Shown: positions 1 to 64,000 of the stretch, piece after piece
Layout of the letters: the number at the start of each line of letters is the position of its first letter
Position numbering within the stretch: the stretch's first letter is position 1
Origin: Patescibacteria group bacterium
Lineage (GTDB): Bacteria; Patescibacteriota; UBA1384; XYA2-FULL-43-10; 1-14-0-10-43-13
DNA: 64,000 nucleotides
Reading direction: 5' to 3'
Assembly: GCA_041674765.1 (NCBI GenBank)
Contig: JBAYVE010000001.1
Span: 134,177-198,176 of the forward strand
The notes under the pieces: generated by a model
Seen by the model: the letters and a program-made list of their open reading frames with translations, nothing else
What the model was told of the DNA's origin: nothing
Database searches by the model: none
Made by a program: the position numbers and the translations under genes

Positions 1-1440
1 TGGCGTAAGTTTATTGCTTTTGCTGTATTTTTCCTGTTACTCTCCGTCTCTTTTTCTGGATACAGCTACTTCAAAGCAGATCTCAGAACCTTCATCTCAG
101 AGATAGGTCTAGAAGCGCTCAATATCACAGTAGATGTTAGGGAAAATGGATCGATATTCATTGATGGAAAGAAGTCCAAGGAATATGTTAGCCGGGCTGG
201 TGGCAATGATGAGGTTCGTTTCCCGATAATAGATGCACCCGGTCAATTCTATAGATCGGCCACTATCGCTCTGACCCTGCCAAAGGACATAGCGGATAAG
301 ACTGAAATCGATATCAAAGGCATACATGGTGTGGACTATGTCAGTGCCTATAGATCGGATGCAAAAACAATAATTTATGAGGCGAGTGGTATTTCTCCTC
401 AGGCGACTGTTTCCGTTATAGCAAAGATGCCAAAAGGAACAATAGATTATCCCTTGGTGCTTTCTCTTGTAAATCTCTTGAATCTTGTGAAGTACGATGC
501 CTGGATAATTATTGGTATTATAATCCCGTTGATCAGCTTCATTATTATGATCTTTTTTCTCCGTCATTTGGCAAGAGGCAATAAAAGTCTTATCACCGCT
601 GAAAAGTCCGAGGCACCGCCGGCAAGTTTGCCGCCAGCCATAGTCGGCGCCCTATACAGTCAGAGAGTTTCTTCAAGAGAAATTGCAGCCACTTTGGTGG
701 ATCTGGCTCAGCGAGGAGTAATTTATATTATGGATAGGGACCGGGGGTTTGCGTTTGCAAAGAACAAATTTGACAGCCGATTACTACCTTATGAAAAAGT
801 ATTACTGCTGAAAATATTTTCCGGTGGATCTGTTTCTGCGACACAAAAGGATTTACAAAAGGGAATTGATACCAACCTTTATAGTAAGGAGATGACACTT
901 CTAACCGGAGATATATATTCGTTGTCCACAAGACTTGGCTACTTTAAGATGAACCCTCAAAAGATTCATTATAAATATCGGACAATCGCTGTTTTCTCCT
1001 TGCTAATTAGTATGGTTGGATTTTTTATGAGCCTTTTCCTTTTCAGGAACCCGCCTTTTATCGTTTTCTTCTGGCTTGGTATGGCAGCCACCACTATGAT
1101 TATTTTCTCAATGGCCAAAAATATCCCGATTAGAACAAATCTAGGCCAGGAAGCTCTGATTAATTGGTTAGGTTTCCGCAATTTTTTGACAGACAAAGAG
1201 AAAATTTCTTTTTCTTATGATAACTTTGGACTTTTTCAAAAATATTTACCCTATGCTATCGTATTGAATTGTGAAGTATTGTGGGCGAAAAGGTTTTCAG
1301 AACAGAACTTTTCTTTGCCGGAGTGGTATTTGTCAGATAAAAGGGGGTTGGATTTACAGGATTTTTGCCTGTCCCTTTTTCCGATAATTTCCTATGTTGC
1401 TAGGAATTTAACAGCCTCACGAGAGCCTGGTGTAGAATAA
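1..1440 (+). CDS. DUF2207-family membrane protein; the 5' end lies outside the window (frame is open from position 1)
   Basis: Frame 1 has no stop from nt 1. Multi-TM C-terminal half with a conserved LPPAIVGALYS...SREIAATLVDLAQRG stretch typical of DUF2207 predicted membrane proteins. Confidence 0.55.
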   Translation, partial: WRKFIAFAVFFLLLSVSFSGYSYFKADLRTFISEIGLEALNITVDVRENGSIFIDGKKSKEYVSRAGGNDEVRFPIIDAPGQFYRSATIALTLPKDIADKTEIDIKGIHGVDYVSAYRSDAKTIIYEASGISPQATVSVIAKMPKGTIDYPLVLSLVNLLNLVKYDAWIIIGIIIPLISFIIMIFFLRHLARGNKSLITAEKSEAPPASLPPAIVGALYSQRVSSREIAATLVDLAQRGVIYIMDRDRGFAFAKNKFDSRLLPYEKVLLLKIFSGGSVSATQKDLQKGIDTNLYSKEMTLLTGDIYSLSTRLGYFKMNPQKIHYKYRTIAVFSLLISMVGFFMSLFLFRNPPFIVFFWLGMAATTMIIFSMAKNIPIRTNLGQEALINWLGFRNFLTDKEKISFSYDNFGLFQKYLPYAIVLNCEVLWAKRFSEQNFSLPEWYLSDKRGLDLQDFCLSLFPIISYVARNLTASREPGVE

Positions 1441-1443
1441 TTT

Positions 1444-1992
1444 ATGGAATTTATCAGAAATTTACTATCAAAAATAGTTTATGGAGGGGGCGTACTTTTT
1501 GATTTGGCTAAATGGATAATATTTGCTTTTATTGTAATAATTCTTGCCAATACTCTCTGGGTTTCCGTTTTTGTCGTCGATGGACCTTCGATGGAGCCAA
1601 ATTATCATGATAGAGAATTTGTCTTATGGCAAAAGAACGGTACGGGTATTATATATCCTAGAGGTAAGGTTGTTGTCCTCTGTTACCCTGGAGATCCTGA
1701 CAAAAGAAAATATGTTAAGCGCATCATAGGATTGCCTGGCGAGAGAGTAGACATCTATCAAGGCAAGGTCTATATAAACAAGAAACAACTTAGCGAAAAT
1801 TATATTCCTCCCGGTGTCTCCACCGATCCTGAGGGAACTTGGATTGTAAAAGATAATGAGTATTTTGTTTTGGGCGACAACCGACCAGTTTCCAACGACT
1901 CGAGATATTTTGGTCCGGTAGAGACACGGTTTATTTTAGGCACATCAACAGCGGTTATATTACCACGGTTTATGCTCGCCAAAGATATCTAG
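1444..1992 (+). CDS. lepB: signal peptidase I
   Basis: N-terminal TM segment. Catalytic Ser motif GPSMEP, Lys box VKRIIGLPGE, C-terminal GDNRPVSNDSRYFGPV box. Confidence 0.9.
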   Translation: MEFIRNLLSKIVYGGGVLFDLAKWIIFAFIVIILANTLWVSVFVVDGPSMEPNYHDREFVLWQKNGTGIIYPRGKVVVLCYPGDPDKRKYVKRIIGLPGERVDIYQGKVYINKKQLSENYIPPGVSTDPEGTWIVKDNEYFVLGDNRPVSNDSRYFGPVETRFILGTSTAVILPRFMLAKDI

Positions 1993-2016
1993 AAAATAAC
2001 ATATAATCAAAACTTC

Positions 2017-2053
2017 AAAAAAATCGCCCGGTCTGAGGGGCGATTTTTTTATT
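2017..2053. terminator. bidirectional rho-independent terminator between lepB and rpsT
   Basis: A-run, then GC hairpin aatcgccc-ggtctga-gggcgatt, then a T-run. Lies between convergent genes. Confidence 0.7.
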
Positions 2054-2066
2054 TGCTAGGAGAGTA

Positions 2067-2321
2067 CTATTTTGTGCTGATTGATTTTGCTAAACGTGAC
2101 TTTAGTCTGGCTGCTTTGTTCTTGTGAATGACGTTTTTCTTAGCGGCAAGATCGAGTTCTTTGTACGCCTTTGCTAGAGTTTCCAAAGTAGCTTCACCGG
2201 CTTTATCGGCTATCTTCAAACCTTTGACCGCACTCTTAACCTTGGCGCGGGTAACGTCATTAATGGCCTTTTTCTTTTCGGAAACACGAAGTGATTTTTT
2301 GGCTGATTTAATAATCGGCAT
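2067..2321 (-). CDS. rpsT: 30S ribosomal protein S20
   Basis: 84 aa, highly basic, begins MPIIKSAKKSLRVSEKKK, which is an S20-like N-terminus. Confidence 0.85.
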   Translation of the reverse strand: MPIIKSAKKSLRVSEKKKAINDVTRAKVKSAVKGLKIADKAGEATLETLAKAYKELDLAAKKNVIHKNKAARLKSRLAKSISTK

Positions 2322-2733
2322 ATCTTTAAAATCCTAATTTCTAATTACTAATTTTTTAATCAAATCCTAATTAAATAATTGATTAATTACATTTGGAATT
2401 GACTTGAACATTAGAAATTCTTAATTTTCTAATTCTACTGGTTATTTTATCAGAAAGAGGCGAGATTGTAAAGACATTGATTCCGTAATTTCGAAAACCT
2501 TGCTATTTTCCTGTTTCTTATTGTTCGAAGAGGAACGACGAGAACTTCGGTCACCTATTAGTACCGACAGACTTCTCATTTTTAAGAGTACCATTCGAAG
2601 AATAAATACATTTAATAGGGTTTTAGAGAATCACGGATTGATTTTTCTATATGATCGATCTTAGAATAAAAGGTTGTACTAAGTTGTCTATTCGAATACC
2701 ACCCTTAAATAATTGCCATTTAATGATTTATTA

Positions 2734-3699
2734 TTAGGCCATTGCTACTTCTGGGGCTGTATCGGTTTGCTTTCTTTCCTGTAGACGGTCATAGATTTCC
2801 TTTATCCCATCCTCCAACGTCACTGTTGGGATATAACCAAGCTCCTTTGAGATTTTGGTCAGGTCGCCTAGTTGGTTCTTGATATAGCCCTCCTTGACAG
2901 GATTTGGTATTAGCTCTGGTTCTATATTTTTTCCAGTAACTTTGTTTATTATTTCAACAAGTTGTATCAGATTGATTGAACTATTAGTGCCAATATTGAA
3001 AACAGTAAAACCGTACTTTTTATCATTCAATATTGCTCTTTCGATACCTTGCACGACATCTTTCACATTGGTGAAGTCCCGTTCCTGTGTACCATCGCCG
3101 TAAAGAGTTGGTCTTTCGCCTTTTTCCATCATCCAGATAAATTGAGAAACGAGATTAGCAAAGTTACCTTTATGATCTTCATTCAAACCATAAATGCTCA
3201 TAAAGCGGAAGGCAATAATTTCGAGGCCATAGCGCTTGTTGTATGCTCTTGATGATTCTTCTTGGGCATGTTTAGTAACGGCGTAAAAATTTGGCGGTGT
3301 TACTTCCTGATCTTCTGTGAGTGGCGTCGGATTATTACCGTAGATTGAGCTGGTCGAGGCAAAAACCACCTTCTTAACTCCAGTGTCTTTTGCAAAATCA
3401 AGAACGCTGATATGGCCGACGATATTATTTTCGAAGGATCCTTTTAAATCTTCTTCAAACATAGGAGCAGAAGAAGCAGCTGCCAGATGAACGATATAGT
3501 CAAAGTCAGTGCCGGCTTTTTCCAAATCATCTCTATTTAAGACACTCCCTTTAACAAATTTAACTGCTTCAGTCAGATTTTCTTTTTTCCCCAAGAATAA
3601 GTTATCGAATGCTGTGACGTCATGACCCTTGGCTGTCAAAATATTACAGCAGTTTGAACCGATAAATCCTGCCCCTCCTGTAACCAAAATCTTTGCCAT
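2734..3699 (-). CDS. NAD-dependent epimerase/dehydratase (UDP-sugar 4-epimerase-like)
   Basis: N-terminal Rossmann motif VTGGAGFIGSN and YxxxK catalytic motif (FYAVTKHAQ). Confidence 0.85.
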   Translation of the reverse strand: MAKILVTGGAGFIGSNCCNILTAKGHDVTAFDNLFLGKKENLTEAVKFVKGSVLNRDDLEKAGTDFDYIVHLAAASSAPMFEEDLKGSFENNIVGHISVLDFAKDTGVKKVVFASTSSIYGNNPTPLTEDQEVTPPNFYAVTKHAQEESSRAYNKRYGLEIIAFRFMSIYGLNEDHKGNFANLVSQFIWMMEKGERPTLYGDGTQERDFTNVKDVVQGIERAILNDKKYGFTVFNIGTNSSINLIQLVEIINKVTGKNIEPELIPNPVKEGYIKNQLGDLTKISKELGYIPTVTLEDGIKEIYDRLQERKQTDTAPEVAMA

Positions 3700-3712
3700 A
3701 AAAACCTTCTGT

Positions 3713-5599
3713 TTAACTTTTATTATAGTCGCTTATTATTTTGTCAGCTTCAGCTTCGCTTAGATTACCAAACGGTGCAAAATCATTCCATGAAAAATCA
3801 AAAGCGCCTTTTTCTTTTATAACATTGTTAACCGCTTTTTGCATTATCGCTCCTCCCAAAGAGAAGATCATATCAGAGCTATTTTTTGTAAGTGCTTCGC
3901 TCGAAGCAGTGAAGGTAGGACCGGTGTTGGAGTAACGGACTAAAACCATAGCTTCTTTTGCATTGTCCGTCACACGTATTCCGCTGTTCATCGTGTCTAT
4001 CTTTAGCAACGGTGTCTGATTTATATTATCTTTAGCAATTTTACACATTTTGTTGGCAATATCATACTTCAACAATCCATCTTTTTTGTCTAACCCCGGC
4101 TTGAATTCCCTGATAATGGTTTGGGGAACATCGTATTCCTTTTGAAGATATTCAAGTTGCTGCATAGGGCTCTTATGCCAGATTTGTGCAGAGAGTCCCA
4201 AAATATAAGTCAGGAAAATCGCCGCGTCATCTCCGCCCTGAACCAAGGGATAAAATTTGGGTGCGCCCCAAATAGGATTCGTCATAGGCGTCAGAAAGGC
4301 ATGGTTGGTATTTTCGACGGCGATTACCGCATCTTTATGTTTGCTCATTAATTCCATAAAGAAGGGATAACCGGGCTCAGAAGCTATCGTGCTGACTTTA
4401 TAATTGCGGCTTTTTAGGGCCTCCGTCAGAAGATTTGCGCTTATCCCGGTCCTCATGTCATAAATAATTGCATGCTCAAGGCCATCAGGATTGTACGTAG
4501 CGAGGTTTTCCAGTGCGAGCATCAAAAGCTCTGTGCCTGTGAGAGAAATAGCTTTACCTGTAGCGTTTAATGCAATGATACTGCCACGATCTCCGTCAGG
4601 ATCCAGGGCTAAATATATCCGGCCATCTTTTTCGGCCTTTTCTTTCAGCGCTTTCATCGGAGCTGATTCATGCTCATTCGGGTCGATGATATTTTCTAAT
4701 TGGAAATTTGAATTTAATTTTTCATTTTGAACTTCGACCTCGGCGCCAAAGGCTCTGAGAATTTCAACTAGGTTTTTCCCGACTGGGCTGCCTGACATGT
4801 TAAAACCAATTTCCAAACCCTTCAATAACTCATTCTTGGGGACCGCCGTTCCTGTTCTTGCCCTAACTAAATCTTCACAGATATCGATGTTATTTGCGGT
4901 AAGATCACCGACGGTTACAGCAAAGTCTTTGGGGTTGTTTACCCCTATTAAATCGGGATATTCACCTTTGATGAATTTGCCGTAAAAATCTTGCATCAGA
5001 TCTGGTCCGCAAAAGACTTTTCCAAGCATCCCGAATTTCGCCCCAAGGTAATCATCGGCTTTATGGCTCATCGTTCCGTAAATCCAGTTGCCGCCGTGTC
5101 CGGTAGAAGCATACATAAATTCTGAAAGATTGCGTATGGCCCCACCATTTTGCACACCCCAGTAAATTATTCCGCCATCCCTGACGATGCCTGTTTGAAT
5201 AAGTGTGTCGGCAAATATCGACATTGAGTCGTAGTGTTTTTCGTAACAATCTACGGCAATGTTAATAATATGACCTGTCTCTTGTCCACTTCTTTCTATC
5301 AGCACTGAAGCATAGGCCAAGGCGAATAAAACTGTTAGCTCGGGATTTTCGCGCCAGACAGAGGAACGGATATCATACCACATCACCTGTCCTCGAAGCA
5401 TATTTTCCAAAGCTTCATCTTTGTGCAATCTTGCTAAAAATTTCAGAGCTCTTTGATAAATGATTTGGTGACCGCTAGCCCCGATCTTTAGCTGTCGACC
5501 AAAAATATCTGTAAGATCTCTCCCAACCGGAATGGTATTGGGGGAGCGTCTGGCCATTTTTTTGACTAAATTCTCAAGGTTTTTTTGTTCGTTTGCCAT
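3713..5599 (-). CDS. divergent alpha-D-phosphohexomutase superfamily protein (phosphomannomutase/phosphoglucomutase-like)
   Basis: 628 aa. Metal-binding loop LDPDGDR (the DxDxDR signature) and a sugar-loop-like GGDDAA. The canonical TASHNP Ser loop is not obvious. Operon context with manC and an epimerase supports the call. Confidence 0.5.
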   Translation of the reverse strand: MANEQKNLENLVKKMARRSPNTIPVGRDLTDIFGRQLKIGASGHQIIYQRALKFLARLHKDEALENMLRGQVMWYDIRSSVWRENPELTVLFALAYASVLIERSGQETGHIINIAVDCYEKHYDSMSIFADTLIQTGIVRDGGIIYWGVQNGGAIRNLSEFMYASTGHGGNWIYGTMSHKADDYLGAKFGMLGKVFCGPDLMQDFYGKFIKGEYPDLIGVNNPKDFAVTVGDLTANNIDICEDLVRARTGTAVPKNELLKGLEIGFNMSGSPVGKNLVEILRAFGAEVEVQNEKLNSNFQLENIIDPNEHESAPMKALKEKAEKDGRIYLALDPDGDRGSIIALNATGKAISLTGTELLMLALENLATYNPDGLEHAIIYDMRTGISANLLTEALKSRNYKVSTIASEPGYPFFMELMSKHKDAVIAVENTNHAFLTPMTNPIWGAPKFYPLVQGGDDAAIFLTYILGLSAQIWHKSPMQQLEYLQKEYDVPQTIIREFKPGLDKKDGLLKYDIANKMCKIAKDNINQTPLLKIDTMNSGIRVTDNAKEAMVLVRYSNTGPTFTASSEALTKNSSDMIFSLGGAIMQKAVNNVIKEKGAFDFSWNDFAPFGNLSEAEADKIISDYNKS

Positions 5600-5611
5600 T
5601 GTTGCTTTCCG

Positions 5612-6700
5612 TTATAAATAGGGATGCTTGCCCTCTGCCTTTAATTTAGTAAGAAGTTTTTTGACATCATTGGCTTTGTTTTTGTTGGCAATAAACATAA
5701 TGTCGTCGGTGTCGACAACGATCAAATCTTCAAGGCCGATAGTGGCTATCAGTTTATTGTTTGCATATATCAAGCTATTTTTACTATCAATGTCTATATG
5801 ATTTCCTCGGGAGATAATGTGAGCTGAGTAATTGCTCAAAAGAACATCGCAAAGCGTGCTCCAGGTGCCAATATCACTCCATCCCAAATCAGCAGGAATC
5901 GAGAGAAATTTCTTGAAACCTGTGTCTTCAATAATGGCGTTCTCTATTTGCTCTGAGTCTAGTTTGCTATACAAATCATTTATTTTAGTCTCTGCCATCG
6001 GACTATCGGAGTTTTCAATATCGCTGATCATATCAATCGTTCGAATTATTTCCGGGCGAAATTCGCCGATCCAGTTAAGCATTTCCTTAGCTTTGAAGAA
6101 GTAGTAGGCGCCATTCCATAGATAATTCCAGCCCTGAACATATTGATAAGCTGTTTTTAAATCTGGTTTCTCTGTAAACTCTTCGATTTCAAAGACTTGC
6201 CGGCCATCTATTCGGCTTATCTCTTTACCAATTTTCATGTATCCTAGTTCGGTGCTTGGAAAATTTGGGTTAATGCCGACAGCAGTAAGATGGTGGGGAT
6301 GTTTTTCGAGTACCTTCTTGCCAATTTTTATAGTTTCGACAAAAGCATCGGTGTTTTTGATGAGATGGTCGGAGGCAATGGTGGCTATGCTGGCGTCAGG
6401 ATCTTTCTTTAGCAAATACTTACAAATGTAAGCAAAAGCTGGCGCTGTATTCTTGGGTGCTGGCTCTACGATGAAGTGATCATCTGGAAGATCTGGAAGC
6501 TGTTTTTTTGCCTCATCAATAAATTTCCGGATAGTTGAAACATAAACATTCTTTTCTGGTACAGCCTTAATTATACGTTCGTATGTTTCTTGCAGAAGCG
6601 TTTTGTTCGAAATTAATTTGTGAAGCTGTTTGGGACGCTGTTCTCGGCTCATCGGCCATAGTCTGGTGCCTGAACCACCTGCCATAATAACTGCATACAT
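5612..6700 (-). CDS. manC: mannose-1-phosphate guanylyltransferase
   Basis: N-terminal MYAVIMAGGSGTRLWPMSR nucleotidyltransferase signature. Size and layout match GDP-mannose pyrophosphorylase. Confidence 0.85.
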   Translation of the reverse strand: MYAVIMAGGSGTRLWPMSREQRPKQLHKLISNKTLLQETYERIIKAVPEKNVYVSTIRKFIDEAKKQLPDLPDDHFIVEPAPKNTAPAFAYICKYLLKKDPDASIATIASDHLIKNTDAFVETIKIGKKVLEKHPHHLTAVGINPNFPSTELGYMKIGKEISRIDGRQVFEIEEFTEKPDLKTAYQYVQGWNYLWNGAYYFFKAKEMLNWIGEFRPEIIRTIDMISDIENSDSPMAETKINDLYSKLDSEQIENAIIEDTGFKKFLSIPADLGWSDIGTWSTLCDVLLSNYSAHIISRGNHIDIDSKNSLIYANNKLIATIGLEDLIVVDTDDIMFIANKNKANDVKKLLTKLKAEGKHPYL

Positions 6701-6779
6701 AAAAAATTCCTCAATATTTAAAAATTTTAATTATTTTCCAAGCTACCACTTAAGCCGCTAGTTGGCAATATAATAATTC

Positions 6780-7679
6780 TTAATACCTGATTATCTCTAG
6801 GTGAGATATTCCAGCGCTAAAAGTAATTTCTACTTTTTGGGGGTTTACCTCGAAATCATTGCTTCTGTATTTATTATTTTCTTTGGTTAACCCGAGGTTC
6901 TTAATATTCGTATCCGAGAGTGCTGATTCGTTGATGATAGAAAGAGCAAATCTCTCCGGTACTGATAAGACGTAGCTAGAAGCGCCTGTTGAAATATCAA
7001 TTTTGACATTAGGGTTTAATGTGCCTACCTTGATTGTAGCGTCGGTTGCTCCCGAATTAATTGAAATTTTTTCCAATTTAATTCTCTCAAAATCCATATT
7101 TAGTTGGCTTGCTCCGGTATTGACAACCATAGAAAGGGGTAAATTCTCCTTGATAATCAAGTTCATCTCTCTTTTGCGATTTCTCTGCCAGAAAAAATTG
7201 TTTACATCCTCTTTTATCCTAGTAGTCAAAACTCCTCCTGATCTTTGATCGCTTGTCTCCAGATTACCGAAACCATCTGCATCTATTGTATAGGGGGTAC
7301 TCAAAGATTTCGAAGATCCTAGAATAATTTTTGCTGCTCCAAGGTCAAGGTTCAAGTTTAAATTGGAAACAGACTCTGGATTTGGAGCAGTTATAGTCTG
7401 GGTTGATACTGTCTGCTCGTTTTTTACTTCTCTTATCTGGCCAATATTCAAAAGAAAAGCGGCTGCCAGGAGTGCGAAAACAATTATTACTATAAAAGAG
7501 GCGACTATGTTTCTGCCGCCGATTATCTTAAATCCTAAAATTATCAGCAAAACTGGCCAATAAAGGAACAGGGAATACCAGATTTCAATTCCCCACCAGT
7601 GTAGGTTTAGGCCCATCAATATCAGACCGAGGAATAAAACAATTATTCCCCAGAAGATTCTATTAATATTTAGGTTCAT
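6780..7679 (-). CDS. PspC-associated membrane protein (DUF4097/LiaF-like beta-rich C-terminal domain)
   Basis: Start chosen at ATG 7679, which forms an ATGA overlap with the stop of the upstream PspC gene; the ORF-track start at 7754 is a GTG further upstream. Two N-terminal TM helices followed by a beta-strand-rich repeat domain. Confidence 0.55.
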   Translation of the reverse strand: MNLNINRIFWGIIVLFLGLILMGLNLHWWGIEIWYSLFLYWPVLLIILGFKIIGGRNIVASFIVIIVFALLAAAFLLNIGQIREVKNEQTVSTQTITAPNPESVSNLNLNLDLGAAKIILGSSKSLSTPYTIDADGFGNLETSDQRSGGVLTTRIKEDVNNFFWQRNRKREMNLIIKENLPLSMVVNTGASQLNMDFERIKLEKISINSGATDATIKVGTLNPNVKIDISTGASSYVLSVPERFALSIINESALSDTNIKNLGLTKENNKYRSNDFEVNPQKVEITFSAGISHLEIIRY

Positions 7680-8104
7680 TTCTTCTCCTTGGTACTCGAT
7701 AAGATCAACATAAGACCGATCCCGATTAGGATAACAGGCCAAAAATTTGCCCACACATTTATGCCTGAGATATTTTGGATTAGGAAAAGTAGCCCGAGAA
7801 TTGCGATTATAGAGCCGATAATTACATTACTCTTGGTAAGCGGTTTATACGTTGAGTCTTTATCATTCTCCTTTGTCTCATATTCTACACTCTCCTCGCT
7901 TCTCTTATCGGATTGGCAGTTCGGGCCTTCAGGAATGATAATCCAAGCGATGAGATAAAGAACAAAACTAATGCTTGTAAAAAGAAGCAGAACAAAGATT
8001 AGCCTTATTAGAACAGGATCAATTTCAAAATATTCTCCGATCCCGCCACAGACTCCGCCTATCATCCTGTTCTTGCAGGAACGATATAGTCTTTTCTCGC
8101 TCAT
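7676..8104 (-). CDS. PspC-domain membrane protein
   Basis: N-terminal RLYRS..MIGGVCGGIGEYFEIDPVLIRLIFVLL PspC signature, followed by TM helices. Confidence 0.8.
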   Translation of the reverse strand: MSEKRLYRSCKNRMIGGVCGGIGEYFEIDPVLIRLIFVLLLFTSISFVLYLIAWIIIPEGPNCQSDKRSEESVEYETKENDKDSTYKPLTKSNVIIGSIIAILGLLFLIQNISGINVWANFWPVILIGIGLMLILSSTKEKK

Positions 8105-8247
8105 ACGTCTCCTTTTTTAATTCTTTATTATCTCTGATTATAGCACAAACCAGCTCTTGTTTGTAATTATCTATCCCTGGAAATAAGCGATCTATACCAT
8201 TAGTAATTTTGGGATATGATCCATTTCATCCAAAATATCTTTTCCGC

Positions 8248-8275
8248 TTGACATTTAATCGATTTTTGCTAAACT
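8248..8275 (+). promoter_or_regulatory. sigma70-like promoter upstream of nrnA
   Basis: TTGACA, 16-nt spacer, TAAACT, about 90 nt upstream of the start codon. Confidence 0.45.
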
Positions 8276-8368
8276 AACTAGTTTCCTGATTAAGCTAATG
8301 GCGAATAAGGCCAAATAAAGCTAATGCTGGAAAATTCATTATTATTAGCTCAATAGATCAATTAGTCA

Positions 8369-9538
8369 TTGGCTTTTTATATGGAGTTATCCCCGAAACA
8401 ACAAGTGGTTGATATTCTGAAAAATAGCCAGAAAATTTTACTTCTGACTCACAAAAACCCGGATGGCGATGCGCTGGGCAGTATTTTGGCGCTTTATCTT
8501 TCTCTAAAAAAGATGGGCAAAGATGTCACTGCAGTTTGTTGCGATCCTGCGCCGGCTGTCTATGATTATTTGCCTGAAATGAAAGATATCGGTCAAAACT
8601 TTACCGGTAACCGTGATTTTATTATCTCACTCGATGTCTCAAAGGTAAAAGCAGACAAAATAATGTACAAAGTTATAGAGAATAAGCTGCAATTCATCAT
8701 CTCTCCGGAGGGAGGCCAATTTGATAGAAGTATGCTTTTATGCGAAAGCGGCGGTTTCCATTTTGAAGCAATTGTTGTTCTTGATTCCCCCGATTTGGAT
8801 CGTATAGGCTCTCCGTATGAGAAAAATCCGGAAATTTTTTATGACGTACCGGTTATTAATATCGATCATCATGCCGGTAACGATCAATTCGGAAAAATTA
8901 ATCTGGTGGATTTAACTGCAACTTCGACTGCTGAAATTCTGGTTTCTGTTTTGGAAGCTTTGGCAGGTGATGCCAAATTTATCACCGAGCCTATCGCAAC
9001 AGCGCTACTGACCGGTATAATCACCGATACCAATTCTTTCCAAAATACCAATACTACACCAAAATCTCTAACTGTTGCGGCCCAATTAGTCGCTTTTGGC
9101 GGGCGCCAACAGGATATTATTAAGAATATTTATAAGACGAAAGCTCTTTCCACCTTGCGGTTATGGGGACGTGCCCTATCAAGTCTCCGCGATGAGCAAA
9201 ATTACCGCTTTGTCTGGACACAGTTGAAGAAGAAAGACTATTTGGAGGTTGGGGCAGCCGAGGAAGAATCAAGCGGGGTTATCGATGAACTCTTGAAGAC
9301 AGCCTCGGGTGTCGATTTCGCCCTGCTCCTTTCGGAGAAGAACGGTGATCTACATGGTTCTCTGAGATCAACTGTAAGCACGAAAGACGTTGCAGAAATT
9401 GCCCGCTTATTCGGAGGGGGTGGTCATCCGAACGCTGCTGCTTTTCAATTGAAAGAGTCTTCTCTCGAAAAATCCTGCACTCAAATTATCCAACGGATCA
9501 AGGATTATCAGGATAACCAGGATAAACTCACAAAATAA
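8369..9538 (+). CDS. nrnA: DHH/DHHA1 phosphoesterase (bifunctional oligoribonuclease / pAp phosphatase NrnA-like)
   Basis: Motifs NPDGDALGS and IDHHAGND. C-terminal DHHA1 GGGGH motif. Confidence 0.8.
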   Translation: MAFYMELSPKQQVVDILKNSQKILLLTHKNPDGDALGSILALYLSLKKMGKDVTAVCCDPAPAVYDYLPEMKDIGQNFTGNRDFIISLDVSKVKADKIMYKVIENKLQFIISPEGGQFDRSMLLCESGGFHFEAIVVLDSPDLDRIGSPYEKNPEIFYDVPVINIDHHAGNDQFGKINLVDLTATSTAEILVSVLEALAGDAKFITEPIATALLTGIITDTNSFQNTNTTPKSLTVAAQLVAFGGRQQDIIKNIYKTKALSTLRLWGRALSSLRDEQNYRFVWTQLKKKDYLEVGAAEEESSGVIDELLKTASGVDFALLLSEKNGDLHGSLRSTVSTKDVAEIARLFGGGGHPNAAAFQLKESSLEKSCTQIIQRIKDYQDNQDKLTK

Positions 9539-9736
9539 TAGATTTCTCTCTTGAAAAGATATTAGATTTAGGTTATAAATAATAGTAACAATTAATAAGG
9601 GGAGAAACTGCCGCAGGGCGCTTTGTTCATAAAGTCCATAAAGCCAAGTTGTAATGTCATTACCAATTACCTTGTAAGCTTTAAACTTTTAACTTTATAA
9701 ACGAAAGTACGCTTTGCTTAGCAGCTGAAAGGAAAA

Positions 9737-10024
9737 ATGGTTAAGAAAGAAAGCAGCGAGAAGGTCACAGTCAAGAAAGATGACCTGATTAAGAAGTATC
9801 AAACCCACAAGAATGATACAGGCTCAACTGAGGTTCAGATAGCAATCCTCACAAAGAAAGTTTCAGATTTGACCGGTCATTTGAAAGAGCATAAGAAGGA
9901 TTTTGATTCAAGACGCGGCCTCTTAATGATGGTTGGCAAACGCAGACGGCTCCTAAACTACCTTCGAAAAAACGAAGAAGAGAAATATCAGAAAATAATT
10001 GCTGATTTGGGCCTTAAGAAATAG
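9737..10024 (+). CDS. rpsO: 30S ribosomal protein S15
   Basis: [48 protein letters not shown] matches the S15 core. Position immediately upstream of pnp. Confidence 0.9.
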
Positions 10025-10035
10025 TTTCTAAAGTT

Positions 10036-10066
10036 GCAGGTCACAACCTAATAAGTTGTGGCTTGC
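10036..10066 (+). promoter_or_regulatory. rpsO-pnp intergenic stem-loop (rpsO terminator / pnp leader hairpin)
   Basis: 12-bp stem gcaggtcacaac / gttgtggcttgc with G:U wobbles and loop ctaataa. Sits between rpsO and pnp, as in the classic autoregulated pnp leader. Confidence 0.5.
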
Positions 10067-10193
10067 ACTTTATAAATTAGTAATGCCAGACAGAGCATTA
10101 AGACAAAGTATGAAGTATGAAGTTAAAAGTATTATATAATACTGGTAACTCGATACTTTATACTCTTGACTCTATACTGGCTGAAAGGATTGC

Positions 10194-12332
10194 ATGGCAA
10201 TCAAGAAGTTGGAATTTGCTCCTCGTACCTACGAGGTAGCTTTTGGCGAGAAAACATTAACTCTGGAGACTGGAAAACTGGCCGGACTCGCCAGCGGCTC
10301 GATGACGGCAAAATATGAAGATACAGTCATTTTGGCGACAGTGGTAGTTGCGCCGGAACCAAAAGACGGGGCGGATTTTTTCCCTTTGATGGTGGACTAT
10401 GAAGAGAGATTCTACGCAGCTGGCAAGATTTCCGGAAGCCGTTTTATCAAGCGTGAAGGTCGCCCTTCGGATGCCGCCGTTTTGGCCTCCAGAAAAATTG
10501 ACCGTCCGATTAGACCGCTTTTCCCCAAGGGATATAGAAATGATGTCCAGATAATTATTACCGTTTTATCTTATGACGGCTCGATCGATACGGATGTGAT
10601 TGGCACAATTGCCGCTTCAGCCGCTCTAATGCAGACAAATGCACCTTTTAAGGGTCCGATTGCCTCAGTCAATGTCGGGCTGATTGACAATAAGTTTGTT
10701 TTAAATATGTCGGAGGATCAGGTTGAGAAATCAGCCTTGAATTTGACTTTTGCCGCCAATAAAGACCGCATTATGATGATTGAGACAGAATCAAATGAAA
10801 TTTCAGAAGAAAAGATTTTCGAAGCCATTGATTTCGGGCATAAGGCAATGCAGGCTGCTATCGATATTCAGCACAAAATTGCTGAAGATCATCAACGTCA
10901 AGTTATCGAGCAGGAGGAAGAGAAAACTGTCGGTGTTAAAGCTGAAGTTTCCAATCTTGTAGCGGATAGGATCAAAGATGCATTAGCCGAAGTGGATAAA
11001 GAAGAACGTGCGTTGATGTTGAAGTCTTATGAGGAGGAAGTTCTTTCAACTTTGGAGGGATCCTACAAGCAGATCGACATCAAGAGTGCTTTTTCAAAGA
11101 TTGTTGAAAAACAGGTTCGGGAGATGATACTTGTAAATGGTGTCCGACCCGACGGTCGAGGTATGGAGGAAATTCGTCCACTCAATATTGAAGTCGGATT
11201 ATTACCTCGTCCTCACGGATCAGCCTTATTTACCCGTGGCCAGACTCAATCACTGACTGTTGCAACACTTGCTTCTCCTGGAATGGAACAGTTGATAGAC
11301 ACGATGGAAGGTGAGTCGACCAAGAGGTTTATGCATCATTATAATTTCCCTCCATTTTCAACAGGTGAAGTTAAACCAATTCGTGGTACCGGTAGACGTG
11401 AGCTCGGACATGGTTATCTGGCTGAAAAAGCCCTGAAACCAATGATTCCTGACGATGAGTCATTTCCATACACGATTAGACTTGTTTCCGAAATCCTAAG
11501 CTCAAACGGCTCTAGCTCAATGGCAGCAACCTGTGCATCAACCTTGGCGCTGATGGACGCGGGTGTACCAATCAAGAAACCGGTAGCTGGGATTGCTATG
11601 GGCTTGGTCACAAGCCCTGACGCTTCAGAATATAAGGTTCTTTCGGATCTTCAAGGGCTAGAGGATTTTGCCGGAGATATGGATTTCAAGGTTGCAGGTA
11701 CGAAAGATGGAGTTACCGCTATCCAGATGGATACAAAGATCTGTGGTCTTACTTTCGATATCATCAAAGATACTCTCGATCAAGCCAAAAAAGGTCGGAT
11801 GGAAATTATGGAAGCGATGCTCGCTGTAATCCCTGAGCCTCGCAAAGAATTATCAAAATATGCGCCTAAGATAGAGGCCATCAGAATTAATCCTGACAAG
11901 ATCGGTGAGCTAATTGGACCAGGAGGAAAGACTATCAAGAAGCTTGTCGAAGAGTGCGGTGGCAAGGAAATAATTAGTATTGATATAGAGGACGATGGCA
12001 CAGTGATGGTTTCCTCGGTTGATCCGGAGATGGGCGAGAAAGCAATTTCGATGATAAAAGCGATGACTCGGGATATAACTGTCGGCGAAGTATTCACCGG
12101 ACAAATTGTTGACATTAAGAAGGATAGAATGACAGGAAAAGAGATCGGCGCTATTATGCAGCTGACGCCAAAGCTTGATGGTATGATTCATATCTCTCAG
12201 ATCTCAATGGAGAGAATTGAAAAAGTTTCAGATAAATTGAAAGTAGGGCAAGTGGTAACTGCAAAAGTTGCAGAAGTTGATCCGATGAAAGGCCGGATAG
12301 GTCTAACGATGAAGGGTATAGAGCAGAAATAG
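10194..12332 (+). CDS. pnp: polynucleotide phosphorylase
   Basis: 712 aa. Two RNase PH domains, motif GDMDFKVAGT, KH motif IGPGGKTIKKL and a C-terminal S1 domain. Confidence 0.95.
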   Translation: MAIKKLEFAPRTYEVAFGEKTLTLETGKLAGLASGSMTAKYEDTVILATVVVAPEPKDGADFFPLMVDYEERFYAAGKISGSRFIKREGRPSDAAVLASRKIDRPIRPLFPKGYRNDVQIIITVLSYDGSIDTDVIGTIAASAALMQTNAPFKGPIASVNVGLIDNKFVLNMSEDQVEKSALNLTFAANKDRIMMIETESNEISEEKIFEAIDFGHKAMQAAIDIQHKIAEDHQRQVIEQEEEKTVGVKAEVSNLVADRIKDALAEVDKEERALMLKSYEEEVLSTLEGSYKQIDIKSAFSKIVEKQVREMILVNGVRPDGRGMEEIRPLNIEVGLLPRPHGSALFTRGQTQSLTVATLASPGMEQLIDTMEGESTKRFMHHYNFPPFSTGEVKPIRGTGRRELGHGYLAEKALKPMIPDDESFPYTIRLVSEILSSNGSSSMAATCASTLALMDAGVPIKKPVAGIAMGLVTSPDASEYKVLSDLQGLEDFAGDMDFKVAGTKDGVTAIQMDTKICGLTFDIIKDTLDQAKKGRMEIMEAMLAVIPEPRKELSKYAPKIEAIRINPDKIGELIGPGGKTIKKLVEECGGKEIISIDIEDDGTVMVSSVDPEMGEKAISMIKAMTRDITVGEVFTGQIVDIKKDRMTGKEIGAIMQLTPKLDGMIHISQISMERIEKVSDKLKVGQVVTAKVAEVDPMKGRIGLTMKGIEQK

Positions 12333-12476
12333 TTTAAACATGCTAATAGCGAAAAAAGCGGATTAAGCCAATACCATCATTATTCGCTCAATTAGCCTCA
12401 TTAGTCGTTAATATAGTAGTTGTCTCGGCCCATTGAGAACTCACCGAATACAAGACAAACATTGAAATAGAATCAT

Positions 12477-12511
12477 AAAAATACCTTCCGTAATCGGAAG
12501 GTATTTTTTAT
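12477..12511 (+). terminator. rho-independent terminator downstream of pnp
   Basis: Perfect 10-bp stem ataccttccg / cggaaggtat, loop taat, then TTTTTT. Confidence 0.7.
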
Positions 12512-12635
12512 TGTCGCTGGAAAGTGATGACTGTGGAAGCGATTTTTGCACCGATCACTGTTGGATGTGTGCTATTGGGTTTGCATTGAATGTTCCTTTA
12601 GGATTATGATGTAAATATAATAATCGGGAGGAGGC

Positions 12636-13556
12636 ATGATAAAAGATAAAGTTCTCTTTGCTGTTATTTTTGCTGTCATAATTTTAGTCGGCGGCGGTTT
12701 TTATGGCGCTAAAAAAATCAGTATCAAGGGTGACGTTGCTGGATCGTCTTGTGATGTAAATACCGCCATACAAGAAGGAAAGGCAATTCTAAAGACTAGC
12801 CATGGATATTTTAAGGCCAAAAAGATTGCAGATTTAAACGTTCCCTATCGCGCTGACGACGACTCAGTATTTGTCTATGCGGTTACAACAAGTCAGAAAA
12901 CCGGCCTTTTTTATGCAGGGAGAGACAGTTCTGGCACCATGAAGTTAACACATGATTATAAAACATACGCTTGGGACCCAGATGGAGATAAAACCGATTA
13001 TCCGAAAGAGTATGCCGTAGATGATAAGATGTTGATCCAAAACCTTTCGAAGTCTTTTAGCTTTGATAATTCCTTGTACATAATCGAGAACTATCCAAAT
13101 AATCCAATTGAAGGGGCCTCAGAGATATATGCCCTCGCAAATGGTAACTTTGCAGCTTGTTCCAGCGAAGGTATTAAATATGAATTTGATATGTTGGGTC
13201 ATGCCGTTAAAGTTTTTGATTTGAGTAACTCGATATCAGGTGTTATGGACGAAGAAAAGCTAGGACTGACAATACAATATATTGATAATGGGTCTGCTGT
13301 TCAAAGAAGCGCTGATGACAACAATACTCTTGCTCCCGATTTGAACAGGGAATTTACTATTAAAGCAGATGGCACCGGTATTTATCCTCTGGACTACGAA
13401 CTTCTTGAAGCTGGAAATAACTTTATGGTTGTATCAAAGAGCTCGGATGGCAGTTCCATTAGGTTGAAAATGATCAAAAAAGGAGTAGTAAATATTATTT
13501 TCTTTCTCCAATATAACCCAACCCAAATCAAGCCGATCACCCTCTCATTTATGTAG
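12636..13556 (+). CDS. hypothetical secreted/membrane-anchored protein
   Basis: GGAGG Shine-Dalgarno upstream. N-terminal hydrophobic segment. No recognisable motif. Confidence 0.5.
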   Translation: MIKDKVLFAVIFAVIILVGGGFYGAKKISIKGDVAGSSCDVNTAIQEGKAILKTSHGYFKAKKIADLNVPYRADDDSVFVYAVTTSQKTGLFYAGRDSSGTMKLTHDYKTYAWDPDGDKTDYPKEYAVDDKMLIQNLSKSFSFDNSLYIIENYPNNPIEGASEIYALANGNFAACSSEGIKYEFDMLGHAVKVFDLSNSISGVMDEEKLGLTIQYIDNGSAVQRSADDNNTLAPDLNREFTIKADGTGIYPLDYELLEAGNNFMVVSKSSDGSSIRLKMIKKGVVNIIFFLQYNPTQIKPITLSFM

Positions 13557-13731
13557 ACTGCGAAGTCTCGCATAAAATTTGATTTATACTAAGCAGCCGT
13601 TTTTGAGGGTATACATAGTCGAACGGAACTTTTTAATGGTTTTTTAAGTATGAGACTGGAGATTTTAATATTTCTGGATAGGTAAATCGGGCCGCTAATT
13701 CTGCAACTAGTCTCTGGTAGATATTCGTGAA

Positions 13732-13760
13732 TTGACAATTCCTTCACGCTATGCTATACT
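13732..13760 (+). promoter_or_regulatory. sigma70-like promoter upstream of the UDG gene
   Basis: TTGACA, 17-nt spacer, TATACT. Confidence 0.45.
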
Positions 13761-13826
13761 TCAAGCAATATTTGAAGGGGAATGGACTCATTTTATATCT
13801 GATTTTTTTATTTTATCGATAGATAT

Positions 13827-14459
13827 TTGTTAATGATTGATCTGGAAAAAGAAAAAGAATTAAATGCGTTGAGGCATGAAGTATCTTCTTGCCTGAAATG
13901 CTCTCTTTGCAAGACCAGGATGCACACAGTTTTCGGAGAGGGTAATTCCAGTTCCTCAATAATGTTTGTGGGAGAAGCTCCGGGGGCTAAAGAAGATTTA
14001 AGCGGTATTCCATTTTGCGGTGCTGCCGGCAAATTTTTGGACGAAATGCTTATAAAAGCAGGTCTCGATCGGAGTAAAGTATATATAGCAAATACCCTAA
14101 AGTGCCGACCTCCGGAGAATAGAGACCCTGAAGAATCTGAAAAAACAGAGTGCAAAAATTATTTATTACACCAAATTGAAATTATCAAACCAGCCTTGAT
14201 CGTCTGCCTTGGTCGTCACGCGACTAGAGAGATGTTGCCCGGAATGCCAAGTATTTCCAAAATACACGGTCATGCATTGAAGCGGCTAAACGGCATTGTC
14301 TACCTTCCTCTTTATCATCCGGCAGCAGCTCTACATAACGGGGCCTTAAGAAAAACGCTAATTGATGACTTCATGAAAATACCGGTCATTCTTGGCAAAC
14401 TGGGAAGAAAAGCCAAAAGCTTAAAGCTTAAAGCAAAAAGCAGGGGACAAATTGAATAA
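13827..14459 (+). CDS. uracil-DNA glycosylase, family 4
   Basis: CxxC cluster plus the GEAPGAKEDLSGIPFCGAAGKFLD motif characteristic of family-4 UDG. Confidence 0.85.
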   Translation: MLMIDLEKEKELNALRHEVSSCLKCSLCKTRMHTVFGEGNSSSSIMFVGEAPGAKEDLSGIPFCGAAGKFLDEMLIKAGLDRSKVYIANTLKCRPPENRDPEESEKTECKNYLLHQIEIIKPALIVCLGRHATREMLPGMPSISKIHGHALKRLNGIVYLPLYHPAAALHNGALRKTLIDDFMKIPVILGKLGRKAKSLKLKAKSRGQIE

Positions 14460-14526
14460 GAAAGTTTGAGTCAAATTTAGAATTTAATGATTTAAAAATA
14501 GAACTAACTATAGGATCTTTACGAAA

Positions 14527-16362
14527 ATGAATGAAGAAATGAAAAAAACAGGTTCCGCCCAAGTGGGAGAAACCGAAAGCAAAGAGAGGGATCAAAAACT
14601 GAACTCTGCTCTGAAGAACAATGCGGTTGAGACACGCTACACCGCGCAACAAGTTGACTTGAACAAGTCAAAGTTTTTCTACGAACCAAAATTAAAAGTT
14701 ATTCCGCTTGGCGGGGTTGAAGAAACCGGTGGCAAGAACTGTACCGTCATCGAATACAAAGATGACATTCTAATTGTCGATATGGGTTTTATGTTTCCGG
14801 ACGAAAGTATGCCGGGTGTTGACTATGTTATCCCGGATGTTAGCTACCTGGAACAGAATAAGAAAAAAATTAGAGGTCTGATTATCACTCATGGCCACTT
14901 GGATCATATCGGCGCGATCCCTTATGTTTATGAAAAAATCGGCTCTCCGATTATCTATTCTGCGCCACTTACACTTGGTATTATCAAGAGCAAGCTCGAA
15001 GAATTTGGTTTGGACAAGAGAGCTAAGCTCTCGCCCATAAAACCCGGTGAAGATGTGCTGCAGCTCGGTTGTTTCAAAATTGAGAGCTTCAAGGTAAACC
15101 ATAGCATTCCGCAAGCGATGGGTTTTGCAATCACAACTCCGGAAGGAGTTATCGTTGATACAGGCGACTTCAAATTTGATCACACTCCTGCAGACGGTAA
15201 ACCTGTCGATTTCTCCGCTATTGCAAAAATTGGCGACAAAAAACCGATTCTATTGATGGCAGACTCAACCAATATTGAAAAACCCGGTGTCTCCATCTCT
15301 GAGAAGGTCTTGGAAGATTCCTTAATGTCTGTTATGGAAAATGCACAAAATCGACTGATCGTGTCCACCTTTTCGACTTTGATCGGTCGTATTCAACAAA
15401 TTTTAAATGTATCGAAGAAGCTTGATCGCAAAGTTTGTTTTGTCGGTCGAAGTATGGTCACGACCGTTGATATCGCTATCTCCCTTGAAGCACTGATCGT
15501 TCCAAAAAACACAATTATCGATGTTAAAGAATTGAATAGATATCCAGATAACAAGGTTGTAATCGTCTGCACGGGTTCACAGGGTGAAGATAATGCGGCA
15601 CTGACTAGGATAGCGACAGGCGAGCACCGTCAGGTCAAGATGAAAAAAGGCGATCTCGTCATTCTTTCGTCTTCGCCGATTCCGGGAAATGAGCGTGCGG
15701 TTTCGGGCTTGATGGATAATCTTTTCCGTGCTGGTGCCCAAGTTGTTTACCAAAAACTTATGGATGTTCATACTTCCGGGCATGCCAATCAGGAAGATAT
15801 CAAGCTAATGCTTGCACTGATCAAGCCAAAATATCTGATGCCAGTTCATGGCGAACGTTTTAGATTAATGCTGCACAGCCAAATTGCTCAAGGCATCGGC
15901 ATTGTTGACGAAGAGCACTGTCTTGTTGCCGATGATGGTCAAGTGATCGAATTTAGCAAGGGTAAAGGCGAAGTTACAAACAAGCGTGTACCAGCCTCTT
16001 ACGTAATGGTTGATGGTCTTGGTGTCGGCGATGTCGGCAATATCGTATTGCGGGATCGAAAAGCGATGGCGCAGGATGGTATCTTCGTCGTTATCGTTAC
16101 GGCCGATCATCAAAATGGTCAGATTTTGACCTCGCCGGATATTATTTCTCGCGGGTTCATCTATATGCGTGAAAGCGAGGATCTGGTTCACAAAGCCAGA
16201 GCCGAAGTAAAGAAAATATTTGCCAGATATACTCAAGTAAAAACAGGGGCGAAGCCCGATTTCTCAATCGCAAAACAAAAATTGCGAGATGAATTAGGTG
16301 AATTCCTGTTCAAAGAAACCGAGAGAAGACCGATGGTCATCCCTGTAGTTATTGAGGTTTAG
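14527..16362 (+). CDS. rnj: ribonuclease J
   Basis: Metallo-beta-lactamase motif HGHLDHIGA, a beta-CASP region and a C-terminal domain. About 610 aa. Confidence 0.9.
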   Translation: MNEEMKKTGSAQVGETESKERDQKLNSALKNNAVETRYTAQQVDLNKSKFFYEPKLKVIPLGGVEETGGKNCTVIEYKDDILIVDMGFMFPDESMPGVDYVIPDVSYLEQNKKKIRGLIITHGHLDHIGAIPYVYEKIGSPIIYSAPLTLGIIKSKLEEFGLDKRAKLSPIKPGEDVLQLGCFKIESFKVNHSIPQAMGFAITTPEGVIVDTGDFKFDHTPADGKPVDFSAIAKIGDKKPILLMADSTNIEKPGVSISEKVLEDSLMSVMENAQNRLIVSTFSTLIGRIQQILNVSKKLDRKVCFVGRSMVTTVDIAISLEALIVPKNTIIDVKELNRYPDNKVVIVCTGSQGEDNAALTRIATGEHRQVKMKKGDLVILSSSPIPGNERAVSGLMDNLFRAGAQVVYQKLMDVHTSGHANQEDIKLMLALIKPKYLMPVHGERFRLMLHSQIAQGIGIVDEEHCLVADDGQVIEFSKGKGEVTNKRVPASYVMVDGLGVGDVGNIVLRDRKAMAQDGIFVVIVTADHQNGQILTSPDIISRGFIYMRESEDLVHKARAEVKKIFARYTQVKTGAKPDFSIAKQKLRDELGEFLFKETERRPMVIPVVIEV

Positions 16363-16504
16363 CATACGGTTTAAATAGCAAGAATAAATTATTGAAGCCA
16401 CTTCTTGTGAGCATTTTAAATTTCCCTTGACTCGATTGTGTCCTTGCAACATCTTCTAAATGGCAGTATCATAGAAAAAACGGTAATTTACTATCGGAGG
16501 AGAT

Positions 16505-17077
16505 ATGAGCTTTTTTTATAAAAAGATTCTAGGCGGCTCGACTTTATTTTTAGTAGCCGCGTTAGGGCTTGGTTTTGCCTCTGTTAGTCTTTTTGGAGTG
16601 AAGGCAGATTCATGCAGTGCAAAGAGCAGTTTTGATCGATCTAAAATTCTAATTCCTGCCGGCGATAGCTATGTAGAAGCTCAGCGTATTTCCCCGGAGT
16701 TGAACAAGCCGTCTGTTATTTATAAGAATGGGGTTTATATCAACGTTGATGGGAGAATTTATTATTCCGACGGAGTCAAATATCTCGAACAGCCAACTTT
16801 TAAAGACGGTAAGATCCTGATAATGGTTGAAGATTACTATCTGTTAGCGGATGCTGATAGCTATACAGACTTTACCAGCCAAAACTTTGGGAGTTCCATG
16901 CTCCTGGCTTATAAAGGCTATCTTCTAAAAACCGATAGCAGTAGTTCGAGGTCAGTTGACTCAGGGGTATACGCAAAAGGTGGCACAACCGCTGTTTGCA
17001 TGTCATCAATTTTCTACGAAGCTGATATTAGCTATGCGGCAGCTAGAGTACTAAACGGTATAGTGATAGAGAAATAA
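16505..17077 (+). CDS. hypothetical secreted protein
   Basis: GGAGG Shine-Dalgarno, N-terminal signal-like segment, and an upstream TTGCAA-N17-TATCAT promoter-like motif. Confidence 0.45.
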   Translation: MSFFYKKILGGSTLFLVAALGLGFASVSLFGVKADSCSAKSSFDRSKILIPAGDSYVEAQRISPELNKPSVIYKNGVYINVDGRIYYSDGVKYLEQPTFKDGKILIMVEDYYLLADADSYTDFTSQNFGSSMLLAYKGYLLKTDSSSSRSVDSGVYAKGGTTAVCMSSIFYEADISYAAARVLNGIVIEK

Positions 17078-17125
17078 CTTTAAATAGAGCTGAGGGATAG
17101 GTTTATAACAGAGCCTTATTTTTAT

Positions 17126-17154
17126 TTGCAACAAAGCCTTGTTTATTCTATAAT
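17126..17154 (+). promoter_or_regulatory. sigma70-like promoter upstream of ftsK
   Basis: TTGCAA, 17-nt spacer, TATAAT. Confidence 0.5.
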
Positions 17155-17238
17155 TAAAGTAAAGTGCGCCGGCACGGTTTTTATAGTTATCATCGGATAA
17201 TCAGAGTAAGTTGAAATAATTTTAGAAGAGAGGGAATA

Positions 17239-19491
17239 ATGGGCAGAAAACGACTTCACCCTAAGAAAAAACCGAATCAAAAATGGTATCAAAAGGAAGA
17301 TGATTGGGGTAACTTCGTCTTTGATTGGTCTCTTGGCCTCTCGCCACAGGCGTGGCGATTGATTTTTGCGACGGTAATTCTATTATTTTCTGTTACCATT
17401 ATCTTAGGTTTCTTTGATAAATCAGGGGTTTTGGGTTTATTTTTTTCAAAATTAATAATTAAACTATTTGGCAGCTTTGGGGCTTATATTTTTGGTGCTG
17501 TCTTGTTGTATCTGGGCATAATACTGATCAAGCCAAGGAAAAATAAGGATGGCAAAGGTTCTTATCGTATCGCAGAGTTTCTGGGTCTCTTCCTTTTGGC
17601 TTTTTCCGTTCCAACTTTTATCCACTTATTTGTTCCGCCGGAAATTTCTGGTGAAGTTGGTGGTCGGGGTCAATACGGTGGCTTGGTTGGGCATGGCTTG
17701 TCGGTGCCTCTTCGTAATGCTATTGGTCTGTTTCCGACCTTTCTATTTACGGTTGCTATGGCTGGTGTTTCGATTTTGATGATTTTTGAATTTTCCTTAA
17801 CAGATTTTCTAGGATGGGGAGACAAGAAGGAGAAAGAGGACGGTGAGTCAGGCCGGGTTAACGTCAATAGAACGGAACCCAGAGTATCTGTCTTCGAATC
17901 TGTTCGTAAGAGATTGGGTCTCGGAAAGGCGTCAAAAGAAGCTGAATCAAAGGCTACAGTTATTGAGGTTGCCCAAAGTGCTCATCCGCCCGTACATCAG
18001 AAGGAAGGTACTGTTTGGCATTATCCTACTGTAGAATTATTGAACAATTTGAATGAGACGGCTGATCCAGGCAACATCTATAAGAATGCCGAGGCGATCC
18101 AAAAATGCCTGAACACCTTCAATATCGATGTTGAGCTTGGCGATGCTAATGTTGGACCTACAGTTACTCAATACACCTTGAAGCCGACAGCCGGTGTCAA
18201 GCTAAACCAGATAGTTGCACGGCAAAATGATCTAGCCTTGGCTCTATCCGCAAAAAGTATCAGAATTGAAGCTCCAATCCCGGGGAAAAATGCTGTTGGT
18301 ATCGAGATACCCAACAAAAAAGCGGCTAAAGTTACGCTTCGGGAAATTCTATTTTCCCCTGAGTTTAAGACGATCAAGAGCAAGTTGACTTTGGCCCTTG
18401 GTCGAGACGTTGCAGGTGACTCGGTCTCTATCGATCTCGAAAAGATGCCCCACCTTTTAATCGCTGGTTCGACCGGCTCTGGAAAATCTGTTTGCATTAA
18501 TGCCATAATTTCGTCGTTGCTTTATAATAACTCACCAGCGGAGCTACGGCTATTGTTGGTCGATCCTAAGAGAGTGGAGCTGACCTGTTACAATGCCATT
18601 CCTCATTTGATTACGCCGGTTGTCACCGAAGTGGACAAGACAGTTTCAGCCTTGAAATGGGCTGTCTGGGAGATGGAAAGACGATACAAGATGTTTTCGG
18701 AGCTTGGCAAACGTAATATTATCGCCTACAATGTGGCTCCGGGGCCCGAAGGAAAACTTCCTTATATGGTTATTATTATCGATGAGTTGGCCGACTTGAT
18801 GGCAACTTCATCAAAAGAGGTCGAAGGGTCTATAGTTAGATTGGCACAGATGGCCAGAGCGACAGGAATGCATTTAATCATTGCCACTCAGCGTCCATCG
18901 GTCGATGTTTTGACTGGCCTAATCAAAGCTAATATCGCTTCTAGAATTGCTTTCGCCACTGCTTCCCAAGTTGATTCAAGGACAATTCTCGACATATCCG
19001 GTGCCGAAAAGCTGCTTGGCAACGGCGATATGCTCTTTATGGCCGCCGGAATTAAACCCCGTCGTATTCAGGGGTGTTTTATTTCGGACCCTGAAATTGA
19101 GAAGGTTACTGACTTCCTCAAGAAAGAAGGAGGTCCTCAGTACGATGAAAGTATTCTATCTTTTGGTGCGAGTCGAGGAGGAGGAGTTGGCAATGGCATG
19201 GGAACAGATGAAGATGATTTGTATAATGATGCGGTTGAGACGGTCGTTAACGCCGGCAAAGGATCAGCTTCTCTTTTGCAGCGCAGACTAAAAGTCGGCT
19301 ATGCCAGAGCAGCCAGATTACTCGATATACTAGAAGAGAATGGGGTTATTGGTCCGCAAGATGGCGCCAAGCCTCGTGATGTCTTAGTATCAAGCTCGGA
19401 GATAGGCGGCTATAAATCAGTCAATGACGAATATAACAACAGCTTCAGCGGGGAATTATCAAAGGACGATGAGGGGGAAAAATACTACTAG
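17239..19491 (+). CDS. ftsK: DNA translocase FtsK/SpoIIIE
   Basis: N-terminal TM helices. Walker A GSTGSGKS. C-terminal gamma winged-helix domain (LLQRRLKVGYARAARLLD). Confidence 0.95.
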   Translation: MGRKRLHPKKKPNQKWYQKEDDWGNFVFDWSLGLSPQAWRLIFATVILLFSVTIILGFFDKSGVLGLFFSKLIIKLFGSFGAYIFGAVLLYLGIILIKPRKNKDGKGSYRIAEFLGLFLLAFSVPTFIHLFVPPEISGEVGGRGQYGGLVGHGLSVPLRNAIGLFPTFLFTVAMAGVSILMIFEFSLTDFLGWGDKKEKEDGESGRVNVNRTEPRVSVFESVRKRLGLGKASKEAESKATVIEVAQSAHPPVHQKEGTVWHYPTVELLNNLNETADPGNIYKNAEAIQKCLNTFNIDVELGDANVGPTVTQYTLKPTAGVKLNQIVARQNDLALALSAKSIRIEAPIPGKNAVGIEIPNKKAAKVTLREILFSPEFKTIKSKLTLALGRDVAGDSVSIDLEKMPHLLIAGSTGSGKSVCINAIISSLLYNNSPAELRLLLVDPKRVELTCYNAIPHLITPVVTEVDKTVSALKWAVWEMERRYKMFSELGKRNIIAYNVAPGPEGKLPYMVIIIDELADLMATSSKEVEGSIVRLAQMARATGMHLIIATQRPSVDVLTGLIKANIASRIAFATASQVDSRTILDISGAEKLLGNGDMLFMAAGIKPRRIQGCFISDPEIEKVTDFLKKEGGPQYDESILSFGASRGGGVGNGMGTDEDDLYNDAVETVVNAGKGSASLLQRRLKVGYARAARLLDILEENGVIGPQDGAKPRDVLVSSSEIGGYKSVNDEYNNSFSGELSKDDEGEKYY

Positions 19492-19566
19492 AATTTCCGA
19501 AACCAATTTAGAAATCAAATAATTCAAAAAATTAGGATTTGATTAGAAAATTAAAAATTCACAGAT

Positions 19567-20280
19567 ATGATTTCAGGTTTTTCAAAAAAGAAGATTAAAG
19601 AGAAAAAAACGCTGGCAGAACGGCTAAAATCATCTAGGCTTGCTCAGGATATCAGTTTGTCCGATGCTGAAGCAGGTACAAAGGTTAGGGCTAAATTTTT
19701 AGCGGCGCTAGAAGATGATAGATGGAATGAACTTCCATCAAGCGTTTACGTTCGGGGGTTTGTTTTGGCTTATGCCAAGTTTTTGAGCATCAAGAATACC
19801 GAAATATTGAAATTATACGAGACTGAATTGAATCTGAAAAGAAATGTAAACCATCATTATGATCTTGCCTATAAAAATAGCTTTAAAGAGACTAAAGCTC
19901 TTATAACCCCGAAACTAGTTGGATTTCTATTTATGGGTTTCTTCATTTTCTCAATGTTTGGCTACATTTTTTATCAGGTTTCCAATTTCGCCGGCAGTCC
20001 CGATCTGAAAGTTCTATCTCCCAACAATAATGCACTTCTAGATGATGATTCGATTGAGATTCGGGGATTGGTTGACAATGATAGCATATTAACGGTAAAT
20101 GAGGAGACAGTGCCAATCACCAATGACGGTCATTTTTTTACCAATTTGAGGCTCCATCGGGGGGTAAATATAATTAAAGTTTCGGCAAAAAATAAAGCGC
20201 AAAAGGAAACGTCGGAGGTTTTGACTTTAGAATACAAGCCAAAAACAGCACTTATTGATTCTCTGCAAAGGGATCAATAA
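19567..20280 (+). CDS. rodZ: RodZ-like cytoskeleton protein (HTH + TM + DUF4115-like)
   Basis: N-terminal XRE-type HTH (LAERLKSSRLAQDISLSDAEAGTKV...YVRGFVLAYAKFL), a single TM helix and a C-terminal beta domain. Confidence 0.6.
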   Translation: MISGFSKKKIKEKKTLAERLKSSRLAQDISLSDAEAGTKVRAKFLAALEDDRWNELPSSVYVRGFVLAYAKFLSIKNTEILKLYETELNLKRNVNHHYDLAYKNSFKETKALITPKLVGFLFMGFFIFSMFGYIFYQVSNFAGSPDLKVLSPNNNALLDDDSIEIRGLVDNDSILTVNEETVPITNDGHFFTNLRLHRGVNIIKVSAKNKAQKETSEVLTLEYKPKTALIDSLQRDQ

Positions 20281-20381
20281 GAATCATTAATTTAAAATTT
20301 TAATCAATTTCTAATTTTTTAAAAGTTGGAAAATTAAGAATTGAATAAAAATTAAGAATTAAAAATTTGAATAGGAGAACT

Positions 20382-21446
20382 ATGGCCAAGAAAGAAATAG
20401 AGGAAGCAAAAATAAGTGAAGGGAAAAACGAAGCGCTCAAAGCCGCATTGATGACAATCGAAAAGCAGTTTGGTAAAGGGGCGATAATGACGCTGGCTGA
20501 TCAGGCATCGTTAAAAGTAGATTCGATTTCAACAGGCTCATTTTCGTTGGATTTGGCTCTTGGGATCGGCGGATTGCCGAGAGGAAGGGTGGTTGAAATT
20601 TATGGACCTGAGTCTTCGGGCAAAACCACGCTCGCCATTTCCACAGTTGCTCAGGCACAAAAGCTTGGTGGCAGTTGCGCTTTTATCGACGCCGAACATG
20701 CTTTCGATCCAGAATATGCCAAGAATATTGGGGTAAATCTCGATGATCTACTAATTTCTCAGCCTGATAACGGTGAACAGGCCTTGGAAATTTGTGAAAC
20801 ATTGGTACGTTCAAACGCGCTCGATGTAATCGTCGTCGACTCGGTGGCAGCGCTTGTTCCAAGGGCCGAAATTGAGGGAGAAATGGGTGACTCGATGATG
20901 GGCGTCCAAGCCAGACTGATGTCGCAGGCTCTTCGAAAATTAACTGGTGCTGTCTCAAAATCCAAAACAGTTCTCATCTTTATCAACCAGATCCGTATGA
21001 AAATTGGTGTTATGTTTGGCAATCCAGAGACTACAACCGGCGGTAATGCGCTGAAGTTTTACTCTTCCGTCAGACTGGATATCCGCCGCAAAGCCGCTTT
21101 AAAAAAAGGTGATGATACGGTTGGCAACAATGTCACAGTGAAAGTTGTCAAGAATAAAGTTGCTCCACCATTCAAAACTGCGGAATTTGATCTGATGTTT
21201 GGCACCGGCATTGATTTCGAAGGTGAGATTCTCGACTCTGGCGTGAAATTCGGCATCGTCGAAAAAGCCGGCTCATGGCTTTCTTATAACGGCGAGAAAT
21301 TAGGACAGGGTAAAGAGGGTGGCAGAGCATTCCTGAAGAAAAATCCTCAAATTACAGAGGAAATCAAAAACGGTATCTTGGCAAAGGTAAAAGCCGACAA
21401 AGAAGATGACAAGGCAGCAGCAGCCGAAAATCAGCCCCAAGGTTAG
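20382..21446 (+). CDS. recA: recombinase RecA
   Basis: Start chosen at ATG 20382 with an AGGAGA Shine-Dalgarno; the ORF-track start at 20367 is a TTG. Walker [10 protein letters not shown] and RecA loops. Confidence 0.95.
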
Positions 21447-21504
21447 CCTCTATTTACTCTTCGAACGTCAGTAGCTTTCCATTTAAAAGAGGGGAGTAAA
21501 TTAG

Positions 21505-21957
21505 ATGAAGAAATCTCCACTTCAATATGCGCTGGATCTGATTGCGATGAGGGACAGAACTGTTGCCGAAATCCGCAAGAAAATGAAGGAGAAGGAATTT
21601 TTGCCGGAGGACATTGAGGCCACCGTTCAAAATTTAATCGATAAAAAATTTCTTGATGATGAGCGGTTCGTCGAAAATTTCATCCGGTCAAAACAGTTAG
21701 GCGGGAAAAGCGGTATCTTCAAAATAAAGTTCAAATTAATCAATCTGGGTATAAATAAAGATCTGATTGAAAAATACTTGAACGATGATGAAGAATGGCA
21801 ATACAATAATGCTAGAGAACTGGCGGAGAACTGGTTAGAAAAGAAGCAGTCGGTAGAACCAGCGAAAAGATACGGCCGATTAGGCAATTTTCTAGCAGCG
21901 AGGGGATTCAGTCTGAGCGTTATAAAAAAGGTTCTAAATGAGTTGCTTAAAAGTTAA
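21505..21957 (+). CDS. recX: recombination regulator RecX
   Basis: Lies immediately downstream of recA. LQYALDLIAMRDRTVAEIRKKM three-helix repeat architecture. Confidence 0.8.
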   Translation: MKKSPLQYALDLIAMRDRTVAEIRKKMKEKEFLPEDIEATVQNLIDKKFLDDERFVENFIRSKQLGGKSGIFKIKFKLINLGINKDLIEKYLNDDEEWQYNNARELAENWLEKKQSVEPAKRYGRLGNFLAARGFSLSVIKKVLNELLKS

Positions 21958-22020
21958 CCTTTCTTTTAATTTTAATTCTTAATTTTCAATTTCTATTCAA
22001 ATCCTAAATTCAAATTATTA

Positions 22021-22380
22021 ATGGCAGAATTAAATAATTACAATCTCGAAGAGAGAACGGCAAAGTTTGGAGAAGACATTATTAAGTTCTGCCGTGAATT
22101 GAAGTTTAATGTAATAACTGAGCCAATCATCAAGCAAATAATTCGCTCCGCTACCAGTATTGGTGCCAATTATATGGAAGCAAATGGTGCTTGTTCAAAA
22201 AGTGATTTTAAGAATAAAATATTTATTTGCAAGAAAGAGACAATGGAGACAAAACATTGGCTTCGAATACTGTCGTCGGCACTGCCAGAAAAGGCAGATA
22301 AATTAAGAGGATATTGGAAAGAAGCTCAAGAACTAACATTAATATTTTCAAAGATTGCTGCCAGCTCAAACAAAAAGTAG
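22021..22380 (+). CDS. four-helix-bundle protein (23S rRNA intervening-sequence protein family, TIGR02436-like)
   Basis: ERTAKFGEDIIKF...IRSATSIGANYMEANGACSKSDFKNKIFICKKETMETKHWLRIL matches the family signature. Confidence 0.8.
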   Translation: MAELNNYNLEERTAKFGEDIIKFCRELKFNVITEPIIKQIIRSATSIGANYMEANGACSKSDFKNKIFICKKETMETKHWLRILSSALPEKADKLRGYWKEAQELTLIFSKIAASSNKK

Positions 22381-22467
22381 TTAGAAATTTAATTTAAAAA
22401 TTGATTAAAAATTAAGAATTAGAAATTAAAAATTATAGAATAACGATTAATTTATTTTTGGAGGGTT

Positions 22468-24813
22468 ATGGCATCTAAGTTGAAGTATGTTCTCTGGTTC
22501 AAGGAAATCGGTAAGGACGATATTCCGTTAGTCGGCGGCAAAGGCGCCAATCTTGGTGAGCTCACGAAGGCTGGCATTCCGGTGCCGAATGGTTTTTGCG
22601 TCACGGCTCAGGCTTACTACCACTTTTTGAAGAAGACCGGCATTGAAAACCAAATCAATAAACTTTTGAAAGGTCTAAATCCGGAGGATAACAAAAAGTT
22701 GAATAAAGTTGCTAAGGAAATTAAAAAGATTATCCTTGGAGCAGAAATTCCTGACGATCTCTCGAAAGCAATCGAAGAATCCTATTATCAGCTTGGCAGT
22801 TTCCCGGTGGCTGTCCGCTCTAGCGCTACTGCCGAAGATTTGCCAGAAGCCTCATTCGCCGGCCAGCAGGCGACTTTTCTGAACATCAAGGGCAAGAAAA
22901 AGGTGGTAGAAGCCACTTTGGCTTGTTATGCCTCCTTATTCGAAGCTAGAGCTATTTACTACCGGATTATCAACAAATATGACCACATGAAGATTGGCTT
23001 GTCAGCAGTCGTCCAAAATATGGTTCAGTCTGACAAATCGGGCATTCTCTTTACTGTCGACCCTGTTTCAGAAGACGCCGGCAAAATGGTAATCGAAGCA
23101 GGCTATGGCCTAGGAGAGGCAATAGTTTCCGGGTCTGTCACGCCGGACCGTTATATTATCGATAAATCAAAATCAGAAATTATTGACAAAGAAATAAACC
23201 GTCAGACTTGGAAAATTGTACATAATATTGAAGGGGGAGACAAGCATTTGGCAGTGTCGAAAAGCCTTCAATCCAAACAAAAAATCACCGATGAAGAGGT
23301 ATTAAAATTGGCGGAAATCGCCCTAAAAATCGAAAAACATTATGGCAAACCGCAAGATACAGAGTGGGCAATTGAAGACAGCGTAGTCTATTTCGTCCAA
23401 TCCCGTCCTATCACCACATTAAATAAAAAGTCAATCCATTCGGCAGGCTCCGGACAAGCAATAAAAAGTCAAAACGAAGGTATTACCTCTGGCGATTCTA
23501 TTGAAATCGGCAAAGCAACCGTTTTGCTTAAAGGTGCCGCCGCTTCTCTCGGGATGGCTTCTGGGCCTGTCAAAATAATTCATAAGCCGACAGAGATAGA
23601 CAAAATTCAGCAGGGTGATGTTTTGGTCACAGAAATGACAACCCCTGATTTTGTGCCAGCAATGAGAAAAGCGACTGCGATAGTCACTGATACCGGCGGT
23701 CGGACTTGTCACGCAGCGATAGTTTCTCGCGAGCTTGGCATCCCATGCGTTGTTGGTACAGGGACAGCCACTCACAAACTTGCTAACGGTCAGGTTATCA
23801 CCGTCGATGGTGCGAGCGGAATGGTCTATAAGGGAAAAATTTCACAGAGTCAGACTCAAAATACAGCAAAAATCGCAGGTTCGGGTTCACAAGTCTCTGA
23901 AGAGATACCTGTTACTGGCACAAAAGTTTATGTTAATCTAGGTGAGCCTCAATTGGCCGCTGAAATTGCAAAACTTCCTGTCGATGGTGTTGGTCTTCTT
24001 CGGGCTGAATTTATGATTGCAAATCTCGGCGAGCATCCGAAGGCAATGGTAGCAGCCGGTCGTTCTGAAAAATACGTTGCTGCTCTAGTGGAAGGATTAA
24101 AAACAATTGCCGGAGCATTTAACCCGCGTCCGGTAGTTTATCGCGCAACAGATTTCAAAACAAATGAATACAGGGGACTCAAAGGCGGGGATAAATATGA
24201 GCCGGTTGAGGATAATCCGATGATTGGCTACAGGGGGGCTTCCAGATATATCGCCGAGCCCGAGATGTTTGCCCTTGAACTAAGAGCCATCAAAAAGGTT
24301 CGAGACGAATTTGATCTAAAGAATCTCTGGATTATGGTGCCATTTGTTCGCACTGTCAGCGAGATGAAAGAATGTATGGAGTTGATTGAGAAGAACGGTT
24401 TGAAACAGGGCGCTGATCTCAAAATTTGGATGATGTGCGAAGTGCCATCAAATGTAATACTCCTCGAAAAATTTCTTGATCTTGGCATTGATGGGATATC
24501 AATTGGTTCCAATGATTTGACTCAGTTGACTCTTGGTGTTGATCGGGACAATCAAACATTGGCCAAAATCTTCGACGAACGCGATGAAGCTGTACAGCTG
24601 TCGATTGAATATGTGATCAAGACCTGCCGCAAGCGAAATGTGACCTGTTCTATCTGCGGTCAGGCTCCGAGCGTCTACCCTGAGATTACTGAAATGATGG
24701 TCAAGGCGGGCACGACTTCTGTTTCTGTCACTCCGGATATGATCATTCCAACAAAAAAACTAATCGCATCGGTAGAGAAACGAATACTGCTCTCAAAAAT
24801 TATTGAACGGTAG
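22468..24813 (+). CDS. ppsA: phosphoenolpyruvate synthase (pyruvate, water dikinase)
   Basis: ATP-grasp N-terminal domain, phosphohistidine motif TCHAAIVSRELGIPCVVG, PEP-utilising C-terminal motif GSNDLTQLTLGVDRDN. Confidence 0.9.
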   Translation: MASKLKYVLWFKEIGKDDIPLVGGKGANLGELTKAGIPVPNGFCVTAQAYYHFLKKTGIENQINKLLKGLNPEDNKKLNKVAKEIKKIILGAEIPDDLSKAIEESYYQLGSFPVAVRSSATAEDLPEASFAGQQATFLNIKGKKKVVEATLACYASLFEARAIYYRIINKYDHMKIGLSAVVQNMVQSDKSGILFTVDPVSEDAGKMVIEAGYGLGEAIVSGSVTPDRYIIDKSKSEIIDKEINRQTWKIVHNIEGGDKHLAVSKSLQSKQKITDEEVLKLAEIALKIEKHYGKPQDTEWAIEDSVVYFVQSRPITTLNKKSIHSAGSGQAIKSQNEGITSGDSIEIGKATVLLKGAAASLGMASGPVKIIHKPTEIDKIQQGDVLVTEMTTPDFVPAMRKATAIVTDTGGRTCHAAIVSRELGIPCVVGTGTATHKLANGQVITVDGASGMVYKGKISQSQTQNTAKIAGSGSQVSEEIPVTGTKVYVNLGEPQLAAEIAKLPVDGVGLLRAEFMIANLGEHPKAMVAAGRSEKYVAALVEGLKTIAGAFNPRPVVYRATDFKTNEYRGLKGGDKYEPVEDNPMIGYRGASRYIAEPEMFALELRAIKKVRDEFDLKNLWIMVPFVRTVSEMKECMELIEKNGLKQGADLKIWMMCEVPSNVILLEKFLDLGIDGISIGSNDLTQLTLGVDRDNQTLAKIFDERDEAVQLSIEYVIKTCRKRNVTCSICGQAPSVYPEITEMMVKAGTTSVSVTPDMIIPTKKLIASVEKRILLSKIIER

Positions 24814-25258
24814 GAATTCGATTTTTATCGTTCGAACATCGCATATTATGATTCAAACAAAGTGAGAACTAACTTAGTTTTTATATTTCAGCGGAAGATT
24901 TATCCTCTTAAAACCCCACAATAGATCCCACTTCGCTTCCTCCTTCGCTAAAGCTACGGAATGGCACGGCGAGGGACACGGTCGGAATGACTAACTATTT
25001 TGCAGTACTTAGTACTATAATCTGAAGATTTCTCCCCCTTTTCGAGGGGGAGCTAGAGGGGGTGTATTTAAATTTGTCATCCCAGGGGCAGGCAAAGTCG
25101 AAGGCCGGGGATTCAATGCCTCTTTATCGTTCGAACAAGCGAGAACTATTCTTTTTTTGTGCCTATCAAAGCAAGCGCTCTTACCTCAACCTCTTGACTG
25201 CTATGTCGATTCGGCGTATAATATATATAGAAATATCCCACAATAAGGAGGTACGGGG

Positions 25259-25687
25259 ATGTTTAGTTTTGGTGGTTCGCAGGGAATCAAGTTGTACATC
25301 AATGGCAGATTTTCTGCCCGAGGGATGACTTCGCTCAAGTTAATCAAGCGTCGAGTTATAGATAGTCGCTTGAGATCCCAATATTATCGTGCTCACATTG
25401 AGCACACCCGTGAAGTCACTCCTCAACAGAGAGAGCTATTAAGTCAACTGATGCCGTCGATCTCTTGCAAGCTCAAAACGATCGAAAGCGTCGCGATCGA
25501 CGTTTATGAGAAAAGCCGAGCCGAAGTGGTTGGCATGGTCGACCCAGTGACCGCTCGCGTTGACGTGCTGCAGGCAAGTCCTTTAGGAATTTTGCAATTT
25601 GCAGTTATTGTTGACATAACCATTCCTCGCGTCATCGACGCATGGAATGTTCCAAGTACAGAAAATAGCTGCCCCAAGGCATCTTAG
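25259..25687 (+). CDS. hypothetical protein in a GC-rich islet
   Basis: Strong Shine-Dalgarno AAGGAGG 7 nt upstream. Followed by a perfect intrinsic terminator. GC content clearly above the window average. Confidence 0.5.
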   Translation: MFSFGGSQGIKLYINGRFSARGMTSLKLIKRRVIDSRLRSQYYRAHIEHTREVTPQQRELLSQLMPSISCKLKTIESVAIDVYEKSRAEVVGMVDPVTARVDVLQASPLGILQFAVIVDITIPRVIDAWNVPSTENSCPKAS

Positions 25688-25706
25688 TCATAGCACTTAT
25701 CTTTGC

Positions 25707-25746
25707 CTTTCCCTGACCGGTTCGTCCGGTCAGGGAAAGTTTTTTA
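25707..25746 (+). terminator. rho-independent terminator
   Basis: Perfect 14-bp stem ctttccctgaccgg / ccggtcagggaaag, loop ttcgt, then a T-run. Confidence 0.75.
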
Positions 25747-25757
25747 TAAGGGAATAA

Positions 25758-26345
25758 TTATTTCTTCTTATTTTCAATCTCTTGATCTAGGTGATCGAAG
25801 ATATTGGTTAACTCTTTATTAAACTCCAGATATGGTAGGGCATAAGGTCTTCGGCTGTGAGAGCCGATATCCTCCGTTGTGCCTCGCCAAACTATTTTGT
25901 TGTTTGATACCTCTACCTGCAAGGTATAGCAGATTTTATCAAGCGCCTTTACCACTTTCGATTCGATTGTCTTGCCCTCATCATATTCTTGCCAGAGGCC
26001 ATAATATTCCTTCTGCATATCTGCCGGCAGCAAGGAAAATAACTTATCAGCGGAGATTATTTCTTTTTGCCTTTTTTTGTTCTTCTCCTGCTCTGTTTCA
26101 GGCCAAGAGTCACCAGTATATATTTCAACCAGATCATGCACAATTGCCAATTTCAGAGCTTTGAGTTCGTCAAAATTAATTCCGATTTCATCTTTCACAG
26201 TCATAATCATCAAGGCCAGATGCCATGAATGTTCGGCATCATTTTCGCGTCTTTTGCGGTCGGAAAGACAAGGGATCCGCTCAATTAGTTTGAGTTTCTC
26301 TGTCTCCTTCCAAAAAGCAATAATTTTTTGCAATCGGTTATCCAT
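25758..26345 (-). CDS. HD-domain phosphohydrolase (YfbR-like 5'-deoxynucleotidase family)
   Basis: HD motif NDAEHSWHLALMI. Start trimmed to M41 of the ORF-track entry to limit overlap with the neighbouring gene. Confidence 0.7.
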   Translation of the reverse strand: MDNRLQKIIAFWKETEKLKLIERIPCLSDRKRRENDAEHSWHLALMIMTVKDEIGINFDELKALKLAIVHDLVEIYTGDSWPETEQEKNKKRQKEIISADKLFSLLPADMQKEYYGLWQEYDEGKTIESKVVKALDKICYTLQVEVSNNKIVWRGTTEDIGSHSRRPYALPYLEFNKELTNIFDHLDQEIENKKK

Positions 26346-26368
26346 TATGTATGAGGGATTATCAATTT

Positions 26369-27229
26369 TTACCGCAGCATCATTATTCCAAAAAGAATGA
26401 TGACAATTGCTATATATTGTTTCAGCTCCAATTTTTCTCGGTAGACAAAAGCTCCGTAGATACAAACAACTAGCGGGCCAGCGGCGGCCAAAGCAGTCAT
26501 GATGCTCAAAGAATAAATTTTGATGCCCTGATAGTATGCCATCACGCCTACAATGGATAGCAAGGAAATTGCCAACACTGGTTTTATATTCGTGAAAGTA
26601 GGCTTTTCAACTCTATCTTTATTGAAAAGTAAAATAATAAACACAATCCCGAGCATCATTGTTTCCTCTAGATATGAGGTTAGGACAGCGCCCATTTCCA
26701 TTACTGGAATTCTGATCAGAAAAAAGTAAATACCCCAGCCGATAGCAGCAAGTAGGGCATAATAAATTCCGCTTGATTTTTGGAAGAGGTGAGAGTTTTT
26801 GAAATCCCTGAATTTGATAGATATCAGTAGAATGCCACAAATGATTATGGCTATTGCAAAAATTTCAGTTGCTGTAAGACGATCTTGATATGCCACCATA
26901 GCCAAGAAAGCGGTGAAGACGGTGTAAATAGATGACACGGGGCTGACAATTCCTACTTTCCCCAAATCCATTCCCTTATAAAAGAAGTAAAGCGGCCAAT
27001 AGCCGATGAAAGAGATAACAACAGTAATCAAAGCATATTTTAGTGAAAAATGAGCAAACTGGCCGGTCAAAAGTACAATGCCAAGTAGTATAACTGACAT
27101 AAAAATGCCCCGCCAGAACATAAGTTTATTCGGGCCGAAAGTCCTGATCGGCTTTTTGGAAATAGCGTTTCCAAGCCCCATTGTGACGAGAGCTAAAATT
27201 CCTAGAAATAATCCGAGAGATGCGTTCAT
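26369..27229 (-). CDS. EamA/DMT-family transporter
   Basis: Ten TM helices with duplicated EamA-like halves. Confidence 0.7.
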   Translation of the reverse strand: MNASLGLFLGILALVTMGLGNAISKKPIRTFGPNKLMFWRGIFMSVILLGIVLLTGQFAHFSLKYALITVVISFIGYWPLYFFYKGMDLGKVGIVSPVSSIYTVFTAFLAMVAYQDRLTATEIFAIAIIICGILLISIKFRDFKNSHLFQKSSGIYYALLAAIGWGIYFFLIRIPVMEMGAVLTSYLEETMMLGIVFIILLFNKDRVEKPTFTNIKPVLAISLLSIVGVMAYYQGIKIYSLSIMTALAAAGPLVVCIYGAFVYREKLELKQYIAIVIILFGIMMLR

Positions 27230-27326
27230 AATTTATAATTACCTTTTATTTCTTTATGCCTTGATAACTCGATAAACTTTTAACTAACCTTATACTTCAA
27301 GCTAATAATAACATAGATTAGATTGA

Positions 27327-27965
27327 TTAGATTTTTTCGACATTCGGTTTGACATCATATTCGTCTTTCCACTCCCAGCCGTGGGATTCGAACTTTGGTT
27401 TCAGTCTCTTTTTCAATTCCTTGAGCAACGGCTTGGAATCGGGGCAATTATTTACTGCTTTGTCGGGATATGGTGCGATCAATTCCGGATGGTCAAAACA
27501 ACTATCTCCGATTGCAGACATATGATTTATAGTCTCAATCTTGTCCAGTGCTTTGACCAGTTTTGCTTCCTCCGTTTTTCCTTCCTCGTATTCTTGCCAA
27601 AAATCATATATTTTCATACCTGATTTTTGAGGCAAGATTGATTTAAAATGATCTATTGCTTTTATTTCTGCTGCGCGCTTTTCTTCCTTCGTTTTCAAAC
27701 CGAAAGCAATAAGAGAATTATCGGTATCACCCGCTAATGCTTCTACTAAGTCGTGAATCAGTGCCATTTCCAAAGATTTTATCTTGTTCACCTTTAAATT
27801 TAATTCATCAATAGCCAAGAATACCAACATCGCCAAGTGCCAGGAATGATCGGCGCTTGACTCTTTATTTACCATCTGCGGAGTATTTCCCCAGCGTTTC
27901 GTGTTCTTCAGAGTATCCGAAACTTCAAGGAAATCAAATATTTTTTTAATTTTGTTTTCTTTCAT
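27327..27965 (-). CDS. HD-domain phosphohydrolase (paralog of 25758-26345)
   Basis: HD motif SSADHSWHLAMLVFLAIDE. Start taken at MKENKIKK (M25 of the ORF-track entry). Confidence 0.7.
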   Translation of the reverse strand: MKENKIKKIFDFLEVSDTLKNTKRWGNTPQMVNKESSADHSWHLAMLVFLAIDELNLKVNKIKSLEMALIHDLVEALAGDTDNSLIAFGLKTKEEKRAAEIKAIDHFKSILPQKSGMKIYDFWQEYEEGKTEEAKLVKALDKIETINHMSAIGDSCFDHPELIAPYPDKAVNNCPDSKPLLKELKKRLKPKFESHGWEWKDEYDVKPNVEKI

Positions 27966-28055
27966 ATCTGCTTGTCTGTCATTCCTGCGGAGGCAGGAAT
28001 CTAGGTACGAAAACGCGCCTTCTGGATCCCGGATCAAGTCCGGGATGACAAGGGG

Positions 28056-28658
28056 TTAGCTAATTAATAAATTACTGATTTCTCTCCAATTATAAACACG
28101 TTTTATATTTTTATGTTCAACGACTGGTTGGTTCCAAGGCGTATCGTACAGCAAGACAAAAACATTTTTATCAGCACAGTCTTCTGCATGCAATATTAAA
28201 TCCTCAACTAGAATATCGGCATTCAGATCATTACATATTTCTCCCTTGGATTTGCCTTCGTATCCCAAATGCTTATGGCTTGAAAAATATATTTCGTCAA
28301 AAACCTTGGGAAAATGCTGGTCTAGCCAATCAGAAGTTTTCTTCCGCAACTTATCAGGTCTGGAGGTTACTAAAGTGAGGCCAAAACCATTTTTTTTCAA
28401 TTCTAGCAGGGCAGATTGAGCCTCCGCTCTGGGTAATATCTTGTCAAAAGAAGGGCTCAAAAAAAATTCGTCTAGGACTAAGCCAATTTTTCTATAGCTT
28501 GGATCCAATATCGTCAGTCCATTGGGATCGTCTTTGGAAATATCTGTGATTTTATGAGAGGTGTTAAACTTCTGGTTATGAAAATCAAAAAACCTCTCTG
28601 TTAAATCATTCAAGACATCATCAAGATCAACGGCGATTTTTTTATTTATGTGTTTCAT
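28056..28658 (-). CDS. 5'(3')-deoxyribonucleotidase (NT5C-family HAD)
   Basis: N-terminal KKIAVDLDDVLNDL DxD motif and overall NT5C layout. Confidence 0.7.
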   Translation of the reverse strand: MKHINKKIAVDLDDVLNDLTERFFDFHNQKFNTSHKITDISKDDPNGLTILDPSYRKIGLVLDEFFLSPSFDKILPRAEAQSALLELKKNGFGLTLVTSRPDKLRKKTSDWLDQHFPKVFDEIYFSSHKHLGYEGKSKGEICNDLNADILVEDLILHAEDCADKNVFVLLYDTPWNQPVVEHKNIKRVYNWREISNLLIS

Positions 28659-28965
28659 TTAGTTTATCCCAATCCCAAACCCTTTTCTCATTAAATTCCA
28701 TTTTCTTTTTTATCTCTTGTTCAATATCAATCTCGAATACTCCGGCCAGGTTTAGCACTCGGATAATTATATCCGCCAGTTCCTCCTTGAAGCCGTCCTT
28801 TCCGTCAATATTTTTTCTTCGGTAAGCTTCGTAAGCTTCCGAAACTTCGGAATGAATCAGGGCTATCTTTTCGGCGACATTAATTTCCTTAAGGTTAGTA
28901 CCAAAGCCTTTTCTTTCGGCCTGAGCCATAATTTCACCAATTAAATCGTTCAAGCTTTTACTCAT
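28642..28965 (-). CDS. MazG-like nucleotide pyrophosphohydrolase
   Basis: IALIHSEVSEAYEAYRK...EELADIIIRVLNLA is an all-alpha NTP-PPase EExxE/D motif pair. Start trimmed to M19 of the ORF-track entry. Confidence 0.7.
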   Translation of the reverse strand: MSKSLNDLIGEIMAQAERKGFGTNLKEINVAEKIALIHSEVSEAYEAYRRKNIDGKDGFKEELADIIIRVLNLAGVFEIDIEQEIKKKMEFNEKRVWDWDKLNETHK

Positions 28966-29368
28966 TTCTAAATGATTGGAATTCATCAACCGTTGTTTGG
29001 TATAATTTGCCTTCGACATTAGCCGCGATTGTCATATTATGATCTCCGCGTAGAGCACCCTTCAATATCTCCTTACTGGTAAACTCGCTGAAAGCCAATG
29101 AAAGGACTTTGGTACCGTTTTCTCTGTCATGGCCGATGAAGGTGATGATAGGGTTACTACCAGATTCGATTGCAGCTAACAGCGCTTCCCGTGAAAGCGG
29201 AGCGTGGGCTGTTTCGTCTGCCACCGGGGCTGGTTCGCCGCTTGTAACAGGAATTGGGCTGGCTAGATCTATCCTGTCAAATGATAGTTGACCCTCGGGG
29301 GCCTTTCTCGCCTGAGGAATGTCGGGAGAAACTTCTGGATCCCTGGTAATGTCTTGCTCTCTGTTCAT
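28958..29368 (-). CDS. hypothetical protein (Pro-rich N-terminal half, GC-rich)
   Basis: ORF only. No recognisable motif. Confidence 0.35.
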   Translation of the reverse strand: MNREQDITRDPEVSPDIPQARKAPEGQLSFDRIDLASPIPVTSGEPAPVADETAHAPLSREALLAAIESGSNPIITFIGHDRENGTKVLSLAFSEFTSKEILKGALRGDHNMTIAANVEGKLYQTTVDEFQSFRNE

Positions 29369-29380
29369 AGGAACTCCTAT

Positions 29381-30028
29381 TTATATTAAGTATTTTTCTA
29401 ATTCGTCTAAATTATCAACTATCAAATCAGGCTTCAGAGCCGCCAAAAATTCCTTGCTTTGTAACCCAGTCGCTACGGCAGCCGATAATATGCCGGCTTT
29501 TTTTGCCGCTTTGATGTCATTGGCATGATCTCCGACATAAATAATTTCATCCTTCAACACATTATACTTCTCTATGCAATCAAAGAGAAGCTGTTCTTTC
29601 GTCTGTTCAGTATCAGAATGGCAAACGAAATCAAATTCCAAGCGGTCATTGTGGCCGTTTTCTAGGACATTTTGAATCACACCAGTGTTATTGCCTGTCA
29701 CGATACCCAGGATTTTCCCATTCTGCCGCAGTGAAGTAATAAAATTTTGAGCAATAATTTCTACATCAGCAAAATGCTTGGTCATATATTCGATCGTCAA
29801 TTTTTCTACTTCCTGCCAAGAGAGGGTTGTGTCAGGATTATTTTGAACCATCAGCCTGGCATTGCCGGCGACGCTAGAGCCCCAGGCCTGTTCCTCGGAA
29901 ATGCCTTGGAACTTCAAGTTATGTTTTTTATCAAGATCGATCCTAACTTTTTTAAAAATATCAAAAGAATCGATCAATGTCAGATCGAAGTCAAAAATTA
30001 CTGCTTTTACATGTCGTCTTCGATTCAT
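29381..30028 (-). CDS. HAD-family hydrolase (phosphatase)
   Basis: Motif I VIFDFDLTLIDS. Later motifs KILGIVTGN and VGDHANDIKAAKKAG. Confidence 0.8.
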   Translation of the reverse strand: MNRRRHVKAVIFDFDLTLIDSFDIFKKVRIDLDKKHNLKFQGISEEQAWGSSVAGNARLMVQNNPDTTLSWQEVEKLTIEYMTKHFADVEIIAQNFITSLRQNGKILGIVTGNNTGVIQNVLENGHNDRLEFDFVCHSDTEQTKEQLLFDCIEKYNVLKDEIIYVGDHANDIKAAKKAGILSAAVATGLQSKEFLAALKPDLIVDNLDELEKYLI

Positions 30029-30477
30029 TATTTATTATAAATTACATACGTTTTGGCGATTTTGTCATGAAGCGCCTGCTTTTTGCTATCAAAGCCTGCT
30101 ATGATATAGCCGATAAGCAGAGTAATTGCCGAAATAAATTTTCCAATGATTTCCCGGAGGATTACCGTCCAAACATCAAGTTTGGTGCCATCGTCTCTGA
30201 CAACTTTCAATCCTAGTGCCATCTTACCGACAGTAGCGCCGTAAATTGTGGTCATCGCTACATAGTAAGCCCAGCCCAAGAGCGTTCTCAAATAATATGA
30301 GGTGTTAAAAGAATATGACAGACTTTCACTGGGGGAGAGAAAGGGACTAGTAGGGAATATCAACGCCAATATTGGGCCCAAGACCAAGCCAAGCAGCAGC
30401 CCGTCGATAATCACAGCCAAAAATCTTACCCAGAAGCCAGCATATTTCTGACTATTTTCTTTTTTATCTTTTTCCAC
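30028..30477 (-). CDS. RDD-family membrane protein
   Basis: AGFWVRFLAVIIDGLLLGLV RDD signature. Three TM helices. Confidence 0.7.
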   Translation of the reverse strand: MEKDKKENSQKYAGFWVRFLAVIIDGLLLGLVLGPILALIFPTSPFLSPSESLSYSFNTSYYLRTLLGWAYYVAMTTIYGATVGKMALGLKVVRDDGTKLDVWTVILREIIGKFISAITLLIGYIIAGFDSKKQALHDKIAKTYVIYNK

Positions 30478-30542
30478 GACACTCCTTCTTTAGTAGTTGT
30501 TTAGATATAGGATACCAATCTTGGAATTGCTTGTCCAACCTC

Positions 30543-30571
30543 TTTACAAAAATATTGCCCTTTTATATAGT
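30543..30571 (+). promoter_or_regulatory. sigma70-like promoter for the 30603 gene
   Basis: TTTACA, 17-nt spacer, TATAGT. Confidence 0.45.
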
Positions 30572-30602
30572 ATGAGCGAACGCTGGCATATGGAGGTTCG
30601 GT

Positions 30603-30935
30603 ATGGAGAGTGCATCGCTATGGGCAGCCATATTGTTGGTTGCTCTCTACCTGGTCTATTTTCTGCTGTGCCGGAAGGGGGAAAAGGGGATAAGGAACGA
30701 GGCGAGGAGTGCCGCTCTGGCAGAAGCCGGTGCATCGTGGACGGTTATCTGCTCTCATGATATTAGACTGACGCCAAAACTATGCTGCCTCTTGCCGATG
30801 GCATGTGTTACCATCGTCTTGGGCAAAAGTCGAAACGGTGAGCCGGTCAACGAGCATGACAGCATCGTCAAAAGGGTCGATGTCAGCGTCTGCCAATGTG
30901 CATGGCGCTCGAGCCACCACATAGTGGAACTATGA
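30603..30935 (+). CDS. hypothetical small membrane protein in a GC-rich islet
   Basis: GGAGG Shine-Dalgarno 6 nt before the ATG. N-terminal TM helix. Own promoter and terminator. GC well above the window average. Confidence 0.45.
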   Translation: MESASLWAAILLVALYLVYFLLCRKGEKGIRNEARSAALAEAGASWTVICSHDIRLTPKLCCLLPMACVTIVLGKSRNGEPVNEHDSIVKRVDVSVCQCAWRSSHHIVEL

Positions 30936-30947
30936 ACGCTTGCATGT

Positions 30948-30985
30948 CTCCCGGGGAGCCAACCCAGCTCTCCGGGATTTTTTTG
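30948..30985 (+). terminator. rho-independent terminator
   Basis: 9-bp GC stem ctcccgggg...ctctccggg, then TTTTTTT. Confidence 0.7.
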
Positions 30986-31032
30986 ATTATGTAAAAGAGG
31001 AATGATTGAAACGCCCCACCCCGATGGGCTGT

Positions 31033-31929
31033 TTACTTTTTTGTGATAATTAGATAGTTAGCTATGAGGATAAATACACCGCCGATAATGATTGAGAAAG
31101 TGATGGGTTGATGAAAAAATATGGCGGCGAGTATCGTTCCAACCACAGGTTCTAAAAGCATTACGATGCCGGCGCTGACCGTGGGCACTGTTCTCACGGC
31201 TTTCAGATAAAAAACGTTATTAAATAAGACTGCGACCAAGCCAAAAAAAGCAATGGACAGCCATATTTTAAACGGCCAATGGAAGGAAAAATTCATTAGT
31301 GTCGGCTCTACCACAATATTCTTGGCTATGAGGAAGAAAACGACCAAAAATATTGCCATGAAGAGATGACTCACAATATATGTATTGATTGGACTATTAT
31401 TTTTTTTCGAAGCATAACTGCCGATGACTACCCAGAGCGATAAGCCGATTCCGCCAATGAGGGCTATAACTATGCCCAAGAGGCTGCCAATATCGTTTAC
31501 CTGCCACGGGCCGATCAGAAATATTATTCCTATTATCACCAATAAACAGGCAAAAATGTCAAAAAGATGTATTTTTTCTTTTAGGAAGATATGCGAAAGA
31601 ATAACCGTCCAAAGCGGCTGAGTGTATAGAAGCAAAAGTGCGATTGATACCGGAGTGCCGAGAATTACCGATCCAAACTGGCATATAGTGATAACAGCTT
31701 CGACCAGTCCGTAAAGAATAAAAACTGCCAAGAATTTTTTTCTTATTTGCAGTTGTTCCGAAAAAAAAGAAAAGGGGATCATGACTAGCAAAATTACCGC
31801 CAATGGCAAAAGTGAAATTTCAAATAGAGATAAGCCGGTATTCGAGAGAGCTTTGCCGCCGAAAACCACAAAACCGGAGAGGGCTGCGGCTAGGATTAAA
31901 AAGATGTAGTCATTTTTAAAATTATTCAT
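31033..31929 (-). CDS. EamA/DMT-family transporter
   Basis: Ten TM helices. Confidence 0.7.
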   Translation of the reverse strand: MNNFKNDYIFLILAAALSGFVVFGGKALSNTGLSLFEISLLPLAVILLVMIPFSFFSEQLQIRKKFLAVFILYGLVEAVITICQFGSVILGTPVSIALLLLYTQPLWTVILSHIFLKEKIHLFDIFACLLVIIGIIFLIGPWQVNDIGSLLGIVIALIGGIGLSLWVVIGSYASKKNNSPINTYIVSHLFMAIFLVVFFLIAKNIVVEPTLMNFSFHWPFKIWLSIAFFGLVAVLFNNVFYLKAVRTVPTVSAGIVMLLEPVVGTILAAIFFHQPITFSIIIGGVFILIANYLIITKK

Positions 31930-32533
31930 CTAATTCTTTCAAAATTTTTTTTAGGCGATTATAATAATAGTCATTCGTATTGGAGGCAAGAGGTAAGTAT
32001 AAATCCTCTGTTTCTTTTATATATCTTTCGAATTTTGCCGGATTTAATTCTTTCAGACATAGCGAGCATTCTAAATTATTAGCCCTATCCGATAGTTTCA
32101 CCAGGCATGACTCTTCCGGGGCTTGTTTTAATCTTCTGATAATTTTTTCATTAATAGCCCTCTTCTCTATTTGAGTTAATTTTTCGCTGTTGTCTTCCCT
32201 TGATTTTGTGATTGGTTTGATTATTCCATATATTTCAATGCCGAATTGATCAATGAATCTTTGATCATTCATTTTGGCGTCGTCCTCAATAACATCATGC
32301 AGCAGCGCACCAGCCAAGAGCGATTCAAGGTTTTCTCTGCCAGCAAAATTGGCAGCTAAGTCAAGCGTAACTGGGTAAATATGCTCCTCCAAATATGGTT
32401 TGCCATCATCTCGCTTTTGTTCTTTGTGAGACTTTTTCGCTTGAAGAAGTGCTTTCTTAAAGAGAGGAGATATTGCAAAGTGCTGGTTTGAAAGGGCTGT
32501 TAAAAGTTCTTCTTCGGTCACATACGGTATCAT
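31922..32533 (-). CDS. HD-domain protein of RelA/SpoT hydrolase type (small alarmone hydrolase-like)
   Basis: LLAGALLHDVIEDD matches the RelA/SpoT (p)ppGpp hydrolase HD signature. Confidence 0.65.
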   Translation of the reverse strand: MIPYVTEEELLTALSNQHFAISPLFKKALLQAKKSHKEQKRDDGKPYLEEHIYPVTLDLAANFAGRENLESLLAGALLHDVIEDDAKMNDQRFIDQFGIEIYGIIKPITKSREDNSEKLTQIEKRAINEKIIRRLKQAPEESCLVKLSDRANNLECSLCLKELNPAKFERYIKETEDLYLPLASNTNDYYYNRLKKILKELDE

Positions 32534-32949
32534 ATAATCCCTTCGTCCTTGAGCATTTGCTTGTGATCAAAGGCTAGTTCCATATTATTAATTTCTTCGC
32601 TCGAAAACCAGCCGATTTCAGAGTTTTCGTGGTTTAGAACAAAATCGTAGCTTTTAAGTTTGCAGCGGTGAGGCAGGCAAATCATTGTCTTGGTAGGATG
32701 ACGGCCGATTTTATCATAATAACGGCCGGTGAATTCAATGTCATAGGCTTCCTGGCCTATTTCCTCCATTACTTCCCGCTTTATAGTATCCTCAATTTCT
32801 TCGCCCCATTCGGCGGTTCCGGATAAGATGCTCCACATATCCGGATAGGCTTTTGAGGTTGCACTTCTCTTGACTAATAGAAATTTGCCCCGACCATTTT
32901 CGATGATTGCATCAATGCCGATCCATGGGTGATCTTGTGCTCTATTCAT
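32530..32949 (-). CDS. NUDIX hydrolase
   Basis: Nudix box GTAEWGEEIEDTIKREVMEEIG. ATGA overlap with the downstream gene. Confidence 0.8.
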   Translation of the reverse strand: MNRAQDHPWIGIDAIIENGRGKFLLVKRSATSKAYPDMWSILSGTAEWGEEIEDTIKREVMEEIGQEAYDIEFTGRYYDKIGRHPTKTMICLPHRCKLKSYDFVLNHENSEIGWFSSEEINNMELAFDHKQMLKDEGII

Positions 32950-33160
32950 AAATATAACCGCCTTCTAATATTAGATTATCAGTCACAAGATTGATTATCA
33001 ATCGGTTGCTATAATTTCTTTGGTATATAAAAGGGTATACGTATTCGATCTTGGCCCTTTTATCAATACTAGAGCGGTAATTCATGCATATAAGTTTTCC
33101 AAGGTCTTGCATATGACAAGGAATCGGATTAAAAGATAGAAGGTAACTTTAGGGGGTTAT

Positions 33161-33723
33161 ATGAAAAGCATTTTGATCACGGGTGCTCCGGGAAGCGGAA
33201 AAACAACTCTGGCAAGAAATTTGGCAGCCGAACTCGGCTATCAATGTTTTGGCACAGATATTATCAGAGAGATCGCAAGAGTCTTTGTACCACGATCACA
33301 GAACCCTTGGTTTCATACCTCGGCAATTATGGCAGGAAAATACGCCCCAAAGGTTCTGACCCTGTTATTTGGTCATATCAAAAGCAATCAAAAGAAATTG
33401 AGCCATGCCTAGATGCAATTATAAAACGGTTTGGCAAAGAGAATCAAAACGTGATTTTAGAAGGCTCGAATCTTCTCTGCAAATTTTTGAAACCTCCTCT
33501 GGAGAACTCTCTGAGCATAGTGATTAATATTCCTGAAGAGGCTGAGCATCTGAACAGAATAATGGGGCAGAGCGCTTCAAGATCGGTCTATAAGTTAGAC
33601 AATTTTGAAAAAATACGGCATTTACAGAATTATTTCGTTGATCAAGCTAGGCGAAATGGACATCTCGTTATTGATAACATATCAGCTGAAAGTACTATCC
33701 CAAAGATTATCGAACTGCTTTAA
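33161..33723 (+). pseudogene. frameshifted P-loop NTPase (2-phosphoglycerate kinase-like / AAA-type kinase)
   Basis: The Walker A segment (ILITGAPGSGKTTLA) is in frame 2 and ends at 33412. The continuation (VILEGSNLL...HLVIDN) is in frame 1 from about 33340. One protein is split across two frames near a CCCC/AAA run. Confidence 0.55.
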
Positions 33724-33747
33724 AAATGCGTGGATATTTTACCTGTA

Positions 33748-34191
33748 CTAGTTAATAATTTCCCCGGGTTTTTCTTCGGGCTGATTTGGTGAATTTGGCC
33801 TCAAATAGAGGGAATCTCGTTCTCTTGATCTCTTTTGTGAAGCGATGAAATCAGCGAGGCCCGTCTGCATAAGAGCAATGTTATGGATAGCCAAATTGAG
33901 GCTATCTATCTGCGCTTGCGTAGGTGTGTGATTTAAGGCCTTATCCAATTCAATTCCTGCGATAATTTCATCTTTTTTTGCTATTTCCGCATCAATTTCA
34001 TTTTGCAACTCAAGGACTGGGTCGCTCATTGCTTCTAGCTCTTGTTGCAGAAGGAAACATGGATTATTTTTCTCTAGAGGCAATATCCCTCGAGTTATTT
34101 TATTTTCTTCACCATCGACCTCTTTGACTTGTGTTTCGAACTGAGGGGGGATAAAACCGTCGCCAAATTTACTTTCAAACCTATTTCCCAT
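33748..34191 (-). CDS. hypothetical protein
   Basis: ORF only. Acidic, probably helical. Confidence 0.35.
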   Translation of the reverse strand: MGNRFESKFGDGFIPPQFETQVKEVDGEENKITRGILPLEKNNPCFLLQQELEAMSDPVLELQNEIDAEIAKKDEIIAGIELDKALNHTPTQAQIDSLNLAIHNIALMQTGLADFIASQKRSRERDSLYLRPNSPNQPEEKPGEIIN

Positions 34192-35089
34192 AAGTCTCCT
34201 TTCGGTTATTTGCTGCCAAAAAAATTCCGGCGAAAGCCAGACAAGAACCTATAAAAAAACCAAGTCCGATCTTTTCATTTAATAAAAGTATTGCCCAGAC
34301 AATGGTGAAAACAGGCTGGAGATATAATGTCATTGAGGCAATAGTAGCGCTGGCGTTTTTGATAACAAATTGATAAAGCAGATACCAAAGTCCAGTTCCG
34401 ACGATGCCGACATAGGCAGTGCAGAGAAAACCAATCATCGAAAAGTGTCTCAGGGCATCTATATTATCATGAAGGCCAGCGAAGACTAACGGAAATTGCA
34501 AAACAATGGTTGCTATAGCAAAGGAGAGGGTTAGAAAGATTGGCGAACATTTTTTTTGCGATTTTTTGGAAAAGACAGAGTAGAGGGCTTGGGAAAGAAC
34601 AGCCGACATAATGATCAAATTTCCCGTTAAATTGCCATCCAGTGAAGTTTGTCCCGTAATAACCGGAAGCATTATGATGACTAGGGCGCCTGAGAAACCA
34701 ATGATGATGCCGGCAATTTTTTTCTTTGATAGTCTCTCTTGTAATAAAAAGTATGAAAAAATTCCTGCCAGCAATGGCACGGTCGTATAGAGCATCTGAG
34801 CAGAGGAGGCGCTTGCCATACGAATGCCTATAGCGAAAAGAATGACATTGCCGGCGCCAAAAACAGAGGGGATGATTGCGCCTTTTAATTTATTAAAATT
34901 AATCTTTTCCTTTTGTGCCCAGAAAATCGGCGCTAAGATTACCAAAGCAAAGGCAAATCGAAGCAAGGTGAAGGGGGCCGGGGGGATTTCTTGAGTAGCA
35001 ATCTTGACAAAAACAGGGACAGCACCGCCTGCTATTGCCAGGGTTACTATCAATAATACAGCCTTATTGTTGAGGATGAACTTTTTCAT
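34181..35089 (-). CDS. EamA/DMT-family transporter
   Basis: Ten TM helices with two EamA halves. Confidence 0.7.
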   Translation of the reverse strand: MKKFILNNKAVLLIVTLAIAGGAVPVFVKIATQEIPPAPFTLLRFAFALVILAPIFWAQKEKINFNKLKGAIIPSVFGAGNVILFAIGIRMASASSAQMLYTTVPLLAGIFSYFLLQERLSKKKIAGIIIGFSGALVIIMLPVITGQTSLDGNLTGNLIIMSAVLSQALYSVFSKKSQKKCSPIFLTLSFAIATIVLQFPLVFAGLHDNIDALRHFSMIGFLCTAYVGIVGTGLWYLLYQFVIKNASATIASMTLYLQPVFTIVWAILLLNEKIGLGFFIGSCLAFAGIFLAANNRKETYGK

Positions 35090-35375
35090 TGCAAGTTAAG
35101 TGTACATAATTATTTCGTATTTTAAAACAAATGGCTGACTTTTGCTTTCCGGATTGTTTCCGATTGAATAAAGGCAGATAATTTGATAGTATTACTTCGT
35201 TTCCCGCATTCTGCTAAAGCGGTAGGAAGAGAGTATTTCTTCAAGAAACGTTCTTACTTCAAATAGCTAGAAGAGAATGAAATGATATAATCATGGAGAG
35301 GTTCCCGCATTCCGCCAAGCGGAAGCAGGGACGCCTGCTTCGCCAGTCGGCGAATGCGGCGCGCTATACCGATTA

Positions 35376-35618
35376 ATGTTTTTTACATATATATTAAAAA
35401 GTGATAAAGATAATAAATACTATTATGGCTCAACCGCAAATATAGATAATCGTTTATTGGAGCACAATAGTGGTAAAGTAATAGCAACGAAAAATCGACG
35501 TCCGTTCAAGTTAATCTTCTCTGAAGAATTCAGTACAAGGAGAGAAGCAATAAAGAGGGAATTTTTCTTCAAGAAGCGTTCGGGATATAAATGGCTTAAG
35601 GATAATAATATTATATAA
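35376..35618 (+). CDS. GIY-YIG nuclease superfamily protein (UPF0213 / YhbQ-like)
   Basis: FFTYILKSDKDNKYYYGSTANIDNRLLEHNSG is the GIY-YIG core. 80 aa. Confidence 0.8.
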   Translation: MFFTYILKSDKDNKYYYGSTANIDNRLLEHNSGKVIATKNRRPFKLIFSEEFSTRREAIKREFFFKKRSGYKWLKDNNII

Positions 35619-35621
35619 TAC

Positions 35622-35711
35622 GGTGGGATCGCATAGTGGCCTAGTGCGCACGCTTGGAAAGCGTGTAGGCGGGCAACCGTCTCCAGGGTTCGAATCCCTG
35701 TCCCACCGCCA
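35622..35711 (+). tRNA. tRNA-Ser (anticodon GGA) with encoded CCA
   Basis: Cloverleaf read directly from the sequence. Acceptor stem GGTGGGA/TCCCACC, anticodon loop TTGGAAA, long variable arm, T-loop GGTTCGAATCC, and a 3' GCCA. Confidence 0.85.
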
Positions 35712-35735
35712 GCCAAAATATTATCTTGGAAGAAT

Positions 35736-36122
35736 ATGAAAGAACATGATGTCTATGTAAAAAAATCACCTATAGATGGAATGGGTGTATTCGCTGCCAG
35801 AGATTTTAAAAAGGGAGAAACCATACTCAAATGGGACACTTCTGAGACCCTGACCGAAGAACAAGTGAAAGATTTATCAAATGTTTATAAAAAATATGTA
35901 TATTTAATTGACGGCAAATATACCGTTCAACAAGTTCCTGCACGATACGTTAATCATTCACGTGATCCAAATACTACGGTTATAAATTTTTCCGATGTGG
36001 CGATAAAGGATATCAAAAAGAATAACGAGATTACCTCTGATTGTTCCTCGAGTAAAGTCGAAGAACCAATAATTTGCAAATGTGGAAGTAGCAACTGCCG
36101 AGGAATAATTAAGAGAATGTAA
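35736..36122 (+). CDS. SET-domain protein (putative lysine methyltransferase)
   Basis: GMGVFAARDFKKGE, NHSRDPN (the NHSCxPN motif) and a post-SET CKCGSSNCRG. Confidence 0.8.
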   Translation: MKEHDVYVKKSPIDGMGVFAARDFKKGETILKWDTSETLTEEQVKDLSNVYKKYVYLIDGKYTVQQVPARYVNHSRDPNTTVINFSDVAIKDIKKNNEITSDCSSSKVEEPIICKCGSSNCRGIIKRM

Positions 36123-36218
36123 GTAGTTGAAAGTTCTAGACCACAATGTCCCGCCAAAATATCTTTTAAATTCAAAAAGATTCATGGATAGAAGTGTGCA
36201 ACAACAAGGACTGTTATA

Positions 36219-36731
36219 TTGAATCAAGTAAAACAAAAAAATATTGATTTAAAAAAATTTCTAATTATCTTTTTCTCGTTTGTTTTGCTTTGTTTTGTTG
36301 CAACCATTTTTCTAGTTCAAAATATTAGCTTTGCAGACAACAGCAACCTCAATGCCGAGCAAGTCGTTAAGAGATCGATTTATTGCAAGAACATACGTAG
36401 CGAGAAACAGTTTAAACAGCTTTTAACTTCAAAATGGCAATCTACAAAATTTGTATTCACTGACCGATCTGCCATCGTAGATTTTGGCTATCAGCACATT
36501 CTCAAAATAGAAGAGTTGGATAAGGAAAGGGCCGCTGCAACATATAAGAATCATGGAGTCCCAAAAATTCCTTTTGATATGAAGCTTTTTGTGACTACAT
36601 CTGAACCCAAAAATATATTTGGGCGCTGGTTTGTGACTGATTATTCACAAGCCCAAACTTGGTACGGTCTTGTTAAAGAAAATGAAAATTCCCCTTGGTT
36701 AATCTATGGATGGGGAAATAATAATTCTTGA
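36219..36731 (+). CDS. hypothetical secreted protein
   Basis: N-terminal TM/signal segment. No recognisable motif. Confidence 0.4.
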   Translation: MNQVKQKNIDLKKFLIIFFSFVLLCFVATIFLVQNISFADNSNLNAEQVVKRSIYCKNIRSEKQFKQLLTSKWQSTKFVFTDRSAIVDFGYQHILKIEELDKERAAATYKNHGVPKIPFDMKLFVTTSEPKNIFGRWFVTDYSQAQTWYGLVKENENSPWLIYGWGNNNS

Positions 36732-36925
36732 TTTTCTTAATGAATGAACCTTATCAGAAGAAAACACTTTTTATTTCGTTTAATTTGTCTCATTTGTTGG
36801 CGAAATGAGATACCAAGTTCTTGCTTTTTGTCCCATTTCAAGTACTATTTACACATCTAGAAGGTTGGCTAGTAAAGTTAAAACAATTTTTGGTGATTCA
36901 ATTCACAACAATAGGGAGAATCAAT

Positions 36926-37285
36926 ATGAAGGAACATCTTGATAATAGTGAGTTAGCGCAAGAAAATTTTGTGCTAACTGCAGGAAGATTAATCTCCGAG
37001 ATGGAAAAACATCAAGAAATATTTAGCGCCGGGTTCTCTCCGGGAAGGGGTCCTACTGACGAACAAAGAGCTGAATCTAACCAAGAATGGGAACGGCTCT
37101 ATACGGAATTAATAAATGCATCCATAGTTTTGTTCAGAGAAGTTGGCGGTCAGCAGGCCTATACTGTTTGGCAAGGCGTATGTAAGACTGCTCATCAAAA
37201 ACATAGTTTCGATAGGTTATTGAATGATGACCCTAGATTTATCGGCAAAATTTTAGCTGGAAGTACTGAGAAAGGCATGAGTTAA
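36926..37285 (+). CDS. hypothetical protein
   Basis: Internal ATG with an AGGGAGA Shine-Dalgarno chosen as the start. No recognisable motif. Confidence 0.35.
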   Translation: MKEHLDNSELAQENFVLTAGRLISEMEKHQEIFSAGFSPGRGPTDEQRAESNQEWERLYTELINASIVLFREVGGQQAYTVWQGVCKTAHQKHSFDRLLNDDPRFIGKILAGSTEKGMS

Positions 37286-37435
37286 ATAATATTGTTTAGG
37301 GTCTTTTTTGTTGCCTAATTGGCTACTTGTGTGCGACTGACCCAGAATAATTACAATCAAAAGAACGAGGGTGATACAAAAAGAATAGTGCAGCGATCCA
37401 AGCAATATTTCGTAGCCTTGTGGTATATATAGATT

Positions 37436-37975
37436 ATGAGAAGTGATGAAATCGCAAAATTAATTCGATCTTATCTCGAGCCTGGAAATCAGATACTAGA
37501 CATTGGTGCTGGCAGTTGTCTTATCGATGATGTTCTTGTCAAAAAATATGGGTTCGATATCACACCAATCGATGTTGTCTATTACAATAAGACTAGCCTT
37601 GAGTTAGTTATTTATGACGGAAAACACCTACCCTTCAAAGACAATACTTTCGATGTGAGTCTTCTAATCTTTGTGCTCCACCACGAAAAGGACCAGAAAA
37701 ATTTGTTGAAAGAAGCAATTAGAGTTGCAAAGAAGCGGATAATTATTGTTGAAGATACGCCCCAAAATTGGTTTGAATATATTCTTTGGTTATTTTGGGA
37801 TCATTTGCTAAACTTTTTTCATTCAACTGCTTTTTCAAAGGCACATAGAGTAGTAAGATGGTTTTCTATTTTTGAAAAGTATAATTTAAAAGTCACTTAT
37901 TTCAAAAACTTTCGCACTTTCTTCCCTGTCTTAAAAACATACCAGCATACTATTTTTGTGTTAGATAAAGTGTAA
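37436..37975 (+). CDS. class I SAM-dependent methyltransferase
   Basis: Motif I ILDIGAGSC and an acidic post-I residue. Confidence 0.65.
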   Translation: MRSDEIAKLIRSYLEPGNQILDIGAGSCLIDDVLVKKYGFDITPIDVVYYNKTSLELVIYDGKHLPFKDNTFDVSLLIFVLHHEKDQKNLLKEAIRVAKKRIIIVEDTPQNWFEYILWLFWDHLLNFFHSTAFSKAHRVVRWFSIFEKYNLKVTYFKNFRTFFPVLKTYQHTIFVLDKV

Positions 37976-38211
37976 TTTGCTAGTTTGGTACTGTTGCTTT
38001 AATATTGTTTTGTTTATTAAAAAAAGAGACTCTTGTAAAATTTATTAACGTTTTTCCGGAAAGATGCGAATAGGGTCAGATAGGATAAAAATGTCTTGCT
38101 AAGTAAGGTCTTTTTTTGATATTATTTATAATCGCCTTAGCAATTATAAATCCGTTTTTATCTGTATAATCGCAAGGTATTCAATCACTAAGACAGAAAA
38201 TATTAAAACAA

Positions 38212-39183
38212 ATGAAATCATCTTATGCAATTTTAGCGGAGGATTTGCGGAAATCTTTCGGCAAAACAGAGGTTTTGAAAGGTGTCAATTTAAAGGTGGA
38301 AAGTGGAACTATGTTGGCACTTCTGGGGCCAAACGGAGCCGGTAAGACCACAATAGTTCGAATCTTGAGCACACTTCTTCGCTTTGATGGCGGCAAGGCT
38401 TCGATCAACGGTCTAGATGTCAAAACCCAAGCCAATCAAGTCCGTGATGTGATCGGTTTGACGGGTCAATATGCTGCTGTTGATGAGTATCTTACTGGCA
38501 TTCAAAACCTGGTCATGATGGGCAGGCTTTACCACTTAAGCAAAGAACATGCTCAACAAAGAGCAGAGGAGCTTCTTCTGCAATTTGATTTGAGTGATGC
38601 AGCAAAAAGAAAAGTAAAAACCTACTCTGGAGGGATGAGAAGACGACTGGACTTAGCTATTAGTATGATTGCTACCCCTTCTATTATTTTCTTAGACGAA
38701 CCAACTACCGGGTTGGATCCAAGAAGCCGTTTGGCTATGTGGGATGTAATTCGCGGCTTGATGGATTCAGGTACCACGATTCTTTTGACGACCCAATATT
38801 TGGAAGAAGCAGACCAATTGGCAGATCGAATTGCAGTAATTGATCATGGGGTCGTTATTACAGAAGGCACCGCCAATGAGCTCAAAAAGAAAGTGGGCGC
38901 AGAAAATGCAGTGCTTACATTCAAAACGGCGGAGGAGTTGAAGGCTGCCCAAAAAACAATCAGCGTAAAATCTTATATTGATAATATAAAGATGACACTT
39001 TGCTTTCCGATGGAAAATGTGGCCGATCTCACTAACGAATTAAAGAGATTGGAAGCGGCCAAGATTGCGGTTAGCGAACTAGATATTCACAAGCCGACTC
39101 TTGATGATGTTTTTCTTAATCTCACAGGCAAACCGGTTGATACAATTGAAGTTGAAGCAAAAAATAATTCTATGACTAAATAA
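38212..39183 (+). CDS. ABC transporter ATP-binding protein (ABC-2/DrrA-like)
   Basis: Walker A GPNGAGKTT, signature SGGMRRRL, Walker B ILLDEPT. Confidence 0.9.
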   Translation: MKSSYAILAEDLRKSFGKTEVLKGVNLKVESGTMLALLGPNGAGKTTIVRILSTLLRFDGGKASINGLDVKTQANQVRDVIGLTGQYAAVDEYLTGIQNLVMMGRLYHLSKEHAQQRAEELLLQFDLSDAAKRKVKTYSGGMRRRLDLAISMIATPSIIFLDEPTTGLDPRSRLAMWDVIRGLMDSGTTILLTTQYLEEADQLADRIAVIDHGVVITEGTANELKKKVGAENAVLTFKTAEELKAAQKTISVKSYIDNIKMTLCFPMENVADLTNELKRLEAAKIAVSELDIHKPTLDDVFLNLTGKPVDTIEVEAKNNSMTK

Positions 39184-39184
39184 T

Positions 39185-39991
39185 ATGATCAAAACTATAT
39201 CTACATTCAAACCCGAACTTCACTCTAAACTTTATTGGGCATTTAGCGATAGCTTCACGATGATTCGGCGCAATTTGACGCATATCATCAATAATATGGA
39301 TCAGTTGTTATCCCTTGCTATCCAACCGATAATGTTTATGCTGCTTTTTCGGTATGTCTTTGGCGGAGCCATCAACACCGGAGGCACTTCGTACGTCAAC
39401 TTTCTGGTGGCTGGAATTCTAGTCCAAAGTGCTGCCTTCGGGGCAACGACTACCTCTCTCGGTGTCGCAACGGATCTCACCAAAGGCATAATGGACCGTT
39501 TCCGTTCCCTCCCAATGCTTAGTGCGGCAATGTTGATCGGTCATACCACAGCAGATCTTGTCCGCAATTTAATTTCTAGCGTGATTATGGTAGGCGTTGC
39601 CTTTGCTGTCGGCTTTCGTCCTGAAGCTAGCCCAATGGATTGGTTCGCTGTCGTCGGTATTCTTATGCTCTTTACCTATGCTTTTTCCTGGTTATCGGCA
39701 ATTTTGGGATTGGTTGCCAAGAGTGTGGAAGCGGTACAATGGTTTGGCTTTGTTTTAATCTTTCCTCTGACTTTTGCCTCCAGCGCCTTCGTTCCGACTG
39801 CCGGTATGCCAAAATACTTACGCATCTTTGCGGAAAACCAACCTGTAACTCATGTAATTGAGGCAATCAGAGGTTTGTTAACAGGAAATCCGATCGGTGA
39901 TCACGGCTGGCTAGCTCTTGCCTGGTGTCTGGGCATCTTAGCCGTCTCTATCGCAATAGCCTCAAATCTCTTCCGCAAGATGGGAAGATAG
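39185..39991 (+). CDS. ABC-2 type transporter permease
   Basis: Six TM helices. Immediately follows the ATPase gene. Confidence 0.8.
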   Translation: MIKTISTFKPELHSKLYWAFSDSFTMIRRNLTHIINNMDQLLSLAIQPIMFMLLFRYVFGGAINTGGTSYVNFLVAGILVQSAAFGATTTSLGVATDLTKGIMDRFRSLPMLSAAMLIGHTTADLVRNLISSVIMVGVAFAVGFRPEASPMDWFAVVGILMLFTYAFSWLSAILGLVAKSVEAVQWFGFVLIFPLTFASSAFVPTAGMPKYLRIFAENQPVTHVIEAIRGLLTGNPIGDHGWLALAWCLGILAVSIAIASNLFRKMGR

Positions 39992-40090
39992 GAAATAACC
40001 AGTGTCTATGGCGCATCGAAGGCTGCAGTGAAGCTTCTAACCGAAAGCCTGTACGCAGAATTATCAAACACCAAGATTCCAACCTCATGA
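39992..40090 (+). pseudogene. remnant of a short-chain dehydrogenase/reductase (SDR) gene
   Basis: A 28-codon in-frame stretch VYGASKAAVKLLTESLYAELSNTKIPTS* carries the SDR catalytic YxxxK segment. Nothing of the gene lies upstream of it. Confidence 0.6.
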
Positions 40091-40255
40091 GCTGGCTATA
40101 TAATATAAGCCCTTCTTTTGCGACAAATTTTATCGCCAGAAAGATGAGATCACTTTTGCCGAAAATAACAATAATCCATGTCCTTATGAGTTAGACTCTT
40201 GTCTTCTCTCTCCTTCAATACTATTATTAAAGTAAGCAATTAATATGGGAGATTC

Positions 40256-40861
40256 ATGAAAAAGATTGAAATAGGAAAAGCGATTGGTTACGGCTGGGAA
40301 TCAATCAAGAAGAATTTTTGGTACTTGATTGCCATTACGGTTATTTATTATGCAGTTGCCGGGATATCGGGAGTGGATAGGAACGAGAATTCAGGAGCAT
40401 CATTGTTGAGTATCCTGATTTGGTTACTTTCGATTTATATGATGGGCGGGCTACTTAGAATTCTATTAGATTATTACGACGGTAAAAAGCGTCCGATCTC
40501 CGATCTGTTTACTCAGGTCAAATATTTCTGGAGATTGCTCGGAGCAACACTTCTGGTCTCTCTTATCGTTTTCGTCGGTTTTATTCTGCTGGTTGTTCCT
40601 GGAATTTATTGGGCTTTGAAGTATCAATTTGTGCCTTACCTGATCGTTGACAAAGACATGAACGTGATGGAGGCAATGAAGCAAAGTGGCAATATGACTC
40701 TTGGTGTAAAATGGCAGCTACTCGGATTTGCTTTCGTCTCATTAGGAATAATAATTCTTGGGGCTATCGCACTTGGTGTCGGTATATTTGTTGCAGCTCC
40801 TATAATAATGTTGGCAGAAATCTTCATTTATCGTCATCTTTTGACTCAGTCAAAAGAGTAG
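40256..40861 (+). CDS. hypothetical multi-TM membrane protein
   Basis: Four to five TM helices. No recognisable motif. Confidence 0.45.
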   Translation: MKKIEIGKAIGYGWESIKKNFWYLIAITVIYYAVAGISGVDRNENSGASLLSILIWLLSIYMMGGLLRILLDYYDGKKRPISDLFTQVKYFWRLLGATLLVSLIVFVGFILLVVPGIYWALKYQFVPYLIVDKDMNVMEAMKQSGNMTLGVKWQLLGFAFVSLGIIILGAIALGVGIFVAAPIIMLAEIFIYRHLLTQSKE

Positions 40862-40957
40862 CTCGAGAATTCTTTTGTCTCCACTGCCGGCTCTTTGTGG
40901 GTTATTTTAAGTTGTGCTATATATAATGTAGTGACAATTAATTTAAAGAGGGTAATA

Positions 40958-42124
40958 ATGGACGGCAAAGTGAAGAAAGAGATTTATGGCCTAAGAACAT
41001 GGGTTGAGATAGATACAGAGGCGCTGAGTCATAATTTTCAGGAATTCAAGAAAATAATTAGTAGCAATTGTAAGTTAATGGCTGTCGCAAAGTCCAACGC
41101 CTATGGTCACGGTCTGGTTGATTATTCAAAAACAATGGAAAAATTGGGTGCAGACTGGATTGGCGTTGATTCGATCACCGAAGCTCTCAGACTCCGTCGT
41201 GAAGGTGTAAAGGCACCCATCCTGGTGTTGGGTTTCACCCTCTCGGAGAATTTCGAAGATGCTTTCCAAGGTAATATCTCTATTACTGTTTCCAACTTTG
41301 CCCTACTAGAGAGCATCAAAAAATTTCTTCAGACGATAGAGGGAGCAGATGGCACTCTAGTCTTCAAACTTCATATAAAGATAGATACGGGAATGCATCG
41401 CCAGGGATTTCAACTTGATCAGGTAGATGATCTTATCAAAGAGATCCGGAAGATTCGAGGAATCGAGATTGAGGGGCTCTATACTCATTTTGCCGCTGCT
41501 AAGAACCCAGCTTTCCCGGATGAAACTAATGAGCAAATGAAGAACTTCGAAATAGTCTGCGCCAAATTTAAGCAAGCGGGGATTGATCCTATCAAACATG
41601 CCGCTGCTACTTCGGGTGCTATTGTCTTTCCCAAATCACATTTTGATATGGTTCGAATAGGGATTGGGATGATGGGACTGTGGCCGGCTATCGAAGTTCA
41701 AGTTTCAGCCGATGACAAGATGAAACTAATACCAGCGCTTTCGTGGAAAACAATCGTTGCCGAGGTCAAAGAAATCAAAAAAGGCGAGCGAGTGAGTTAC
41801 AATTTCACCGAAACATTGAGTAGAGACTCGAAAATTGCCATCTTGCCGATTGGCTATTGGCATGGATTTAGACGCAATCTCTCAAGTATCGGTCAAGTTA
41901 TAATAAACGGGAGAAGGGCAAGAGTCTTAGGACGGGTCACAATGGACATGATTGTTGTCGATGTTACCGATATCAAAGGCATAGAGGCTGGCAGCGACGT
42001 GATTTTAATCGGCAGAGATGGCGGAGATGAAATTACCGCTTACGAAATGGCCAAACTCTCCGACACCTCGTGGTACGAAACCATAACATGTCTAAACCCA
42101 CTGATCAAACGTGTCTATCAATAA
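40958..42124 (+). CDS. alr: alanine racemase
   Basis: PLP-lysine motif AVAKSNAYGHG. Start at ATG 40958 with an AAGAGGG Shine-Dalgarno. Confidence 0.9.
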   Translation: MDGKVKKEIYGLRTWVEIDTEALSHNFQEFKKIISSNCKLMAVAKSNAYGHGLVDYSKTMEKLGADWIGVDSITEALRLRREGVKAPILVLGFTLSENFEDAFQGNISITVSNFALLESIKKFLQTIEGADGTLVFKLHIKIDTGMHRQGFQLDQVDDLIKEIRKIRGIEIEGLYTHFAAAKNPAFPDETNEQMKNFEIVCAKFKQAGIDPIKHAAATSGAIVFPKSHFDMVRIGIGMMGLWPAIEVQVSADDKMKLIPALSWKTIVAEVKEIKKGERVSYNFTETLSRDSKIAILPIGYWHGFRRNLSSIGQVIINGRRARVLGRVTMDMIVVDVTDIKGIEAGSDVILIGRDGGDEITAYEMAKLSDTSWYETITCLNPLIKRVYQ

Positions 42125-42184
42125 TACGAAAGACGAAATCCACCTTTGGCGGAAGCGAAAGTTACGAAAAGGGAGGAAATTTGA

Positions 42185-42558
42185 ATGATTTAATTTATCG
42201 AGAACTATGTTATAGGTTGACTGGTTTAGCCTATGAGATTTACTCAACAATTGGCGGAGAACTCCGTGAAAAAGTATATTCAGACGCATTCGAAGAACTA
42301 TTAAAAAGGGAGAATATAACTTATAAACGTGAGGTTTATTATCCGATAAAAATAAATGAGAAGGTCATCGCCAAAAACTATTTTGATTTTCTTGTCGAAG
42401 ATAAGTTGATTGTAGAGCTAAAGAAGGGTAATCTTAATTATCGTTTGGCTTGCGGCCAATTATTTAATTACCTAAAATTAAGTAAGCTAAAATTAGGATT
42501 GATAATTCGTTTTACTAAGGATGGTGCCAGAGCAAAAAGAATCGCCAATTTGTATTAA
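42185..42558 (+). CDS. GxxExxY-family protein (PD-(D/E)XK nuclease fold)
   Basis: Strong GGGAGG Shine-Dalgarno. IGGELREKVY motif and a D...E.K core (FDFLVEDKLIVELKKG). Confidence 0.65.
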
Positions 42559-42590
42559 TTTCGTAACTTTTGTAATCTTTCGTTTTTCGT

Positions 42591-44327
42591 ATGTTAGACC
42601 AGGTGCAAGAAATAAAAGAAAAGATTGATATTGTTGAGACCATCTCATCCTATTTGACGTTGAAAAAAGCGGGCGTAAACTACAAGGCGAATTGTCCGTT
42701 TCATAACGAAAAATCGCCATCTTTTATGGTAAATCCGGAGAGGCAGACATTTAAATGCTTCGGTTGCGGGGAGGGTGGGGATGTCTTTACTTTTGTCGAA
42801 AAGATGGAAGGATTGGATTTCTATAATACCTTAAAACTGTTGGCAGAGAGAGCCGGTGTGGAATTGAAAACCCACTCTATCCGGCATGGTAACAACGAAT
42901 ATAAAGCTGACCAAAAGACCAGAATTTTTGAAATAAATGAATGGGCTAAGAAAGTTTATCACAAAGTATTAGTCGGCCACCCAAATGCCGAGAAGGCCAG
43001 AGAGTATCTGCGGCAGAGAGGCCTGTCTGATAAAACAATTGAAGAATTTGAGATAGGATATGCCCCTTCATCTTGGGATTTTCTCTTAAAATTCCTGAAA
43101 TCAAAAGGTTATACCGAGAAGGAAGCAGTTGAATCGGGTGTAGCTATCAAAGCGGAAACCGGAAAAATATACGACCGTTTTCGGGGCCGGATTACTTTTC
43201 CGATCAGCAATATCATGGGCAACACTGTAGCGTTTACTTCGAGAATTCTAGTGGATGATGGCAAATCGGCCAAATATATCAATTCTGCAGAATCACCGAT
43301 CTACATCAAAGGGAAGACTATTTATGCACTCGACAAGGCCAAGACTTTTATCAAAGAAGAAAAAGTTGCAGTAATGGTCGAAGGCCAAATGGATGTTATC
43401 GCCTGCCATCAAGCGGGCTTTAGGAATGTTATCGCTACCTCAGGCACGGCTCTGACAATCGATCAACTAAAAATTTTGACTCGCTATGCGCCCGATATAG
43501 CTTTTTGTTTTGATATGGATAATGCGGGTCAGACGGCGATGAAGAGGGCGATCAGAATGGCACTCTCAAATGATATTAGCATCAAAATTATTGTTATGCC
43601 CGATGGTTTCAAAGATCCCGACGAAGCGATCAAGGCAGACCAGTCGAACTGGATAAACGCCGTAAAGTCTGCCAAACCCTCTCTACAATATTGGATTGAT
43701 CAGCTTGTGGCCGAAAACTCCGAGATGACGATTGACCAAAAGAAAAAAATTGCCAAAGAAATTTTACCGATAGTGAAAATTATCTCTTCGGAAATTGAGA
43801 AAGAATACTATATCAAATATTTATCTGAACAATTGGGTACAAGTCAGCAGTCACTTATCCAGGCTTTGCAGAGAACGAAAGAAGAAAAAGATTTTATCCC
43901 AAAAAATGACCAACTTTCATCTTCGAAAGAAAAACTATCCGTCTTAGAGAGGATACTCGGCTTAGTCTGGGCAGAGCCAAAATTGCTATCTGCCATTGGC
44001 AGTTCATTGGAAGAAATCAAGGCAGAAAAGGCGGAATATCAGTATTTGTTGGAAATGATAAAGAAAAAAGAGATTAATCGTGAAAAAGTGAAACCGGAAA
44101 TTACAACTTCTTATGATCAGCTGGCGATCACCGCAATCCAAGACCTCGATTCTTCCCAAGAGGATGCTTTACTACACGAGTGCCAATATCTATTGGGTCG
44201 GCTGAGATCGGATCAAAAAGAAAGTCTAAAGGAAAACTTTGCCCAAAAGATTAGGGAGGCAGAGCAAAAAGGAGATAAAGAAACGCTAAAGAAGCTGTTG
44301 GCTGACTTTTCTACATTGATAAAATAA
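42591..44327 (+). CDS. dnaG: DNA primase
   Basis: Zinc ribbon CPFHNEKSPSFMVNPERQTFKCFGCG. TOPRIM motif EGQMDVIA. Confidence 0.95.
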   Translation: MLDQVQEIKEKIDIVETISSYLTLKKAGVNYKANCPFHNEKSPSFMVNPERQTFKCFGCGEGGDVFTFVEKMEGLDFYNTLKLLAERAGVELKTHSIRHGNNEYKADQKTRIFEINEWAKKVYHKVLVGHPNAEKAREYLRQRGLSDKTIEEFEIGYAPSSWDFLLKFLKSKGYTEKEAVESGVAIKAETGKIYDRFRGRITFPISNIMGNTVAFTSRILVDDGKSAKYINSAESPIYIKGKTIYALDKAKTFIKEEKVAVMVEGQMDVIACHQAGFRNVIATSGTALTIDQLKILTRYAPDIAFCFDMDNAGQTAMKRAIRMALSNDISIKIIVMPDGFKDPDEAIKADQSNWINAVKSAKPSLQYWIDQLVAENSEMTIDQKKKIAKEILPIVKIISSEIEKEYYIKYLSEQLGTSQQSLIQALQRTKEEKDFIPKNDQLSSSKEKLSVLERILGLVWAEPKLLSAIGSSLEEIKAEKAEYQYLLEMIKKKEINREKVKPEITTSYDQLAITAIQDLDSSQEDALLHECQYLLGRLRSDQKESLKENFAQKIREAEQKGDKETLKKLLADFSTLIK

Positions 44328-44515
44328 TGGAAAAGTGATAAAATTACCAAGTAAATTCACTTCCGAGTTTTTTAAGTCGAAAGTTTATAAAGTCCATAAA
44401 GTGTTTGCTTTAGAAACTTTATAAACATTATAAACTTTTAACTAATAATATTTAATGGTTTTCTGCGGATTTAGGGTTATTCCAATTCTGCGGATGGCCG
44501 AGAGGTTATGCGAAT

Positions 44516-45637
44516 ATGGCTAAGAAAATTTTTGTGCCGAAGAAAGAAGAAGTCCTCGAATTCTCAGAAGAAGTGAACGAACTCTTGATGAAAGGCCGCA
44601 CTCACGGCTATATTTCAATGCAAGAAATGATCCAAGCCCTCCCTGAAGCGGAGGAAAACGTGCAGGAGCTCGATCAAATTTTTGATTATATGTACCGAAA
44701 AGGCATCGAATTTAAAGAGGAAGCAGAAAAGCCAAAAGGAATTTTAGCCTCTATCATTCAGGGCAAGAAAGAAAAAAGCTTGATTGATGAGTTGGGCCTT
44801 GGCGATATCGCAGATGACTCTGTCCGAATGTATCTTCGTGAGATAGGACGAATTGCTCTTCTTACAAATGAAGAGGAAATCAAACTGGCAAAGAGAGTTG
44901 AAAAAGGCGATATTTGGGCCAAAAAACGCCTTGCTGAGGCCAATTTGAGGCTTGTAGTATCTATCGCCAAAAAATATATCGGCAGAGGCCTGTCACTGCT
45001 TGACCTCATTCAGGAGGGCAATACGGGTTTGATGCGGGCGGTTGATAAATTCGATTATCGGAAGGGTTTTAAATTTTCAACATACGCAACGTGGTGGATC
45101 CGTCAGGCTATTACTCGTGCTATTGCCGATCAGGCTAGGACGATCCGGATTCCTGTCCATATGATTGAAACGATAAACAAATTGATTAGAGTTCAACGCC
45201 AGCTTGTTCAGGATCTTGGTCGTGAGCCTACCCCTGAGGAAATTGCGCAGGAACTGGGCCTTGAGGTTGATAAAGTTGAACATATCATCAAGATTTCTCA
45301 GGAAACAGTTTCGCTCGAGGCTCCAGTTGGTGAGGAAGAAGACTCAAAACTTGGTGACTTCATTGAGGACACCAAACATGTTTCTCCTGAAGAGCAGACT
45401 TCCCAAACATTGTTGAAAGACAAAATCCAAGAGTTTTTAAATGGTCTCCAGCCGAGAGAACAAAAAATTCTCAAAATGCGTTTTGGCCTGGAAGATGGTA
45501 GGACCCACACCCTCGAGGAAGTAGGCCAGGAATTCGGCGTTACCCGAGAAAGAATTAGGCAGATTGAAGCCAAGGCACTTTCTAAGCTGAAGAAGGCAGA
45601 GCGATCTTCTGATTTAGAGGAATATCTTCAGGGATAA
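44516..45637 (+). CDS. rpoD: RNA polymerase sigma factor, sigma70 family
   Basis: Region 2 [14 protein letters not shown], region 4 HTH, and position immediately after dnaG. Confidence 0.95.
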
Positions 45638-45647
45638 AAAGACAATC

Positions 45648-45692
45648 ACTTTAAAAAAATAACCAGCGAACGGCCGGTTATTTTTTTTATTT
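45648..45692. terminator. bidirectional intrinsic terminator between rpoD and the convergent gene
   Basis: A-run, hairpin ataaccagcg...ggccggttat, then a T-run. Confidence 0.55.
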
Positions 45693-45696
45693 ATTT

Positions 45697-45969
45697 TTAT
45701 CTGTAAACTCGCAAAGCTCGCAAGATTACGATCAGAATTATAGCTCCGATCACGCCCCATATGATTCCGGCCAGGCTAAATCCGCCGGCGGCGTAGGCGG
45801 AATCAAAGCCCAGAAGCCCGCCAAATATCCAGCGTCCAAGGATCGAGCCCAAGATTCCGATGATAATATTCCAGAGCAGACTACTTTCGCTCTTCATAAT
45901 CATGCTGGCAATCCAACCGATCAATGCACCGATAATTATCGCGATAATCCAACTCATAATTTCCTTCAT
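45697..45969 (-). CDS. GlsB/YeaQ/YmgE-family small membrane protein
   Basis: 90 aa, Gly-rich TM helices ([10 protein letters not shown]...GILGSILG), typical of the transglycosylase-associated protein family. Confidence 0.7.
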
Positions 45970-46039
45970 TAATTACACAAAAATTAACAGACGCCTGATA
46001 ATAAGTCATTGTCTGTTGCAACAAAATAGTTTTTCTATG

Positions 46040-46585
46040 CTAATGGATGCGGACGACGGAGAAGCGGAAGAGCTGGACGATCTCTTCGTTTTGAATGCCG
46101 GCCTTGTTTTTGGCGATTCGAACTTGCTCATCTATAGAATCAATTCCTGGCAAATCCGGTAGCAGTACGCCCGATCTGCCGTCACCTGTTCGAACGACGA
46201 CCCCAAATTGTTCCGGGTTTAGCTCTGATGATGAATCAATCGGTTCCAGTTTACTGAGGATATCGACAGAGACATCAAGGTTTTTTAGCTCATCTTTCTC
46301 GATAGGCCAAAAACGGCCATCTTCCGAACAGGCCGATGCTGCATTATGAATTATTTCGAGAGCCAGATTTTCTCTGATGGGAGTTATTGTTCCGATGCAG
46401 CCGCGTAGATCTCCCAAACTTTTTCGATGAATGGAGACAAAACAGCCGGCCTTCGTCTCTAATAATTCTGGATAATTGTCTATCTTTGGCAGCGGTTTAT
46501 TTTCAACGCACGCAGAAATTGTATCATTAGCTAGCCTCAGAACCGAATCCTTAATATTTGACTCATTTTTTTTGTCAAAATTCAT
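46040..46585 (-). CDS. AMMECR1-domain protein
   Basis: GCFVSIHRKSLGDLRGCIGTI signature. Confidence 0.8.
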   Translation of the reverse strand: MNFDKKNESNIKDSVLRLANDTISACVENKPLPKIDNYPELLETKAGCFVSIHRKSLGDLRGCIGTITPIRENLALEIIHNAASACSEDGRFWPIEKDELKNLDVSVDILSKLEPIDSSSELNPEQFGVVVRTGDGRSGVLLPDLPGIDSIDEQVRIAKNKAGIQNEEIVQLFRFSVVRIH

Positions 46586-46622
46586 AACTCAATTTTACTC
46601 TTTTTCCGCTAATGTTAAAAAC

Positions 46623-47003
46623 ATGCAAGGAATAGTTATAAATATCGAAAAAGCAGTCGAAGAAAATGAGAATTTTCGTGAGGTGGTTTTTACTGCCCCT
46701 CATAGTCAGCTTGTGCTGATGAGTTTGGAACCGAAAGAAGATATCGGATTGGAAGTTCACTCAGTCGATCAATTTATCAAGATCGAATCGGGAGAGGGTA
46801 AGGCCATTCTGGACGGCGAGGAAATAGAGATAGAGGGCGGCTTTGCTGTCGTAATTCCTGCGGGAGCGGAACATAATATCATAAATTCAAGCTCGGAAAG
46901 CAAAATGAAACTCTATACGGTTTATTCTCCGGCAGAGCACAAGGACGGAACCGTTCACACTAGCAAGGCTGAAGCAGAGGCTGCTGAGAAAGAGGACGAG
47001 TAA
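46623..47003 (+). CDS. cupin-domain protein
   Basis: Two cupin motifs (HSVDQFIKIESGEG... and IPAGAEHNIIN). Confidence 0.6.
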   Translation: MQGIVINIEKAVEENENFREVVFTAPHSQLVLMSLEPKEDIGLEVHSVDQFIKIESGEGKAILDGEEIEIEGGFAVVIPAGAEHNIINSSSESKMKLYTVYSPAEHKDGTVHTSKAEAEAAEKEDE

Positions 47004-47185
47004 TCTAGTCTTTCTCATATTCGTTAAATCCTATTTTATCGCTGTTAAAAAAAGCGGTAATTTTGGTTTATTTTATTAGATCAATGTCACCCTTCTTGCA
47101 TTATTTCAAGCAATTTGCTAAATTCTGTTCAGGCCCGTAGTAAGCGCGCGATTGCTACTGGTACTCGAGAAGGAGGTAACGCCTT

Positions 47186-47874
47186 TGCACATTCGCGGGC
47201 GACCCTCGACTTTTTTGCTGGCGCTCATGCTGCTTGCGGTCCTTTGGGGACTTGCCGCAGTTCAGGCCGCCACGACTCATTCACCGCCGACAGATTTGAT
47301 CGGCGTGCATCAGGCCAGTCCGACCAATGATGCTTCTTTCGAAGCCAGCGCCGCCTTGACGGACTATGAGGAGCCGGTTGCTGCGTTGGCCCAATTCATC
47401 GGCACTGAAACGGCATCGCCACCGCTCGCTTCGAGCAGCACTATCGCCGTTATAGCCGATCGTCTCATCTGCAGTGGTCCCGGATCGCCGGATCAAGTCA
47501 TCGCCATCAACCAGGCGTTGATTCCCAGCGCAAGGGACTGGATTCAAACGGATGGGTTGGTTACCTTGCCATCCAACCGCGGCTCGCCGGTAATCATCAA
47601 ATACAGCGGCTGGCCGTCTTCACCGTTGGAGGTTGCCCGTAGTGGTAGCCTTTCGCAGGCCACAGTAGTGGCCGGCTTTACTTCTCCTCGAGTGTCGGAG
47701 CAGAGACGTACTTTGCAGACGACCACGCGTTGTAGCGTGATCTCCACGGCATCGTGGTATCCGCAAAAGAGAAAGTTATCTACCAGCGCCCACGGCGATT
47801 CGTCCAATTATTGCCAGTCACCCATGACGATCACAGGCGCGAACACGGCTGTCATTCAGCGAGAACTCTCCTAG
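47186..47874 (+). CDS. hypothetical secreted protein in a GC-rich islet (TTG start)
   Basis: GGAGGT Shine-Dalgarno then TTG. Signal peptide LLALMLLAVLWGLAAVQA. GC around 58% against an AT-rich background. A long GC hairpin plus T-run terminator at 47915-47990. Confidence 0.45.
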
Positions 47875-48055
47875 CGAGTAGCTATGATGGAGAGGCTGAA
47901 AAAGGCCTAATCCGGTGCCCCGGAAACCTCGCGAGATTATCCCCCGTGGATATATCTCGAAACAGGTTTCCGGGCCCTTTTTTATTTTAAGAGACCGATT
48001 TCAGGGTTGCCCAAATACTTCAAAGAGAGTAACCTAAAAACGTTGTAGAAGTTAT

Positions 48056-48535
48056 TTGGAGGACAAAAGAATGGTTGCAAGAAAGAAAAACAAAAAGAAA
48101 AAAACAGGAGTCGACCTATTAAACGAAATTTCAGATAAACTCATCACTTGGGTCGGCACTACCAATTCGATTATTATTCACACGATCATTTTCATTTTTT
48201 CATTTATCTCTCATTGGATTTTCAATATTTCTTTTGATCTCGTGCTACTGATTCTTACTACAGTCGTTTCGCTGGAAGCTATTTATCTTGCCATCTTTAT
48301 CCAGCGATCTGTAAACCAGCAGGCCACCCGTCTGACCGATGTTGAGGAGACCCTCGATGATGTTGAGGAGGCCCTTGATGACGTCGAAGAATCTCTGGAC
48401 GAAGTTGAGGAATCAATCGATGATGTCGAAGAGAGTATTAGCCAGAAGGAAACAAGCGCGAATTCCAATACCGAAAAACGTCTGGAAGAAATAATTAAAG
48501 AGCTAAAAGCACTTCAGACCAATATGAAGAAATAA
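48056..48535 (+). CDS. DUF1003-like membrane protein with an acidic heptad-repeat C-terminus
   Basis: Two TM helices. Five tandem 21-nt repeats (48340-48445) encode DVEETLD/DVEEALD/DVEESLD... Confidence 0.5.
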   Translation: MEDKRMVARKKNKKKKTGVDLLNEISDKLITWVGTTNSIIIHTIIFIFSFISHWIFNISFDLVLLILTTVVSLEAIYLAIFIQRSVNQQATRLTDVEETLDDVEEALDDVEESLDEVEESIDDVEESISQKETSANSNTEKRLEEIIKELKALQTNMKK

Positions 48536-48626
48536 AAAATCCCTACCCACGGGCTCCGTTCATGTATGGGTAGGGAGGGATCAACGGCAAGTCACAGGAC
48601 CTTTGAATCTGAGCTTGCTATTCTGA

Positions 48627-49094
48627 TCAAGCACCCGCTTCGCAAAAGACACAGCGTGCGGGCTCGCCTTTCGCCGGTGCTTCCGGGGCGCGGTTCCATG
48701 TCATGTCGGCCGTTTGGACCCACTTCCCGCAGCGCGGGCATTTGACGATTTCAGTCTCACCAACATCGCGGAAGGTGCCCGTTTTGACGATCGTCCAGAG
48801 GATGGTGCAGACATCTTCGTCGGTGCCAGTCTGTATAACGAATGGTCGGTCTTTTTCGATCAGGGCAGCGACCAGCGGTTTCAGGATGTCCATTTTGGCG
48901 AAAAGAGAAGCTTCCTTGGTTTTTGCGTCGGGATTCTGGTACTTCTCGCCCCTGTCACCGTAGTGGGTAGCTTCGATGTAGCAGCCATCGTACTTGATCT
49001 GGAATAACACCGGTCCGTGTTCTGCAGTGTTCACTGCGAAAAAGGCAATTGCCTGTAGTACTCCATAAATCGATCTGCTAATAACTGTATGCAT
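48627..49094 (-). CDS. hypothetical protein with a C-terminal zinc ribbon, GC-rich
   Basis: CPRCGKW...CVFC motif. GC elevated relative to the window. Confidence 0.4.
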   Translation of the reverse strand: MHTVISRSIYGVLQAIAFFAVNTAEHGPVLFQIKYDGCYIEATHYGDRGEKYQNPDAKTKEASLFAKMDILKPLVAALIEKDRPFVIQTGTDEDVCTILWTIVKTGTFRDVGETEIVKCPRCGKWVQTADMTWNRAPEAPAKGEPARCVFCEAGA

Positions 49095-49380
49095 CTTTCC
49101 CTCCGTTTCTCATATCAGGCTTAGGCCTGTTTGCTGGCGTTATAATATAACATTTATTTCTGTTAGTCAAGGGTAAATTCCGTGATCCTAACCCCATCAA
49201 AGGTATTTATTCTTCGAATGGTACTCTTAAAAATGAGAAGTCTGTCGGTACTAACAAATGATCAAAGTTCTCGTCGTTCCTCCTCGAACAATAAGAAACA
49301 GGGAGATAGTAAGGTATTCGGAATCACGGCAAATTACAAAAAATTTGCAAAAAATCAATTTGCTCTCTAAAATTAGTCTT

Positions 49381-49968
49381 ATGATAAAAGCAATTATTTT
49401 TGATCTAGATGGCGTTTTTGTGACGGGACCCAAGTTTAGCGAGAGATTTATGAGGGATTTTGGCATATCTGCGTCTGAATTTATGCCTGTCTTTGAAGAA
49501 ATTATGTCTTTTGTAAAGAAGCCAGGTTCGGCTGATCTTTACAATTATTGGCAGCCTTATCTGGTAAAATGGAAAGTAAGCTTAAATGAAGAGCAGTTTT
49601 TAAACTATTGGTTTGGTTCTGAGACCATTGTCCCTGGTATGGTGGAGTGCGCAAGAGAATTGAAAGCCAGAGGTATGGAGGTAATTGTCCTCTCGAACAA
49701 TTTCAGGGAAAGATCTGAATATTATCAGAGGACATTTCCTGAACTTTTTTCAAATTTCGATCAGATCTATTTCTCCTGGCAGACAGGATTTCGCAAACCA
49801 GACAAAGGCGCATACCGTTTTGCGCTGACGCAAAACCATTTGAACCCAAGCGAGTGTCTATTCTTCGACGATTCCGAGAGGAATGTGGAAGCAGCGAGTG
49901 AACTTGGTATAAATGCCTTTCTCTATGAAGGTCCGGATCACGTGAAAGGCAAAACTGATGAGTTGTAA
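49381..49968 (+). CDS. HAD-family hydrolase
   Basis: Motif I IIFDLDGVFV. Later motifs VIVLSNN and FFDDSERNVEAA. Confidence 0.75.
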   Translation: MIKAIIFDLDGVFVTGPKFSERFMRDFGISASEFMPVFEEIMSFVKKPGSADLYNYWQPYLVKWKVSLNEEQFLNYWFGSETIVPGMVECARELKARGMEVIVLSNNFRERSEYYQRTFPELFSNFDQIYFSWQTGFRKPDKGAYRFALTQNHLNPSECLFFDDSERNVEAASELGINAFLYEGPDHVKGKTDEL

Positions 49969-50075
49969 AGCATATAGAACGATGGCCGAACAGCTGTATC
50001 TGAATGGATTGGATAATGAATATTATATGAAACTGTAAAAATTAAGTGGTTGGTTTTATAACTTGAAAAATAAAT

Positions 50076-50582
50076 ATGTCCAAAATAGTTATTGTCAACG
50101 AAAATAATGAAGTGATCGGCAGTAAAGAACGCTTGGAAGTTAGAAGTAGCGATATTTATCGAACGACCGGGCTTTGGATTACCAATTCCAAGGGTCAAGT
50201 TTTGTTGGCTCAGCGCAGCTTCAAGAAAAGCCACGACCCGGGGAGATGGGGTCCTGCTGTATCTGGTACGGTTGAGGAGGGTGAGAGTTATGATGAAAAT
50301 ATAAAGAAAGAGGCATGGGAGGAGCTCGGAATTGAAGGTTTGGAATTTGAGAAGGGTCCGATAAAATATACTCAAGGCAATCACAATCGTTTTAGCCAAT
50401 GGTATTTTCTTAAATTAGATAGAAACCTTGCAGATTTTACCGTTCAATATGAAGAAGTCGAGCGAATAAAATGGTTTGATAAAAATGAGTTGATTCAAGA
50501 TATAAAAGATAAGCCGGATAATTTCTTGCAGTCGATGCCGGAGCGAGTAAAAATGTTTTTGACAGAATTGAGATCTAAATGA
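50076..50582 (+). CDS. NUDIX hydrolase
   Basis: Nudix box GTVEEGESYDENIKKEAWEELGIEG. Confidence 0.8.
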   Translation: MSKIVIVNENNEVIGSKERLEVRSSDIYRTTGLWITNSKGQVLLAQRSFKKSHDPGRWGPAVSGTVEEGESYDENIKKEAWEELGIEGLEFEKGPIKYTQGNHNRFSQWYFLKLDRNLADFTVQYEEVERIKWFDKNELIQDIKDKPDNFLQSMPERVKMFLTELRSK

Positions 50583-51034
50583 ATAATCCCAAGGTAATTC
50601 CAGGAGTCCATCTGATATTTCGAAAGAAAAGTTGCAGATCTAACGAGAATGAATATCTACTCCACCAACGGCAAAACACGAAGTATTTCGATAGTTATTT
50701 CTCTGTGCCGGGCGGACACATTGATGGATTTGAGACTCCTATCGAGTGCGCAATTCGCGAAGCCATGGAGGAGCTGGCGGTCGAGGTCAAACCGGAGAAC
50801 CTCAGGTTGGTTAATACAATTTATCGTGTAAAAAAAGACGTTAATGAAATCAGAATAGACTTCTGTTACTTAATTAGAGAGTATTCTGGAGAAATTATTG
50901 CCGCAGAGCCAGAAAAGCATAGTCAACCCAAATGGTATCTAATCTCAGAACTCCCAAACCAGATGGTGCCGTATATACAAAAAGCAATTATTGACATAGA
51001 AAATGGCAGACATTTCACTAAATCCGAAGTATAA
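50579..51034 (+). CDS. NUDIX hydrolase
   Basis: Nudix box GGHIDGFETPIECAIREAMEELAVE. ATGA overlap with the upstream NUDIX gene. Confidence 0.8.
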   Translation: MNNPKVIPGVHLIFRKKSCRSNENEYLLHQRQNTKYFDSYFSVPGGHIDGFETPIECAIREAMEELAVEVKPENLRLVNTIYRVKKDVNEIRIDFCYLIREYSGEIIAAEPEKHSQPKWYLISELPNQMVPYIQKAIIDIENGRHFTKSEV

Positions 51035-51050
51035 CCTTGACTATAAAAAA

Positions 51051-51085
51051 AGGCGTCCGGATTCGGATCCGCACGCCCATACGTT
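51051..51085 (-). terminator. minus-strand intrinsic terminator
   Basis: Reverse complement reads ggcgtgcgga-tccgaa-tccggacgcc followed by TTTTTTT. Confidence 0.5.
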
Positions 51086-51698
51086 GTCAGCTAGTCTTGC
51101 GACTGCCGACCGAGTCAGTTAGTCGGGGCTCTTCACCCCTGAGTTTGGAAAAAAATTTCTCGGGGATCCACGATGTATGTCTCCTCGTGTTGAGTTTATC
51201 AGCGGAGAGCTGAAGCTTCTGCTAAAGTTTCAGTAACTGACAATTGATTATTTGCCTGGTTTATTTCCTGTTGTAGGAAAAGCTGATGCACGGTTGCCGA
51301 TGAATATTCATACGGACGGTTTGGCAGGGAGCTTATAACACCCAGGGAATATCAACGACAGATTCTGCCTACTTCGCAGGAACATTCAGAACCTCTGATT
51401 GTTGAAACAATACCTCAAGAATAAACGCTTGTCAATAGGCCAATCGTTTTTTTGTTTTTAGCTACTTTCAGTGCCAATAACTAACTCTTATGTTTCTTTG
51501 TTGCTGGCAGCATCATATTGTCATTGCCCATGTCTTGTTTTTGTTCTACTCTTTTTTTGATAAAAAGATTGGTATGCCTTTTTTCGTGGGTGTAATTCTT
51601 TTTGCCTTTTTCTTCTTTTGACATGAGAATATTTTAGTAATAATCTTATTCCAATCCAAGAGCAAAAATGATATTAAAATTAGTGTTGTGATAATAGT

Positions 51699-51926
51699 GT
51701 CATCCTCGGGCAGGCATCGCCATGACCCGGGGATCCAATACCTTATTATCATCCAAACAAAGATTTTATTGTTCGAACACAGTGAGAATTATTATCATTT
51801 CTATTAGAGGACATGGGGACTCTCCGCCAGCTGGCGGACCGAAGTCGTCCCCCTATCCTCTAATAGCAATAAGGTATTGGATCCCCGGGCACCATTTCCA
51901 AAAACACCATTGGTCCCGAGGATGAC
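51699..51926. repeat. nested inverted-repeat structure (12-bp, 22-bp and 11-bp arm pairs plus an internal GC palindrome)
   Basis: gtcatcctcggg / cccgaggatgac and cccggggatccaataccttatt / aataaggtattggatccccggg are perfect pairs; a third pair was read as ctattagagga / tcctctaatag but could not be confirmed against the sequence. Inner palindrome ccgccagctggcgg. The 3' arm overlaps the mug start. Confidence 0.8.
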
Positions 51927-52506
51927 ATTGTATATAGTATTTATTGTGAATCGCAATAAGCCCACAAAAGAAGATTTGGCAAATGCTATCCATAAAAAGG
52001 TGCCAGATATTATTGCGCCGAATCTAAAATTATTATTTGTCGGCATTAACCCCGGCCTTTATACAGCCGCAATCGGCCGCCATTTTGGTCATCCGGCCAA
52101 TAGATTCTGGAAGGCACTTTTTGATTCGGGCCTTTCGCCCAAGTTATTATCGCCATACGAAAATGAGAAATTATTGAAACTTGGCTTTGGCATTACTAAT
52201 TTAGTTGAAAGGCCGACATTGAGAGCGAACGAAGTAACGAAAGAAGAGCTTGTTGAAGGTAGAAAAATACTGGAGAAAAAAGTAAAAAAGTTTAAACCAA
52301 AATTCATTGCAATTTTGGGCTTAGGAGCTTATCAGATTGCTTTTAATAAAAAAGCAAAAATTGGCCCGCAGGAAGAAAATATTGCAGGTGCCAAAGTTTG
52401 GGTCTTGCCCAATCCAAGCGGATTGAATGCTAGCTTCACGCCGAATAAATTGGCTTCAATTTTTCGACAGCTTAAATTAGCACTTGATAAGTCGTATTTA
52501 GGCTGA
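51922..52506 (+). CDS. mug: G/U mismatch-specific uracil-DNA glycosylase (Mug/TDG family)
   Basis: VPDIIAPNLKLLFVGINPGLYTAAIGRHFGHPANRFW aligns with the E. coli Mug N-terminal catalytic region. The start is uncertain because it sits inside the inverted repeat. Confidence 0.8.
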   Translation: MTLYIVFIVNRNKPTKEDLANAIHKKVPDIIAPNLKLLFVGINPGLYTAAIGRHFGHPANRFWKALFDSGLSPKLLSPYENEKLLKLGFGITNLVERPTLRANEVTKEELVEGRKILEKKVKKFKPKFIAILGLGAYQIAFNKKAKIGPQEENIAGAKVWVLPNPSGLNASFTPNKLASIFRQLKLALDKSYLG

Positions 52507-52609
52507 TGATTTTTAAGTTGATAGGTTATTAGACTAAGTTAACGGTTAGTTGTACAATAACAATTGAAAAGTTCGGATTAAAAAAGAACAAATTAGTAAA
52601 GGAGATAAA

Positions 52610-53284
52610 ATGAGAAGAATGGGAATGCGCTGGGTTTGGGGGACTGTATTAATTTTATTGGGTCTGGGCCTTTTATCAAACACATTGGGTATTGAAGGGA
52701 TGCATAACTTTATTGTTCGTTGGTGGCCAATCATTTTCATTGTTTTCGGGCTTGGTGAATTGATAGTAGGAGAATTCTTAAATGGATTTTTTTGGCTAAT
52801 TGTTGGTGTCATCATCGGATTGTTTACAACCGGTACCGTAGATTATACTGGTAACCTTTGGTCGATTATTTGGTCTATAGTTGTGATCTTGATTGGTCTT
52901 CGTCTCATCCTGCGCCCTATGATGAAAGTTAGAAGTTCTGATGAGAAGGAAAAATTTGTTGGCACGTCGGCAGTTTTTGGCGGGACGACCAAGAAAGTAT
53001 CCGCTAAAGAGTTTACCGGCTCAAATCTCACCGCTGTGTTTGGAGGAGCTAAACTTGATCTTAGGAACGCTATGGTTGCCAAAGAAGGGGCCATCATCGA
53101 TGTCTCCGCCGTCTTTGGCGGAGTTGAAATCATCGTACCCGAAAAAACTCCAGTCAGGATGAACGCAGTCGCCATTTTTGGCGGTCAAGAAGACAAAAGA
53201 GACACTTCGAAAATAGATGAATCATTGCCGATAATTACTATCAGTGGAGAAGTTATTTTTGGCGGCATCGAGGTTAAATCATAG
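52610..53284 (+). CDS. LiaF-like membrane protein (DUF2154-type C-terminal domain)
   Basis: N-terminal TM helices, then repeated (A/S)VFGG motifs (SAVFGGTT, TAVFGGAK, SAVFGGVE, VAIFGGQE, VIFGGIE). Confidence 0.6.
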   Translation: MRRMGMRWVWGTVLILLGLGLLSNTLGIEGMHNFIVRWWPIIFIVFGLGELIVGEFLNGFFWLIVGVIIGLFTTGTVDYTGNLWSIIWSIVVILIGLRLILRPMMKVRSSDEKEKFVGTSAVFGGTTKKVSAKEFTGSNLTAVFGGAKLDLRNAMVAKEGAIIDVSAVFGGVEIIVPEKTPVRMNAVAIFGGQEDKRDTSKIDESLPIITISGEVIFGGIEVKS

Positions 53285-53399
53285 GATCTGTATAAAATCC
53301 CTTTTAGGATTGATTGCCAACCCAAATAGGAGTTGATTTTTAAACTATTTTAGACTGGCAGATTAGTAGCCTTAGCAATTTTGACGAGGGAATGAGTTG

Positions 53400-53582
53400 C
53401 TATCTTTTTTGTAAGGCTCCCATCGGACAAAAATTTGAACATTTGCCGCAATCAAGGCATTTATCACTATCGACTTCTGGTGCGCCATAGCCCGTTTGTG
53501 ATAGGGCTTGAACCGGGCAAACTTTTATAGCGGGACACGGATGGTTTTGCGGGCATCTATTATTATCTACGTAAATCGGCAT
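53400..53582 (-). CDS. small 4Fe-4S ferredoxin-like protein
   Basis: CLDCGKCSNFCP and a second Cys cluster, CPQNHPCPAIKVCP. Confidence 0.5.
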   Translation of the reverse strand: MPIYVDNNRCPQNHPCPAIKVCPVQALSQTGYGAPEVDSDKCLDCGKCSNFCPMGALQKR

Positions 53583-53650
53583 CTATTTCCCTGTGTTATT
53601 TATTATTGCTAACGCTTGATCATATCAATGACCATTGATATAATATAATT

Positions 53651-53974
53651 ATGATACAAAATTGTAATAAGAAAAACAACCCCCAAATTGAGATCCTATC
53701 AGACTTCCTCAAAATTATCTCTGAGGAAAACAGGCTTCGAATTATTTGTTTTCTTTTGAAAAACGAAGAACAGTGTGTTTGTGAAATCTGGAAATTTCTT
53801 GATCTATCCCAAAACTTGACTTCACATCATTTGAAAGTTTTGAAAGATATTGGTTTGTTAGAATCCCGGAAAGTGGGACAAAAAGTTTGTTATTGTGTTG
53901 ACCAAACAAAGCTATTAGAGTACAAAGAACTATTTAATCAAATCCTAGACAAAACAATTATTAGTCGAAAGTAG
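53651..53974 (+). CDS. ArsR/SmtB-family transcriptional regulator
   Basis: HTH with a CVCEI metal-site-like motif and LTSHHLKVLKDIGLL. Confidence 0.8.
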   Translation: MIQNCNKKNNPQIEILSDFLKIISEENRLRIICFLLKNEEQCVCEIWKFLDLSQNLTSHHLKVLKDIGLLESRKVGQKVCYCVDQTKLLEYKELFNQILDKTIISRK

Positions 53975-53984
53975 AGAGGGAGCG

Positions 53985-54950
53985 ATGGACACTATATTTT
54001 ACCCTGTAAAAATTCTTGCTGACTGGATCACTTTTTCGCTTTTATCGATCCAAAAAGAGACACTTCTTTCGCAAGCTGTCAATTTTTTTATTTATGATAC
54101 GGTCAAAATATTTATACTTTTGGCCGTAATTATTTTTGCAGTCTCCATAATTCGAACTTTCTTGCCGACCGAAAAAGTTAGAAAGCTTCTTGCGCATAAA
54201 TATAAATTCACCGGCAATATAATGGCGGCCTTAATTGGGATTTTAACGCCATTTTGCACTTGTTCGGCTATCCCGCTTTTCCTTGGCTTTTTGAAGGCAG
54301 GTGTTCCTCTTGGCGTTACCTTTTCTTTTCTTATTGCTAGTCCAATGATTAATGAAGTTGCCGTCATATTATTGCTGGGAATGTTCGGCTGGAAAATTGC
54401 ATTGCTCTATATTGCGAGCGGCCTTGTCATTGCGGTGGTCGCTGGTATATTAATCAGCAAATTAAACGTTGACAATTTAATCATCGATATGGACTACAAG
54501 AAGGATATGCTCGCTAAACAAGATGGAGTCACCTGGAACGATCGAATCAATTATGGCCGAAGATATACGAGGAATATTATCCGAAAAGTCTGGCCTTATG
54601 TGGTTGGCGGTATTGCCGTCGGCGCCTTTATTCATGGTTATGTACCAACTGACTTTTTGGCTCAGTACGCCGGTAGCGATAAATGGTATGCAGTGCCATT
54701 TGCCGTCTTGGCTGGCATCCCGCTCTATTCAAATGCTGCCGGCATAGTTCCTCTAGTCTCTGTTCTCACTGAGAAAGGCGTTGCTATGGGAACAGTCCTC
54801 GCCTTTATGATGGCAGTAACAGCCCTATCTTTGCCAGAGTTTATGATTTTAAAGAGGGTAATGAAAACAAAATTAATCGTTATTTTTGCTGCGATCGTCG
54901 GCACAGGTATCCTGATTACCGGATATATATTCAACATTGTTATTAAATAG
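53985..54950 (+). CDS. DUF318-family permease (ArsP-like)
   Basis: Eight TM helices. TPFCTCSAIPL motif resembling the ArsP TPFcSCS motif. Adjacent to the ArsR gene. Confidence 0.6.
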   Translation: MDTIFYPVKILADWITFSLLSIQKETLLSQAVNFFIYDTVKIFILLAVIIFAVSIIRTFLPTEKVRKLLAHKYKFTGNIMAALIGILTPFCTCSAIPLFLGFLKAGVPLGVTFSFLIASPMINEVAVILLLGMFGWKIALLYIASGLVIAVVAGILISKLNVDNLIIDMDYKKDMLAKQDGVTWNDRINYGRRYTRNIIRKVWPYVVGGIAVGAFIHGYVPTDFLAQYAGSDKWYAVPFAVLAGIPLYSNAAGIVPLVSVLTEKGVAMGTVLAFMMAVTALSLPEFMILKRVMKTKLIVIFAAIVGTGILITGYIFNIVIK

Positions 54951-55007
54951 GTTATTTTCTGGTTTCAAAAGTAGTATACTAATGGATGGGTAATAATAAT
55001 TATATTT

Positions 55008-55772
55008 TTGAGGAGGGTGATGAGAAAGTTAGTTTTTGTCCTGTTCGCTTGCGTCATTATTATGCCGGGTCTGGCCATCGCAGCCAACAGTCCGGAGAGT
55101 CAAGGCAATAGCGGAAGTGTTTCTAGCGTGAGTTCGACAAATAGTAATGATAGCGCAGTCACTTCTAGTGCGTCAGATAGCAATCAGATAGACCCTACTA
55201 GTTCAAGTGCAGCTCAGTCTGCAAACAGAGTTCAAATTCAAGCTGGCAATCCTGGTGTTGGTGCGATGACGGCTGAACAAACAGAGGCTCGAATAAAAGA
55301 ACAGATCAGCGAAAGCAAGCCGGCCTATGCGCCAAGAAACGAGCAGGCGAGCTTGAGAATGAGTAGCGTTGCAACAGCGGTCGAAGAACTGGTCAGGGTT
55401 TCCAACAGATTTGAGAACCCTGGTATCGGCGAACAGGTTCGGGAAATTGCGCAGGTCCAAGTGAAAAACCAGGACAAAGTAAACCAGGCGATAGACAAGG
55501 CGGAAACAAGAACAAAATTTGCCAAGTTTTTTATCGGATCAAATTATAAAGAATTGAAAACAGCTAAAGAAGCGATGAAAGAGAATCAAAGTAAGGCTCG
55601 AGAGCTAAAAGAATTGATGGCGCAAGCTGATAATGACGCTGATAAATTGACTATTGCAAATCAGATTATGACTCTTCAGGAAGAGAATCTAGCTCTGAGA
55701 GATCAGATTGAGCAATCAGACGATAGCTTCTCCTTGTTCGGCTGGCTATCAAGACTGATAAATAAATACTAA
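55008..55772 (+). CDS. hypothetical secreted Ser-rich coiled-coil protein
   Basis: Signal peptide, low-complexity Ser-rich region, then coiled-coil heptads. Confidence 0.45.
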   Translation: MRRVMRKLVFVLFACVIIMPGLAIAANSPESQGNSGSVSSVSSTNSNDSAVTSSASDSNQIDPTSSSAAQSANRVQIQAGNPGVGAMTAEQTEARIKEQISESKPAYAPRNEQASLRMSSVATAVEELVRVSNRFENPGIGEQVREIAQVQVKNQDKVNQAIDKAETRTKFAKFFIGSNYKELKTAKEAMKENQSKARELKELMAQADNDADKLTIANQIMTLQEENLALRDQIEQSDDSFSLFGWLSRLINKY

Positions 55773-55850
55773 AGACTTCAGCTTATTCTAAGATTTAACT
55801 TCTATAATCAAAGCAGGTCGAAAGAACAAAAAGTTAAATTAAGGAATCAA

Positions 55851-56300
55851 ATGAAGAAAAAAATCGTTTTACCGGCGCTTGCAATCGGTGTTCTGGCTTT
55901 GGCTGGATCAATCTGGTTTGGGAGCGTCAACGCAAATGCTGCTTCTGCCAATCACGATACGTTGATCGAGAAAATCGCCCAAAAATTTAGCGTCCCGAAA
56001 GAGGACGTTCAGGTGGTTTTCGATCAGGAAAGGACAGAGAGGCAAGCAACTAGAAGGGCAGAACAAAACACAAAGCTTGATCAGGCTATTGCCGATGGTG
56101 TCATCACGGCAGAGCAAAAAGACCAATTGATCGCTAAGCGAAATGAGTTGAATACTCAAGGGCAGAAGAATCGCGAAGAGATGCAAAAATGGTTTTCTGA
56201 TAATGGCATCGACCATGATAAGCTTGCTCCCTATATGGGAATGGGTGGTAACGGCGGCAGAGGCGGCCATATGGGCGGAATGCACCGTAACCAGAAATAA
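55851..56300 (+). CDS. hypothetical secreted protein with a Gly-rich C-terminus
   Basis: Signal peptide. C-terminal GGNGGRGGHMGGMH tail. Confidence 0.45.
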   Translation: MKKKIVLPALAIGVLALAGSIWFGSVNANAASANHDTLIEKIAQKFSVPKEDVQVVFDQERTERQATRRAEQNTKLDQAIADGVITAEQKDQLIAKRNELNTQGQKNREEMQKWFSDNGIDHDKLAPYMGMGGNGGRGGHMGGMHRNQK

Positions 56301-56310
56301 CTAAGCTCTA

Positions 56311-56352
56311 AAAAATAAAAACACCTTCATCTTGAGGGTGTTTTTATTTTTT
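56311..56352. terminator. bidirectional intrinsic terminator
   Basis: A-run, hairpin aacaccttc-atctt-gagggtgtt, then a T-run. Lies between convergent genes. Confidence 0.65.
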
Positions 56353-56374
56353 GCGCGAACAATTGATTTTAGTG

Positions 56375-56587
56375 TTATTTTTCTTGTGGTCTTTCATAAG
56401 CGAAATATGCCAAGGCTCCGATAAACTCAATGACAATGATAATAAACGCCCAAACTAGCCGTGATAAAGTTTTAGTTTTTCGCCTCTTGATGAGATTAAA
56501 AAGTGCAAATAGTTTAATTGCCTGGCTAATCAAAAGGAAAAAGAATACAATTCTGATGGTATCCATGAAATCATCATACTCTTTCAT
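56375..56587 (-). CDS. PLDc_N-like small membrane protein
   Basis: 70 aa with two TM helices and a C-terminal YFAYERPQEK. Confidence 0.45.
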   Translation of the reverse strand: MKEYDDFMDTIRIVFFFLLISQAIKLFALFNLIKRRKTKTLSRLVWAFIIIVIEFIGALAYFAYERPQEK

Positions 56588-56751
56588 ACACTTTTATCTA
56601 TGGAATTACTGTCTTAGACACAGCAATTACTGAAGCTCCTTAATTAAAGTAGCGTCATTGTGCCCATTGCAAGTTCTTGAATTGCTTAGAAATTCAGCAT
56701 AAGATTTAAACATGAAAATATTATGTTCTTAGAATTATCAAGGAGGGATCT

Positions 56752-57069
56752 ATGAATTACGAAAATGCTATCGACCCGAGTCTAATGGAGGACATTAATA
56801 GTATTGATACCTCTGAATCGGAGCAAAAAAACTCACGAGAGAATCTTCGCGAGGGGATAGAATACGTATTTCGTCCCGCATTGCGTACATCTGGGGCAGG
56901 GGAGAACGGTTATGTGCCAAACCTTGAGTTTGGCAGAGGTATCTATATTGGGCTTGTCGACGGAAAGACAATGTTTCGGGGTCACCCCAAAAGCTATCCA
57001 GATGAAGTTTTTTTCTTCAATTTTGAATCAAGTGGTACAAGCCACATTTTTGAGCCCAGTAATAAATAA
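56752..57069 (+). CDS. hypothetical protein
   Basis: GGAGGG Shine-Dalgarno. No recognisable motif. Followed by a GC hairpin at 57107-57140. Confidence 0.4.
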   Translation: MNYENAIDPSLMEDINSIDTSESEQKNSRENLREGIEYVFRPALRTSGAGENGYVPNLEFGRGIYIGLVDGKTMFRGHPKSYPDEVFFFNFESSGTSHIFEPSNK

Positions 57070-57170
57070 GGTTTTTTGTGAACACGTCTATTTCTGTCAT
57101 CATTAAAGTTAACGCCCCAGGGGGTGGGGCGTTTAATTAGATGGCAATTGAGGACAAGGTTCGGATACAA

Positions 57171-57402
57171 GTAGCCCAGCCTTCAGGCTGCACAAGCTGA
57201 AGCTTGGTCTACAAGAACTTTGTAGCCTACCCTTTAGGGTGATTTTGCAAGCTTCCCACTTAGTTGAAACTACCACCCTTCGCCCTAAGACTATGGCGTG
57301 GCACAGCGAGGGACAAGAAATCTTAGACTACCAGAAGTCCCATAGCTCCACCTTTCAGGGTGTTCCCAAAGTCCATTCCTTCGTAGTTCAGCCTTTAGGC
57401 TG
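57171..57402 (+). repeat. REP-like tandem array on the 5' side of the RAYT (five units)
   Basis: Units start at 57171, 57222, about 57272 (degenerate), about 57343 and 57383. Consensus GTAGCCCACCCTT(C/T)AGGGTG, a 20-nt palindrome beginning with GTAG. Spacers carry a second palindrome, caAGCTgAAGCTTg. Confidence 0.85.
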
Positions 57403-57414
57403 TCAACAAAACTT

Positions 57415-57960
57415 ATGAGACCAAACTATAAACCAAATTTTACCAACCGTCCGAATCATATTCAGCAAGATGATAGTTTTTATTTCCTTACTGTCCGAAC
57501 TGTCAATGCCCAGTGGTTTTTGCAGCCTGACCCCTACAAGCAGATTGTGTTTGACAAAATCCATGAAAAAATCAAGAAGTTTGGCTATCAGCTTATTGCA
57601 TTTGCGATTCTCAATAACCACTATCATTTGCTTGTAAAAATAGTCGATTCAAAGAAGATCGCTAAGTTTATGAACGAATTAAACGGAGCAAGTGCCAGAG
57701 AAATAAATAAGGCTGATTTTGTCATCGACCGCAAAATTTGGTGGAATTACCTCGACCACGTTATTCGAGACGAAGCTGACTTTTTCAAACATTTAAATTA
57801 TATCCACCAAAACCCGATTAAACATGGACTAACAAAGGAATTGGACTATAAATTCTCAAGCTATTCTGCTTGGGTGAGGAAGAAAGGCGTGGAATATCTA
57901 AATCATTCGTTTGAGAAATATCCGGTCGTAGATTTCAAAACATTCAACGACGAATTTTGA
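57415..57960 (+). CDS. REP-associated tyrosine transposase (RAYT; IS200/IS605-like HUH Y1 transposase)
   Basis: HUH motif NNHYHLLVKIV and a C-terminal YIHQNPIKHGL motif (the RAYT Y-x-x-NP(V/I)(K/R)xGL catalytic-Tyr region). Flanked by REP arrays. Confidence 0.85.
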   Translation: MRPNYKPNFTNRPNHIQQDDSFYFLTVRTVNAQWFLQPDPYKQIVFDKIHEKIKKFGYQLIAFAILNNHYHLLVKIVDSKKIAKFMNELNGASAREINKADFVIDRKIWWNYLDHVIRDEADFFKHLNYIHQNPIKHGLTKELDYKFSSYSAWVRKKGVEYLNHSFEKYPVVDFKTFNDEF

Positions 57961-58003
57961 GATAATAATTCCAACAAGCTGAAGCTTGATCTCCGTTTTC
58001 ATC

Positions 58004-58241
58004 GTAGCCCAGCCTTTAGGCTGATGTCACAATCTAAAGATTGTACTTCCCTAACCGGGACCAACCTTTAGGCTGATTTTACAAATTGAAGCTTGTTATG
58101 TCAGAAACCCTGTAGCCCACCCTTTAGGCTGAACTAACAAACTAAAGTTTGTTCTACGATATAATTGTAGGTCACCCTTCAGGGTGTCGTTATCAAGCTA
58201 AAGCTTGCACTACTTTTTTCCGTAGCCCACCCTTCAGGGTG
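58004..58241 (+). repeat. REP-like tandem array on the 3' side of the RAYT (five units, period about 54-55 nt)
   Basis: Units at 58004, 58058 (degenerate), 58112, 58167 and 58222. All GTAG-led and in the same orientation. Same AAGCTnAAGCTT spacer module. Confidence 0.85.
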
Positions 58242-58281
58242 TGTCTTGAGACTTGAATTGATTAGCTATTCAGAATAAGAT

Positions 58282-58695
58282 TTGAGTATGATTGTTTACA
58301 AAACAAAATCTAAGAAACTTGGCGGTACTAGCTATAAAGAAGTTATCAAAAAAGCTAGAAAAGCCTATCACGAAATAGAAAAACGGTCAAAAAGAACCGC
58401 CCACCTTCGCTCTGTTTATTTTAAAAAAACAAATATTTTCATAAATCTATTTTGGGATCATCTAGACCAAAAATCGCCTAGAGATAGATTGAGAAGATTA
58501 AAACTTCTGCCTTGTGCTTATGAACTGATTGAAAATTCCGTTCACAAACCAACCTCGAAAATCAACCCAAACAATAAGAATGAAATCTTACATCGTTTCG
58601 GAGGAATTACTACAAATGATGAGTTGTTTTATGTTCAGATAAAAGAAAATAAAGCTGGCCGGAAGGATTTTATTTCAGTATTTCCTGAGGAATAA
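58282..58695 (+). CDS. hypothetical basic protein
   Basis: ORF only. Confidence 0.35.
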   Translation: MSMIVYKTKSKKLGGTSYKEVIKKARKAYHEIEKRSKRTAHLRSVYFKKTNIFINLFWDHLDQKSPRDRLRRLKLLPCAYELIENSVHKPTSKINPNNKNEILHRFGGITTNDELFYVQIKENKAGRKDFISVFPEE

Positions 58696-58834
58696 AAAAT
58701 CTCCCGCAAGTGAGGTATATAAACCTCGTGCCGGAGACATCTTGAATATAATATATAAAACCAGTAAATAAATGTCAATACCTCACAAAAATTTGGGCGT
58801 TGAATTGCTTATAAATTGAGAATAAGATTTTAGT

Positions 58835-59443
58835 ATGAATATGAATTGCATAATCATCCACGGTGGGCCTGGGGACGAGAAGCCAAGCATTGACCACAAG
58901 ATGGGCGAAATGCATTGGATGGGCTGGGCAAAAGAAAGACTAAATTCGTTGGGAATTGAAACCACCAATCCTGCTATGCCTGATCCGTGGAATCCTCGCT
59001 ACGAGGACTACAAAAAAGAATTCGAAAAATTTCTTGTCGACGAAAACACGATATTAATCGGCCATAGCCGTGGTTGTGCTTTTCTAGTTCATTGGCTTGG
59101 GGATTCAAAACAAAAGATTAAGAAATTAATATTGGTAGCTCCCTGGAAGGTTTCAGTAGATGATATCGGCGAGGAAAAGCTAAAGACAAAATTTTATGAT
59201 TTTAAAATTGACCCATCGATCAAAGACAGGGCTGGAGAAATAGTTTATTTCACTTCCAATGACGAAGATATCGAGGGTAAGGAAAGTCTAAAAATTTATC
59301 ACGATGCGATCGGTGGAAAAATAATTGAGCTGCCAAATCATGGCCACTATACCCTTGAAGATATGGGCACGGATGAATTTCCGGAGTTGATTGATGCGAC
59401 AAAAACTAATCGCCCCATGTGGTGGGGCGATTGCAAAAAATAA
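58835..59443 (+). CDS. alpha/beta hydrolase (RBBP9/YdeN-like serine hydrolase)
   Basis: GxSxG nucleophile elbow IGHSRGC. Size around 200 aa. Confidence 0.6.
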   Translation: MNMNCIIIHGGPGDEKPSIDHKMGEMHWMGWAKERLNSLGIETTNPAMPDPWNPRYEDYKKEFEKFLVDENTILIGHSRGCAFLVHWLGDSKQKIKKLILVAPWKVSVDDIGEEKLKTKFYDFKIDPSIKDRAGEIVYFTSNDEDIEGKESLKIYHDAIGGKIIELPNHGHYTLEDMGTDEFPELIDATKTNRPMWWGDCKK

Positions 59444-59450
59444 GGAGATT

Positions 59451-60329
59451 ATGTCAGAAATATCAAAGGGTTGGGAGAATCAGGTTTATCGGCCGTATTC
59501 GGAACTAAAAGTTAGCAATCCTGAAGATCTGGATACTTGGGGCAATGCTTTCCGAGATGGAGAGCTTATAAATGCCTATACAGACGAGAGACTTATTGCT
59601 GATGTTTTTACAAAACCAATTTCTGCTGTTGAGTATTCTTCTGAGGAGCCCTTTTTGCTTGCCGATTTTGGCTCAGCTGAGGGTTATGTTGCTTATACAG
59701 TTTCGACTCAACTACAGAGTAATGGAATACAGGTCCAGCCAATCGGTCTAGATTCAAACTCAAAAAGTCTTGAATTGATGAAGCAAAGATTCCCATCGGT
59801 TAGAGGAATTGAAGCTGATTTATCAAATATTTCCTTAGATCAAAATTCGATTGATGCTGGGATTTTGCGTTTTACCTTGCCTTATTTTGGAGAAAAGGCA
59901 CAACCGTTGGTTCTTCAGCAAATTAATAGAGTATTAAAAAACGGTGGTCGAGTCGTTATTTCTCATGATGGAGCATACAGTGACGATCTAGGCAGCTCAT
60001 ACAATCAATTTTTTGCAGAGGCGACTGCAGCAGTAATGGATAAGCCCATCGAAGTAGTAAAAGCGAGCCGCCATTTTCCATCTTGCGAAGCTTTGCAAAG
60101 GATGGCCAATTTAACGGGATATAAGATAGCAGATGCTAGAGACTTAACAGAAGATGTTGTTAGTTTTTTGTCGCCAGAAGCTTATGCATCAAGGTTCAGT
60201 ATGACCGAGGCGCAGCAAGACAACCTTCATCAGGTTTTTGAAACATGGAAAAATCGAGGTGTCCTGCCCTTTGATCCGCAGACACTTAGGGTCCGCCGCC
60301 CAATGTATTCGTGTGTGCTAGATAAGTAG
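59451..60329 (+). CDS. class I SAM-dependent methyltransferase (UbiE-like, small-molecule type)
   Basis: AAGGAG Shine-Dalgarno. Motif I LLADFGSAEG, post-I GLD, and ADLSNISLDQNSIDAGIL...VLKNGGRVVIS. Confidence 0.65.
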   Translation: MSEISKGWENQVYRPYSELKVSNPEDLDTWGNAFRDGELINAYTDERLIADVFTKPISAVEYSSEEPFLLADFGSAEGYVAYTVSTQLQSNGIQVQPIGLDSNSKSLELMKQRFPSVRGIEADLSNISLDQNSIDAGILRFTLPYFGEKAQPLVLQQINRVLKNGGRVVISHDGAYSDDLGSSYNQFFAEATAAVMDKPIEVVKASRHFPSCEALQRMANLTGYKIADARDLTEDVVSFLSPEAYASRFSMTEAQQDNLHQVFETWKNRGVLPFDPQTLRVRRPMYSCVLDK

Positions 60330-60477
60330 TTGAGAATGCGGAAGAAGTGTGCGGGAGCCTTTAATTTGGAAAAGCCAAATCCTCATTTTTATTAAATTGC
60401 TATTTGGAATAGAATTCTAGTCCTAGCTTGACACCTTCTTGAGTAGTCTAGGGTTGGTGTTGAATCTATGACGGTTG

Positions 60478-61665
60478 TTAAATAAAACAATCCCTTGAAT
60501 TTAAAATATTGTTTTCCTTGCATTTAAAACAATTATAGTTGCAATTTACTAATTCAATTCCTAAATCCTCAGAATTTAAAAGTATTCTCATCCCTTGTCT
60601 GAGTACTTTCTCTCTTTTTTCTGAAAATTCCGGTTCAAAACCGATTTTCGCCAACATTTTTTCATCAAGTAAATTCCAGCTATTTGGCACAAACTGATAA
60701 TTTTTACGCAAATCCTTTGATATTCTTTCTCTAGGAATTACTATTCCAACAGGATTAGTTTGCCCACAATATCGACATTCGGTTAGTAGTCTTACATCGT
60801 CTTTGAATTCCAAGCAATCTGTTGACTGAAACTCTTCTGTCGCCCAGTAGAACTTTAGTTCTCCAAACTGTGTTCTTATTTCATCAAATTTTTGCCCAAA
60901 AACTTGCGGAAATTTACGATTGATTATTTTTTCACATCTATCAATATCTGGATGACTATTAAGATAGGCGTCAGAAATCTTTTCAAGCATTTTAGGTGAG
61001 ATTGAATAAGGCATTGACCCCACGGCCCATATTCCAGAGGAATGCAGTATAACGAGACAAAAAATAGATCCGGCCTTACTATCAAAAGTCAATAAACAAG
61101 GCTGAGCATCAAAGCATCGTGAAGGGAAATTTTGTTGAAAGCTTACGCCGTATCCCCAAGGCACACTATTGCCGCCATTTAAGACAAAGTTGATTAAGTC
61201 ATGAAAATTCTCCTTGCAATAGGCAACGCCATGTTTGCAAGCTATCGAATTTACTAGACATTTATGTATCGCTCTTAAAAATTTTTCATTAGTGGTTAAA
61301 GTCACGGGATTGTTTAAGAAAAAGGTACCTCCATCTTTATTTAATCCGTTTTCATCAACTCTGGATACGGTCATTTCATCAATGCCTTGTAAAAAAATCT
61401 TATTCTTTTCTCTCTGTCTCTTTTCGTCGCCACCACCTTTTCTTTTCCCCCTAATTCTAGGATTTCGTTGGTAGGCAAGCATCATCATTGGATGACCGTT
61501 CCGTATCCAGACATCAAGTTTGCTGAATTTTTGATTGCAGTCATCGCAAACTAAACCCTTCTCCATCTTATCCTTGCCGCCGATACATTCAGGAATAATA
61601 TGTTCTTGCCCCTTGCAGTTAGAGGTATTATTATCGCACCATAAACAAATATTTTTCTTTTCCAT
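60478..61665 (-). CDS. HNH-endonuclease-domain protein with an uncharacterised roughly 300-aa C-terminal domain
   Basis: N-terminal CLWC...HIIPECIGG...CDDCN HNH/zinc-finger signature. Basic linker. C-terminal domain with no recognisable motif. Confidence 0.55.
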   Translation of the reverse strand: MEKKNICLWCDNNTSNCKGQEHIIPECIGGKDKMEKGLVCDDCNQKFSKLDVWIRNGHPMMMLAYQRNPRIRGKRKGGGDEKRQREKNKIFLQGIDEMTVSRVDENGLNKDGGTFFLNNPVTLTTNEKFLRAIHKCLVNSIACKHGVAYCKENFHDLINFVLNGGNSVPWGYGVSFQQNFPSRCFDAQPCLLTFDSKAGSIFCLVILHSSGIWAVGSMPYSISPKMLEKISDAYLNSHPDIDRCEKIINRKFPQVFGQKFDEIRTQFGELKFYWATEEFQSTDCLEFKDDVRLLTECRYCGQTNPVGIVIPRERISKDLRKNYQFVPNSWNLLDEKMLAKIGFEPEFSEKREKVLRQGMRILLNSEDLGIELVNCNYNCFKCKENNILNSRDCFI

Positions 61666-62069
61666 TAACTGATTTTAGAACTGATTCCTCGCCAATACAA
61701 TCCTTTTATCAATTTTTTCGCCCTAAATTGTGGATTTCAGGGGACGCCTCCACAATTAAATACTGTTTTGGTGATAAGTAATTTTTTGAACCTCAATTCT
61801 TTTTGGCGTAGAATTAAGGAAATAATAAGTGGGAGAAATATGGTTATAGATATTGAACTAACTTTGAATAGATTAGGGCTGGGGAAAATTGCCGATAATA
61901 AATTCCAACTCTTTTGGCTGAGATTTTCTCATTGGGACATTCCCGGTAAATATTCTATTTCTTTTGAAATAAACTGGGTTAATAAAGAGAGGTGGAATAA
62001 AAAATAGTTCGCGAAACCAGTGACCTCTGACTAAGGAATGATTTTTATTATCTTTCAATTATTTCGGGA

Positions 62070-62105
62070 TATTTGAACGATCGTTCAAATATCCCGAAAA
62101 ATGAT
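62070..62105. promoter_or_regulatory. perfect 36-bp palindrome upstream of the 62191 gene (candidate operator)
   Basis: TTCGGGATATTTGAACGATCGTTCAAATATCCCGAA. A related copy lies at 62738-62773. Confidence 0.6.
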
Positions 62106-62190
62106 AAAATATATTCTGTAAGGTTGGTTTTAATTGCAGTTCAATTGTCACTTCATTCATTACAGACAAATAATAAGGAAGGGGGTAAGC

Positions 62191-62736
62191 ATGTATATCA
62201 GTTCAAAAAATTCTGGCAAGATCATGGGGTGGGCGGTCGAATCGGTCCTCGGATTGCTCTATGGCGCGACTATTGCAGTTGGCAAAAAGTTGGATCGAAA
62301 AGGCCTGACTCATTTTTTCAATGGCCACTATGCTGATGCGGGTATCGACAACGTCAAAATCTCTAAAATGGTCTATGATCTTAAGCGAAGTAACTATCTG
62401 GATTTCGATAACTCTGACTCCGTTGTCTTTACCAATAAAGCGAAAATGAAAATTATTGATAAGCTAACAGCTGATTTAAATATTACCAAAAAGTACCATC
62501 TGATTTCCTTTGACATTCCAGAGGCCAAAAGAGCGAATAGAAACCGTTTTCGCAGGGTGATCAAGCGAATGGGATTTAAACAAATTCAAAAAAGTTTATG
62601 GGTCAATACTAGAGATGTCGGCGAACTGGTGGAGGCCGCCGCGATCGAATATAATGTCAATCAATACGTCGCTTATTTCATTTCCGAGAAATCAAATATT
62701 GATCAATTTATTTCTAAAATTATAACCGAGCAATAA
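62191..62736 (+). CDS. hypothetical protein whose C-terminal domain shows a Cas2/VapD-like sequence pattern
   Basis: AAGGAAGGGGG Shine-Dalgarno. C-terminal KKYHLISFDIPEAKRANRNRFRRVIKRMGFKQIQKSLWV fits the Cas2 pattern (hhhYDI...RR..L.K.L...G.R.Q.SVF). No cas1 gene and no CRISPR array nearby. Confidence 0.4.
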   Translation: MYISSKNSGKIMGWAVESVLGLLYGATIAVGKKLDRKGLTHFFNGHYADAGIDNVKISKMVYDLKRSNYLDFDNSDSVVFTNKAKMKIIDKLTADLNITKKYHLISFDIPEAKRANRNRFRRVIKRMGFKQIQKSLWVNTRDVGELVEAAAIEYNVNQYVAYFISEKSNIDQFISKIITEQ

Positions 62737-62950
62737 TTCGGGAAAATAGAACGATCGTTCATATATCACGAATTATTAAGTTAAGACAGTTTTTTAAATG
62801 TTTTATTCAAGTTTGTTCCCAAGTTTGTTGCAGTTAGAATTCATCGGTGATTATTCAATTGCCGGCATTTTTGGCGTAGAATGAAGGAAATATCTTTTCG
62901 CTTTTCGAGCGACAGAGGGGACTCGGAATACTAAATATTAAAAAAATAGT

Positions 62951-63736
62951 TTGGGAGGGATGATGTGGATGTGGCCGAGAAACAAATCCTCAATAAAATG
63001 GATTTTAATAGGAACTTTGCTTTTACTTGCCATTGGACTGTTATTAGCATTATTTCTTAAACCGGAAAAAACCTCAGGAAATATTCCGCAGTTTATCCAA
63101 GCTGATTTCATCGATCTGGATAGAATCGCTACCATCTCCAAGTTCCGCTCAAATTCCGGCCATGATTTCTCGCAGGGCACAGGAGAGACTTGCCGGAGTA
63201 TGAAGCATTATTTTAATATCGCTTATTCCGATGAATCAGGGCGTGCATGGGCTGCCAACAACGGCGTACCACCTGCTCCGGACGGTAAAAACGATATAAA
63301 AATATACAGCCCCGTTGATGGTAAGATCGTCACAATTCAAAAAGAGCAATCCGTTGGAGAGCAGATTTACATCCGGCCGGATAGTAGCCCAGAGTACACG
63401 ATTCGGCTATTTCATGTTTATAAACAAGAAGGCATAAAAAAGGGCAAAAAGGTGAAGGCCGGCGAGCAAATCGGTGTGATTGGTCGGTATCAAAATACGG
63501 ATATTGCAATTCAAACAGGGGGCGGATTTAAATCAAATTTCATTTCCTATTTTCAAGCGATGCCTGATTCAATTTTTGCCAATTATATTGCACGCGGCGC
63601 AAAGAGCCGAGAGCAGTTTATGATTACAAAGGAATACCGTGATGCCCATCCTTTGGAATGCAACGGCGAACAATTTGACGGAAATTATGACAATCACCAG
63701 ACCGAAGAGAATTTTGTTTTCTTATCGTCAGAATAG
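62951..63736 (+). CDS. hypothetical membrane-anchored secreted protein
   Basis: N-terminal TM helix. No clear catalytic motif. Confidence 0.4.
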   Translation: MGGMMWMWPRNKSSIKWILIGTLLLLAIGLLLALFLKPEKTSGNIPQFIQADFIDLDRIATISKFRSNSGHDFSQGTGETCRSMKHYFNIAYSDESGRAWAANNGVPPAPDGKNDIKIYSPVDGKIVTIQKEQSVGEQIYIRPDSSPEYTIRLFHVYKQEGIKKGKKVKAGEQIGVIGRYQNTDIAIQTGGGFKSNFISYFQAMPDSIFANYIARGAKSREQFMITKEYRDAHPLECNGEQFDGNYDNHQTEENFVFLSSE

Positions 63737-63763
63737 CACTAATTAATCATAAGGAGTAAACCA

Positions 63764-64000
63764 ATGTGGAAGTGGCTTAAGTGGGTTCTTATTTCAGTCG
63801 GTATTTTGATCTTGGCGGGAGCAATTTTTCTTCTGCAACCGTGGGTGTTTTTGCCTCATAAACATATTGAGATCTCATTGCCTTTTTCGCCGGAGGTTGA
63901 TTCTTATACCGACTTTATCCCGATGGGAGAGATGCTTTATCATGATGCTTCAAACGGCAATCCAAACGGTCATCCCGGGATCGATTTTGGCTGGGAAAAA
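63764..64000 (+). CDS. partial membrane-anchored protein with an M23-peptidase-like HxGxD motif (3' end outside the window)
   Basis: N-terminal TM helix. NGHPGIDFG resembles the M23 HxxxD zinc site. The ORF continues past the window end. Confidence 0.35.
   Translation, partial: MWKWLKWVLISVGILILAGAIFLLQPWVFLPHKHIEISLPFSPEVDSYTDFIPMGEMLYHDASNGNPNGHPGIDFGWEK

Follow-up and report, generated by a model that had tools for sequence, protein, structure and literature searches.

The locus at 57171-58241 of the window, as we call the whole 64-kb stretch of DNA analysed here, is best read as a REPtron, in which one intact gene for a REP-associated tyrosine (Y1, HUH) transposase (RAYT) is bordered on both sides by short cognate REP arrays; we put the probability of this reading at about 0.85. 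The kind of system is already known, with classical REPtron architecture, and no new kind is revealed. What sets it apart is solely its host, a Berkelbacteria-like Patescibacteria genome of ultra-small size. REP/RAYT systems are seen as long-lived, domesticated replicators of bacterial genomes and most work on them has concerned Proteobacteria, Cyanobacteria and Bacteroidetes. The protein encoded at 57415-57960 exactly matches a record named 'MAG: transposase [Patescibacteria group bacterium]', found on two contigs from two different samples, and its nearest named homologs belong to Candidatus Berkelbacteria, in line with the Patescibacteria-like host proposed in a preliminary description of this DNA. 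The present annotation of the gene is 'transposase' only. The accompanying view that such systems are classically proteobacterial no longer holds: GTAG REPs have been reported from >80 species in 8 phyla (PMC3733652), which do not include the phylum of the present host, and TnpA_REP subclasses occur in Cyanobacteria, Bacteroidetes, Planctomycetes and Acidobacteria (PMC6006769). Our literature search found nothing tying REP/RAYT systems to the Candidate Phyla Radiation.

The ORF at 57415-57960 is an intact RAYT/TnpA_REP. Its 181 aa make it full length, most homologs being of this size, and it contains the HUH motif already recognised in it (HYHLL, residues 69-73, with H69-Y70-H71), together with the catalytic Tyr129 within Y-I-H-Q-N-P (Y129-IHQ-N133-P134; residues 128-139 are NYIHQNPIKHGL). 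The tyrosine motif had also been spotted earlier, but its spacing is Y-x3-NP and not Y-x2-NP as then claimed. Residues H69, H71, Y129, N133 and P134 are invariant among 40 homologs, down to 38% identity. The profile search that had been suggested confirmed the RAYT assignment: the protein scored 87.9 bits with the NCBIfam model NF047646 (REP_Tyr_transpos; cutoff 80) and 44 bits with Pfam Y1_Tnp, but only 28.4 bits with the IS200 model NF033573, below its cutoff of 55. The best PDB sequence match was E. coli TnpA_REP (4ER8), with the Tyr motifs aligned such that Y129 faces the Tyr of the DYIYINP motif (Tyr115 by count). An AF2 model of the protein (pLDDT 88.7) yielded 4ER8_A as the top Foldseek match (E 2e-9, TM 0.65/0.71, rmsd 2.4 Å over 142 columns), whereas IS200/IS608/ISDra2 TnpA folds gave a TM of ~0.49.

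Membership of the Y1_Tnp superfamily would also suit an autonomous IS200/IS605-type insertion sequence, whose gene and hairpins transpose together and whose left and right ends would be the two arrays. Elements of this type have single LE and RE subterminal hairpins, occur in multiple identical copies and often carry tnpB. We regard this explanation as quite improbable. The RAYT model passes where the IS200 equivalog model fails, and the fold lies nearer to TnpA_REP than to any IS200/IS608/ISDra2 TnpA. RAYT genes typically occur once per genome; the window contains one copy of the gene and no fragments, and no tnpB-like ORF was found adjoining it. Its flanks consist of variable numbers of alternating REP/iREP doublets and not of a single LE and a single RE hairpin.

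Each REP comprises 20 nt. GTAG, which stays unpaired as the tag, is followed by two free bases and then by a hairpin of 14 nt, whose stem (CA-NNN / NNN-TG) has 5 bp and whose loop reads TTYA. Relatives share the consensus GTAG-NN-CA-NNN-TTYA-NNN-TG, in which compensatory substitutions alter the three inner pairs of the stem. A covariance model (CM R1) detected 13 significant REPs in the window, all within 57171-58241, with eight on the + strand and five on the - strand, alternating in both arrays; ten of the 13 score 27-35 bits. The 20-nt GC-rich palindrome from which the preliminary description had started was recovered by pattern search with 6 matches at up to 3 mismatches (0 in shuffles), and its 14-nt hairpin core with 9 (0.07 expected), all of them on the + strand inside 57171-57402 or 58004-58241. 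That the repeats are GTAG-tagged REP hairpins is borne out by 90 hairpins from 8 loci, oriented by their loop and chosen for at least 4 of 5 stem pairs, the tag playing no part in the selection: GTAG occupies positions -6 to -3 in 84-87 of them. Within this set, preselected as it is for at least 4/5 pairs, stem covariation amounts to 0.50 vs 0.09 in shuffles, with 83 doubly changed cells. Predicted DNA folds had z scores of -2.6 to -3.6; the REP next to the RAYT start codon forms a predicted DNA hairpin of -4.0 kcal/mol (z -3.6).

The spacer part of the repeat unit contains a second conserved palindrome, CAAGC-TRAA-GCTTG. It is real and has compensatory variants (CAAAC/GTTTG and CAATC/GATTG), but it is not a new element, for its reverse complement reads GTAG-NN-CAAGC-TTYA-GCTTG, which is a REP in inverted orientation. 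The unit of ~55 nt is therefore a standard REP/iREP doublet (BIME, HH heterodimer), and the 'unusual two-palindrome unit' of the preliminary description was a misreading of a classical pair, in which the second palindrome is followed by NN-CTAC. Likewise, the single orientation ascribed to all units applies to the first hairpin of each, whereas the second is a REP on the opposite strand. In the doublets the GTAG tags are outermost, the hairpins are separated by 2-9 nt (mode 7), and the pairs follow one another in tandem about every 55 nt. The two stems differ in 105 of 109 distinct doublets; of four doublets in the window, three form a pair of separate small hairpins when folded.

Other descriptions of the arrays were rejected. 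A REPIN-type single long hairpin is preferred by the first upstream doublet only, and weakly so (z -1.6); with heterodimers prevailing and no abundant identical copies seen, the repeats were not assigned to the REPINs. CRISPR arrays consist of identical direct repeats with unique spacers and are usually accompanied by cas genes; here, the 'spacers' hold the conserved inverted REP, the repeats are <70% alike and no cas gene is present among the neighbours. Tandem Repeats Finder called neither array because the units are too diverged, and Rfam had no match at the locus, its sole match in the window being a tRNA.

Five units of ~55 nt had been proposed for each array. This number is correct downstream, where units start at 58004, 58056, 58112, 58167 and 58222 (spacing 52, 56, 55 and 55), the true start of the array being the inverted REP at 57975. 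Upstream, only three GTAG units are intact (57171, 57222 and 57383), and the period is irregular because the degenerate stretch 57242-57382 interrupts the array.

Features of the REPtron, with positions in the window (iREP, inverted REP; CM R1, covariance model R1).
Feature	Position	Strand	Evidence
REP GTAG-CC-CAGCC-TTCA-GGCTG, first of upstream array	57171..57190	+	CM R1 27.3 bits, E 6.5e-6
iREP, + strand CAAGC-TGAA-GCTTG-GT-CTAC; HH doublet with REP 57171	57193..57212	-	CM R1 32.7 bits
REP with one stem mismatch (TACCC...GGGTG)	57222..57241	+	CM R1 21.7 bits
Degenerate REP relics	57242..57382		read from sequence; below CM significance
iREP remnant GCAAGCTT ... CTAC inside degenerate stretch	about 57247-57273		read from sequence
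Relic REP ATAGCTCCACCTTTCAGGGTG, 1-nt indel	57342-57362		core match with 1 mismatch at 57349-57362
REP GTAG-TT-CAGCC-TTTA-GGCTG, ends 12 nt before RAYT start codon	57383..57402	+	CM R1 33.7 bits
RAYT / tnpA_REP gene, 181 aa	57415..57960	+	profile, fold, catalytic residues
iREP CAAGC-TGAA-GCTTG, degenerate tag; 14 nt past RAYT stop	57975..57994	-	CM R1 31.1 bits
REP, CAGCC stem	58004..58023	+	CM R1 34.3 bits
iREP CAATC-TAAA-GATTG, compensatory stem variant, degenerate tag	58030..58049	-	CM R1 23.3 bits
REP with degenerate tag CGGG, one stem mismatch	58056..58075	+	CM R1 20.5 bits
Decayed iREP CAAAT-TGAA-GCTTG	58082..58101	-	pattern match with 2 mismatches; CM only 7.6 bits
REP, hybrid stem CACCC...GGCTG	58112..58131	+	CM R1 27.5 bits
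iREP CAAAC-TAAA-GTTTG-TT-CTAC, best CM match in window	58138..58157	-	CM R1 35.1 bits
REP, CACCC stem	58167..58186	+	CM R1 28.5 bits
iREP CAAGC-TAAA-GCTTG-CA-CTAC	58194..58213	-	CM R1 30.0 bits
Last REP, exact consensus	58222..58241	+	CM R1 33.3 bits

Outside 57171-58241, the covariance model with filters off found no REP in the other ~62.9 kb of the window. The 'high copy, dispersed' character of REPs is thus not seen within these 64 kb, and the element may therefore be low-copy or confined to the REPtron. At 15798-15818, a 21-nt near-match to an iREP was dismissed as chance, since it lies in the conserved RMMBL domain of an RNase J and has another loop and tag. The same lack of further copies would be expected of a decaying or inactive relic, with arrays produced by local tandem duplication round a once-active gene, no dispersed REPs in this genome and no present activity. 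Consistent with such decay, the upstream array is degenerate in its middle, several tags are lost (57975, 58030 and 58056), and in most RAYT-bearing relatives nearly all REPs are located at the REPtron. Nevertheless, we judge a relic to be unlikely: the ORF is full length with every invariant catalytic residue intact, ten of the 13 REPs keep the scores given above, and the absence of REPs covers the 64-kb window of a 365-kb contig and not the whole genome.

All 13 REPs of the window lie between ORFs. An extragenic location is common to members of the family, and REPs of other bacteria are known to act as host signals (PMC3733652), so that the hairpins might primarily be RNA or DNA signals of the host (attenuators, protein-binding sites or stabilisers of mRNA 3' ends), with only an incidental transposase-like gene beside them. 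One iREP followed by T-rich sequence does match a simple terminator scan (58194-58207). We give this explanation very little credence, however, as every homolog locus examined with at least ~57% identity has this REP type on either side of its RAYT gene, the tag changes together with the RAYT clade, and the stems have only 5 bp and usually lack a T-run. Promoter and terminator scans showed no useful excess over shuffles (terminator-like matches, 5 vs 2.2). Host signalling concerns secondary uses of the hairpins and is compatible with a REPtron.

Alternating arrays also flank the RAYT homologs at ten or more related loci, among them L003, L030, L031, L045/L048, L047, L050, L059, L061, L174 and L175. 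In L050 and L175, two diverged genomes, the REPtron occupies the same, orthologous place in a polysaccharide gene cluster; their RAYTs are 80-82% identical, and the neighbouring genes 28-78%. This synteny carries signs of vertical inheritance, as far as the sequences tell, and retention of one site next to such diverged neighbours argues against an insertion sequence. The RAYT of L174 is 57% identical to that of the window, and all 18 of its 18 flanking REPs are tagged TGAG or AGAG at the same distance from the hairpin; judged from these sequences, a tag variant accompanies the diverged RAYT clade.

Several observations from the relatives would agree with the insertion sequence. RAYT homologs stand in unrelated gene neighbourhoods in most genomes compared (the window, L047, L048, where the gene lies inside a pilus operon, L050, L052 and L174). 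In L178, the downstream neighbours are kept without RAYT or REPs, and blastn homology resumes at 58253, 12 nt past the last REP; L178 shares the downstream genes only, the upstream side not being syntenic, and its arrangement would also fit a unit that moved or was gained or lost as a block. Many homologs are found on contigs of 1-3 kb, as is often the case for repeated elements. Assembly breaks at REP arrays explain the short contigs equally well, and from their number such arrays probably do break metagenome assemblies. Against an element that moves as gene plus hairpins, doublets occur without the gene: we found the doublet pattern at no fewer than 120 metagenome loci, and of 80 that were fetched 78 had no RAYT homolog.

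These loci bear on dispersal as well. At metagenome loci, 18% of bases are not covered by open frames of 120 codons or more, and 84% of 281 REPs fall in this part. An exact search with five proteins from REP-dense loci gave no match. L115, which encodes an Obg protein with 99% identity to one from Candidatus Berkelbacteria, has six REP clusters in 9.3 kb, and stray REPs are present 1.3-8.4 kb from the RAYT gene in L048 and L050. No REPs were found in the RAYT-less relatives L176-L178 (44 kb). The REP family is thus dispersed and extragenic in related Berkelbacteria and other metagenome contigs. According to the preliminary description, absence of the palindrome from the rest of the genome would mean a local tandem duplication and not a dispersed family; it is indeed absent from the rest of the window, and the family is dispersed in related genomes, so that 'local duplication only' may apply to the present genome, though not to the REP family as a whole. 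The viral contigs scanned for the doublet gave no match, and hence no sign of phage carriage. Matches to the 20-mer among genome contigs belong mostly to another, longer REP (GTAG-CCCACCC-TTYA-GGGTGGG plus a tail) that is dispersed in Elusimicrobia and Zixibacteria MAGs; in our view, GTAG and a GC-rich stem coincide in this 20-mer by chance, and no relatedness follows from it.

How the REPtron might work can be proposed by analogy with E. coli TnpA_REP (PMC3333891, PMC3479197). The RAYT would bind a folded REP through tag and hairpin on single-stranded DNA, for instance at a replication fork. Tyr129 and a metal site formed by His69/His71 would serve to cleave the DNA at or beside the linker or the adjacent inverted REP. 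In the ensuing strand transfer, doublets would be copied or recombined, either nearby, so that arrays build up, or in trans, which would place them at extragenic sites elsewhere. Binding, cleavage and mobilisation by this particular RAYT are thus put forward on the strength of the E. coli enzyme.

Taken together, this locus and its relatives show that a complete classical REPtron exists in ultra-small Patescibacteria genomes. Its repeat is unusually small, and natural variation directly reveals the rules of its sequence (tag, loop and closing pairs fixed, inner stem free), which makes them a simple, testable substrate model for a RAYT. More tentatively, with odds that we would set slightly short of even for the proposal as a whole, Berkelbacteria and related Patescibacteria may have a REP-RAYT system of their own that is inherited vertically and uses a minimal hairpin of 14 nt. 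In such a system the enzyme would read the TTYA loop, the closing CA/TG and the tag, with the three inner pairs drifting compensatorily; the tag would co-evolve with the RAYT clade, being GTAG here and WGAG with the 57%-identical RAYT; and the REP load would extend from 'REPtron only' here to roughly one cluster in every 1.5 kb of L115. If this is true, episymbiont genomes of ~1 Mb offer a compact natural system for the birth and death of REP populations.

The closest known counterpart is the E. coli REPtron, in which tnpA_REP (yafM) is bordered by BIMEs (Ton-Hoang et al. 2012, PMC3333891; structure 4ER8, PMC3479197). Shared with it are the single Y1/HUH gene, alternating REP/iREP pairs on both sides, an unpaired GTAG 5' of the hairpins, pairs whose two members are not of one type, as with y and z in E. 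coli, an alignable Tyr motif Y-x3-NP-(I/V)-KHG, and the top match of both sequence and fold. The proteins are only ~23% identical, with HMH in E. coli and HYH here, and the REPs differ in size, being imperfect palindromes of 30-40 nt there as opposed to 20 nt with a perfect 5-bp stem, a 4-nt loop and two free bases between tag and stem. E. coli TnpA_REP requires a stem mismatch (PMC3333891), whereas the 5-bp hairpins described here are mostly perfect; the recognition rules must therefore differ. The present REPtron also differs in its Patescibacteria host and in having no dispersed copies in the 64-kb window.

The repeats themselves resemble the GTAG REP super-family, in which 'HH' heterodimers and clusters in tandem are known (Di Nocera et al. 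2013, PMC3733652), a likeness drawn from the published description of its 24 families. Common features are the GTAG tag, short stems (5-13 bp reported), loops of 2-4 nt, sub-families with complementary stem changes, dimers with the tags outside and a strong preference for heterodimers, tandem reiteration and, in GTAG-1 and GTAG-2, a dinucleotide between tag and stem. In contrast to that super-family, the TTYA loop and closing CA/TG are fixed here, and the three inner pairs differ even between copies in a single array.

Among the class 2 TnpA_Y1 proteins (Quentin et al. 2018, PMC6006769), the RAYT (NHYH, YIHQNP, 181 aa) recalls two subclasses by its motifs and length. With subclass 2.6, whose median length is 179 aa, it shares YIH[QN]NP, and with subclass 2.8 NHYH, relatives of the latter being noted 'from other unrelated phyla'; in both, single-copy genes are flanked by secondary structures. 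Subclass 2.6 differs in being mostly from Bacteroidetes, with 'atypical' structures and NH[LIV]H, and subclass 2.8 in its YIHYNP and in canonical REPs that are long. In the alignment to E. coli, L-D stands here at the conserved W-Q/E position.

Finally, the locus can be compared with the REPIN-RAYT systems of Pseudomonas and Enterobacteria (Bertels & Rainey 2011, PMC3116915; PMC5581495). It differs from these in that the stems of a doublet are nearly always unlike, doublets mostly form two small hairpins and not one long one, no abundant population of a near-identical 'master sequence' was seen, and the RAYT falls outside Bertels group 2 or 3 by its motifs. Both have a RAYT gene, single-copy in those systems and present once in the 64-kb window here, that is flanked by inverted REP doublets, with the doublet as the apparent repeated unit, and both show signs of vertical inheritance, here in the synteny of L050 and L175.

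The 181-aa ORF between the two repeat arrays, taken in the preliminary description for a REP-associated tyrosine transposase (RAYT), matched the Pfam Y1_Tnp profile at 44 bits and passed the curated NCBIfam equivalog for such transposases (NF047646, 87.9 bits; cutoff 80), whereas it stayed below the cutoff of the IS200 transposase model (28.4 against 55 bits). HYHLL occupies residues 69–73 and NYIHQNPIKHGL residues 128–139. The closest solved structure by sequence is 4ER8, the E. coli TnpA_REP with bound REP hairpin, whose tyrosine motif HVDYIYINPVKHG aligned with HLNYIHQNPIKHG of the window protein; across 40 aligned homologs, with identities down to 38%, H69, H71, Y129, N133, P134, K136 and H137 never vary. 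An AlphaFold model derived from this alignment (pLDDT 88.7) yielded 4ER8_A as its top PDB fold match (E 2e-9; TM 0.65/0.71; rmsd 2.4 Å), and the IS200, IS608 and ISDra2 transposases were clearly poorer (TM ∼0.49). Profile, sequence and fold thus bear out the initial assignment. By its motifs (NHYH and YIHQNP) and length the protein lies near both subclasses 2.6 and 2.8 of Quentin et al. (PMC6006769). The gene is present in a single copy in the 64-kb window, in which no RAYT fragments were found elsewhere.

The 20-nt palindrome of the flanks occurred six times in the window at up to 3 mismatches (0 in shuffles), and its 14-nt core, CASCC-TTYA-GGSTG, nine times at up to 1 mismatch (0.07 expected); all copies lie on the + strand within 57171–57402 or 58004–58241. 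Five units per array had been described, which holds for the downstream array; the upstream array is partly degenerate (see table). Tandem Repeats Finder called neither. The second palindrome, CAAGC-TRAA-GCTTG, was likewise found, with the compensatory variants CAAAC/GTTTG and CAATC/GATTG, and is restricted to the RAYT flanks in the window.

Coordinates of features in the window and loci carrying the longer repeat
Feature	Location	Strand	Remarks
RAYT ORF	57415–57960	+	181 aa
Upstream array, intact units	57171, 57222, 57383		three
Degenerate stretch	57242–57382		holds relics; inside upstream array, between intact units
Downstream array, regular units	58004, 58056, 58112, 58167, 58222		five
Inverted repeat	57101–57143		GC-rich, TTAACGCCCCA ... 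TGGGGCGTTTAA, then T-rich sequence; directly after 105-aa ORF
HNH_5 ORF	60478–61665	−	395 aa; 2.2 kb downstream of REPtron
21-nt tandem repeat	48338–48434		GATGTTGAGGAGACCCTCGAT, 4.6 copies, 71% match
iREP-like match	15798–15818		21 nt, in RNase J gene (14527–16362), RMMBL domain
Longer repeat, Elusimicrobia CG06 MAG	L004, L008, L010, L015, L016, L022, L027, L032, L033, L037, L039, L040, L043, L046
Longer repeat, Zixibacteria Dive100 MAG	L012, L018, L019, L026, L036, L038

Read on the opposite strand, the second palindrome with its adjoining nucleotides (CAAGC-TRAA-GCTTG-NN-CTAC) becomes GTAG-NN-CAAGC-TTYA-GCTTG, a layout identical to that of the first hairpin. We collected every CA-N3-TTYA-N3-TG with at least 4/5 pairs on both strands of the window locus and seven related loci. 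Although GTAG played no part in this selection, G, T, A and G were found at positions −6 to −3 in 84–87 of the 90 oriented hairpins, giving the consensus (Y)GTAG-NN-CA-NNN-TTYA-NNN-TG. Eighty-six of them served to build a covariance model, which, run on the window with filters off, detected 13 significant REPs, eight on the + and five on the − strand, alternating and all within 57167–58247; beyond these, nothing in the whole 64-kb window scored better than E = 0.2. Because the second palindrome shows the REP layout and the strands alternate, the ∼55-nt unit is a REP paired with an inverted REP (iREP), tags outside, in tandem reiteration. Accordingly, the single orientation that had been stated holds only for the first hairpin of each unit, and the supposedly unusual two-palindrome unit is a standard inverted doublet. 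Among 109 distinct doublets 105 are heterodimers, the commonest linker being 7 nt, and three of four window doublets folded, as DNA, into two separate small hairpins.

The hairpin appears to be under selection. Stems vary widely between copies and genomes (e.g. CAGCC, CACCC, CACGC, CAAGC, CAAAC, CAGAC, CATGC, CACGA, CAACA, CATCC, CAGGA) with corresponding changes in the opposite arm; the TTYA loop and the closing CA/TG pairs, by contrast, are constant. Alignment A1 contains 83 doubly changed cells and has a covariation score of 0.50, compared with 0.09 in shuffles and at most 0.08 in slid registers. The selection rule (≥4/5 pairs) artificially raises the proportion of paired cells but affects neither the variety of compensated stems nor the independent GTAG signal.

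The inverted repeat upstream of the arrays is likely the terminator of the preceding gene, so that transcription of the RAYT gene probably depends on a separate promoter, located in the upstream REP array or downstream of it. In the 395-aa ORF an HNH_5 endonuclease domain (PF14279, 29 bits) occupies the N-terminal part, and Cys-x-x-Cys pairs are numerous. The 21-nt tandem repeat, located where GC is elevated, is unrelated to the REPs. The segment within the RNase J gene matches the iREP at 58191–58211 at 20/21 positions; its loop and tag differ, and we judged it a chance match.

No REP was found in the ∼62.9 kb of the window outside the REPtron (the gene with its bordering arrays), and in RAYT-bearing relatives REPs are mostly confined to it, with stray REPs 1.3–3.4 kb from the RAYT in locus L048 and one doublet 8.4 kb away in L050. 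The copy number elsewhere in the source genome may be very low. A stem-agnostic doublet pattern (GTAG-NN-CA-NN-CTTYAG-NN-TG-N1-9-CA-NN-CTRAAG-NN-TG-NN-CTAC) matched at least 120 loci in JGI metagenome contigs and none in viral contigs. Only 2 of 80 retrieved loci contained a RAYT homolog, and 84% of their 281 REPs lie outside open frames of ≥120 codons, where 18% of the bases are found. In one locus, L115, six REP clusters fall within 9.3 kb, and the Obg protein encoded there shares 99% identity with one from Candidatus Berkelbacteria. These loci, the extragenic share and L115 mark the family as repetitive, extragenic and palindromic in the same lineage; its dispersal is thus seen across metagenomes and not within the window.

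Five pattern matches (L068, L096, L114, L123, L127; GC 0.62–0.67) come from hosts unlikely to be Patescibacteria, and the same doublet layout is probably present in other phyla. The 20-mer GTAGCCCACCCTTYAGGGTG is also the core of a different, longer repeat dispersed over many contigs of single MAGs of other phyla, GTAG-CCCACCC-TTYA-GGGTGGG followed by a conserved tail (for example TGAGCGAAGCGAA or TTTCTATTC). In L019, one copy has a distantly related RAYT (30% identity) ∼600 bp upstream; in L008 (∼1920–1990), three or more truncated REP 5' halves, tandem 12-mers of the form (GTAGCCCACCCT)n, run head to tail upstream of an Elusimicrobia REP.

The identical protein, recorded under the name "MAG: transposase [Patescibacteria group bacterium]", is encoded by a 365-kb contig (ENA ERZ27247358 k141_2245327), and more than 100 homologs share 40–75% identity, the few with named hosts belonging to Candidatus Berkelbacteria or Patescibacteria. 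Homologs of the neighboring hydrolase point to the same lineages, in agreement with the presumed Patescibacteria-like host. Alternating REP arrays flank the RAYT on both sides in L003, L030, L031, L045/L048, L047, L050, L059, L061, L174 and L175; L052 (RAYT 43% identical) has no REP of the window type. In L174 (9681–10760; RAYT 57% identical) TGAG or AGAG replaces GTAG in all 18 flanking REPs at an unchanged distance to the hairpin. A TGAG/AGAG/GGAG tag, again with unchanged spacing, also dominates the REPs scattered over at least four contigs of MAG WY5.bin166 (L011, L013, L017, L034), whose retrieved stretches contain no RAYT. The pattern suggests that tag and enzyme co-vary.

The gene neighborhoods of the RAYT differ between the window, L047, L048 (inside a type IV pilus operon), L050, L052 and L174, as would be the case if gene and arrays hopped together as an insertion sequence. 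Similarly, L178 retains the downstream 137-aa gene (81% identical) and serine hydrolase with neither RAYT nor REPs; nucleotide homology (L178 9362–9969) resumes at window position 58253, 12 nt past the last REP, so the break in synteny lies no more than 12 nt from the outer border of the downstream array. Because unrelated genes lie upstream, L178 is not a clean empty site. However, L050 and L175 share the REPtron at the same position of a polysaccharide-biosynthesis cluster, with RAYTs 80–82% identical compared with 28–78% for ten neighboring genes, and with arrays differing in number and sequence. This pattern fits vertical inheritance of a gene that selection maintains while its arrays turn over rapidly, which is how E. 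coli REPtrons have been described (PMC3333891), and not a hopping insertion sequence.

E. coli TnpA_REP uses GTAG and the hairpin to bind REP in single-stranded form, cuts at the adjacent iREP or linker via a 5'-phosphotyrosine intermediate and carries out strand exchange between sites of this kind (PMC3333891). By analogy, the window RAYT would recognise three features of the repeat (tag, TTYA loop and closing CA/TG pairs) and act on REP/iREP doublets; local doublet amplification would build the arrays, and new extragenic sites may occasionally be seeded. A stem mismatch, a recognition feature of the E. coli enzyme, cannot be one here because most hairpins are perfect.

Since the published architecture matches and our literature search found no report linking REP or RAYT with the Candidate Phyla Radiation, this is a known kind of system, correctly identified, in a host lineage where it had not been described. 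The view of a complete module in an unusual host stands, without the unusual unit. The assumption that such systems are classically proteobacterial is outdated: GTAG REPs have been reported from eight phyla (PMC3733652) and TnpA_REP from several non-proteobacterial phyla (PMC6006769, PMC5581495). The ∼55-nt unit is the same inverted REP/iREP pair as the E. coli BIME (PMC3333891), BIMEs bordering the tnpA_REP gene in what Ton-Hoang et al. named the REPtron, and corresponds to the "HH dimer" of Di Nocera et al. (PMC3733652), tags outside. The dinucleotide between tag and stem, the 5-bp stems with 2–4-nt loops, the sub-families with complementary stem changes, the preference for heterodimers and the tandem clusters of those GTAG REPs are all found in the window system.

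Follow-up and report, generated by a model that had tools for sequence, protein, structure and literature searches.

A short PaaX-type protein of Patescibacteria, encoded between two palindromes that are probably its own binding sites

Why is a gene for a Cas2-like protein bracketed by two copies of a palindrome in DNA that carries no CRISPR system? The question is raised by a locus near the end of a 64-kb stretch of a Patescibacteria genome (hereafter the window), in which an earlier note, made from the sequence alone, had seen a solo Cas2/VapD-like gene and had proposed that it encodes a Cas2-derived regulator, an autoregulated VapD-type toxin with operator sites or the content of a small mobile cassette. 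The surroundings are as bare as the note described them. When the 65 ORFs of at least 110 aa in the window were compared with Cas models, Cas2 was matched by this gene alone, no cas1 or other cas gene was found, and a search for repeats detected no CRISPR-like array. Among defence-system models, the Cas2 models alone match the protein, and the window encodes no paralogue of it. We call the protein mini-PaaX, for the reasons given below.

The mini-PaaX gene occupies positions 62191 to 62736 of the forward strand (ATG at 62191, TAA at 62734-62736), as the earlier note had it, and encodes 181 aa. A Shine-Dalgarno sequence, GGAAGGGGG, can be read on the same strand at 62177-62185, 5 nt ahead of the ATG. 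Residues ~98-170 (62482-62700, forward strand) form a Cas2-like ferredoxin-fold domain according to sequence profiles, AF2 and Foldseek, with the AF2 order strand 98-107, helix 111-127, strands 130-133 and 136-141, helix 144-153 and strand 160-165. The Cas2-like assignment is correct for residues 100-170: Pfam CRISPR_Cas2 (PF09827; E=4e-5, 24.1 bits for a cut-off of 23.8) and TIGR01573 (27.8 bits for a cut-off of 24.5) are both matched, if marginally and across no more than the initial ~40 positions of each model. The match to PF20803 (PaaX_M), which describes the Cas2-like domain in the middle of the PaaX repressor, is far better (E=2.4e-17, 63.2 bits for a cut-off of 24, residues 100-169), and the protein is not a solo Cas2 or VapD. 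The 100-aa N-terminal extension is a winged-helix domain of the DNA-binding kind. Its winged-helix part, at residues ~36-80 (62296-62430, forward strand), was delineated by AF2 secondary structure and Foldseek; it comprises a helix at 36-50, a second at 54-66 that is the putative recognition helix, and two wing strands, at 70-72 and 77-80.

Structural comparisons point the same way. The predicted structure matches the Cas2 fold, with Cas2 5zyf as the top Foldseek match and type II-A Cas2 proteins as the best PDB folds (TM 0.59-0.64 on the target). Foldseek also aligned mini-PaaX to E. coli PaaX (8a39) across 177 columns, matched Rv0674, and superposed the winged helix of DtxR/IdeR/MntR over 78-79 columns (rmsd 2.3-3.2); by sequence, the PDB yielded no significant match with either the single sequence or a profile. 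Mini-PaaX stops at residue 181, ~10 residues past the Cas2-like domain, and has no PaaX_C match. An identical 181-aa protein is present at NCBI as 'CRISPR-associated endonuclease Cas2 [Patescibacteria group bacterium]', and proteins of this type are called 'CRISPR-associated endonuclease Cas2', 'PaaX' or 'hypothetical' in databases. None of these three names fits the evidence: the architecture is that of a short PaaX-type regulator, for which DNA binding is predicted.

The family is large, with 1,143 clusters at 50% identity (E<=1e-10). Its members are ~180 aa long and are found mainly in Patescibacteria, often several of them in one very small genome. Strand 1 of the Cas2-like domain ends in a virtually invariant motif, S106-F-D108-I-P-E111, and Q133-K-S-L-W137 is likewise conserved. 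Among 263 close and distant members, the Asp of FDIPE is conserved in at least 98% and the other Cas2-type residues in 90-100%, with R117, R121, Q133, S135 and W137 retained even in distant members. For a dimerisation scaffold such conservation would appear excessive, and it is a hint of catalytic activity or of some other function shared with Cas2. In view of the near-invariant Asp, mini-PaaX might have an active nuclease domain.

The upstream palindrome, O1, is an operator-like perfect palindrome of 38 bp without a loop (62062-62099; dyad between 62080 and 62081). The sequence quoted in the earlier note is a perfect 36-bp palindrome as claimed, although it lies at 62063-62098 rather than at 62070-62105. 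No such palindrome arose in 100 dinucleotide-preserving shuffles. O1 consists of two outer boxes, TTCGGGA (62063-62069) and TCCCGAA (62092-62098), set off by A/T-rich spacers from a centre, GAACGATCGTTC (62075-62086), and it ends 91 bp ahead of the mini-PaaX ATG. The downstream palindrome, O2, is a degenerate and imperfect copy of O1 which begins immediately past the stop codon (62737-62772, one position before the reported 62738-62773; dyad between 62754 and 62755). Thirteen of its 18 arm positions pair, and it is 85% identical to O1 across 39 nt, with outer boxes TTCGGGA / TCACGAA and the same centre, the changes falling mostly within the A/T spacer. The 18-nt half-site occurs four times in the 64-kb window, always within O1 or O2, for 0.06 occurrences expected. 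No further O1-type site is present in the 10 kb past the window end, and searches with the palindrome, the half-site, the centre and the outer-box pair found no other target in the 74 kb around mini-PaaX. The earlier note would have given way had the palindrome been a repeat common throughout the genome; over these 64 kb plus 10 kb it is confined to the two flanks of the gene, and that explanation was ruled out. Avoidance of CGATCG as a restriction site was also discarded, with 14 copies in the window for 9.5 expected. With no other target within 74 kb, mini-PaaX would be a regulator of itself only, without an obvious purpose, which counts against reading it as a repressor.

Are paired sites a peculiarity of this locus? 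We surveyed 101 non-redundant homologous loci, for 90 of which both flanks were available. A pseudo-palindrome centred on CG-NN-CG was found upstream in 75 of 95 loci, downstream in 76 of 96 and on both sides in 65 of 90, whereas the background is 13 such sites in 514 kb of flanking DNA. Distant family members have matched pairs too. The downstream sites lie at a median of 31 bp past the stop codon, and they are kept irrespective of the direction of the next gene (29 of 34 loci with a convergent neighbour, 39 of 51 with a co-directional one), which makes them intrinsic to the module. All sites have a common anatomy: the CG-NN-CG centre never varies, the spacer is A/T-rich, and the outer box is ~14-19 bp from the dyad. 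The outer box is specific to each locus: it is identical across all four half-sites in 73-93% of loci and differs between loci, the closest relatives sharing boxes of the TCGTGA/TCGGGA type. Mismatches between arms concentrate in the spacer and the inner box and rarely affect the outer box. Protected outer boxes and centre with a variable spacer fit recognition by a protein rather than a nucleic acid helix. Site similarity also follows protein similarity (Mantel r ~0.2, p<0.001), in line with co-evolution of the two. In partial Mantel tests, the inner box correlated with the Cas2-like domain (r=0.17, p=0.001; recognition helix, p=0.13), and the outer box correlated about equally with the recognition helix and the other domain, a result that does not tell which domain reads which box. 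Judging from these patterns, the two palindromes are probably binding sites of the mini-PaaX that they flank. Among the roles initially proposed, that of a Cas2-derived regulator, here with operator sites, is supported.

The position of O1 suggests what such binding might achieve. A putative extended -10 element, TGaTAAAAT, can be read on the forward strand directly past O1 (62102-62110, +24 from the O1 dyad), and its matching -35 and spacer would fall within the right arm of O1 (~62081-62098). This element adjoins a family-wide peak of -10-like hexamers, 49 of which fall on the gene side of the upstream dyad at +25 to +39, compared with 12-13 in each of the other three combinations of site and strand. 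O1 therefore seems to overlap the putative promoter of the gene, which suggests autorepression. Another sigma-70-like match, TTGTCA-18-AATAAT (62145-62174, forward strand, 10 of 12 positions), is nearer the start codon. The location of this match downstream of O1, together with the 91 bp from O1 to the ATG, counts against promoter occlusion; the match itself is weak evidence, given that such matches total only the chance level across the region. No promoter or terminator features were found at O2, and the sole terminator-like match in the region, at 62844-62865, is away from both palindromes.

The palindromes could conceivably act not as duplex sites but as hairpins, that is, as 5' and 3' stem-loops in RNA, as terminators or as DNA cruciforms. 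They would make long and stable stems (single-strand folding energies: O1, -17.3 kcal/mol, z=-6.8; O2, -9.5 kcal/mol), and many sites in the family are perfect palindromes of 40-56 bp. However, mismatches between arms are mostly of the transversion type and reveal no sign of selection for RNA wobble pairs (G.T 33/32, A.C 34/34), their bipartite distribution spares the outer boxes and the centre, and the 'loop' is always itself a palindrome (CGATCG, CGGCCG or CGTACG), for which an RNA structure has no need. Intrinsic terminators were ruled out, as the arms have T on their 5' side and A on their 3' side and a T-run follows the downstream site in only 12 of 76 loci; Rfam gave no match above noise. 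The differences between upstream and downstream copies, which follow 'direct', 'sym' and 'cross' patterns in 86, 47 and 22 instances, respectively, can be read in two ways. The excess of 'sym' over 'cross' means that some changes are symmetric within a palindrome, as suits hairpins, but these changes can be explained by template-switch mutation at quasipalindromes, a process that turns imperfect inverted repeats into perfect ones (PMC7202029). We regard hairpins as a highly improbable explanation. The excess of 'direct' over 'cross' is how direct repeats behave, and it would suit a selfish or mobile cassette ending in the two palindromes and moved by its own protein or by a host enzyme. So would the conservation of a palindrome-gene-palindrome block of ~0.7 kb amid neighbours that differ at almost every locus, the lack of any flanking gene in common between the window and the closest relatives (56-62% identity), and the several copies per genome. 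Yet no near-identical copies were found at different loci: copies are 40-60% identical overall, and paralogues within one genome are ~40-50% identical, with different outer boxes. A homologue lies between the RecO and GlyRS genes with the same synteny in three genomes, the palindromes are not dispersed elsewhere, the profile and Foldseek matches include no transposase or recombinase fold, and the upstream palindrome is tied to a putative promoter by the pile-up of -10-like hexamers. As the neighbours are housekeeping genes and no relatives occur in viral contigs, mobility is unlikely, and the cassette proposed in the earlier note is in our opinion very unlikely; a phage origin was likewise rejected for want of relatives in viral contigs.

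A different proposal is that mini-PaaX combines toxin and antitoxin in a single chain, or is a defence module, in which an active Cas2-like nuclease, comparable to Cas2 and VapD, is restrained or targeted by the winged helix, which would also autoregulate the gene through the palindromes. The conserved Asp of FDIPE with the accompanying Cas2-type residues, the Cas2 models matched above their curated cut-offs and the presence in one small genome of several divergent paralogues, every one of them self-contained and equipped with private sites, are in line with it. Toxin-antitoxin loci, too, are self-contained, divergent and present in several copies per genome. Nevertheless, the nuclease is putative, and the conserved residues could have a role in binding DNA. 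In 48 loci that were clustered (ORFs of at least 70 aa), no conserved partner or antitoxin gene adjoins the homologues, and the neighbours are unrelated housekeeping genes rather than defence islands; those of the window encode an HNH-domain protein, M23 peptidases, a methyltransferase and a hydrolase. A 55-aa ORF upstream in the window belongs to no family, and none of the other loci retrieved has an equivalent. The lack of viral-contig relatives and the stable RecO/GlyRS synteny are further counter-arguments. The VapD-type toxin itself was abandoned, with no match to a VapD-named family in Pfam and NCBIfam scans (E<=10) and no such partner, and we consider the single-chain module unlikely. 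It should be noted that this module can coexist with an operator model, from which it differs in the main function of the protein.

We therefore favour, with moderate confidence, the idea that mini-PaaX is a short PaaX-type repressor that binds both flanking palindromes and shuts off its own promoter, the second site being auxiliary. The N-terminal winged helix would read DNA, and the Cas2-like domain would probably form the dimer, by analogy with the corresponding 'dimerization motif' of PaaX. As one dimer or as two, the protein would then read the two locus-specific 7-nt outer boxes, ~29 bp apart, and span the stretch between them, made up of the A/T-rich spacers and the conserved ACG-NN-CGT centre. 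Bound to the upstream site, which overlaps the putative -35 and spacer, it would silence its own gene by occluding the promoter. Simple autorepression leaves the downstream site unexplained. That site would be an auxiliary one, also bound by mini-PaaX, and would most likely serve for cooperation or loop formation with its upstream counterpart, or else hold a protein roadblock between the transcription unit and its neighbours. Alternatively, the Cas2-like dimer might sit on the CG-NN-CG centre itself while the winged helices read the outer boxes ~29 bp apart, so that a Cas2-type function, as a 'ruler' of double-stranded DNA or as a site-specific nuclease acting at the dyad, would be preserved in this very widespread module. 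The protein would then be arranged like Cas2, whose dimer, flanked by two Cas1 dimers, grips the central duplex of a prespacer. Instead of being an ordinary operator, the private pair of sites would turn each gene into an autonomous unit for looping, insulation or addiction. The conservation of FDIPE (at least 98%), the correlation between the inner box and the Cas2-like domain and the unexplained second site are weak hints in this direction; we deem a dyad-centred arrangement quite unlikely.

The repressor model would make these loci useful beyond the present case, as the regulators and promoters of uncultured Patescibacteria are almost unknown. Each locus offers a protein, its probable site and its probable promoter, and the ~65 natural pairs have different specificities; they represent a ready test set for the recognition codes of winged helices and for orthogonal repressor/operator parts. 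The family also bears on the origin of Cas2, with a Cas2-like domain whose catalytic-type motif is intact residing in a predicted sequence-specific binder of double-stranded DNA outside any CRISPR context.

The literature searched contained no paper that connects flanking palindromes with PaaX-like, Cas2-like proteins in Patescibacteria. The closest known protein is PaaX, the repressor of phenylacetate catabolism in E. coli and Pseudomonas (PDB 8a39 and 3l09; TIGR02277), which likewise has an N-terminal winged helix followed by a PF20803 domain. Mini-PaaX lacks its C-terminal helical effector domain, which binds the effector phenylacetyl-CoA (181 aa compared with ~305-316), and scores 18.1 bits with the PaaX equivalog TIGR02277, for a cut-off of 264.55. 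The Pfam model of the PaaX N-terminus is not matched, so that the winged helix is predicted from structure, and no paa-type families are among those listed for the window. In E. coli PaaX, the position matching the FDIPE motif is presumably not FDIP. A review (PMC9493321) gives the reported E. coli PaaX site as TGATTC(N27)GAATCA and attributes the repression of PaaX's own promoter to steric hindrance. This 6-N27-6 layout resembles the 7-N22-7 layout of the presumed mini-PaaX site, TTCGGGA(N22)TCCCGAA, in that both have inverted boxes more than 20 bp apart; the conserved CG-NN-CG centre and the second site 3' of the stop codon are features of mini-PaaX. With Cas2 (PF09827, TIGR01573), mini-PaaX shares the ferredoxin-like fold, the conserved Asp closing strand 1 and the strand motif Q-x-S-(L/V)-(W/F/Y), but it is fused to a winged helix and stands apart from cas genes. 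Stand-alone nucleases of the VapD and BPSL1038 types also have a Cas2-like fold outside a CRISPR locus; unlike them, mini-PaaX carries a DNA-binding domain and predicted cognate sites, and no antitoxin-like partner.

As for regulation, the gal, lac and deo looping systems have autoregulated repressors with auxiliary distant operators, and RTP of B. subtilis is a winged-helix dimer whose sites adjoin its own gene. By analogy, mini-PaaX would be a dimeric HTH protein whose primary site overlies the promoter of its gene, with another cognate site a few hundred bp distant. It departs from them in that the second site lies just past the stop codon of the regulator itself, so that the pair brackets that gene only, and in that several paralogues occur per genome, each with a private site sequence. 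The arrangement of one gene between two sites thus appears to be a variation on a known type of regulator, and one that recurs in most of the ~100 related loci.

The mini-PaaX gene (62191-62736, + strand; TAA stop at 62734-62736) encodes a 181-aa protein and is preceded, as the earlier note had it, by a strong Shine-Dalgarno sequence, GGAAGGGGG, 5 bases 5' of the ATG. The upstream palindrome, O1, is perfect and loop-free over 38 bp (62062-62099) and was absent from 100 of 100 shuffles. It includes the 36-bp palindrome first reported at 62070-62105, whose sequence and perfection hold but which lies 7 bases further left, at 62063-62098. The downstream palindrome, O2, is imperfect and directly follows the stop codon at 62737-62772, not 62738-62773; it is indeed a near-copy of O1 (85% identity over 39 nt). 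The half-site occurs four times in the window, always within O1 or O2 (expected, 0.06). Neither the centre GAACGATCGTTC nor the outer-box pair TTCGKGA-N22-TCMCGAA recurs elsewhere in the window or in the 10 kb past its end (fetched as L128), which speaks against a common repeat. The window holds no CRISPR-like array, and only the mini-PaaX gene among its 65 ORFs of at least 110 aa matches a Cas model, in keeping with the reported lack of an array and of cas1. The other ORFs are housekeeping genes, e.g. RecA, FtsK, primase, RNase J and alanine racemase.

Residues 100-169 of mini-PaaX match PF20803 of Pfam ('PaaX protein central Cas2-like domain', E=2.4e-17). The Pfam CRISPR_Cas2 match is marginal (24.1 bits vs a cut-off of 23.8), and the protein scores 27.8 bits with the NCBIfam model cas2 (cut-off 24.5) and 18 bits with the NCBIfam model PaaX (cut-off 264.55). 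Foldseek matches in the PDB comprise a type II-A Cas2 (5zyf), M. tuberculosis Rv0674 (3kfw) and E. coli PaaX (8a39), the last over 177 aligned columns, and for the N-terminal half the winged helices of DtxR, IdeR and MntR. The Cas2 pattern recognised earlier in the C-terminal segment is thus supported by both sequence models and fold. The description as a Cas2/VapD-like solo gene stands for the Cas2 fold and motif; it fails for a solo Cas2, given the added PaaX-like winged helix, and for VapD, of which there is no model match. By its predicted structure, mini-PaaX is a two-domain PaaX-like DNA-binding protein without the PaaX C-terminal effector domain, and we class it among PaaX-type regulators, as a short variant missing that domain. 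An identical protein, on a 365-kb contig, bears the database name 'MAG: CRISPR-associated endonuclease Cas2 [Patescibacteria group bacterium]'.

A word-indexed search yielded 146 relatives, all of ~180 aa, in Berkelbacteria and other Patescibacteria, and an exhaustive profile search gave 61 clusters (50% identity) at E<=1e-30 and 1,143 at E<=1e-10, with members of ~170-200 aa. The window has one copy; single MAGs hold several divergent ones, at least five in Berkelbacteria RIFOXYA2_FULL_43_10 and at least five in CAYIJI01. All close relatives keep the S-F-D-I-P-E motif at the end of strand 1 unchanged, as they do R117, F120, R121, K125 and Q133-x-S-L-W137; in distant relatives the motif is at least 89-98% conserved.

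The mini-PaaX unit includes the palindromes as conserved elements. Sampling covered 47 loci in species-representative genomes and 80 in metagenomes (101 after duplicate removal); the 270 bp flanking the gene in each direction were scanned for two-fold symmetry, and we counted CG-NN-CG-centred pseudo-palindromes in which 12 or more of 20 positions were symmetric. Such sites are present upstream at 75 of 95 loci, downstream at 76 of 96 and on both flanks at 65 of 90; the remaining 514 kb of fetched DNA contain 13 in all. Many are perfect palindromes of 40-56 bp, and their centres are CGATCG (119), CGGCCG (18) or CGTACG (16). The upstream dyad (symmetry centre) precedes the start codon by a median of 48 bp and the downstream dyad follows the stop codon by a median of 31 bp. 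Matched pairs also flank most of seven more distant family members, fetched singly. Three loci have a third copy of their own palindrome 0.3-0.66 kb further downstream (L069, 1379/1990; L051, 4599/4903; L057, 5288). Between the second and third sites, L069 has a 120-aa Cys-rich ORF (1511-1873) and L057 a 79-aa zinc-ribbon ORF and a GC-rich stretch; these ORFs could be cargo, controlled in the same way. The palindrome-gene-palindrome arrangement is more general than is visible from the window sequence alone, and we found no description of it in the literature searched, coverage of which is incomplete.

At the upstream sites, -10-like hexamers (TAnnnT, at least 5/6 matching TATAAT) pile up on the gene side +25 to +39 from the dyad, with 49 in 75 loci vs 12-13 on the control sides (the far side of the upstream sites and either side of the downstream ones). 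This places the -35 and spacer region under the palindrome's right arm, as would be expected for autorepression by promoter occlusion, which makes the upstream site a candidate operator. PaaX represses its own Px promoter through promoter occlusion (PMC9493321). In the window, a putative -10, TGaTAAAAT (62102-62110, +), lies +24 from the O1 dyad, and an alternative putative promoter of consensus type, TTGTCA-18-AATAAT, is found at 62145-62174 (+). Many homologues (L001, L009, L069, L074, L076, L087 and others) have no Shine-Dalgarno sequence and a TATAAT-like -10 only 6-10 nt from the ATG, so their mRNAs are probably leaderless. The window's subgroup, with L048, L051, L052 and L058, has instead a 70-140-nt leader and a strong Shine-Dalgarno sequence.

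The downstream site is the unusual feature of the unit. There is no -10 enrichment at downstream sites, and a T-run follows only 12 of 76. They are present at 29 of 34 loci whose next gene is convergent and 39 of 51 where it is co-directional; because they occur with both orientations, a role as operator of the neighbouring promoter was ruled out. The downstream site would serve mini-PaaX as an auxiliary site and might act via cooperative looping or as a transcriptional roadblock.

Counted from the dyad, half-site positions 1-3 are an invariant CG followed by A, G or T, position 4 is mostly A, positions 5-6 form a variable 'inner box', positions 7-12 are A/T-rich with no conserved sequence, and positions ~14-19 form the 'outer box'. 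The outer box varies between loci, with low information across them, and is the same in all four half-sites of one locus at 73-93% of loci. Loci with more similar proteins also have more similar sites (Mantel r ~0.2, p<0.001), and the boxes of the window's nearest relatives, L050 and L051 (TTCGTGA/ATCGTGA), resemble its own (TTCGGGA/TTCGTGA). Over 67 two-site loci, inner-box similarity (positions 4-7) correlates with the Cas2-like domain when the recognition helix is controlled for (partial r=0.17, p=0.001), and not with the recognition helix when the Cas2-like domain is controlled for (p=0.13). This hints weakly at contact between the Cas2-like dimer and the site centre.

Arm mismatches are concentrated at positions 4-12, rare in the outer box and nil at the centre, the signature of a predicted bipartite duplex-DNA recognition site. 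Selection for a hairpin, whether of RNA or DNA, would protect pairing throughout the stem and favour wobble on the transcribed strand. That signature is absent: G.T mismatches (33 upstream, 32 downstream) equal A.C ones (34 and 34), and transversion types predominate (146 and 124). Where the half-sites of a locus split 2:2, the pattern is 'direct' (left arms agree, right arms agree) in 86 cases, 'symmetric' (each palindrome self-consistent, unlike its partner) in 47 and 'cross' in 22. The direct excess implies a direct-repeat relationship between the two sites, the symmetric excess that palindrome arms are homogenised. Homogenised arms might be read as hairpin selection, which is not required: quasipalindrome-associated template-switch mutation, which turns imperfect inverted repeats perfect (PMC7202029), is a sufficient known cause. 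Function at the hairpin level is the least probable reading that we weighed.

A small mobile cassette delimited by the palindromes, as the earlier note had proposed, is also very improbable. The homologues' neighbours, housekeeping genes (Nudix hydrolases, GlmU-like, RecO, GlyRS, LigA, MraZ), differ at nearly every locus, and the window shares no flanking gene with its closest relatives, which are only 56-62% identical and on short contigs. The order RecO-[module]-GlyRS is common to three genomes, which argues for vertical inheritance. No near-identical copies exist among the relatives compared, 2.9 million viral contigs hold no relatives, and the sites are not dispersed in the fetched DNA. 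As far as can be seen from these sequences, the unit is not a mobile element. An active nuclease or toxin-like role, for which the retained Cas2 catalytic-type motif might speak, appears unlikely. PaaX-like domains, conserved site pairs and promoter overlap make a Cas2-derived regulator with operator sites, one of the options raised at the outset, the best-supported reading, and one that we consider rather probable.

Other repeats and ORFs also occur in the window. A 25-bp direct repeat, TTTTTGGCGTAGAAT(T/G)AAGGAAATA, occurs only twice in the 64 kb, at 61800-61824 and 62868-62892 (24/25 positions identical, 1068 bp apart), enclosing a small ORF and the entire palindrome-gene-palindrome unit. 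There is a promoter-like TTGAAC-17-TAGAAT (61786-61814) at the first copy, and the second precedes the M23 peptidase gene by ~70 bp; the repeat may reflect duplication of a promoter or record how the segment arrived. The ORF between the first copy and O1 (61840-62007, +; 55 aa) has a GGGAGA ribosome-binding site and is also predicted by a public gene caller (L128 9650-9817). Neither Pfam nor PADLOC matches it, and none of the other fetched loci has an equivalent. The divergent upstream neighbour (60478-61665, - strand) encodes a Cys-rich protein of 395 aa that has an HNH_5 endonuclease domain in its N-terminal part (E=1e-6); the remainder is without family match, and the protein has no PADLOC match. 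An IS200/IS605-type Y1 transposase gene (57415-57957, +; PF01797, 181 aa) is directly followed by three 44-nt repeats (58004-58155; 52-56 nt spacing), each with two short hairpins, CAGCCTTTAGGCTG and ACAATCTAAAGATTGT, and then by an unannotated 137-aa ORF (58282-58695). The repeat region, ~4 kb upstream of the mini-PaaX unit, is likely to be either the end of an IS or a related array of hairpins. Four 21-nt tandem units at 48331-48433, within a coding region, encode an Asp/Glu-rich heptad repeat and are unrelated to the mini-PaaX unit.

Mini-PaaX belongs to a large, misannotated family with a conserved two-site architecture, in poorly understood bacteria. For two of its features we found no description in the literature searched, namely the private site pair bracketing each gene and the strictly retained Cas2 catalytic-type motif. 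Most probably the unit is a variation on a well-known repressor mechanism. Mini-PaaX has the fold and motif of Cas2 but no CRISPR context, and is therefore not Cas2 proper; nor is it VapD, with neither a model match nor a partner gene. PaaX proper is likewise excluded by the missing effector domain, the missing paa genes and a score far under the PaaX equivalog threshold. Nevertheless, mini-PaaX has the first two domains of PaaX and a PaaX-like site architecture: its site consists of two 7-nt inverted boxes 22 bp apart, much like that of E. coli PaaX, reported as TGATTC(N27)GAATCA (review PMC9493321).
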